Below are positions 1 to 64,000 of a DNA stretch of 64,000 nt, one piece after another (the stretch's first letter is position 1; the number at the start of each line of letters is the position of its first letter). Under the pieces are notes generated by a model. The model was not told the DNA's origin, ran no database searches, and worked only from the letters and a program-made list of their open reading frames with translations. The position numbers and the translations under genes were made by a program. Source of the DNA: Octopus sinensis (lineage: Eukaryota); NCBI RefSeq assembly GCF_006345805.1, contig NC_043005.1:75640001-75704000 (forward strand). The letters are read 5' to 3'.

Positions 1-40
1 GTGTGTGTATTCTGAGATTTTTCGATAAATTTTGACAGTA

Positions 41-304
41 ATAATTCTTTTTTGGAACGGTGGATCTCAAAGGAAATAAAGTTATATATATATATATAAA
101 ACATTGCATATGTAATAGCATCTAAATATTGGGTTAAAAGTCTCTTTGGATAAAAAAGCCTGTCACTTTTTATAGGAGATGAGAGTTTGTGTCCCACAAG
201 AGCCTTTAACTTTTTCTGTCGAAAGAATTTTTTAACTCAACATTGACACCATATTATTTGCAACTTTATTTACTTTGAGATCCACCATTTCAAATAAGAA
301 TTAT
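41..304. repeat. MITE-like fold-back with ~43 bp imperfect inverted termini
   Basis: 41-83 is the imperfect reverse complement of 262-304; a weaker nested inverted pair lies at ~133-152 and ~191-210. Confidence 0.6.
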
Positions 305-2089
305 GTATATATATATATATCATAATCTGTGTGAATAAATGATATAATTATCATTTTTGTTTATTTTTTTATTAAAAAAATTGTTTTTGTTTCCATTTGT
401 AGATTTATTTATGGCTGGTGGCTTGTAAATAATTGTGAAAAGATTGAGTTAATTAAGTGTTGTACTAGTAGTTCATGAGTCATTAGTTAAATTTAGTGCA
501 AGTAATTTGTGGTAGACTTTGTAAAGGATGCTAAACTCTAAAGTATCTTTGAGTTCATCTAAGTTTTGGAAATTAATACCAGATCAGGAAATGTCACTTG
601 CAATTGAGAAGAAGATTTATCTCTTAGCAGAGAGATAAGTACTTAAATTTTAAGTACTACTCTTTATCATCCTTCAGAGTTTTAAGATTTAAAAAAACGA
701 CAAACAAACAAAAAAATGAAGTGTAGAATTGGAAACAGTTGTTAAAAAGATTTTTATTAGGTTGACCTAAATTGTAACTTTTCTCAGTGAAGGTAACTCA
801 TAAATGCTCCTTCATCCTCAACAGCAATCTATAGCACCCTCCACTCCGCTGGCCCCCCATCCCACTGTCAGAGCAACCAGCTCTATCTTGTCTTACTTTA
901 ACAGCTTATCTTCTTATAAAACCCATTGACCTATTAAAACCTTCTCCAACCCTTTTGACACCAACCTGCAAAATGAGATTACCTCTGGTTCCCTAATAGA
1001 AATTTCCTGTTTTGAAGTGAGCTAAATTAAAACCTTCCATCAAGATTCCATTTTAATTTATGTCCCATATAAGGCTTTGAGCTGGCAAAATCATTAGCAT
1101 GTTGGACAAAATGCTTAGCAATATTTCTTCTGTCTTTACATTCTGAGTTCAAATTCTGCCAAGGTCGACTTTGCTTTTTATTTTTTGGGGTGGTCAATAA
1201 AACAAGTACCAGTTGAATACTGGGGTCGATGTAATCGACTTACCCTCCTCTAGAATTGTTGGCCTCATGCCAGAATTTGAAACCAGTTTATGTCTCATAT
1301 ACATATTTGACTAAATTCTTCATTATTTTTTAAATTAGTTGAAATAAAGTCAGTGTATTTCAACAGGAATATGGCAATAAAAGAGTTAACCTTTTGGTCA
1401 CCAACCTACCTGAAACTGCACTTGGTTCCATGATAGAGTCTTTCTGTTTTGAAGTGATCTATATTTAAACCTTCCCTCAAGATTCCATTTTTATTTATGT
1501 TCCATATACCTATTTGATTAAATTCTTTATTATTTCTAATATCAGAATCATTAACACACCAGTGAAAATGCATATTGGCTTTTTGTCCATCTTTACATTC
1601 TGAATTCAAATTCTGCTGAGGTTAACTTTGCCTTTCATCCTTCCAAGGTCAATAAAACATTACTGACTTCCCCGCTCCCTTGAAATTGCTGGTCTTGTGC
1701 CAAAATTTGAAACTATTATGATTTAAAACAGTTACCCTTATAGTAGGAACTTTATATTACTATGATTCTTTGTCAGAAAATAAACCCAGAAAACACATTA
1801 CATGAATTTCTTCCAGGCTGCAATTAATTTCCAGCAATTAAAATGTTTGATAAATATATCTTAGGTTTTGTCATGCTGATGGTTTCTAAAAAGAATGAAA
1901 TAGTGCTATACAGGATTACTACAGACTAGAAATTCAAAGAACTTCATGATAAAGAAGTTTGCTTTCTAATTACATGGTTTCAGGTTCAGTCCCACTGTGT
2001 TACCCTTTGGACAAGTGCCTTCTACTATTGCTTCAGGCCAACCAAAATCTCTTGAGTTGATTTGGTACTTAGAAACTGAAACAAGTTTG

Positions 2090-2130
<41 letters not shown>

Positions 2131-2257
2131 GTGTGTGTGTGTGTGTTTATGTCTTTGTGTCTCTGTTCGTCTGCTAGCACTGCTTGACAACCAGTGTTGC
2201 TGTGTTTATATCCCCATAACTTAATAGTTTAGCAAAAGAGAGTGTGTATGTGTATGC

Positions 2258-2304
<47 letters not shown>

Positions 2305-3890
2305 TATATGTGCATGTGTGTATATATATGTATATATATATATATATATATGTTTATATACACATGTATATAGATATATATGCATGTATATATGTTTCCT
2401 TGTGTTTGCATTTATCCCCAAACCTACCTATCCTTCCTTTGATAACCAATGTTGGTTTGTTTATGTCCCTGTAACTTTGTTGTTTGGCAAAAGAGCCTGC
2501 TGGTATAAGTACTAGTCTCTAAAACAGATACTGGGGTTGATTGAGCCCTTTCAGGTGGTGCCACAGCATGGCCATAATCCAGTAATTGAAACAAGTGAAA
2601 ATAAAAGAAAGATAAATATTTGGAAAAAAAAAACCTTTGCCAAGATACCAAGTTGTGGCTTCTCCATACATTTTATTCTCCAGCTTCTGGCATTAAAAAT
2701 AATTACCACCAAGCCCATTAATATCCACATAAAGAAACATGAACATCAAAAATTCTGACATTTAATTAAGTATTTACCAGTTAATTAGAACTATAAGTAC
2801 AAGTTCTTATTTGGTCATTGTAATCGACACACTTAATTACCAAACGATGAGAATGAAATCTTGTAGATCGGTGATTAATTCAAATTCTAATTTCTCTTCT
2901 CTTGAACCAATCATATTTGCAAAACTTTTCTTGTTCTGTTGAAATGACAAATGTTAGAGAATAAGTAGTAAGCACCCGATAAACCGAATATCTGACCTAG
3001 ATTCAATTCTTCTTTCAAACCCTGAAACCAGTAGAGATATTTTATCCTTAAATCTCTGATGAAAAGAGCATGACTCATTTACTCCAGTTTGTGGGGTAAA
3101 TATTTTTCGTCATATGAAGAGCTTACTTTCAAAACCAGATATATGCATCAGAATGCCTTTCAAGTAATTGTTTCAAACAACAACTTGAATATATCTGATT
3201 TTGATTTTAGCATGCCGGGCGAAATGCGTAGCCGTATTTCGTCTGCCGTTACGTTCTGGGTTCAAATTCCGCTGAGGTCAACGTTGCCTTTCATCCTTTC
3301 AGGGTCGATAAAATTAAGTACCAGTTAAGCACTGGGGTTGATGTAATCAACTTAATTTCGTCTCTCTGTTCTTGTTTGTCCCCTCTATGTTTAGCCCTTT
3401 GTGATTAGAATATTAAGCTCTGCCTACTGTCTAAATGGCATCTATCCCGGATTGACAGTAAAAAATTTCATGTTCATGAAGCCAGCAGCTTGCAGATTGT
3501 GTTTTAATGGTTATCATAAAATCAACCAAATATGCACTTATACCGGTTTCGAAAGTAGGCTCTTCATATTATTTTATGAGGGGATATAGCTGTAGAAGAG
3601 GTAGAGGGCGGGGGGAATAATTGCATTTTATCTTCCACTTGTTTCAGCCATTAGACTGCAGCCATGCTGTGGCGTCACCTTGAAGAATTTTTAGTTGAAT
3701 GAATTGGCACCAGTGTTTATTTTTGCTTTTTAAACCCGACACTTATTCTATCAGACACTAACGCTGAACTGCTAATTTAGAGGGACATAAACACACCAAC
3801 ACTGGTTGCCAAGTGGTGTTCAGGGACAAACACAGATGCAAAGACACACACATACACATACATTATACATACATATATATATGATATATG

Positions 3891-3922
<32 letters not shown>

Positions 3923-4009
3923 AGAAGATTGAAAAGGAACACATAAGATGATATATATAGAAAGGAAGTCAAGATAGAAAATGCTAAAATAATTTTATAA
4001 AAAACATTT

Positions 4010-4045
4010 CAGTACCAGTTTCAGTCATTGAGACTTTTTCAACTG
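4010..4045 (-). ncRNA. Hammerhead-like motif, U3-A8 core variant
   Basis: Minus strand: cag TTGAAAA agtc-tcaat-gact GAAA ctgg TA ctg. The C3-G8 pair is replaced by U3-A8; stem III ACTGGT is one CpG-type change from ACCGGT. Confidence 0.5.
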
Positions 4046-5236
4046 TAAGTATAGAAAACAATTAAATTTTGGAAAAATTAAAAAAAAGCTTTTTAAAGGA
4101 ATATTTGCATAGTATTCAAATACAAGGGGCATTTTCCCTGTTTCTCCCTGTCTCTGAGACAGATTTCATTCTCATCGTTTGGTAATTGGAATCAAGGGGA
4201 TCTGTAGGGAAAAAATGGTTGAGAACCACTTTGCTACACTAAATGCAACATTCTGAGATCAGAATACTTCCTATCTCATGTTTTCTTGTCTCCCCCTGCT
4301 GCAGGTTCAATTCATTTTAAGATCTTGGCACTTCCTTATGCAGCAGTCCTTCGTCAAATGCCTCAGAAACCTATATCAGTACAGTCTTCTCTCTTACACT
4401 CTACAACTGATTCTTGTTACACTCAATTATTCTTTCAATTTTGATGTTTATGCCCACTAACATTACACATCCTGTAGAGCACACTTACTACATTTCTATC
4501 TAGTTTTTGCAAATATCCTGCATTCAACACCCAAGTCTCACTACCTATTTCTTTACTACCCACAAGGGGCTAAACACAGAGGGGACAAACAATGACAGAC
4601 AAACGAATTAAGTCGGTTATATTGACCCCAGTGCATAACTGGTACTTATTTAATCGACCCTGAAAGTATGAAAGGCAAAGTCAACCTCGGCAGAATTTGA
4701 TCTCAGAACATAATGACAGACAGAATACAGCTACGCATTTTGCCCGGCGTGCTAATGGTTTTGTCAGCTCGCCCTCACTACCACGTAGTCTTGTAGCTCA
4801 AACACAAGCAACAGAGGTCAGGTTCTGAAGTTAGTGGAAGTGAGCACATAAAGCAAAAGACACTGTGACACATACCAAGCAATTTTACAGTCATTTCTCT
4901 TATATTACACAAAATATTTAATTAGTTATAATATACGTAATTGTCTTCTACATCCATTAATTCCATGTTTCAGTAACAATTTCATTAAGTATGAAGTTTA
5001 CAATTAGTGATATAGGTGTGATGTGAAAAAGACAAAACTCCATGGGATTGTTTGGTGTCAGAGTTTGTTTTGGTTCTTCTGATGTCAGCAGCCACCAACA
5101 TATCACAAGAGATGAGCAAACAGTTCAGGAACACAGGAGGCTGGTCAAATAAAGTAATGACTGCAGAAAGTTCTTCCAAGGCCATAAGATTAACAAAAAG
5201 GAAAAAAAGAGATTTGACTTTTACTGCAAAAGTGAA

Positions 5237-5697
5237 CATAGGTGCAGGAGTGGCTGTGTGGTCAGTAGCTTGCTTACCAACCACATGGATCCGGGTTCAG
5301 TCCCACTGCATGGCACCTTGGGCAAGTGTCTTCAACTATATAGCCTCGGGCCAACCAAAGCCTTGTGAGTGGATTTGGTAGACGGAAACTGAAAGAAACC
5401 TGTCGTATATATATATATGCTTGTGTATGTGTGTGTGTGTGTATGTGTGTGCGCGTATGTGTGTGTGTGTGTGTGTGTATGTATGTGTATATGTTTGTAT
5501 GTCTGTGTTTGTCCCCCCAACATCACTCGACAACCGATGCTGGTGTGTTTACATCCCTGTCTCTTAGTGGTTCAGCAAAAGAGACCGATAGAATAAGTAC
5601 TAGGCTTACAAAGAATAAGTCCTGGGGTCGATTTGCTCGACTAAATATGGCGCTCCAGCATGACCACAGTCAAATGACTGAAACAAGTAAAAGAGTA
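5237..5697 (+). mobile_element. tRNA-derived SINE family A, full length, with an internal TA/TG microsatellite
   Basis: A box TGGCTGTGTGG and B box GGTTCAGTCC, then ccttgggcaagtgtctt and a 3' end gactgaaacaagtaaaaga. Further copies at ~1965, 3625, 7680, 10095, 11540, 13300, 42160, 43040, 46700, 51990. Confidence 0.85.
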
Positions 5698-6336
5698 AGT
5701 TTAAAGTGATTTCCATTGAGCCACAAACCATTTACCAATTCTGTAGTTCACCCCCTCCCCTCTATGCCCTAAGCCCTCTCTTATTTTGTTTAATGGTTAA
5801 TCCAGCTCTGCTTGTACCCCATATACAGCTGAGTGAACTGGGGCAACATGAAATAAATTGTTTTGCTCAAGAACACAGTATGCCACCCCGGTCTGGGAAT
5901 CAAAACCATGATTAGTTGTAAGTGCAAACACTAGACAACATGCCTTCACTGCTAATACTTTCAGACATTATAAAACTATAGGACATTACATGTGTATTTA
6001 TGAAAGTGAATTGGCTGTTTCTTTTTCTCTGGCTGGAATTTTTTCGAAGTGGAAAACACTGGTTCATGAGAACTGGTTTATCAAAGTTAAGGTGACACCA
6101 GCCAGTGTGACTTAGCAGCTGCTTAGCTTTGCTGAATACCAGCTAAATGCTTGAGTAACTGACCTACTTAGAAAATGTGACCTGCTTATCATTTAGCTCT
6201 ACAGTAACTATGAAAATGTACTATATCTATATATATGCAGTAATTCCACTCTACTCTTTTTACATCTAATTTCACACACACACACACACACATACACCAT
6301 CACACATACACAGTCACACACAGACACACACACCAT

Positions 6337-6367
<31 letters not shown>

Positions 6368-7457
6368 CATCACACACATGCACATTCACACACACACACA
6401 CCATCACACACACACACTCACCCCCACACACACAGAATCACACATTCATGTATAGCTAAATCCATATACACATTTGCCTAAGATGGATATATATAGTTGT
6501 ATTTGTGTGTTTGTGCTTGTATGTGTGCTGTGTGTGCATGTGTGTATGTGTGTGTATGTGTGTTTATTTCTGTGCATATATTAGTGTTTGTATTTGTATG
6601 TATTTGTGTGTGCTTATGTGTGTGTACATGTACATGTGTGTTTCCATTTGTGTAAACATGTTTGTATATGTGTGTGTGTGACTGTGTGTTTGTGTATGTT
6701 TGTATTTGTGTGCTTGCATGTATATGTGTGTGTATCTGTGTGTGTGTGTGCGTGGTATGTCTTGCATATGTGGTATGTGCATTATGTATATGTAAAACGA
6801 ATACATTCATTTACTGTATCACTCTACTTCATTTATTCCGTCCAAATTATTTTGGTATTCACCAGCCTGAAATTGTGTGTTTTTCTTTTTTTATTGTTAT
6901 TATGCTAATGTTAACTATTCTAGATTGAAACCGGAATTTGATAACATAGTCTAGTCAATTATTTCTGAAAAGAACTTTCCATTAAACTATTTGTTCATGT
7001 GGCAAATATTTCATAGAAAATTCTAAACTGACATTATATTTAAAGAGAGAAAAGTTAAATATGTTTGTTGGTTTGATTTGATTTCATTAGATTATTTCAG
7101 TTGCTATTTTATTTTTGCAAGAAAAGTATAAACCCGCACGCCCACACACACACACACCTTCCTCTCCACACACACATCTTCCCCTCCGCACACACACGGT
7201 TCGAAATGATGCCGCAAACAAAAGACGGAGACAGATGAGAGAACAACAACCAGGGTGTAGTAGTTTGACGCACAGGAAGAATGGAAGAAATCTTCGATAT
7301 TTCAAGCCTACACTCTCCTTCAGAAAGAAATGAGGAGAGAGGAAAGAGGAAAATAAAAAAAATGGAAAGAAAAAGAACATTATAGTTACATCATCACTGG
7401 GTCAATGATGTAACTGAGGTTACGTCACACACATTGATGTAACCATGATCTTCTGTT

Positions 7458-7610
7458 GATCTGATGAGCAAGCTTTCTTCATCTGCATTAATTTGTAAAT
7501 TAAATTTGTAATTTACAATGTAGCATGCATATTAATGCAAATATATAAACACAATTTATTATACTCTGAGATTATTATTATATGAACAAGGCTGTGAAAC
7601 AACTGTAATC
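7458..7610 (+). ncRNA. Type-I hammerhead-like motif with a very long stem II
   Basis: gat CTGATGA gcaagctttcttcat...atgaacaaggctgt GAAA caactg TA atc. Stem I only 3 bp, stem II base about 11 bp, stem III one change from a palindrome. Confidence 0.55.
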
Positions 7611-8049
7611 CTTGCAATAGCAAGTGGTTAACTAAGTATATTCACCTCTCATACCTTCTGACGTTATATAGTTTATCTTTTATCTTTTATTTGTTTCAGT
7701 CATTTGACTGTGGCCATGCTGGAGCACCACTTTGGGAATTTTAGTTGAATTAATCGACCCCAGTATTTATTTTCTTTTTAAACTTGGTACTTATTCTATC
7801 ATTCTCTTTAGCCAAACTGCTAAGTTATGGGGATGTTAAGCAGTGGCTGGAGACAAACACACACACACACACATGCACATGTATGTAATGGGTTTCAGTT
7901 TCCATCTACCAAATTTATTCATAAGGCTTTGGTTGGCCTGAGACTCTAGTCGAAGACATTTGACCAAGGTGATATGCAGTGAGATTGAACCTGGAACCAT
8001 GTGGTTGGGAAGCAAACTTCCTACCACACACTCATGCCTGCACCTATAT

Positions 8050-8109
<60 letters not shown>

Positions 8110-8532
8110 CAGGATGGCCTGCTGTGCTTATCTTGGATCGTGGGGTGACTTGCTGTCCTTGAGGAGACCTATTGAGTCAAGTACAGCAACATCAAAATAA
8201 ATATCAAATGGAAATTGTAGTTGTGATACCTGTGCTGGTGGCATGTAAAAAGCACCATCTGAACGTGGCCAATGCCAGCATGGCCTTAGCTGGCTTCTGT
8301 GCTGGTGGCATGTAAAAAGCACCGACCGATCGTACCTGTTGCCAGCCTCCTGTGGCACGTGAAAAGCACCCACTACACTCTCACGGAGTGGTTGGCGTTA
8401 GGAAGGGCATCCAGCTGTAAAAACACTGCCAGATCAGACTGGAATCTGGTGCAGCCTCCTGGCTTCCCTGACTCCAGTTGAACCATCCAACCCATGTTAG
8501 CAAGGAAAACGGATGTTAAACGATGTTGATGA

Positions 8533-8573
<41 letters not shown>

Positions 8574-8760
8574 AGTGAGTGGACAAAAGAAAGAAGGACA
8601 CTCAACACATTTATTGGGAGTTAAATGTATGTATCAAAACAGTTTGATTCAAATATATATATTTCAAGCGAACTCTCAGACACTGATTTTGCAACAAGCA
8701 AAAATGCTTGTTCTAAAATCTCTCTAAGTGATCAGTGCAATAGTTGTACTGACAAGTAAC

Positions 8761-9120
8761 ATTTGTAGCCACTTTAACACGGCTGTCCATTCAAGTGGAC
8801 TCTGCTATGATTTTTTAATGCCAAGAGGATATCTCCTCTAGCTGGTTAACAATGCACAACTGTAACCAATAAAATTGATCAGCACAGTAGTTTCCTGACA
8901 AATAATATATATATTGCGCGCAGAAGTGAGCTGCTATCATCTGTGGCAGATGAAGTGTCCAGTGCTGAGGAGTGGCAGAAATAGCCTAAAACCAGGACTG
9001 GTCTATTGGTTCCGTCTATTGGTTCCCCGCTTGCAATTTTATTAAGTGCAGCTGTCCTCTTGGGATTATAAAATTGCAGTAGAGTCTGCTTGAATGGACA
9101 GCCATGTTAAAGTGGCAACG

Positions 9121-9123
<3 letters not shown>
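8761..9123. mobile_element. Diverged fold-back element related to 18842-19571, with a degenerate hammerhead at 8959-9009 (+)
   Basis: Inverted arms at ~8761-8830 and ~9053-9123; the arm resembles 18904-18985. Internal ccagtg CTGAGGA gtggc...gcct AAAA ccag-ga-ctgg TC tattgg. Confidence 0.6.
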
Positions 9124-9187
<64 letters not shown>

Positions 9188-10672
9188 TAATGTATGTGTG
9201 TCTTTGTGTCTATGTTTGTCACCCATCCACCTGCCACCATCTGACAATTGGTATTGGTTTGTTTACATCTCTATAAGTTAGCAGTGCAACAAAAGCAACC
9301 TATAGAACAAGTACCAATCTTTAAAAAAAAAAACAGAAAAGGATACAAACAAGCCATAAGTTCCAGGGTTAATTCATTTGACTAAAAGATTCTTGAAGGC
9401 AATGCCCCCAGCAAGGCTGTACTCCAATGACTGAAGCAAGTAAAAGATAAAAAATATAAGATGAAAGATATGTTTTTAAAAAAACTACTTTTTACTTTCT
9501 ATTTTTATAAAATCAAATTGGTGACTGGAAATTTAACAAGTTGCTTGGTTTTAAATATCAAATGTTGCTAAAAATATATTGTATTTTTATTTAATTAATT
9601 ATTTGGCTGTGTTTTTAGTGGATATATCCAAATGAACAAATCATATTCAAGATATTTGGAAGTTAGAATTTGCTTTGAGCACTATTTAAGATTAAAAAGT
9701 ATTAACTATATACCTTGAGGAAAGTACTTCACATCTATATTTACAAATCATGATGATGATGATGATGATGATCACCATCATCATCATCATCATCATCATT
9801 TAATATCAACTTTTTCATACTCGTATGGGTCAGATGGAATTTGTTCAGACAGATTTTCTTTGGCCAGATGCCCATCCTGTTGCCAACTCCCACCTGTTTT
9901 CAAGCAAGTTTACATTTCTTTAGGGTCAGATATGTTTTGCATGGAAGACTGGAAACAAACAACATCGCTTGTATGACAGTGAAACTCGTTTACAAACCAT
10001 CACATGATGTCAAGACAAGAGTACACATAAATGCACACATGCACGCGTGTGTATGCACACACACACACAACACACACACACACAGACTCTCTCTCTCACA
10101 ATGGGCTTCTCTCAGTTTCAATCTACCAGATCCCAGATACATTCACAAGGCTTTGGTTAACCTAGGGCTGTAGTAGAAAACACTTGCTCAAGATGTCATG
10201 CAATAGCACTGAACCTAAGACCACATGGTTGGGAAGCAAGCACGCAGCCATATCTGTGCCTAACACATCCATCCATCCATCAACCAGCCAACCAACCATA
10301 ATATATCCTTCCTCATGCAGGCCCTTCACTAACAACTATATCCTGTCCTTCCTCTGGAATTCTTTTACTTCACAGGTTATTCCTGCAGCTTTTGACATGA
10401 AACAGTTCACGAACACTAATAACATTGATCCCATTATCAAACAGAGCCCTGAAAGAAGATGAGATAAACACAGCCCTTCTTTCAAACCAAAACAATATCA
10501 AAGAATCTGTTTCATTGCATTCTTAAATGAACACTTAATTCCTTGTATATTGATTCAATTCCTCTAGCTCTCTCTCTCTTATTTCCTTTATTAGAAAAAT
10601 TTGATAAATATCATAATGACAGATTTGATGAATTTCTTAATAATAACATATGTTTTTTCTTGAACTTTACAG

Positions 10673-10820
10673 TTTGGTCGTCGAGTTTGTTGTACCTGTC
10701 GGACCCCACCAGAAAAGCCTGTATTCCAAGTATTGTGTTTGGGACTAACTGGATCAGGAAAGAGTGCTATTATATATGCCTTAAGTAAAGATTCTATTGA
10801 CAAACTGGAGCCTACAGTAG
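10673..10820 (+). CDS. ARL15: ARL15 (ADP-ribosylation factor-like GTPase 15), internal coding exon equivalent to human exon 2; Cys cluster and P-loop
   Basis: Acceptor tttttcttgaactttacAG at 10671-10672 and donor GTGAGT at 10821; 148 nt, phase 0 to 1. Translates FGRRVCCTCRTPPEKPVFQVLCLGLTGSGKSAIIYALSKDSIDKLEPTV(G), matching the ARL15 pattern LCC.GPPP.RP...LVCIGLTGSGKT as I recall it. Confidence 0.93.
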
Positions 10821-10920
10821 GTGAGTGTTGTTATTGTTTAGCCCAAGGACATCGTTGATTGAGCAAACCTATAATCAAAGTTGTTCCAGTCATGATCTTT
10901 CCCCATCTTCTTGTATCTCA

Positions 10921-11349
10921 TTTACTCTTTTACTTGTTTCAGTCATTTGACTGTGGTCATGCTGGAGCACCACCTTTAGTTGAGCAAACTGTCCCCAGGA
11001 CTTATTCTTTGGAAGCCTAGTACTTATTCTATCAGTCTCTTTTGCCGAACCTCTAAGTTACAGGGACGTAAACACACCAGCATCTGTTGTCAAGCGATGT
11101 TGGGGGAACAAACACAGACACACAAACATATACACACACATACACACACACGCACACACACACACACACACACACATACACACATGTATATGACAAGCTT
11201 CTTTCAGTTTCCGTCTACCAAATCCACTCACAAGGCTTTGGTCAGCTCGAGGCTATAGTAGAAGACACTTGCCCAAGGTGCCACGCACTGGAACTGAACC
11301 CGGAACCATGAGGTTGGTAAGCAAGCTACTTACCACACAGCCACTCCTG
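10921..11349 (-). mobile_element. SINE family A, full length, ~100 bp downstream of the first ARL15 exon seen
   Basis: Reverse complement of the 5237-5697 family. Confidence 0.88.
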
Positions 11350-12269
11350 TATACACAATCAGAATATCCTATTTGATACTTACCAACCATAGACCAGAAC
11401 CACAGTTTTATCCAACCCTACCTGGGGCATATCTTTCTATCTGAATCCTTATTTTACTCTCTTTCTCTCTCTCTCTCCCTATATGTATATATATATATAT
11501 ATATAGATATATGTGTGTGTGTGTGTGTGTGTACAGTGAGCTTCTTTTGGTTTCCATCTACTTAATTCACTTACAAGGATTTGCTCGGCCTGGAGCTATG
11601 GTAGACGATACTCACCCAAGGTGCTATATAGTGGGACCGAACTTGAGCCATGTAGTTGAGAAATGAGCTTCTTAACCACACAGCCATGCCAATGCCTATC
11701 TCTGAAATTTATGTTGAACTTCAGACAAATTTCTTTTGATATCCAACTGTAGCCTATTTGTGTTATGCAGAATGCACATGTACAATCCATTTGCTGTTGT
11801 TTAACTTCAGGTCAGTTCTGACTCAGTGGACCAATGATCAAAAGCATTCCAGCTATGACTATTGACGATCATCTAATGTGTCCTTCCTTTTTCTTTTTAA
11901 ATGGTATAATATAATTTGAAAGGCTGCAAGCTGACAGGGCTGTTAGCACATTAGACAAAACACTTAGAACATAAAGAGTCAGAAAACAAAGGTCTGAAAT
12001 TTCAAATCCTGCTGAGATAAACTCAACCTTTTCATCCATTTGGGATTGATAAAATAAAGTTGGAGACTCCCTTCGGTCACGAATGACCATGAAATTGCAC
12101 CTAGAAAGTTACCCTCTGAGGCACAAGTCCAGGCAAGGTTGTTTATGGAAGTCCAGCAGTGGCCCATACATACCAGCCACCCATCTCCATCCCACCGATG
12201 TTATCCAAGGGAAAGGCAAAGGCCGATATAACTTGGCACTAGTGACATCGCAACTCATTTCTACAGTGA

Positions 12270-12394
12270 AGGCGCATGGCTCAGTGGTTAGAGCGTCGAA
12301 CTTATGACCATGAGGTTGTGAGTTCGAATCCTGGACCAGGCTGCGTGTTGTGTTCTTGAGCAAGACACTTTATTTCACGTTGCTCCAGTTCACT
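12270..12394 (+). mobile_element. tRNA-derived SINE family C head
   Basis: TGGCTCAGTGGTTAGAGCG...GAGTTCGAATCC followed by gtgttgtgttcttgagcaagacactt. Related heads at ~5815(-), 14353, 15405-15650(-), 16065(-), 33000(-), 34505, 36875, 62445. Confidence 0.75.
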
Positions 12395-13461
12395 ATAATA
12401 AAGTACCAATAAATTAATTGGGGTCAATGTAATTTGAACCCGGCTACAGGCTTCTGTCCTGTTCAGGGGAATGTTGTGATCTCAGTCACTTAATCTGTTA
12501 AGGAAGCCAGGAAACAAGTCTTCTGAGTATTAGGGGTCAACGAAAATTATAGTTGAGGAATATTTGCTTACTATTTCTAACATGTCTTACAATCGTGTGC
12601 AGGTCCTTTTGTTGGCTTGTACTCATCACCTGTTTTGTTAAGCGTGATATTATGTCATGATAAGGAAAAGAGAAAGTACAGAAGCTGTCATACACCAGCC
12701 TCATCATCCCATCATAAGCATGACTAAGGAAGAAGATACTGGAAAGATCTTGTGCAGATTTAATCACTGGCGCTCTTTCTTCAACATAAACTGATATTTA
12801 TCATGTACAGACATATATCTTGCTGTTAATTACATCTAATTGGTGTGATTTATTTATTTTTTTCCTTCTTGTTTACATAACCTTATGTTGAATGCCGTCT
12901 TCTCAATACATGAATCAATATATTCATTCGAAAACATCAATAAAAATCACCGTTGTGTAAAATTAGATTAGAACATCAATTAAATTTTATAATAAAATAG
13001 AATTTTACTTTAGGAAGACAAAGAATCTAATGAAAACAGGGATGAAATTTACCAGAGTGACATTTAAATTGAGGCCATCGGATTTTTCTTTATTTAGTTT
13101 TTTTCTTTAATTAGGTAAAGTTATGTTTTTTGTCAGATGAGAAATATAATCAGTTAATCAATATTAGTATATTATTGATACATGTTTTCTTGTTGTTGTT
13201 CTTGTGTAGCCCTGGGTCAGCCTTGATCAAGTAGACCTATGCTTTAAAAGCACCTCAGCCATGGCCATCCTTGCTTTTATTTATTTATTTATTTAGTTTG
13301 GAGTGGTTGTGTGGTAAGAAGTTTGCTTCCCAACCACATGGTTCCAGGTTCAGTTCCACTGTGTGACACCTTGGGTAGGTGTCTTATATTATAGCTTCAG
13401 GCTGACCAAAACCTTGTCAGTGAATTTGGGAGACAGAGACTGAAAAGAAGCTCATTGTATG

Positions 13462-13495
<34 letters not shown>

Positions 13496-14816
13496 TGTGT
13501 TTGTTCCTTGCCACCTCTTGCCAAGTGGTGTTGGTTTGTTTACATCCTTGTAACTTAGCAGTTCGGCAAAGTGACTAATAGACTAAGTACCAGGTTTAAG
13601 AAATTAAAATAAATACTGGGGTCAATTTGATTGACTACAAATTATTCAAGGTGATGCTCCAGCATGGCTGTAGTCTAATGATTGAAAAAAGTAATAAAAA
13701 AAAAAGGTTTATTCAGATTCATGCTTCTTTTTTCATTATGGTAGGCACTGATTAAAGGAAGATTTGAATGGTGTTTATATCTGATCGAGTGATCACTTAT
13801 AGGCCCCCTTCATCACATTGCATATTTATTTTCTTTTTGGAAAGATAAAAAGCAAGGATAGAAAAGGGTCACATTGGTAGGGTTTGAACTCAGTACATAG
13901 AAATACAAAGCTAAACAGTCCATTACATCCAGTGAGGTACATTATAATTTCTGCCAAAACATCATCATGGCTTTTCTTAATTTAACATTTGGTTTTTAAC
14001 AAAATCTGATTAGAGTTCAACTAATTAGTTTTTCTCCTGCTCTCTTTACACACACCTACACACCGTGTTTCATTCATCTTCATCTTTCATCTATTCATCC
14101 TCCAATCAAAACACATTCTCATACATAACTTCTGAACCCTGCTTTCTATCTGCCCCTGCAAATGTTCTGATATTTTCCATACACACCTTCTCTTTGACTT
14201 CAAGAAAGAAAGGAGCCATGACTCTCTCCCAGTTATGAGATACACAGAACCCAGCTTTACACAACCAGGTATTTTTAACCCTTTCATTACCAACCTGGCT
14301 GAAACCGGCTCTGGCTTTGAATACAAATGTCTTGTTTTCATAAGTTTTGGTTGCATGGTTTAGTGGTTAGGGTATTTGGCTTATGATCATAAGGTCATGA
14401 GTTCAATCCCCCATGGTGTGTTGTGGCTTTCAGCAAGACTTTATTTTATGTTGCTCCCGTCCGCTCAGCTGGCAAAAGTGAGTAATATCTGCTTTTCAAT
14501 TGTCCAGCCTTGTCACATTCTGTGTCATGTTGAATCTCCCTAAATGCTATGTTAAGGGTACACATGTCTGAGGAGGGCTCAGTTCAACTGGAACCCTTGT
14601 CATTGTAACCAATAGAGTGCCAGTTTATGTCAACCTTTTAGCATTTAAACCGGCCATATCTGGCCCAAATATTCCATATGTTTTATGTCCAAACTGACCA
14701 CATCTGGCCTCTCACAGCTACCCTACAATGTCATCTAAAAATAAACAATCACATCATCGAAATCTTGAAGTTATGTGATAATCCATGATTAATTCAAAAC
14801 AATGTGAATAAATAGC

Positions 14817-15066
14817 ACAGGAGTAGCTGTGTGGTAAGTAGCTTGCTTACTAACCACATGGTTCCGGGTTCAGTCCCACTGCGTGGCACCTTGGCAGGTG
14901 TCTTCTACTATAGCTTCGGGCTGACCAAAGCCTTGTGAGTGGATTTGGTAGACGGAAACGGGAAGAAGCCCGTCGTATATATATGTATATATATTTGTGC
15001 ATGTGCGTGTATATGTTTGTGTGTGTGTGTGTGTGTGTCCCCAACATTGCTTGACAACCGATGCTG
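14817..15066 (+). mobile_element. SINE family A, 5' portion
   Basis: caggagtagctgtgtggtaagtagcttgc...gacaaccgatgctg. Confidence 0.85.
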
Positions 15067-15699
15067 ATTTGACTCAGTCTAACTCAGCCAACCATTTTAG
15101 TGGTCCAGCCATGTAGTGGTCCATCCACCATTGTAATTGTCCACCATTATAGTGGTCTGTATAGAGAAGATAGTAAAACCAATTGAAAGGATATTTGGAT
15201 GGTGTTTCTAGCAGATGAAGTAATCAATTACAGTTTCGGTCATTGGCTATATGTTTGTCATCGCATTGGAAGGACGAAAAGCAAAAGGAATTGAGGGGAA
15301 TTGAAATTAACATGTAGAGGCACAAAGCCAAAAGCCTTAATACATCCTGTGAGGTACCTTCTATCATCATAACTTTTCTAAATAACATTTGAAATAAATA
15401 AATGTTCCTTTTCGAGCCATACCAGGCTCATAGGGGCTGATTTCCCGGTTTCAGTGGCGTAGAAATTCCCCACCTGGACGGGATGCCGGTCCGTCGCAGG
15501 ATTACTCATTTTTGCCAGCTGAGTGGACTGGAGCAATGTGAAATGAAGTGTTTTGCTTAAGAACGCAATGCGTCGGCCAGTCCAGAAATTGAAACCACAA
15601 TCTTACGATCATGAGTTCAACACCTTAACCACTAAGCCACGCGCCTCCACAAATAACATTTGGTTCCATCAAAATCTCAGAAGAGCTGAACTATTTATT

Positions 15700-15933
15700 T
15701 TCTATTTCTTTACTACCCACAAGGGGCTAAACACAGAGAAGACAAACAAGGACAGACAAATGGATTAAGTCGATTATATCGACCCCAGTGCTTAACTGGT
15801 ACTTATTTAATCGACCCCGAAAGGATGAAAGTCAAAGTCGACCTTAGCGTAATTTGAACTCAGAACGTAGTGGCAGACGAAATACTGCTAAGCATTTTGC
15901 CTGGCGGGCTAACGTTTCTGCCAGCTCGCCGCC
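15700..15933 (-). mobile_element. tRNA-derived SINE family B
   Basis: Minus strand ggcggcgagctggcagaaacgttagc...gttctgagttcaaatt...ctttcatcctttcggggtcgattaaataagtaccag...gggtagtaaagaaatag. Copies at ~1078, 1575, 3208, 4545, 18007, 31813, 40530, 40697, 43535, 50325, 61137. Confidence 0.85.
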
Positions 15934-16525
15934 TTTATTTTCTCTACTGAATTAATCTCCACTTTGTGGTGAAAATGGTAGGAACTGATTAAAGGGAGAT
16001 ATGGTTAGTATTTCTTGCTGCTAGAGTGATCACTTAGAAGTTCTGTTAGTTATGACGATGTGTGTTCCAGTTGAATTGATCAATGGAACTGCCTGCTCAT
16101 GAAATAAACATGCAAGTGGCTGAGCACCCTGTAGACATGCATGCCCTTAATGTAGTTCTCAGGGAGATTTAGTCTGACACAGGATGTGACAAGGCTGGCC
16201 CTTTTGAATTACAGGAACTACTAATTTTTGCTAGCTGAATGGACTGAAGCAACATGAAATAAAGTATCTTGCCCAAGAACACAACATTCCATCAGGAATC
16301 AAACTCATTATATTACAATCGTGAGCCAAATACCAAAGTGGTAAACCATGTGTCTTCACATGAATGTGTTATTGGAGGGATGAAAGGCAAAATTGATCTT
16401 TTCATTAGATTCTTTGTCTTTCTAAAGTAAATTTCTATTTTATTGTAAAATTTAAATTAGATTTCATTAAATTTTTGTTTGAGATTGTTCAACACAAATT
16501 ACTATTTTTGTTCTTTTTATTATAG

Positions 16526-16585
16526 GTTTCCTTATTAAGCCTTTAGAATTCACTGATTGTATATTTGAAATGAAAGAACTGGGAG
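16526..16585 (+). CDS. ARL15: ARL15 internal coding exon (60 nt; switch I to G3 region)
   Basis: Acceptor ttctttttattatAG at 16524-16525 and donor GTAAGT at 16586; phase 1 to 1. Translates (G)FLIKPLEFTDCIFEMKELG(G), matching ARL15 GFSIKAVPF...NVKELGG, with E in place of the usual D of DxxG. In frame with the neighbouring exons. Confidence 0.92.
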
Positions 16586-16771
16586 GTAAGTAACTATTTA
16601 AAATATAGAAAATTTCATTTATTTGTATTAAAAAAAATTACACTTTTTTTTATACTAAATGTTGACCAATAAATAAGTAAATAACAAAATAAAAGATAAA
16701 GAAATGGTCAATATTAATGAACTGCACCAGAAGTGGAAGAGCAGAATTGATGAACAAAGTGAATTCCTTAT

Positions 16772-17052
16772 TTACATTATTTACATTTGACGGATATTTG
16801 TCCTCATCTTGTTTGTTGTTAACACATTTCGGCTGATATACACTCCAGCATTCATCAGGTGTCTTGGGGAAATTTTGAACCTGGGTTCTCATTCCTAAGG
16901 TATTTTTTGATGTTATCATTATTAGTATTATTATTATCGTTATTGTTCAGGTCACTGCTTGGAATCAAACTCAGAATCTTGGGGTTAGTAGCCCGTGATC
17001 TTAACCACTATGCCATATGCCCATGGGCATATGGCGTAGTGGTGAAGTGATT
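16772..17052 (-). mobile_element. tRNA-headed SINE-like element with a hammerhead-like 3' region, a 5' inverted duplication and a 16 bp TSD
   Basis: TSD aaagtgaattccttat at 16756-16771 and 17053-17068. Minus-strand head gggcataTGGCATAGTGG...GAGTTTGATTCC (A and B boxes). Hammerhead-like gacac CTGATGA atgctg...cagcc GAAA t gtgtt at 16821-16863. Confidence 0.8.
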
Positions 17053-17129
17053 AAAGTGAATTCCTTATATTTGTTTTAACCATTTTGTTACTGTATTTTT
17101 GTTAAATACATTGTCTTTGTTTCAGTATT

Positions 17130-17482
17130 CTTTGTAAGCCTAGCACTTATTTTATCAGTCTCTTTTGCCGAACTGCTAAGTTACGGGGATGTAAACACAC
17201 CAGCATCAGTTGTCAAGTGATGTTGGGGAGATAAACACAGACAGACAAACGTACACACACACACACATACACACACACACACATATATAATATATATATA
17301 TATATATTTATACATATATACAATAGGTTTCTTTTAGTTTCCGTCTACCAAATCCACTCACAATGCCTTGGTCGGCCTGAGGCTATAGTAGAAGACACTT
17401 GCTCAAGGTGCCATGCAGTGGGACTGAACCCGGAACCAAGTAGTTCGTAAGCAAGCTACTTACCACACAGCCGCTCCTACGC
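17130..17482 (-). mobile_element. SINE family A, lacking its 3' end
   Basis: Reverse complement of the family A sequence. Confidence 0.85.
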
Positions 17483-17500
17483 CTATATATATATTCTTAT

Positions 17501-17577
<77 letters not shown>

Positions 17578-17593
17578 ATATATATATATATAT

Positions 17594-17643
<50 letters not shown>

Positions 17644-17664
17644 GTATATATATATATATGTATG

Positions 17665-17703
<39 letters not shown>

Positions 17704-18403
17704 TATAGATATACATATTCTTACACACATACATATACAGATATGGACAAACATAGACACACACACACAGTCATACATTCTGCTTCACTGAAGAAATTTA
17801 ATGACTGCAAACAAGAGCAGACTTACTATCTACTTACCATATGTGTTTTCACCATCATTAACCTACATCTTTAACCTTTTTGATAACGAACTGTCCAAGA
17901 CTGTCCATGGTACATTGATGCAAACTTCCCACTTTATAGTGACATGAATTACAATCTTCCATAAAATTTCATATTAATTTATGTTCTAAACACCAGTTTA
18001 AAAATGATTTCCAAATTTTTGAGGGAAGGGGAAGTCAATTACATCAACCTCAGTACCTGACTGGTACTTATTTTATTGACCCTGAAAGGATGAAAGGCAA
18101 AGCCAACCTCAGTGGAATTTGGATGCAGAACGTAAGAACATAAAGATGGACAAAATGTTGCTCAGCATTTTGTCCAGTGATCTAACAGTTTTGTCAACTC
18201 ACTACCTGAAGCACAAGCTTAACTCTTTAGCATTTAAACCAGCCCTCATCAGGCCCAAATATACTACTTGTTTTATGTTGATCACAGTCAAATCTGATCT
18301 CTTACACCTACCTTATGGTGTCATTCTGAAAATCATATCATGAATATCTCAAAGCAATCATATCATGAATATCTCAAAGCTACAAAATAATGCAATCTAC
18401 CTT

Positions 18404-18742
18404 TCACTCTGAGAAGAGGCCCTTTGTTACCAACAGAGGTAGGAGTTCTCTGAACTTTTCCCAACCTATTGTCATTCTAGCAGCTATGCTCTCAAAGCAT
18501 CCATCTCCATTACTGACTTGATCACTTAGATAATGGATGTTATCAACTACTTCTAGCTTTTCCCCCTGGCATTTTATTGAGTCTATTTTCTGTACACTTG
18601 TAGTGTTTATTGTACCTGTGCACCTTCCACACACAAAAACTAACCTTCCTGATATTGCAGTACTCCTTATGAATCCATGGCTTACACTTGGTACATCTCA
18701 TGGAGTTACTACCTACACATTTTCTACAGATCAAGCAGGGCC
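18404..18742 (-). mobile_element. RTE-like LINE RT fragment with an embedded Cys/His finger
   Basis: PCLICRKCVGSNSMRCTKCKPWIHK...CGRCTG...LEVVDNIHYLSDQVSNGDGCFESIAARMTIGWEKFRELLPLL (ORFs 18543..18908 and 18404..18634, frameshifted); resembles the RT EVVD.F.YLG motif and thumb. Confidence 0.75.
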
Positions 18743-18806
18743 GTCTGTGTGTGTATATACATACATACATATGTATGTATACATACATATATATATTTAT
18801 ACATAT

Positions 18807-18842
<36 letters not shown>

Positions 18843-19055
18843 ACAATGATAAATATCAAAGTAAGTTATATACAGTAGCGGTAACACATCGTGACGTATT
18901 TTTGCCATTTCAATATGGCTAACCCCTAAGGGTGGATGCTACTGTAGTTTTTAGCCCCAGGAGGACACACTCCTCCAGCTGGCCATAGACACACTATCTG
19001 TGTCCTGTCAGTATTTGCAAAGGGAAGTCATCCTTCCCGTCTTCAACTTATGATA

Positions 19056-19100
19056 CACACGGACTCGAGTTTCGAGGTATTGACCTCTCGTCAGCGTGTG
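19056..19100 (-). ncRNA. Minimal type-I hammerhead ribozyme motif, intact core
   Basis: Minus strand: cacacg CTGACGA gaggt-caat-acctc GAAA ctcgag TC cgtgtg. Stem I 6 bp, stem II 5 bp, palindromic stem III ACTCGAGT, GUC cleavage triplet. Confidence 0.85.
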
Positions 19101-19361
19101 ACAATCATAGTTGTCGCCGAGAATTAGATTTCCTTCAAAAAGTATAAGTATTTGTGTAAAACTACAGTAGCATCCACCCTTAGGGGTTAGCCATATTGAA
19201 ATGGCAAAAATACGTCACGATGTGTTACCGCTACTGTATATAACTTACTTTGATATTTATCATTGTTTGATTTCACTTTTTCAATACCAGCGACAGTGGA
19301 CGCTGGAAAAAGTATAAGTATTTGTGAAGGAAATCTAATTCTCGGCGACAACTATGATTGT

Positions 19362-19406
19362 CACACGCTGACGAGAGGTCAATACCTCGAACCTCGAGTC
19401 CGTGTG
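19362..19406 (+). ncRNA. Hammerhead motif, second copy, with a GAAA to GAAC core change at 19392
   Basis: cacacg CTGACGA gaggtcaatacctc GAAC ctcgag TC cgtgtg; identical to the minus-strand copy except at one core base. Confidence 0.75.
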
Positions 19407-19594
19407 TATCATAAGTTGAAGACGGGAAGGATGACTTCCCTTTGCAAATACTGACAGGACACAGATAGTGTGTCTATGGCCAGCTGGAGGAGTGTGTCCT
19501 CCTGGGGCTAAAAACTACAGTAGCATCCACCCTTAGGGGTTAGCCATATTGAAATGGCAAAAATACGTCACTATATATATATATATATATATAT

Positions 19595-19915
19595 GTGTCG
19601 GTGGCACATAAAAAACACCATCCGAGCGTGGCCGTCTGCCAGCCTCGTCTGGCACCTGTGTCGGTGGCACATAAAAAACACCATCCGAGCGTGGCCGTTT
19701 GCCAGCCTCGTCTGGCACCTGTGTCGGTGGCACATAAAATCACCCACTACACTCTCGGAGTGGTTGGCGTTAGGAAGGGCATCCAGCTGTAGAAACACTG
19801 CCAGATCTGACTGGACTGGTGCAGCTTTCGGGCTCCCCAGACCCCAGTTGAACCGTCCAACCCATGCTAGCATGGAAAGCAGACGTTAAATGATGATGAT
19901 GATGATGATGATGAT
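19595..19915 (+). mobile_element. RTE 3' UTR copy with (GAT)n tail (representative; others at ~8110, 9780, 20681, 31915, 33125, 37900, 39155, 42565, 43880, 44710, 59185, 59550, 59960)
   Basis: Shared cacccactacactctcggagtggttggcgttaggaagggcatccagctgtagaaac...ccaacccatgc.agcatggaa...(gat)n. Confidence 0.85.
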
Positions 19916-20600
19916 ATATATATTTATATATATGTATGTATGTATATGTATATATATATATTTATATATATATATATAATATATATATAATATATATATA
20001 TATTATATATATGTATGTATGATGTATATATATATATTTATATATTTATATATATGTATGTATGTATATGTATATATATGTATGTATCAGGCATATGCCA
20101 TCAGTAATTACTCAAGGTAGGCAGTTGGTAAACTTTATGTAGTAAAACTCACAAACAATAAGTGAAACACAAGTGCACAACTGAGTTGAAGGCAGATTTA
20201 CTTCTGCCTTTATAGTATATAAAGAAAACTTTGTTGTAGGAGTGTATGCAGCACATGTACTACAGCAGTACTATGCTTAGCTTAAATACTTAGATTGAAA
20301 GGTAGGGGCAAATTATGCCTACCTAATCTACAAAAAAGTAAAATACTTTGCATTTAATGCATAATAATCAGAGCAACTTTGTAACTTTATTGAATTAGGA
20401 GTATATTTTGCCATAAAAGGAAAATGTTGCTCTTGATCTATTTTATTCAAGGTAGGCACTGCCTACCTTGTCTACCCAGACAGCACGTCCCTGGTATGTA
20501 TATATGGACACATTCACACACACACAGATATATAGATAGATTAATATGTGTGTGTGTATATAGACATATATGTGTATATATATATATATATGTATATATA

Positions 20601-20641
<41 letters not shown>

Positions 20642-21359
20642 ATGTATATATAATATATATATATTTGCATATGAATGAAGTGCATGTGAATGAAGTGCTT
20701 ATCTCTAATTGTGGAAGGAACATGTGAAAGGGGCAGACCCATGAAAAAGTGGTGAGAAAGGATCTACGGGGATTGGGACTCTTAGAGGGGATGACAGGGG
20801 GCCAAAACTCCTGGTGGTTTGCTGTGCTTGAGTAATCACACTGAGTAAAAGCCTAATTGTCTTTGCATACAGCTTGTCCCCTGCATCCATCTGCAGCTTA
20901 GCATTCCTAATCTTACAGGCTTGTGGGTGCTGGTGCCATGTAAAAGGAACCCATACTGGTGCCATGCAAATGCACCTGTGCCAGTGCTGTGTTAAGGCAC
21001 CCAGTGCACTCTGTGAAGCGGTTGGCATTAGGAAGGGCATCCGGATGTAGAAACCATGCCAAAACAGACAGGAAGCCTGGGCAGATCTCTACCTGGCCAG
21101 CTCCTGTCAAACCATCCAACTCATGCCAGCATAGAAAACAGACATTAAATGATGATGATGATGATGTGTATATATATATATATACACACATATAAATATA
21201 CATACATAATTTTTCTTATTAATTTTAATTGGCAGAAAGTCAAACACAAAGGCCAAGACTTTCATGTACAGCAAATTAATAATAGTTTATCCATCTATCT
21301 ATGTCTCTCCTTCTCTTCCTCTTTCTTGCTCTCTCTCTCTCCTTATATATATATATATA

Positions 21360-21390
<31 letters not shown>

Positions 21391-21647
21391 TATATATATA
21401 TACATATATATATATATATGTATATATATATATTATATATATATATATATACACATATATATGTATATATACATATTTATATATATATATGTGTATATAT
21501 ACATATTTATATATGTGTATATATACATATTTATATATATATGTATATACATATATTTATATATATAAATATATATACTTGTATATGTTTGTATATATAT
21601 ATATTTATATACGTGTGTGTATATATATGTATATATATATATGTATG

Positions 21648-21709
<62 letters not shown>

Positions 21710-22222
21710 CATATGTTTAATCATACATATATTTGTATGTATGGGCGTATTGACCCGTTTGATGTTGACTACCCATTTATATATTCAGAGATGTTGTGCT
21801 GTTGGTGGTGGTAAGGGGTCATTCTGTATAAGTTTGCCTTAGCTAAATTTCGAGGAAGGATTAGTAAAAACTTTTGGCTTCTTTAGCCGGAGTGCTTATC
21901 GTTGTTAATGGAATACCAGTTCCAAGCGAAAATTAATATTACGATGTTGGTGTTGAATGAAGAAAGAAAAATAAGAAAAGGTATCTCATTAAAAATCTCA
22001 TTATAAAATATTGGTATTTGCTGGTTTCTGATTATTGATGGCAGGAATTTTATAGATGAAAGATGTTGACTAAATGATTGAGGTGTTGATTCAACATAAA
22101 ACTGGTTAAAAGTCTAAAAAGTGTGTATTTAATCAAGCATGTATAATTGAATTGATGTATCAACATATTTCTTTCGCTCTCTCTCTCCTTTTACAATCAA
22201 ACACACATGCACAAACACATGC

Positions 22223-22565
22223 ATAACAACAACAATAATAATAATAATAATAATAATCATCATCATCATCATCATCATCACCACTACCACCACCACCACC
22301 ACCACCATCATCATCATTATCATCATTACAGTATTATAATCATAAATATAGTCATCATCATTATCACCACCACCACCACCACCACCACCATCATCATCAT
22401 TATCAAAATTGCAGTATTATAATCATAAATATATTCATCTTCATCATCATCATCATCATCTTCATCATCATCATCATCATCTTCATCATCATCATCATCA
22501 TCTTCATCGTCATCATCATCTTCATCTTCATCATCATCGGCATCTTCATCATCATTGTCACCATC
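22223..22565. repeat. Compound trinucleotide microsatellite (AAT/CAT/CAC); similar tracts at 40893-41040 and 59027-59183
   Basis: Directly visible. Confidence 0.95.
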
Positions 22566-22910
22566 ACATTTTACATCTACTTCTTACATAATGCTGACAT
22601 AAGTCAGACATCTAATAATGTCTAGCCACCTGCTGTTATACTTCATTGTGTTGCATATACAACATGAAAGAAAGAATGCCCAACTGTATTGCTTTGTTTG
22701 CCGTTATTTTTGGCATAGTTTTCTATCGTTGGATACCCCTCTCCCTCCCTCGTCACCACTTTGTATATTACGTACCGCTTCAGTGTATGGACTGGGTTTG
22801 CTTTTATGTGTCACTAGCACTAGGCAGGTTATCGAGGGCAGAATATACTGAATCTCTTCTCTTTGCTGTGTGTGTGTGTGTGCATATGTATGTGTACATG
22901 TGTATATCTA

Positions 22911-22941
<31 letters not shown>

Positions 22942-22950
22942 ATATATATA

Positions 22951-23029
22951 TTTGAGCGTGGTCGTTGCCAGAACTACCTGACTGGTCCACTCGCCGGTGG
23001 CATGTAAAAGCATCCACTACGGGCATGGG

Positions 23030-23078
<49 letters not shown>

Positions 23079-23160
23079 GCACCCATGCCCGTAGTGGATG
23101 CTTTTACATGCCACCGGCGTGTGGACCAGTCAGGTAGTTCTGGCAACGACCACGCTCAAA
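22951..23160. repeat. 80 bp inverted duplication around a (TA)n loop
   Basis: 22951-23030 is the reverse complement of 23081-23160 with 1 mismatch seen. Confidence 0.9.
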
Positions 23161-23885
23161 AGGTGCTTTTTATGTGCTACCTGCATGGGAGCCAGTCCGG
23201 TGGCACTGGTAACGACCACGCTCGAATGTTGTTTTTTACGTGCCAGTAAGGCGACGCTGGCAACGATCATGCTTGGATGGTGCTTTTCACATGTCACCAG
23301 CACAGGAGCCAGTCTGTGGCCCTGGCAATGATCATGCTCAGATGTGCTTTTAACGTTCCACTGGCATGAGTGCCAATCAGGTATTACTGTCATCAGCCAC
23401 GTCAGCGATTTTGATTTGTTTACACTTGCCTCAATAGGTCTTCACAAGCAAGGTTCACTGTCCAATGAATGAGGGGTACTCATAAGTGGGCCGGTTACAC
23501 TCCATGTTCGGATGTGCTTTTAATGTTCCCCTGGCATGAGTGCCAATCAGGCGGTATTGTCATCAGCCACGTCAGCAATTTTGATTTGTCTTAATAGGTC
23601 TTCGCAAGCAAAGTTTATTGTCAAATGAATGAGGGGTATTCATAAGTGGGCTGGTTACACCCCTGGCATAGGCCACGAGGTTATGGTCTCACTTGACTTG
23701 TCGGGTCTTCTCAAGCACAGCATATCTCCAAAGGTCTCAGTCACTAGTCATTGCCTTGGTAAGGTCCAACATTCAAAGGTCAAGCTTCACCATCTCATCC
23801 CAGGTTTTCCTGGTCTACCTCTTCCACAGGTTCCCTCAATTGCTAGAGTGTGACCCTTTTTCACACAGCTGTCTTCATTCATTTG
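23081..23885 (-). mobile_element. RTE-clade LINE 3' fragment
   Basis: Minus strand reads EDSCVKKGHTLAIEGTCGRGRP...LWRYAVLEKTRQVK*, then the sub-repeated 3' UTR with an internal ~170 bp duplication. Confidence 0.8.
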
Positions 23886-24174
23886 CAAATATATATATTA
23901 TATACATACATACACATATAAAAATACATATACATATACAGACAAATTGCATAAGTAAAATTACGTAAATGTTGATAGCGAAACATGTCCATGATTAATC
24001 TATATTTTTGTTATTTCTCATTTGTCTTGCTTGATTACATTCTGCCATCTGCTGAATTTCGTTGAGAACATTTCTTAGTGGTAAGACCATAGCGGATCTA
24101 CTTCTAGCATAAGTGTTGTCCATGTTGTGGTCATCTCTCAATCCAAACAAGAAAACACAAAAAAATCACAAAAA

Positions 24175-24352
24175 AACACAGCAACGCGAGGACGTGGAAC
24201 AAATAAAGTATTATTGGATGCTCAGGAAAGAAGGGAAGAAGGAGGGTTTAACGTTTTGAGCGGAGCTCTTCGTCGGAAACATAGGAGAAGGAAAGATCCC
24301 AAGAAGGGAAGACAGAGGAAAAAAAATTGCTGGCGGTGCTCACGAGGTCACA
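24175..24352 (-). mobile_element. Short repeat with a degenerate minimal hammerhead; related copy at ~7230-7330 (-)
   Basis: Minus strand gttt CCGACGA a gagc-tcc-gctc AAAA cgtt aaac at 24246-24280. Related cttt CTGAAGG a gagt-gtag-gctt GAAA tatc gaag at 7292-7327. Both are followed by a similar ttcctg.gc.tc.aa..a.tac tract. Confidence 0.5.
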
Positions 24353-24902
24353 TGTTGATATATATATATGTGTGTGTATGTATACATATTGTATATGTAT
24401 ACATATTGAACTTCTGTGTATTAACATATACCTCCTTGCGTCAATGTAAACTTTCATTTTTATCAAAATAACTTTGGCCTGAAGGGTGGCCTGCAGTATA
24501 CACCTTGCTTGCATATTTACCACTTTTGATGTTCTGCTTACTATGAAACATATGTAGCCCAGATATTATCTACTTCATTCTATAATTTTTGTATATATAC
24601 CTCTATATATATCTATATATTCCCTGGATAATGGAACTGCAAGTTTAACGTCCAACATATATCTTTATCTTTATTCTTATACGTCCCTTTATACTTCATA
24701 TATCTCTCCCTTTCCAAAATAACTTCTCATATTGAACCCTACTATTTCCTTCTGTTTAACTTTCTTATATCATGTCTGATGATGGGATATCTTTTATATT
24801 CCTGAAACAGCTGTAAGAGTACCCTTCTCTTTATGTCCTAGAAATTTCACACTGCCTTGGTCAGCATGGGAATAAAAACCTTCAAATGTATTAATTATTT
24901 AA

Positions 24903-25250
24903 AATTATAATTTAGGGTATCTAAGAGATACCACCATGCTGGAAATAGCAGTCAAAACTTGACTCCAAAACCACATTAAATGTTCATACAGCACCAGTAG
25001 AGAAGACAAAGAGACAAAATAAACTAGCAAATAAAATGAGTATATTCCACTGATGAAGGCAGAGCATTTCTTATGCAGATCCAGAAATCTGGGATCTGGA
25101 ATTATCCAGTAATTTTTTTTTTTTGCTAGTTTATTTTGTCTCTTTGTCTTCTCTCCTGGTGCTGTATGAACATTTAATGTGGTTTTAGAGTCAAGTTTTG
25201 ACTGCTATTTCCAGCATGGTGGTATCTCTTAGTTACCCTAAATCATAATT
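24903..25250. repeat. Near-perfect inverted repeat (~129 bp arms) enclosing a hammerhead motif
   Basis: 24903-25031 is the reverse complement of 25122-25250 with few mismatches. Confidence 0.9.
25044..25102 (+). ncRNA. Type-I hammerhead-like motif in the loop of a long inverted repeat
   Basis: attcca CTGATGA aggcagagcatttcttatgcagatcca GAAA tctggga TC tggaat. Stem I is a perfect 6 bp; stem II is weak at its base; AUC site. Confidence 0.65.
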
Positions 25251-25255
25251 ATATA

Positions 25256-27050
25256 TGACACTTGTGAAGACCTTTTGAGGCAAGTGAAAATCAAAAAATC
25301 AAAAAATCAAAAAATCAAAACAAATCAAAATAGATGAACATCAATGGAATTTGTATCTTTGTGATACCAGTGCCGGTGGCACACAAGAAAACCATCCGAA
25401 CGTGGCCGTAGCCAGTACCGCATCGACTGGCCTCCGTGCTGTGGGCACATAACAAACACCATCCGATCGTGGCCGTTCGCCAGCCTCATCTGGCACCTGT
25501 GTCGGTGGCACATAAAAACACCATCCGAAGACCCGGCAAGACTAGTCAGGCCATAACCCGTGGCCCCTACCTGGGACGTAGTCAGTCCACCTGTGCATAC
25601 CTTCCTTCCTTCTTGTGACACTTGTGAAGACCTGTTGAGGCAAGTGAAAATCAAAAAAACAAATCAAAATAGATGAACATCAATGGAATTTGTATCTTTG
25701 TGGTACCAGTGCCGGTGGCACGTGGCACACAAGAAAACCATCCAAACGTGGCGGTAGCCAGTACCGCATCGACTGGCCTCCGTGCTGTGGGCAAGTAACA
25801 AACACCATCCGATCGTGGCCGTTTCCCAGCCTCATCTGGCACCTCTGTCGGTGGCACATAAAAACACCATCCGAAGACCCGGCAAGACTAGTCAGGCCAT
25901 AACCCGTGGCCCCTACCTGGGACGTAGTCAGTCCACCTGTGCATACCTTCCTTCTTGTGACACTTGTGAAGACCTTTTGCGGCAAGTGAAAATCAAAACA
26001 AATCAAAATAGATGAACATCAATGGAATTTGTATCTTTGTGATACCAGTACGGTGGCACACAAGAAAACCATCCGAACGTGGCCATAGCCAGTACCGCAT
26101 CGACTGGCCTCCGTGCTGTGGGCACGTAACAAACACCATCCGATCGTGGCCGTTCGCCAGCCTCATCTGGCACCATCCGAAGACCCGGCAAGACTAGTCA
26201 GGCCATAACCCGTGGCCCCTACCTAGGACGTAGTCAGTCCACCTGTGCATACCTTCCTTCTTGTGACACTTGTGAAGACCTGTTGAGGCAAGTGAAAATC
26301 AAATCAAATCAGATGAACATCAATGGAATTTGTATCTTTGTGGTACCAGTGCCGGTGGCACACAAGAAAACTATCCAAACGTGGCGGTAGCCAGTACCGC
26401 ATCGACTGGCCTCCGTGCTGTGGGCACATAATAAACACCATCCGATCGTGGCCGTTCGCCAGCCTCATCTGGCACCTCTGTCGGTGGCACATAAAAACAC
26501 CATCCGAAGACCCGGCAAGACTAGTCAGACCATAACCCGTGGCCCCTACCTGGGACGTAGTCAGTCCACCTGTGCATACCTTCCTTCCTTCTTGTGACAC
26601 TTGTGAAGACCTGTTGAGGCAAGTGAAAATCAAAAAACAAATCAAAATAGATGAACATCAATGGAATTTGTATCTTTGTGGTACCAGTGCCGGTGGCACA
26701 CAAGAAAACCATCCGAACGTGGCCATAGCCAGTACCGCATCGACTGGCCTCCGTGCTGCGGGCACGTAACAAACACCATCCGATCGTGGCCGTTCGCCAG
26801 CCTCATCTGGCACCTGTGTCGGTGGCACATAAAAAACACCATCCGAGCGTGGCCGTTCGCCAGCCTTGTCTGGCACCTGTGTCGGTGGCACATAAAATCA
26901 CCCACTACACTCTCGGAGTGGTTGGCGTTAGGAAGGGCATCCAGCTGTAGAAACACTGCCAGATCTGACTGGCCTGGTGCAGCCTTTGGGCTCCCCAGAC
27001 CCCAGTTGAACCGTCCAACGGACGCTAAATGATGATGATGATGATGATGA
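25256..27050 (+). repeat. Tandem array of RTE-LINE 3' region (units of 360, 342, 306 and 331 bp plus a terminal unit ending in (GAT)n)
   Basis: tgacacttgtgaagacc starts at 25256, 25616, 25958, 26264 and 26595. Internal ~50 bp sub-repeats. The last unit continues into ggttggcgttaggaagggcatccagctg and the (GAT)n tail. Confidence 0.92.
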
Positions 27051-27052
27051 TA

Positions 27053-27100
<48 letters not shown>

Positions 27101-27130
27101 GCGAGAAAGAAGCAACAAGAATGGATAGGT

Positions 27131-27220
27131 TTTTAGTACAATCGTTTCATACAAGGACAGGCTTTATTAAAAGTTGTAAAAATTACAGCATATAAACGTG
27201 TCCGTACTCATCAGCTAAAA
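27131..27220 (-). ncRNA. Type-I hammerhead motif in the inverted terminal repeat of the Penelope-like element
   Basis: Minus strand: ttttag CTGATGA gtac-ggaca...tgtcc-tt-gtat GAAA cgattg TA ctaaaa. Stem I 6 bp, extended stem II, near-palindromic stem III ACGATTGT, GUA site. Confidence 0.8.
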
Positions 27221-27727
27221 TACATGTGAGTTCTCTAGACATCCTAGTGGTTGAGGCTATACTCATGAAGTAATGTAGATAATTAAGTAACATAAACAGA
27301 TTTCCAAAGTTCATTAAAGTTCTTTAAAGATGATGTACAGTCCTATCACAGAATTTTAAAAAAGTTCTAATAGCATCACAGAGAAGGTGACCAATCCATA
27401 GAGCACATATGAGAATTTCCAGAGATATGATGAGGGATTACATACTCACAGAAGACAAATTTATCCATTGTTAATCACAACGAGGTGGGTCTCAATTCCT
27501 GCTTATTAGCATTACAGAGAGGGTGAATTAATCCTTTGTATAGATGCACAATTTCCAATGGTGTAGATGTAAGTTTCCAGAGAAATGAAGAGGAATCTCA
27601 TATTCACAGGCGATAAATTTATCAATGGTTGAACGCAATAAGGTAGGTATCAAAACTTGTTATATGATTAGGTATTTGCTACATTAATCACATTACTGCT
27701 ATTTACAAGAGGCTGTAGCTATTTAAC

Positions 27728-29572
27728 CTAGTGGGCGCATATCTATTAAAATGCATAAGCAAGGATATACCAGAAATACAGGGGGGTCTATATAGGGATG
27801 ATGCTCTGTTTGTTATCCCTAGTAATAATAAATCTGTTATAGAAAGGATTAGAAAGAAAATTAATAATTCTTTAAGGATTTCAACCTCGGTATAACGTAT
27901 GAACCGGGCACTAAAATAGTTAACTTCCTAGATATTACGCTAGACCTTAACTCCAAGCTACATTACCCATTTAGAAAGGAAGGCGAAATCACGAATTACG
28001 TAAATAAATTATCAAATCATCCCCCAAATATAATAGAATCTTTAGTAAGAAATATTTCATTAAGAATTTCAAAATTATCATCCAATAAGGATATATTTAA
28101 CTCCCATTCTGAGCATTATAATGAGGCGTTAACTAAGGCTGGATATAACTAAAAGATTACATTCGTTGATAAGGGGAACTCACGTATTCCTAATAATGAA
28201 GTTATCAGTAGTCACATAAGCAGCAATACAGACCAAGCCCGAAATAAAAGTAGAATTAAATTAATGGTAAACGCTAATCTAGCGTACAGGCCCAACAATT
28301 CAAATAGAAGCATTGACCAGAACATAGGTAACTCGGATAATATTGAAGTAGATAAACCTAAGATGCATACAAATAAAAATAAAAATAATGGTAATAAATA
28401 CAATAACTCCGGTGAGATGAATAGTAGTAATTCTACGAACCCTAAATTTAATAAAAAAGATATATTATGGCTGAATATCCCTTTCAACTGTGCGATACAA
28501 TCGGATATACAGAACAAATTCAAAGTAATTCTGGAAAAAAAAGTTCCCTATCTCTCATAGATATCATAGAATTATATCTAGGAAAACAGTTAGGATTTCT
28601 TATTCAACCCTCCCAAATATGTCCACTTTAATAGCTAAGATTAATAATAAAAACATTAAACTAGCCAGGAAAGATAGAATAAAAATAATAATATCAGCAT
28701 GAATACCAATAGCAATTATAATAATACTACCAACAATAAAAACAACAATAGTAACTATCAAAACATAGGTGAAATTAGTAACCACAGAATGACTAATAAC
28801 ATTAACATTAATAGTAATAATAACAATGCCGATATTAATAGAAGTAATAATGTTAATAATAGAAAAATAGATATATAAGGCTAATGGAGAAAATAAGGAG
28901 AATGAAAATATCAGTGATATTATAAACAGCAATATGCAGTCGGATAAAAAGACTAACAATAATAGTAACATTACCAATAATATAAGAAATCATGGTAGGA
29001 CTTTAAACCTAAATGATGAAGCTGAAGGATCAATAAATAATAGCAATACTTTAGATATCAGCACCAACTATGGAAATGATAATCAAAATAATAGGAACCT
29101 AAGACATCTACCCAAGAATAATCCAAAGCCTGAAGTTGCTCCTCCTGTGTGTAAGTGTAGAATAAAATCAAAATGCCCGGCACCTGGTCTATGTGGGGAA
29201 AATAATGTAATCTATAAATGTACCATATCCAAGTAGAATAACAAATATCTTTACGTTGGATGTACAATTAATTTTTTAGCTAGAGTTAGAAATCACATCT
29301 CGTCTTTTAAATTACGTCATAAAGCTGGTACCACCACACTTTCAAACAAAATCTGGGAACTCAAAAATAATAATAAAAATTATAAACTTAATTGGGAAAT
29401 AGTTAGGAGAGCAATTCCGTATAAAAATAGTAGGGTTGGTTGCCAACTATGCTCCATGGAGACGTATGAAATTCTAAAGCATAGAAAACATAGTAACTTA
29501 TTGAATAATCATATCGAACTAGGTCAAGTTTGTGTCCACGCTAAATTGAAGACTTTAAAATATTTTAAATGA
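27728..29572 (+). pseudogene. Disrupted Penelope-like ORF: RT C-terminal half, thumb, Cys knuckle and GIY-YIG endonuclease
   Basis: Blocks in order: LVGAYLL...GGLYRDDAL (catalytic YRDD); VNFLDITLDL...YPFRK...YVNKLSNHPP...RISKLSS...YNEALTKAGY; ILWLNIPF...RKTVRISYSTLPNM; CKCRIKSKCPAPGLC (CxCx5Cx5C); VIY...YVGCT...RVRNH...TTLSNKIWELK...WEIV...CQLC...LLN...CVH; TGA at 29570-29572. Frameshifts near 27870, 28540 and 28680; in-frame stops at 28150 and 29234. Confidence 0.88.
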
Positions 29573-30613
29573 TTAGAATATCCATAACTAGATAGATAGA
29601 TATAACTTGATTTCTACTAGTATAGCACTGCTTTAAGTTGATAATAACTAAGAGTTCTCACACTACAGTTATCTTTTTCCTTATATCTGCATCAGTTTTT
29701 GAGAACAGGGAAATGAATAGTACTTATACGCTGCTTAATTGAGGCTTATTAATTTCAAAAACTCATAATTTTTAAATTCTTAATTTTAAAATCTTAATTG
29801 TAATTTTTAATTTAATTCCTAACTTAATCTAATTTAAGTAGCATAACTCTAATAAAATAAAATGAGATACTATAGCCCCATAATTCTATTTCAAAATTAA
29901 ATAAATAAGGCTACCCCCTCGGTGAATATGATTATCTTCATTATGATAGACAATCCCCTAACACCTTGTAAATGATCTTCTAAGATTTGACCTGTAGTCC
30001 GTCAATGTATGAATAATAACGGCAACTCCTTAAGACAATAAAATGAATAAATTAAATAAGTAAGTTTTATTGACTTTTTGATAAGATTATACTTAGATTT
30101 TCCTAATGTATTTTTTTTGATTTTAGCATCTGACCCCTAAACCCCTGACTGTGTTATCTCTTTAGATTCTCTTTTAAATTCATAGCTGTTTTCAACAGCA
30201 ATAAATTAGCTGTTTTATGGCAAAGAATAATATTCTCCTCTAGTTCCTAGATGCCTGTAAATTTAAAACCAGACTTGCCGTCTACTAATTCTTCTGTATA
30301 ACTAGAACCTCTTTCTTTTTTATCTTTTATTTTTATTTTTTCCCTTCTTTCCCATTTCTTTCTCTTTTCTTCTTTTTTCTGTTTCTTCTTCTTATTCTCT
30401 TTTTCCTTTTCTCTTCTCTTTTAGTCCCCTTCCCCCCCCCTTTGTTGCTCCCCCTCCTTTATTTTCTCTCTTTTCTTCTATTCCTTCCCTTTCTTTCTTG
30501 GCCTCTCTAGAAGCCCTTCAGCCTTTAAAAGTTAAATAGCTACAGCCTCTTGTAAATAGCAGTAATGTGATTAATGTGGCAAATACCTAATCATATAACA
30601 AGTTTTGATACTA

Positions 30614-30713
30614 NNNNNNNNNNNNNNNNNNNNNNNNNNNNNNNNNNNNNNNNNNNNNNNNNNNNNNNNNNNNNNNNNNNNNNNNNNNNNNNNNNNNNNN
30701 NNNNNNNNNNNNN
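30614..30713. other. Assembly gap (100 N)
   Basis: Run of N characters. Confidence 1.
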
Positions 30714-30774
30714 ATCACCATCATTATATCATTGCCACCACCACCTCATCATTGTCATTATCACTGCTGGCCTC

Positions 30775-31262
30775 TCCTCCGCTTGCCCCTCCACCTCCTG
30801 TCCCCTCTATCTCTTATCCTTCCACCTCCAGCCCCCTCCACCTCCTGCCCCCTCCAATTCTTGCCCTTCCACCTCCTGCTCCTCCACCTCATACTCCTCC
30901 ACCTCCTGCCCCCTCCACCTCCTGCCTCTCTACCTCCTGCCCCTCCACCTCCTGCCCCTCTGCCTCCAGCCCCTCCACCTCCTGCTCCTTCACCTCCTAC
31001 CCCTCCATCTCCTGCACCCTCCAATTCTTCCCCTTCCACCCTGCCCCTCCACCTACACATCCACCCTGCCCTCCACGACACATCCACCCTGCCCCTCCAC
31101 CTACACATCACCCCTGCCCCTCCACCTACACATCCACCCCTGCCCCTCCACCTCCTGCCCCTCTACCTCCTGCCCCCTCCACCTCCTGTCCCTCCACCTC
31201 CTGCCCCTCCACCTCCTGCCCCTCCACTTCCTGCCTCTCCACCTACTGCTCCTCTACCCCCT
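30775..31262 (+). repeat. C-rich minisatellite, ~15 bp unit CCACCTCCTGCCCCT
   Basis: Direct tandem repeats; explains the Pro/Leu-rich ORFs in all frames. Confidence 0.9.
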
Positions 31263-31776
31263 TTATATTTAAGAGCACTGGAGCTGATGTAATTGATTAA
31301 CCCCACCTCTCACCAAATTTCAGACCTTGTGCTTATAGTTGAAAGGATATATAAATGATTTGACAGAATCTGATGGGTCCAAAGATGGCATTGTGTGCCA
31401 GTGACTACTTTGGCATAAACTCTACTGCAGGATGCCCTTTACGTATTCGCTAGTTTACTAAAGAGTTTGGATTTTTTTAACAACCATGTGTGTGCATGTA
31501 TGAGTTGTGTGTGTATGTGAGGGTTGTGAAAGTGGGGTGCATTATGTGTGGGTGTGTGTTTGTGGATATGTTTGAAAAAAATGAAGTTCATTTTCATTTC
31601 ATTTCAATCAAGAAATTACAGTATGTCGCAATATATAAGCAAACAAAATAGAGAATAAAAAGAGCATTTATGGTTGAGGTTCTGTGAGAAGGACCAAAGT
31701 TAGTAGCAGTGAATTTTATAAATGAAACAGCAAAAGAAGAAGAAAATCAACAACAACAACAACAGCAATGCCACCC

Positions 31777-31813
<37 letters not shown>

Positions 31814-34800
31814 CCTTTCTACTATAGGTACAAGGCCTAAAATTTTGTTGGGTGGGGCTAGGTGATTACATTGACCCCAGTACTTGACTGGTACTTTATT
31901 TTATTGACAATGGTCAATGCTACATAAAAAGCACTCAGTACCTCTGAGAATTGCTGACATTAGAAAGGGCATCCAGCTATAGAAACCAGGTCAAAACAGA
32001 CAGTAGAACTTCTGACTTTCCAGCTCCTGTTGAACTATCCAACCCATGCCAGCATGGAAAATGGATGTTAAACAACAATGATGATGATGATGATGTTTAA
32101 AGTGTTAAGCACGCTGTGAAATAGCAAATAATACTTGCTTTAATGGCAGAGTAGGAATCAATAATTTCTGTTTTAGAAGTGAAATTATATGTTTATTGAA
32201 ACTTTCAGGGATGTCTGTTTTAAGTTTTAAGGGTGTTTGTCTTAATAGGAATAATTGTTTTGAAAGTGTTATGAGTTTGCAAGTGTCTTGTGAACACTGT
32301 TTTGTATAAACATGGATTTTTAATTCTGATCCACCTACTCTCCCTGGCCTCATATAGCTGCCACACCCCACTCCCAGTCACCCTGATTTTTCTCACCACC
32401 GCTTGCTACACTCACCTCTTCCCCTTCTCTAGACATTTCCCCTTCACACTCTTACGGGACGTTTTTCTTTATCCCTGCTGTGCCACTTATACTTCTCCCC
32501 CACTGTTCCATCATCTATTTCTCTCTCCTTCACTTTGATTGTATCTCTCTATCGTTCTCTCTTACTCTATTTCTCCTTCCTCTCCTTTCTTTTCCTGCTA
32601 GGGTAGCCAAGTATCTCCTCCATAGTAAGACATGTACCTCTATCCCTCTATTCTACCTCTCAACTGGCACAAAGCCACCTCCCTCAGTACCAGTCTTTCT
32701 CCCAGTCAAGGGGCCTTTGTCTTGCTGACAAGACCCTGATGGTGCTGGTTTGTTTGTTGAGCAAAGTGGTCTTCGTCCCAGAGTGTAGTGGGAGAAGTCC
32801 AAAACGTGGTCCTTTGCTATTTGTAAGACCTGCAGAAGAGAAAGCAGGTCAACCCCCCGACACCGAGAACATCGACGGATGGATGAATGCGCATCCAGGC
32901 TCAGCGGTTGTGAATAAGTCGGGGACAGGAAACAGGAAGAAAGAATGAGAGAAAGTTGGAGCGAAAGAGTGCAACAGGGGTCACCACCACCCTCTGCTGG
33001 AGCCTCGAGGAGCTTTAGGTGTTTTCGCTCAATAAACACACACAACGCCTGGTCTGGGAATCAAAAACTGCGATCCTCTGACCGCGAGACCGCTGCCCTA
33101 ACCACTGGGCCATTGCGCCTCCATGCTGGTGTTGGTGTCACATAAGGAACATCAATATCGGTGCCACATGGAAAGCACCCAGTACACTCTGAAAAGTAGG
33201 TGGTGTTGGGAAGGGTGTCCTGCCACAGAAACCACACCTAAGCAGGTAATGGAGCCTGGTGCATTCCAGTTTGTCTAGCTCCTGTTAAACCATCCAATCT
33301 ATGGAAGCATAGAAGATAGATGTTATATATGATGATGATGATGATGATGGTGGTGGTGATGGTGATAGTGAGAGTTATTTGGTGTATGAAACCAGCAGAC
33401 ATTTAGGTAGAGTGTGAAGATAAAAATTATTATCAAGTTTGATTTGTGCAAATATATACATGTCTAAAAATTTTACATATCCATGTTTTATATAAACATG
33501 GATATTTAGTTCTGTCAGAGTTGTTTGATGAAATCTAAAGCCAACAAACATTTAGGTAGAAAGTGTGAAGATGAAAATTATTATCAAATTTGATCTGTGC
33601 TTGTATGTACATGTCTGAAAACTTTTAAACTGTGTTTGAATAGTCACATATCAATTTGCCTTAATTTTTAATGTGATCAAATTTTATCAATTCATGCAAA
33701 AAAGAGAAAAAAAGACAAAAACAAAAAGTGTTAAGTAAGGCAAGCGATCAGAGAAATGGTTGCAAAAGTGATCGGTAAAATTCCTGAATTAGGTGAAATG
33801 TTGGTAGGAGAAACTCTGCAAAATAAGTGGTCAATTATGTTGGCGCATTTATCAGAGTATCAGGTTGACAATGTTGTTTTGGGACATAAATTATTGCCCA
33901 TTAGTATTGCAAAGTAGTCACCCTCAGATTCTATGCTATCAACCTGAAATAGATCAACGTTAAAAATCTCCCATGAGTGTGAGCTTACAACCTTTTTTTT
34001 TCACTTTATGCTTCAAATCAAACTAGCAAAATCTCTATGAAATAGTTCATGTGTATCATATGGTGATGGACAATAAAAACTATCTAGAATTATTGATTTC
34101 TTTTTCGGATTACCATCACTGATTTCACAGACTTTTCATTCCCAAAACCCAGGGTGTGAAGATTTTAAGTTTTAGATCCTCACCATCAAAGTGGTCCATA
34201 ATACAAAATTAGGATATCACCTTTTTTCTTTCTTCTTTTTTTTTTTTACAATAGTTTGACTCTCCAGGAAAAGTTATTGTGAACAACCTTTCAATAATTA
34301 GCTTTAGAACATTTATAACGTCGTGTTCCTAAAAGCTGAATACAGAATATCCAAAATTTTTTCATCATTATCATCAATGAATTTTCAAACCCTAAAGGGG
34401 GTACCAACTACCTGCTACTTATTCACTGTTCTCCCATCTCATGGAAGCACTTACTAAGTTGTCTGGTGTCTCTATTTTATGAAGCTATTCATCAGGTCAT
34501 AAAGGTATGTGACCTGGTGGTTAGGGTGTTGCACATACGATTGTAAGATCTGGGTTTCAATTCCTGGATTGGGCAGTGTGTTGTTTTCTTGAGCAAAACA
34601 CTTCCTTTCATGTTGCTCCAGCCCACTCAGTGTTTAATGAGTTCCAGTAATAGCTGGGAAGTTAACCTTGTGGTGGACTAGCTTCTTGTCCAGGATGGTT
34701 TCCCAATTTTAGTTACTTATATTGCTTCGAAACCAGGTTAAGAACTGGTGTTATATTTGAATATTCATGTGATCCAAGTGGACCTATGGAGGCCAAAATA

Positions 34801-37800
34801 TTTTCATCTAGAACTCATCTTTAAATTCTCCTTCCTCTGATTCTATACATCTGAGAACTACACCAACTAATCATTTGGTAATGTGGATTTCAGTCAGCCT
34901 GTTATTAAACACTTATTGTCACAACTAAATGTACTGTGTTCTAAATTTCATGTTTACACATGCCTGTACATATGTCTGCCTATCTGTCTGTCTGTCTGTC
35001 TGTCTGTCTATATATCTATCTATAGATTATATATGTGTGAGTGTATGTGTTTATGTCTATATATATTTGTGATTATATGTGTATATATGTATATATATAT
35101 ATATATATATATGTGCATATGTATATATATATATGTATGTATATATATATATGTATGTATATATATATATATATATATGTATGTATATGTGTGTGTGTGT
35201 GTAGCCATATTAGTTGGTGCCGTTACTTCTGAAAGAGTCAAAATTTTAATGATTAAAAAATAACTTTTACAAGTTAATACTTTATCTACTGCAGATTTCA
35301 ATATCTAATGAAGGCAATTTTGTTTTCATTTTGTCTGTTTTTTAATTTTATGACTTCATTTGAATTACACAAAGGGAAAAATTGAGATTCATTAAAAATG
35401 TAAAATTTTGATATTTGCATTGTTCTTATTGATTTACATGTTGTTTTTTTCTTTTTCTTGAAGCTGAAGATGATATTCGGCTTTCAAATAATTAAGTGAT
35501 GAAAAATTTTGGTTAAACTTTTTGTGTGCCGAAAAGTAGTTTTAACAGATTGAATTAATTCACTGCATTGTCATTCATCTATGAGACAATAGGGGAATCC
35601 CTACTTGAACACTAGGCCTGCTAGTACAGCTAGTCTTCCATCATATGACACTAAATTAAAGATAAGAATCAAATAAACGTTCAGTTGAGTTTCAGTTCTT
35701 TCTGAGCTCTTGAGCACTTTGGGTAGGGAGTTGATGCTACTGGTTTCTATTTGCTGTGGTTTTCTGTACATTTGGTCATGTGATTTTGGCCTCTCTCATA
35801 TCAGTTATGAATGTTCTGTGTTATTTAGTTTTTGGTCTTTCTCTCCTGTTTTATTTATCTCTGGTGGTATCCATTTGAATGCTGTTTCAGAATGGCATTT
35901 TTCTGGTAGCCAGAGTATGTGACCTTCTAGTTTTAATCTTCATTCTGTGATAATTTGGCTAGCAATACATGAAAAGCATGGCCATACTTGAGCAGGTCAT
36001 CGAAACACAACTATGTGTATCAACTTACCAGAGACACTGGATGCCTCCCTGAAGATCAACTTCAGCTAATACGGGACTGAGACGGATGGAGTATAAAGGT
36101 TTAAAATTTCTGAGCAAGCTCAACCAAATGATGATGATACATAAAAAGTAAGATTGGATGGTCATGGCTGGAACACTTTTGATTAGAGCTCTATTTGATC
36201 ATTGCTGATCTGTGTCTAAACAATAACATTATAATCACACTGGAGGCTTTAGACTATAATCGTTGTCTTAATGAAAAAAAAACCCAAAAAACAAAAAACT
36301 TGCATCAGCCAAGTTTTTTTATGAAATAACATTTTTTAAAAAGTAAAAAAAAATATTATTAGGAATTGCCTTAAAAAAATTTGTTAAGATATTTAATGTA
36401 TTGTATATTTACTGCACATAAATTTTGACAACAAAATCTTATATGAAACCTCAAGGGTCATATGGAACGCAATTGAGAAACACTTGCCTAAATTCTATTT
36501 TAAAATATCTTCTTTCATTGTTGTTGGACTATGTTTTTTTATTTGTTCTTTTTATCTTTTTTTATTTGTCCTCTTTATCTTTTTGTTGATGTGTTGTTGT
36601 TGCTGTTAAGCTCTGCCTCATCTCCACTTAACTCTTTACCATTCAGTTTACTCTGCCAAATATAAAGCTTTTTCATTCACATTGCTTTGAATTAAGCATG
36701 TAACTTGTAGATTTGAGCATGTAACTTGTAGATGTGATTGTCTATTTTTATACTGACTTGGCAAGGTTGCTCTAGCTCTAACCATCTCTTTCTTCCCTTG
36801 GGCATTGCATATCCTTGAATACATTACCTAATGTGCAAATCCCATTTCATAATGGTAGAGTTTAATTTGTGAAATCATGTGGCTTAGTGGTTATGGTGTT
36901 GCACTCATGATCATAAGGTCATAGTTTCAATTCCCTGACTAGGCATTGTGTCCTTAAGCAAAACACTTTGCTTCATATTGCTTCAGTTCACTCAACTGTA
37001 AAGAAATTCCAGCAATAGCTAGGAAGTGAACCCTGCTATGGACTAGCTTCTCATACAGTGGGTAATGTTTTAACCTCAGTCATATGCCATGGAAACTGGG
37101 TTAAGCTCCCAGCCTTATGATCCCTAGGGCTCATGATAAACCCTAACCTAAGAGTTTACTTTGAGGAAGATTTGGTTGCTATTTTGAATAGATGTATTGA
37201 CTACGTAGAGGCTGTCCCATTGGCTTATGTTTTATAAGCTGTGTGTATTTTAATCAATCATTGTATTTTCTTGTCTACCTGAATCTTATTCTGCTTGAAG
37301 TATTACAAATCTTCTTCAATTTTGATTTCATTGTTGCCAAGCATCTGGAAAAAAATTACAAAAACTACTAAATCTGGACTATCTTTCAAAATGTCACATT
37401 CTTTCTTTTGTTTAATTCTCATTGATTTTAAAGTAATTTGTTTAAAAAATACGAAATTATAAATCATTCTTACTTTCCTATTATTTAAATCATTTTTTAA
37501 AATAATTATTTTAATACTTTTTAAAACATTTTGTGGTAAAACCCTTGTAAAACTAACAAGACTTAATATTTTTGATATTTCAATAGTTTTTTTTCTATTC
37601 TTATAAGACTTTTGCTTTTTTTAGACTCTAATGTAGCACATTATTTCACTTTATTCTTTTTAATTCTTATTTTAAATGTGTATATATATATAAATATATC
37701 CTATATCTTGAGAGTATGCCCTGGCACATAGCCACCTTCTCTCTCACTCCCTCTCATCTTTGCTCTCTCTCACTCTCACTAACTTTCCCTCTGACTGGGT

Positions 37801-38500
37801 AGCCATGTATCTTCTCTACAGCATAATACTTGTTTCTGTCCCTCTGTCGTACTCTAACCTCTCATCACCTAACACAAAGCCACTACCTCCAATACCACTC
37901 CTCTCTCAAAGAATCTCGATCTTTCAAGTTACTCAGTGACCTCACTGGTGCTGGTGCCATGCAAAAAGGCATCCAGTCCACTCTGTAAGGTGGTTGGCAT
38001 TTGAAAGGGCATCCAGCTGTAAAAACCATGCCAAAATAGACCTCACTGTTGCTGGTGCCACATTAAAAGTATCCAGCCCACTTTGTGAATTGCTTGGCAT
38101 TAGAAAGGGTATCCAACTGTAAACACCATGCCAAAACAAACAGTGGAGCTTGGTGCAGTCCTCTGGCTTGCCAGTTCCTGTCAAACTGTCCAACTCATGC
38201 CAGCATGGAAGACAGATGTTAAATGATGATGATGATGATGGTGATGTATTTATGTATGTATATATGTTTGTATGTATGTATGTATGTATGTATGTATGTA
38301 TGTATGTATATATAAATCAATGGTGGGGATTTCATTGATCATGGTTATCAACTTAGCAGCACTCAGGTATGTATTTGGTTGGCAGGGTACTCAGGTGGAA
38401 CACTGATGAATATTTATAGTCTATCACACCATGAATAGGAAAACCAGTGCATTCTTAACTTGTGGAACAACACTTGTTGCATATGTCATGCAGTGAAAAA

Positions 38501-38816
38501 TGTAATGAGATGAATATATAACCATTAATTCAATTCATATTACATATGTTTCAGTAGCATGGTAATTTATTTGCATGTGATGTATTACGTAATATGTTGT
38601 GATATTACATATTCATTATCTAATATATTTTATTACACTGATCTAGCCTTTGATGATTCATGATGCCTGAAGGAATGTTAAGTAATGATGCATATTAGAT
38701 AACAGAATTTATGTAATATCACAGCATATGTAATATATCATGTGCAAATAGGTTGCTATGCTATTGAAACATATGTAGTATGAATTGAACTAATAGCTAC
38801 ATCTTCATTTATTACA
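38501..38816. repeat. Diverged fold-back element (~135 bp arms) with a degenerate hammerhead at 38663-38781 (+)
   Basis: Arms at 38501-38634 and 38681-38816; atgc CTGAAGG a...GAAA catatg TA gtat. Confidence 0.7.
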
Positions 38817-39709
38817 CAGGCATACATATGTATGTATATGTGTGTATGTATTTGTCACCATTCTAATTGGAAAGTAAGTGAGACAAGCAAACATTTGTTC
38901 TTGCTGTGAAATTAAGCCCACAAAGGCCTTTTCAGCAGCTTGGGATGTGTATCAACTTGACTGGTTTCACTGTTACTCAATATTTCATCAGTGTTTGCTC
39001 ACATCTCCCAAATTACTGATGATAATTGCAGAAAACTACTTATTAAACTGTGAACAAATTTTGTGACTGACATCGCTCATTTGCATATTGATGTCTGACA
39101 ATAATAAATAGAGCACCAATACAGCTTGTGTTCTAGATAATATACAGATCCATATTGTGCTAGTTGCATGAAATAAGCAGCCAATCCACACTATTAAGTG
39201 GTTGGCATTAAGAAGGGCATCCAGCCATAGAAGCATGACGAAGCAGACTCTGGAACATGATGCAGGCTTTGGAACCATTGGATTCTGTCAAATTGTCCAA
39301 TCTCTGCTAACTTGGAAGGTGAACATTAAGTGGTAGTGGTGGTGGTGGTGGTGATGATGGTGTTGGTGGTGGTGGTGGTGGTGGTGGTGGTAGTAGTGGC
39401 AGCATTGGCAGCAGTGTCAACAACGATGAAGACAATGAGAATGATATTTATATGTACTTAACCTTGTTATGGAATATAATGTAGGTGAGCCTTTCCAACA
39501 GTTTGGGATGAAGATTGAACTTGTTTCATTGCATAAAGCATAAACATATTGAAAGTAAGCACTATACATACATAAATATGTATATATGTGTGTGTGTGTT
39601 TCTATATATGTACATATATGAGTGTGTATATGTATATGCATATATATATATATTTATTTATATTTATATACATACATACATACACACACATATATATATA
39701 CATACATAT

Positions 39710-39750
<41 letters not shown>

Positions 39751-39751
39751 C

Positions 39752-39784
<33 letters not shown>

Positions 39785-39810
39785 ATATATATATAGATAT
39801 ATATATATAT

Positions 39811-39841
<31 letters not shown>

Positions 39842-39843
39842 AT

Positions 39844-39891
<48 letters not shown>

Positions 39892-39928
39892 CATATATTA
39901 TATATATATATATAGATATATAATATAT

Positions 39929-39971
<43 letters not shown>

Positions 39972-39989
39972 ATATATATATATATATAT

Positions 39990-40044
<55 letters not shown>

Positions 40045-40886
40045 TAATATATATCATAGTAAATTTGCATGTGTTTCTTGAAGAACAAATATGAAATATT
40101 AATACTAAAATAAAATAAATAAATTAAGCCCAAATAACGTAAGTGATGTGTCAAAACATAGCAAGCCAATGTCAAATGGTATATCTCAGGAAATTATAAT
40201 ACCATAACTAAGACTGAAGTAAGAAACAACTTAAAAAGTATAACTTCACTAGAAATAGTTTTTCTGTATTGAAATACTTAGTACACAACTTTTCAATTAC
40301 CCTGGTTGTAGATTAAAAAAGAAATAAGTATATTTTATTACAAAAAGTGTTATGGATTGATAGTCATATAGACACTTGACTTTTACACATGCATACATGT
40401 GCTTACACCTATACACACCTATATGTTTCTATACTGTTATCTCTTCCTTTTTCTCTGTGTATAAACCTATCTCCGACCCCATCCATCTGCCAATCTGTAT
40501 GTATATATGCAAGCAGGTATGCATGTACAAATTCTTTTCCACTGTAGGCAGAAGGCCTGAAATTTTGGGGGATGGGGCCAGTCGATTAGATCAACCCCAG
40601 TACGCAACTGGTACTTAATTTATCAACCCCGAAAGGATGAAAGGCAAAATTGACCTCAGAGGAATTCAAACTCAGAATGTAAAGACAGACGAAATATTCT
40701 TTTCTACTCTAGGCACAAGGCCTGAAATTTTAGGGGAGGTAGGCCAGTCGATCAGATCGACCCCAGTTCACAACTGGTACTTAATTTATTTAACCCTGAA
40801 AGAATGAAAGGCAAAGTTGACCTTGGGGTCCATAAAATAAGTAGGAGCAAGAAATGGAAACAGAATGGAAAAAGGATGCTAATGAA

Positions 40887-40921
<35 letters not shown>

Positions 40922-40992
40922 TATTAATAATAATAATAATGATAATAATAATAATAGTAGTAGTAGTAATAATAAAAATAATAATAATAATG

Positions 40993-41040
<48 letters not shown>

Positions 41041-44000
41041 TAGTATCATTCTATTTGTTTTAGCTTTGTATTTAAAGCACAAACACACATAAAAATTTAT
41101 GGTAAGCTCAAAAATCTATAAGGTATTTAAAATGGAAACAAAATTATGTTATTTAAATATTGAACGTTTTAAATGTAAAATGAAACAATATGGAAAATGC
41201 ATGCAGCTTCTACAACAGCCATTTTTATAGAGGGATTATTCTTGCAAAGTTACTCATTAATCTAATTCAGTAGCCAACTGTCTTTTAATGGGGTACAAAA
41301 TTAATCCACACAATTGTAGAGTCCTTGTAGGACTTTATGTCTTTGAACTGGCTTAAAGATCCACAACTGCATTAGATATTTGCAAAGTTAGGAAAATGTG
41401 TTAGAATGTGAACTGGTTAGGAAAATGGAACACATAACGTTTGTTGTGATCATGAATTTAAATTCAATTTTGATGGTCAGTCATTTAACACTTCTTAAAT
41501 TTTTGCTAGAATACAGCTGGTGCTCATTATCTCTTTGTACATGTCTTTGAATGAAAGAAACTCTTGTATGATTTCAGTTTAACTATGGACGATGTCTGAG
41601 TACGTGACTATGACTGAATCTAATTTCTTCATATTATCTGCATCATCAAAAACATTCTGGATCTAAAATACTAATGTCGGAAGTTACATTTTTAAAATGC
41701 TTAAATTTTTTGCCTGTGCTATTTATAACAGAATCTAACGACACTAAGTTGTATTCAACTATCAATTTCTGTCAGACATCAAATATTTTTTCATCCTCAG
41801 CAATTTAATCACAGAATATTTCCATTTTTTTTTTCACTCTGTCTGTCTTGCTTGCATTCTGTATTAATATCACATAATATCACACTTTTGACTCAACTTG
41901 GTTGCTTCATTTTTAATCTGAATTGAGTTTCATGTTTAGTTCACATTCTTTTCATATCTTTTTCAAAAATCTGAATCAAATAAGAATCTCTGAAAAGATC
42001 TAGACTACTTTTCTATAAATATATGGCTAGGTTGAAAGTCTTGCTAGCACTTTAGTCTGCAATATAAGAATAACTAAACATTCTTAAGTACTTGGTGTTT
42101 TCTGCATACTCTTTGCCTGCGTGAGCTGTTAAGGTATATATATTTTTTATTTCACCATCTAGGTGCAGGAATGGCAGTGTGATAAGAAGCTTGCTTCCCA
42201 ACCACATGGTTTTGGGTTCAGTTCCATTGCATAGCATCTTGGGCAAGTGTCTTTTACTGTAGCCTTGGGCTGACCTAAGCCTTGTGAGTCGATTTGGTAG
42301 ATGGAAACTGAAAGAAGCCCATCATGTATTCATACATACATACATAGATATATATATGCCCTATTGCCCTATTGTTTTAATATATATTTATATTTGAGTT
42401 TTGATAATTTGGGAATGATATAAAGTTGTTTTGATCGATTGGAGCATTTATTCATTATACCTTTCAATTTATTTCTCCTTTTGCCTTGGTGTCACCTGAC
42501 CACTTCCAGCTGCAGCCCTATTTTTATTTTTGTTCTTCAGTTCCTCATATATAGAGTGTCACCATACCGGCACATGTGACAGTGGCATGTGAAAAACAAC
42601 ATTTGAGCATGGTTGTTGCCAGTGTCACTGGACTGGCTATGTAAAAAATACCTTTTGAGCGTGGTCGTTGCCAGAACAGCTTGACTTGCCCTCGTGCCAG
42701 TGGCATGTAAAAGCACCCACTACTGGAGTGGTTGGCGTTAGGAAGAGCATCCAGCTGTAGAAACTTTGCCAGATCACATTGAGCCTGGTACAGCCATCTG
42801 GCTCACCAGTCCTTAGTCAAACCGTTCAACCCATGCCAGCATGGAAAGTGGACGTTAAGCAACAATGATGATGATGATGATGATGATGATGATATATTTA
42901 ATGTCATCATAATCTTCGTAGCTATCATTTAACATCTGTTTTCCATACTGGCATGGGTCTGACAGTTTGACAGGAGTTGGCTAGCCAGAAGATTGCAAGA
43001 GACTTCATTGTCCATTTTGGCATGGTTTTTACATTTATATGTGTGTTTGTGGTGTCTGTGTCTGTGTTTGTTCCCTCATTCCTGCTTGACAACCAGTGTT
43101 GGTGTGTTTATGTCCCCATAACTTAGTGGTTCGGCAAACAGACCAATAGAATAAATACCAGTCTTTGAAAAAGAAAAAAAAAGAAAAGTACTGGAGTTGA
43201 TTCATCCAAGGTGGTGCCCCAGCATGACTGCAGTCTAATGACTGAAACAAGTAAAAGACAAAAGATTAAAGATTCAAAACTCATGGTTAAACAACTACTA
43301 GTGTTGCTTTGTTAAATTCTACAAGGCTTTTTTTACTACTTCTGACTTGATGGATGTTCAACCACTATCCCAAAATTCCTTAAGGGACAGTGACTTGATA
43401 TGAACATGGTTGTCCTAGGTAAACTGATGTAGAAAAAAAAAAGGTAGAGACCCTTTCTAGGGTCCTCCTACCAAAAACAAAGGAACAAACAAAAACAACT
43501 TGATTTAAATATTAGGGTTTATTGCAAAGCAGAAGCTGGCAAAATCATTAACATACTTAGCAGCATGTTCCCTGTTTTCACATTCTGAGTTCAAGTTCCA
43601 CTGAGGTCGACTTTGCCTTTCAGCCTTTCAGTGTTGATAAAATTAGTACCAGTTGAATATGGGGTTGATGTAATTGACTTACCAACTCCCTTAAAATTGC
43701 TGGCCTTGTGCCAAAGTTTTAAACCAGTATCAGAGCTCATTACATCAATTAAAACGAAATTTAAATCATTGTGGGGTATCCATGTATCTGCTCTACAACA
43801 AGACACCTATATCTGTTCCATCCATACCCTAAATCTCTCAACTGACACAAAGCCACTTTCCTTCAATACTACCTGCCCCATCTTAGTTGAGTGGGTTTAT
43901 GTCTTGCCAGGTACATGGCGACGACCCTGTTGGTGCTGGTGCCACATACAAAACACCCAGTACACTCTGTAAAGTGGTTAGCATTGAAAAGGGCATCCAG

Positions 44001-44218
44001 CTGTAGAAACCATGCCAAAACAAATAATGGAACCTGATGCGGCTCCTGGTCTTGACGGTTCCTGTTAAACTGTCCAACCCATGCCAGCATGGAAAATGGA
44101 GGCTTGATGATGATGATGATGATGATTGGCAATACTACATGTCATCACTTTGATGGCATGCACTGCTCTCTCAATAATAATAATAATGATAATAATAATA
44201 ATAATAATAATAATAATG

Positions 44219-44299
44219 GGAACAGTGAGCAAAAATCTTGAGAAGTACATGGAACAAATAAGGGTTGCAATAAGGGTGGAGCACTTGCAGAAAACAGCA
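44219..44299 (+). mobile_element. C-terminal fragment of an RLE-type (R4/Dong/NeSL-like) non-LTR retrotransposon
   Basis: GTVSKNLEKYMEQIRVAIRVEHLQKTA matches the GALG.V.K.L..YL........LQK.ALLG pattern; it directly follows an (AAT)n tract. Confidence 0.55.
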
Positions 44300-44332
44300 A
44301 TGATGATGATGATGACGACGACGACGACGTAA

Positions 44333-44367
<35 letters not shown>

Positions 44368-44997
44368 CATCAAGGGCATAAAGAATGCACTTGAAGCAAC
44401 TTACATAGCTTTGTTTGGAGAGTAGATATCTTTCTTGACAAGGTGCTTACTGTCTTGCAAGAATGACTGTTTTGTGTAATTATTTGCAGCTGTAAGTCTT
44501 TGATTGCTGAAAGAAGAATGTTGAAAAACCATTTCAGCCCTTGCTCCAGGTAATTTGCTGGATTGCATTAATCTTTCCATTTTCTCACTGCTTGCTCTTA
44601 TATGTTGCTAGGATGAAAAAAAAAAAATTATCAGTTCTGCCAATATTGTTAATAGAGTTCACACCATCATCATCATCATTGTCGGTGTTGTCGTCATCAT
44701 CGTCATCATCACCTTTATCCTTTAACAGTAGTTTTCCATGCTGGTATGGGCTGGACAGTTTGACAGGTGCTGGCAAGTCTGAGAACTGCTCCAGGTTCCA
44801 TTGCCTGCTTTGGCATGATCTCTACTGTTGGCTGCCCTAAACACTTTACAGGTTGTACTGGCTGCTTTTCACATGGCACCATCTCCAGCAGGATCACTAA
44901 GTAACATGCAAATCAAAAACCCCTCGGCTGGGAGAGGGAGTTGCACTGAGAGAAGTGGCTTTGTATCAGTTGAGAGGTTAAAGTATACTCTTTTTTT

Positions 44998-45406
44998 TTT
45001 ACTCTTTTACTTGTTTCAGTCATTTGACTGTGGCCATGCTGGAGCACCACCTTTAGTCGAGCAAATCGACCCCAGGACTTATTCTTTGTAAGCCTAGTAC
45101 TTATTCTATTGGTCTCTTTTGCTGAACCGCTTAGTTACGGGGATGTAAACACACCAGCATCGATTGTTAAGCGATGTTGGGGAGACAAATACTGACACAC
45201 AAATATACACACACACACACACACATATATATATACATATATACGATGGGCTTCTTTCAGTTTCCGTCTACCAAATCCACTCACAAGGCTTTGGTCAGCC
45301 TGAGGCTATAGTAGAACACACTTGCCCAAGGTGTCACACAGTGGGACTGAACCCAGAACCATGTGGTTCGTGAGCAAGCTACTTACCACACAGCCATTCC
45401 TACGCC
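44998..45406 (-). mobile_element. SINE family A, full length
   Basis: Same family; further full copies at 54485-54900 (-) and 61872-62270 (+). Confidence 0.85.
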
Positions 45407-46325
45407 TATAATAGAGGGATAGAGATAGGTGTCTTACTATAGAGAAGATAGATGACCACCCCAGTAGAATTGCAAGCTATGTTGGCTACTTTGGTTTCAG
45501 TCCTTATTTTGAATAGAACCAAAGCTGATCAAGACAGTATCAGATCATTATTTGTGTCAGGGCTGAGGTATATTACCTTTTTATCAATCAGTAATAAATG
45601 TTGCTCTAGTAATATCTTGGCAAATGCCTTAATAAGTGAAAAACTATTTCCTTTATTTGTATTTAGGGAACCTGCATTTGTATTTAGAGAACTTTGATAT
45701 TCACAATGAACAAGGAATGACTGTACTTGTTTCTCCAAATAGAGAACTACACCTATAATATGGTTTAGAATATTTCTTTTATTTTTTTATCTCTTTCTTT
45801 TTTTCTCCTCTAACAAGTCCAGCCAAAACAATTTTGTTGTGAAACAAACAAAATTTGGCAAGAAAAAATCTTTCTCTACTTCTTTGTGAATTTCATTTTT
45901 TGTATTTTTAACTTCTATGGTTTTCAATTTTGTGTGTACCTTTAACAAGTTTTACAGTCACTTTTTGGGAATCCTCCAACCGTCTGGCCGAATTGCAAAA
46001 TACCAACATAAAATGAAACATTGTGTTTGCTAAAGGCGAGTTAACCAGCCACTGCCTAAATATTTCACAACCACTTTTAAATTATTTCCTTCTATCTAGT
46101 TGCACGAAAATGATGTTCAGCTTAATCTTTTGGAAAGCTGTGAGAAATTAATTTAAAGATTTGGTTGACAAGGGCCTAACTCTAAGCAGTGCACATATGA
46201 AATCTGGTCTTACAGGTATTTTGCAAAACAGGTGCGAATCTGTTGAGTGTCAAATATTCTGTATGTGCATCGATAATCACACATAACCTCACTGTGTCAT
46301 CATTGTACATATGTATATGTATCTT

Positions 46326-46359
<34 letters not shown>

Positions 46360-46989
46360 TGCATACACATACATATATGTGCACTTATATGCAGATGCAT
46401 ATGCACACAATCACACATATATAGATTTATATATATATGTAAAGATATATGTATCTATATATGTGTTTATATGTACTCACACATATATTATTAACAATAA
46501 ATTACATAGAGAGATACAAATGACAATCCAGTAATTTATTTATATTATAATATAACATAATATACGATGAATATAATATGATAAAATATAACACAAGCAA
46601 TTATTTAAAAGACCCAAAAAGACAACAATTTGTTTCAACTTATTTACATTTTTTGATTTTATATATATATATATGTATGAATGTATACATGTATGTATAT
46701 GTTTATGTGTCTGTGTTTGTCTCCACTTCCACCATCACTTGACAACTGTTGTTAGTGTGTTTACGGCCCTGTATCTTAACGGTTCAGCAAAAGAACCGAT
46801 AGAATAAGAATTAGGCTTACAAAGAATAAGTCCTGGGGTCAATTTGTTTGACTAAAGGCAGCGCTCCAGCATAGCCACAGTCAAATGACTGAAACAAGTA
46901 AAAGAATTAAAAAGAATATATCTTCTTAATATAAATTTGGGTGTCACCAGATGAAGCTGCACTGCTATGTGGTGCATCTTTGATTTGCA

Positions 46990-47805
46990 GTGCTTTTTCA
47001 CAGTTCATCGATTTTTGTGATGGTTGAACTGAAGGAATAGCATGCTTCCATGAAATTCTATTTTCTGCAGTGGAAAATGGTGGCCGAAACAGTTCTTATG
47101 CTTTAACCTTTTCGTTACTGTATTTATTTTGAGATGCTCTGTTTCTTTCAATTACTTTAAATATAACAAAGAATTTAGTAAAACAATTTAGTTATCATTA
47201 AATTAGTGTTAGGAACATAAATTGTGACTAAAGTTTGGTGGAAGATTTTAATTCAAAACTTACGGAAACAAGACATTTGTACTCAGAGCGAGCCGGTTTC
47301 AGCCAGGTTGGTAACGAAAGGGTTAAACAACTTACAAGGATACTGCCATGAGCAAAACACAAGTTTACAAGTGGTTTTCACACTTTTGGATTGGTCACTT
47401 GTTTCTGACAGGTTGACTGTCGACTTCCTGAATAAATGAAAACATTACAAAAATTCATGAACAAAAGTATGTTATTTAAATATTGAACGTTTTAAATGTA
47501 AAATGAAACAATATGGAAAATGCATGCAGCTTCTACAACAGCCATTTTTATAGAGGGATTATTCTTGCAAAGTTACTCATTAATCTAATTAATCTTGGAG
47601 GAGCATTACTGAACAGTTGACAAAGTTGTGATATGATTGCTGTGTCCTGAATAGCAAATGAAAAGAGTCGCAGCAAAATTTTTACCTCAAAAACAGCCAT
47701 GACTAAATACGTTTTGTGGATTGAAAGATCAACTGGAAGTTGATCTGAACCTTTTTACCAAAGGCCATCACTGGTGATGAAAGCTGGTGCTATGGCTATG
47801 ACTGG
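46990..47805 (+). mobile_element. Mariner transposase remnant interrupted by two insertions
   Basis: MVELKE*HASMKFYF...AETVLML / TTYKDTAMSKTQVYKWFSHF / ENITKIHE-LILE / MKRVAAKFLP / ITGDESWCYGYD. Confidence 0.8.
47107..47322. mobile_element. piggyBac-type MITE with a TTAA TSD
   Basis: TTAA (47103-47106) ccttttcgttac...gtaacgaaaggg TTAA (47323-47326). Partial or related copies at ~14277, 17077 and 948-1390. Confidence 0.8.
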
Positions 47806-48252
47806 AAATGGCTGGGAAACAGCAATGTATGTCACTCCCTTACACTTTTGGGGTTATTTTCTTTTACCTAATTTTGAGTTATACTCTGTTTTTAAACACA
47901 ATATGTCTTTAAAGGGACCTCTCTCATGGATGAAATGTGGCAGCTTTGTAACGATTACTAACACTCATGCACGAAATATATTATATTGGTAATTCTTATA
48001 TTATTAAGCAGCTTCAAACACAAAATTTGATCACCACACACACACACACACACCAAACACATTGTAATATTATATATATCATATATATAATATAATATAT
48101 ATGTATATATTTATGTATGTGTATATATATATATATATTATATTATATATATATATATATATATGTTATGTATAAATATATATATATATTGATATATCCA
48201 TATATATTTTGTATATATATATATATATCTATATATATATATAACATACCTA

Positions 48253-48294
<42 letters not shown>

Positions 48295-48382
48295 CACATA
48301 TATATATATATATATGCATATATATGTATATATATACTACATCATATATATGTGTATATATATATATACACATATATGTATC

Positions 48383-48423
<41 letters not shown>

Positions 48424-48460
48424 CATACATACACACAGACACACCACACACACACACACA

Positions 48461-48785
48461 GAGGGTGTGGTGGATAAATTGTCGCCATTTTATATGCTTA
48501 ATTCCACGCAGTATAGCAGGGTCAGTTGAGTACTGGCTGTGAGGGAAAACAGCACTATGATGCAATTCAGTTGGCCAGGAATTTGGAAACAACATGCGGT
48601 ACTGCTTGGGATTCATGCTAGAAGCTGCAATATGAACATTTCAGCATGTTTGAGTATCAATCTGAGGACACTGCAATCTGGAGACATGTACTGAGACTGA
48701 TAAAAATCAAACATCCATTCAATATGATGGTGTTTGTAGTGATCACTAGTGATGGCTATGTTTTGCCTCAATTCAGCTTTACCCA
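48461..48785 (+). mobile_element. Tc1/mariner-superfamily remnant
   Basis: TIR-like gagggtgtggtggataaattgtcgcc; KHPFNMMVFVVITSDGYVLPQFSF resembles the K.P..VMV.GVI.SDG..MPP..F segment of such transposases. Confidence 0.5.
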
Positions 48786-48867
48786 AGATACCCTAGTTTA
48801 ATATATTATATTTTGAAGAGACATTTCTTCAATAAATATATTAAAAAACATCAAATATTATCAATAA

Positions 48868-49245
48868 GTTTGAAAATGGAGAGATTCAATGGATATAAAT
48901 TAATTTATTAATCATCTAGCATTGCCTACAATTGTTTCACTTTGCACCCAATGTAAATTACAAAACATATATAATAATGTAAGTTTGCATTTTGAGTGTC
49001 CTGGGTGGAAGATCTTCTGAGCAAAATGGACATTACAGAATTTACATTTTGAGCAATTGAAATGCTGTTGGAGTATTTCAATTAATCTTTGCCCTGATGA
49101 TCTTCCACCTAGGGTACTCAGAATGCAAGCTCATATTATTATATATGTTTTATAATTTAAATTGTGTGTGAAGTGAAACAATTGTAGGCAATATTAAATA
49201 ATTAATAAATTAATATATACCCATTGATTCTTTCCATTTTCAAAC
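48868..49245. repeat. Diverged fold-back element (~155 bp arms) carrying a hammerhead
   Basis: gtttgaaaatggagagattcaatgg... pairs with ...ccattgattctttccattttcaaac. The right arm holds the intact hammerhead; the left arm has a degenerate CAGAAGA core on the minus strand. Confidence 0.8.
49089..49191 (+). ncRNA. Type-I hammerhead motif with a long stem II loop
   Basis: ttgcc CTGATGA tcttccac...gtgtgaagt GAAA caattg TA ggcaa. Stem I 5 bp, palindromic stem III ACAATTGT, GUA site. Confidence 0.75.
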
Positions 49246-63190: not shown

Positions 63191-64000
63191 GTTTGTTTGT
63201 CTACACAAATTCTCTTTTTTTTTAATTTTTTTAATTTTACTCTTGTCAGACGAATACACTGTCATAGGTTAATGGTAAGCACCTAGCAAGCTGAGTTTGT
63301 GATGAGGTGGGAGGTTTCACCCCCAGTTCACTTCTGGTCAGAGTGTTTCAGACATCACCACATTATCGTTTTATGGCTATCTAGGACAATGTTAGTTAAT
63401 ATCTCTTTTCATTTCCTAATACTCTTGGATGCTATTTGAAGGAAATTTCGCTGCTTTTCTAGCTAATAAATTAACCATGTGATGGCTTCCTTGTTTTGAA
63501 TATGTAATGAAGTTTTGCTTCCTGATGGGACCGTTTTTCACTTCATTTGTTCTCAGTAACTGGTTGACTTCCTTAGACCTCATCATTCGAAGATGAAACC
63601 GTTAAAGATGAACCAACAACTTGTAAATGGTTATTGGATGTTTTCCCTTTTCATTTTCAAAGAAAAAAAGTTGTTGTTGTTTAGCTCTATTTTCATCAAC
63701 ATCTTGTAATTTTGACCAAAGATGTTCCAACTGTGTCCATTCTAAGTTTTTTTTTTCTTTTTGGCGGAGGAGACAGTGTATCTAAGGACTAGATTATTTA
63801 GTGTATCCTGCCTTTCTTAAATTGGTGTAATTTGGTTGTAATTTGAGAAAGATTGGACTGATTTTACTAAGCAGTTGAGCAACCTCATAAGTGCTCTTTC
63901 ACTAGCTCAAAAAACAGTGGTTATAGTCTAGACATGAGAAGGAAATCTCCGCTTTAAGAACATTTTGGTTTGCCAATTGTGACCTGTTGTCTTTTAAACT

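Follow-up and report, generated by a model that had tools for sequence, protein, structure and literature searches.

Short noncoding repeats with hammerhead ribozymes, the non-LTR retrozymes, have been described in several metazoans, including corals, Mytilus (units of 350-390 bp) and the axolotl (330/350 bp) (PMC7229834), and a preprint from 2026 surveys them in vertebrates (bioRxiv 10.64898/2026.07.22.740005). Both sources link retrozymes to Penelope-like elements (PLEs). In the available text of the preprint, animal non-LTR retrozymes are derived from PLE terminal repeats, and self-cleavage is reported for 1 of 9 tested elements. In what is available of the two sources, mobilization of animal retrozymes by PLEs is proposed from their co-occurrence and from similarity to PLE pseudo-LTRs (pLTRs) and is not shown mechanistically. 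PLEs have themselves been noted to carry minimal hammerheads (PMC7761336, available text). Published PLE insertions, as presented in the accessible portions of PMC8557442 and PMC3846280, combine a partial tandem with an adjacent inverted and 5'-truncated copy, a tail of 30-40 bp at one end, and (TA)n targets. According to the available text of PMC11167929, the purified Poseidon PAc protein introduces nicks into the two strands of AT-rich DNA and extends them, starting at two internal stem-loop sites that bound the tail, and uncut RNA serves as its template.

A comparable footprint, made from a noncoding unit of 353 nt, is found in Octopus sinensis, in the 64,000-nt stretch of DNA that was analyzed (hereafter, the window). 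The young insert occupies positions 18842-19571 inside a TA microsatellite and consists of two head-to-head arms, the 3' ends of which both face the (TA)n flanks. The parts of the insert are as follows.

18754..18841, no strand: left target flank, a TA-rich microsatellite (with 1 nt of ambiguity in where it meets the insert at 18842)
18842..19137, reverse strand: left (inverted) arm, 296 nt, unit positions 165-353 followed by 1-107
18842..18890, reverse strand: extension ("tail") of 48-49 nt, present at the left end only, equal to 19219-19267
19056..19100, reverse strand: intact type I hammerhead, by RF00163 match and constrained fold, with predicted cleavage after C19062
19137..19156, forward strand: 20-nt patch, equal to 19307-19326, unit positions 147-166
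19157..19157, forward strand: single base that fits neither side in register, either untemplated or from a shortened A run
19158..19571, forward strand: right (forward) arm, 414 nt, or 1.17 units
19161..19513, forward strand: full 353-nt unit, 42.8% GC
19163..19238, forward strand: four-way junction predicted from the fold, with 19218|19219 in the loop of its third hairpin
19362..19406, forward strand: forward-arm hammerhead, predicted to be impaired by a private substitution in its core (A15.1 to C at 19392)
19572..19593, no strand: right target flank, (TA)n, as read from the sequence

Self-comparison confirmed the period of 353 given in the initial annotation, which had also listed an inverted copy of ~295 bp, tandem copies, and a templated patch of 20 bp. 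The inverted copy measures 296 nt (from 19137 to 18842), 295 of which are identical to the periodic unit, with the two arms differing at 19392; it runs across both the boundary of the period and the site of predicted cleavage. The patch, too, is an exact repeat of 19307-19326 (blastn E-value of 1.2e-4 against the 64-kb window). The wording "tandem copies," however, goes too far: the direct repeat covers just 61 nt (19158-19218 = 19511-19571), and the forward arm, which consists of unit positions 351-353, 1-353, and 1-58 and shows no mismatch in its 61 repeated bases, holds a single hammerhead. The patch corresponds to the flipped sequence directly upstream of the 5' end of the left arm, with a 4-of-5 microhomology at 19137-19141. 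A random jump would be expected to fall within 2 nt of the point where the left arm begins approximately 5 times in 353. Assessment of a target-site duplication found (TA)n on both sides of the insert, and the 64-kb window contains no further copies of the 353-nt unit.

Several other repeats lie in the same window. The right TA flank is abutted by a very high-copy element (19594-19915) that carries 63-nt repeats and an (ATG)n tail, is presumably an RTE-type LINE or SINE, and reaches a summed depth of 1.2e7 in X1, one of the sequencing runs introduced below; related pieces are found at 20972-21166. The same family forms an array at 25270-27050, with roughly four units of 338-346 nt arranged head-to-tail (92-93% matches), which likewise ends in 63-nt repeats and (ATG)n and has no match to any ribozyme family in the whole-window Rfam E-value search. 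A 15-nt C-rich tandem array (30786-31262) is located beside the 100-N gap of the window, and a 1.35-kb (AT)n tract spans 52467-53816.

The unit is noncoding: on its circularized 353-nt sequence, the longest stop-free stretch is 66 codons, and the reading frame for a reverse transcriptase (RT) plus GIY-YIG domain, by which an autonomous EN+ PLE is recognized, is absent. It is predicted to be highly self-paired, with a folding z-score of -6.72 and 0 of 100 shuffles equally stable. The five hairpins named from the sequence at the outset are all present, although two of them (gacaa/ttgtc and gggaag/cttccc) are replaced by longer-range pairing in the minimum-energy fold. Position 19218 falls in a 4-nt loop of a hairpin within the predicted four-way junction. 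This junction is not a recognizable tRNA, because the window contains no tRNA genes. Among 39 of the 40 variants listed for the family, with position 19392 left out, 10 single-site changes break a pair of the fold where 13.95 would be expected (P = 0.07); at the other two cutoffs, the pair-breaking changes are 7 of 21 (P = 0.28) and 2 of 12 (P = 0.09). A sigma-70 scan was set aside as not meaningful for an animal locus.

A textbook hammerhead, as claimed in the initial annotation, exists in the inverted arm only. There, the motif matches Rfam family RF00163 with 32.2 bits and an E-value of 5.3e-6 (in a search of 821 nt; the gathering score is 34) and has a 6-bp stem I that extends past an internal loop, a 4-bp stem II with a 6-nt loop, and a 2-bp stem III with a palindromic loop. 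The hammerhead-competent fold of this arm lies 6.8 kcal/mol above the minimum in a model that leaves tertiary contacts aside. The forward-arm hammerhead has no Rfam match and carries a C at core position 15.1 (19392), which we assume to impair cleavage. A strict hammerhead pattern has one match in the window and none in 200 mononucleotide shuffles of it. At the gathering level, Rfam yields no matches in the window; the whole-window E-value search yields 109 sub-threshold matches, nearly all of them of microRNA models on microsatellites, and its listing does not include the hammerhead. Sub-threshold matches to MIR810/MIR7723 on both strands around a TA run at 22949-23162 (119 bits) probably reflect an inverted-repeat element or a microsatellite effect. 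With one hammerhead per strand, the forward one changed in its core, the locus is predicted to be unable to cut out a monomer or to release unit-length RNA, and it would be a product of mobilization rather than an origin of monomer RNA. The locus lacks the arrangement that defines an "active" retrozyme, namely complete hammerheads in two consecutive units; this bars it as a source but does not bar the whole family.

The family to which this copy belongs is abundant in public data. At least half of the words of the unit are present in 20 of the 24 listed public runs, from 11 studies. None of the 24 is recorded as RNA. Contigs of seven such runs were surveyed (individual runs are designated by X numbers); strand, ends, and circularity cannot be read from contigs, and the tentative RNA labels of X4, X12, and X20 are not taken as a sign of expression. 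In run X1, 2,768 contigs match the unit, and the summed depth over 19257-19388 is 246,000-460,000; for comparison, two long contigs have 43-54. Although summed depth should not be read as a copy number, these values suggest that the family numbers thousands of copies. A 383-nt contig of X4 (record 25) covers the whole unit and wraps round it, being 353 + 30 nt long, and differs from it at three sites, 19246, 19287, and 19392. Two contigs of X18, 307 and 106 nt long, share 30 nt with each other at either end, which gives 307 + 106 - 60 = 353. By virtue of these two contig cycles, the dominant form of the family closes head-to-tail at exactly 353 nt, without a coding exit, in two runs; such a cycle arises equally from tandem DNA or from a circle, and rare branches are dropped by contigs. 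Together with the 66-codon limit, this closure supports the original description of the unit as retrozyme-like, noncoding, and head-to-tail.

At position 19392, A accounts for 494,311 of the summed depth of 494,922 in X1, and therefore the core of the family hammerhead is intact. Position 19246, in turn, is T in both arms of the insert and mainly C in all seven runs (347,816 of 348,924 in X1); the shared T would fit a single template lineage, unless the species of the window differs from that of the runs. One contig of X12 (164 nt, 21 differences) is changed on both sides of the pairs 19375/19388 in stem II and 19291/19302 in an upstream hairpin, the linkage of changes within X12 contigs being judged by identical depth values. 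Another X12 contig appears to keep 19376/19387 while breaking the first stem II pair and U4. Such a divergent contig, with an apparently broken core and first stem II pair, counts against the explanation preferred below. Neither metagenome contigs nor viral contigs contained a match in pattern scans with 26 nt of the unit (0 in each).

The contigs also show where copies end. Behind 19218, at least 46 contigs of X1 run on into unlike, AT-rich letters (agreement 0.45). Loose ends at this site are also found in X4 (1 contig of 3) and X20 (2 of 14), and none is among those listed for X12 (87 contigs). This family exit site, unit position 58, coincides with the right end of the copy described here (19571 - 353), and 3' ends of the family are fixed at one site or more, 19218 among them. 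Summed depth, a rough measure, is highest over ~160 nt upstream of 19218, as is the case for 5'-truncated copies. The end of the left arm, at 19267, which is 48-49 nt further on, is not among the loose ends listed. Random circular permutation of the copy ends is ruled out by the fixed end at 19218. Fixed ends had been named at the start as refuting a retrozyme; one has indeed been found, but it remains compatible with a PLE reverse transcriptase that initiates internally. A longer relative is represented by contigs of 585 nt (X12, record 16) and 584 nt (X20, record 20), which match the unit only at 19415-19510 (~88% over 95 nt), then run on unlike it, and have a depth above that of the unit's own middle part. 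A loose end behind 19208 is common to X12 and X20. This relative, which shares the 3' module of the unit, may be a sister family or an autonomous partner.

Because this footprint matches that of published PLE insertions, we favor, with a probability of roughly two-thirds, a reading in which a non-LTR retrozyme was copied into the TA microsatellite by a PLE reverse transcriptase-endonuclease acting in trans and priming from both ends of the cut DNA. Penelope-type mobilization, already proposed in the initial annotation, gains support from the inverted arm, the partial tandem, the tail, the AT-rich target, and the fixed internal start. Under such a mechanism, a tandem source locus would be transcribed into multimers, some of which would be cut by the hammerheads and then circularized by a host ligase. 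Bound to the four-way junction, the PLE protein would introduce a nick into either strand of an AT-rich target, and each DNA 3' end would prime cDNA synthesis internally, one at unit position 58 and the other at ~107. The tail would be seen on one arm only because of these unequal starts on the two sides. Over 414 nt, the right-hand cDNA would pass the uncut hammerhead and cross from one unit into the next; it would then jump to position 166, the point at which synthesis of the left-hand cDNA had ended, and copy 20 nt, after which the two cDNA ends would be joined over the 4-of-5 microhomology. As to the template, the chances of a circle and of an uncut multimer are about even. Points against this reading are the tail of 48-49 nt, compared with the published 30-40, the gap of 6.8 kcal/mol between the hammerhead-competent fold and the minimum, and the absence of 19267 from the loose ends listed and of 19218 from those listed for X12.

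More speculative, and on balance unlikely, is an extended version in which a single hammerhead RNA circle is the template for a dimer of the PLE enzyme, which copies it from either end of the cut microsatellite at two fixed internal starts. The 20-nt patch would then mark the place where one RT took over the template at the point where the other had stopped, and the four-way junction would act in cis as a portable signal through which a viroid-like RNA could commandeer PLE proteins.

The centre of the insert can be explained equally well by fold-back priming. A cDNA primed once, running from 58 to 147, could fold back (147-151 on 161-165) and copy itself, and a later deletion of 184 nt (positions 167-350) from the right arm could relax the unstable palindrome. 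The patch is exactly the spacer that such a fold-back, with its 4-of-5 match, would leave, and long palindromes are prone to deletion at the centre. Nevertheless, this course of events appears rather improbable: it needs a second event, and the stop of the left arm at 107 on (TA)n needs a separate reason. Palindromes at inverted PLE junctions are read as self-priming in the available text of PMC3846280, whereas that of PMC11167929 has a PLE protein extending both target strands in vitro, as in the two-ended priming favored here. We also strongly doubt that the unit belongs, as its pLTR, to a longer or autonomous PLE and that the locus is a 5'-truncated terminal-repeat remnant, with no free-standing retrozyme involved. 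Ordinary PLE insertions do have this architecture (PMC8557442 and PMC3846280, available text), and the 585- and 584-nt contigs, which leave the unit after their ~88% match to 19415-19510 and exceed its middle part in depth, point the same way. The forward arm, however, runs through the whole unit once and then re-enters it, with no coding sequence in between, and in X4 and X18 the dominant path forms a closed cycle, even if contigs drop rare branches. Moreover, the hammerhead is canonical and has a stem III, while those of PLE pLTRs are mostly minimal in what is available of PMC7761336.

Finally, the inversion might be unrelated to retrotransposition, arising either from a satellite-like repeat through DNA recombination or from an assembly or amplification chimera at the microsatellite. 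Fold-back chimeras are a familiar type of artifact, and no single piece spanning this locus was seen in the runs examined, in which repeats were skipped. Such an origin is scarcely credible, given that the right end is the family-wide exit site in three independent runs, that the arms differ at 19392, and that both ends meet (TA)n, as the ends of PLE insertions do.

The two-ended priming by a PLE protein that we prefer calls for a partner element, and none was found for the unit. The window holds two PLE remnants, neither of which has a significant DNA match to the unit or is supported as its parent. One of them (27900-29560, forward strand) is a decayed PLE with stops that has a cysteine motif before a GIY-YIG piece (PF01541, E-value of 0.0027, under the cutoff) and a first match in Atlas of 0.95; we take it to be of the Neptune type. 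Its long Asn-rich stretches resemble those of the rotifer Penelope (PMC3846280, available text). The other (50900-51700, reverse strand) is a frameshifted fragment in which similar endonuclease-like motifs were recognized by eye; it has no GIY-YIG match in Pfam.

The class of animal retrozymes has already been published, and the 353-nt octopus unit is a new member. Literature searches on hammerhead ribozyme, octopus, and retrozyme found no cephalopod retrozyme in the text available, and no paper tying this insertion footprint to retrozymes; the supplements of PMC7229834 and of the preprint may list a related element. The value of the copy is that of a clean test case, not of a new kind of system: it provides an insertion footprint together with a 353-nt RNA, a start site at 58, and a candidate second one at ~107, all usable in the existing in vitro PLE assay.

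The octopus unit has features in common with several known systems. With metazoan non-LTR retrozymes, as described in the available text of PMC7229834 and of the preprint, it shares its short noncoding unit, which at 353 nt and 42.8% GC lies within the ~150-450 bp and <50% GC of that class, a canonical type I hammerhead (in the left arm and in the dominant form of the family), strong self-pairing, head-to-tail organization (both arms cross the unit boundary, and contigs form cycles in X4 and X18), high copy number, and the presence of PLEs in the same genome. In contrast to those retrozymes, this locus consists of 1.17 units plus an inverted arm and is not "active" in the sense of the preprint, and its head-to-head arms, fixed starts, and (TA)n targeting have no retrozyme counterpart in the accessible portions of either source. 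These are features of EN+ PLEs, such as Poseidon PAc, Naiad/Neptune, and the Adineta Penelope. In the text available on them, these PLEs likewise show an inverted 5'-truncated copy adjoining a partial tandem, a tail at one end, an AT-rich or (TA)n target, a fixed internal 3' start in a stem-loop (predicted in the octopus unit), and copies that read through an uncut hammerhead. Unlike them, the unit has no RT or GIY-YIG frame, its tail is 48-49 rather than 30-40 nt, and its hammerhead is canonical, not minimal. Also similar are nonautonomous PLE derivatives of the Chlamys clade, such as MRC1 (PMC8557442, available text), which are likewise noncoding, are mobilized by a PLE, as is proposed for the octopus unit, and are inserted head-to-tail in many copies. 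Those derivatives are green-algal, however, and belong to a clade described as lacking canonical hammerheads; similarity to the 3' end of an autonomous family is shown for the MRC1 type and not for the 353-nt unit. Judged by its sequence features, the octopus unit can be assigned to the retrozyme class, and it is not an autonomous PLE; in its manner of insertion, it appears to work like a nonautonomous one.
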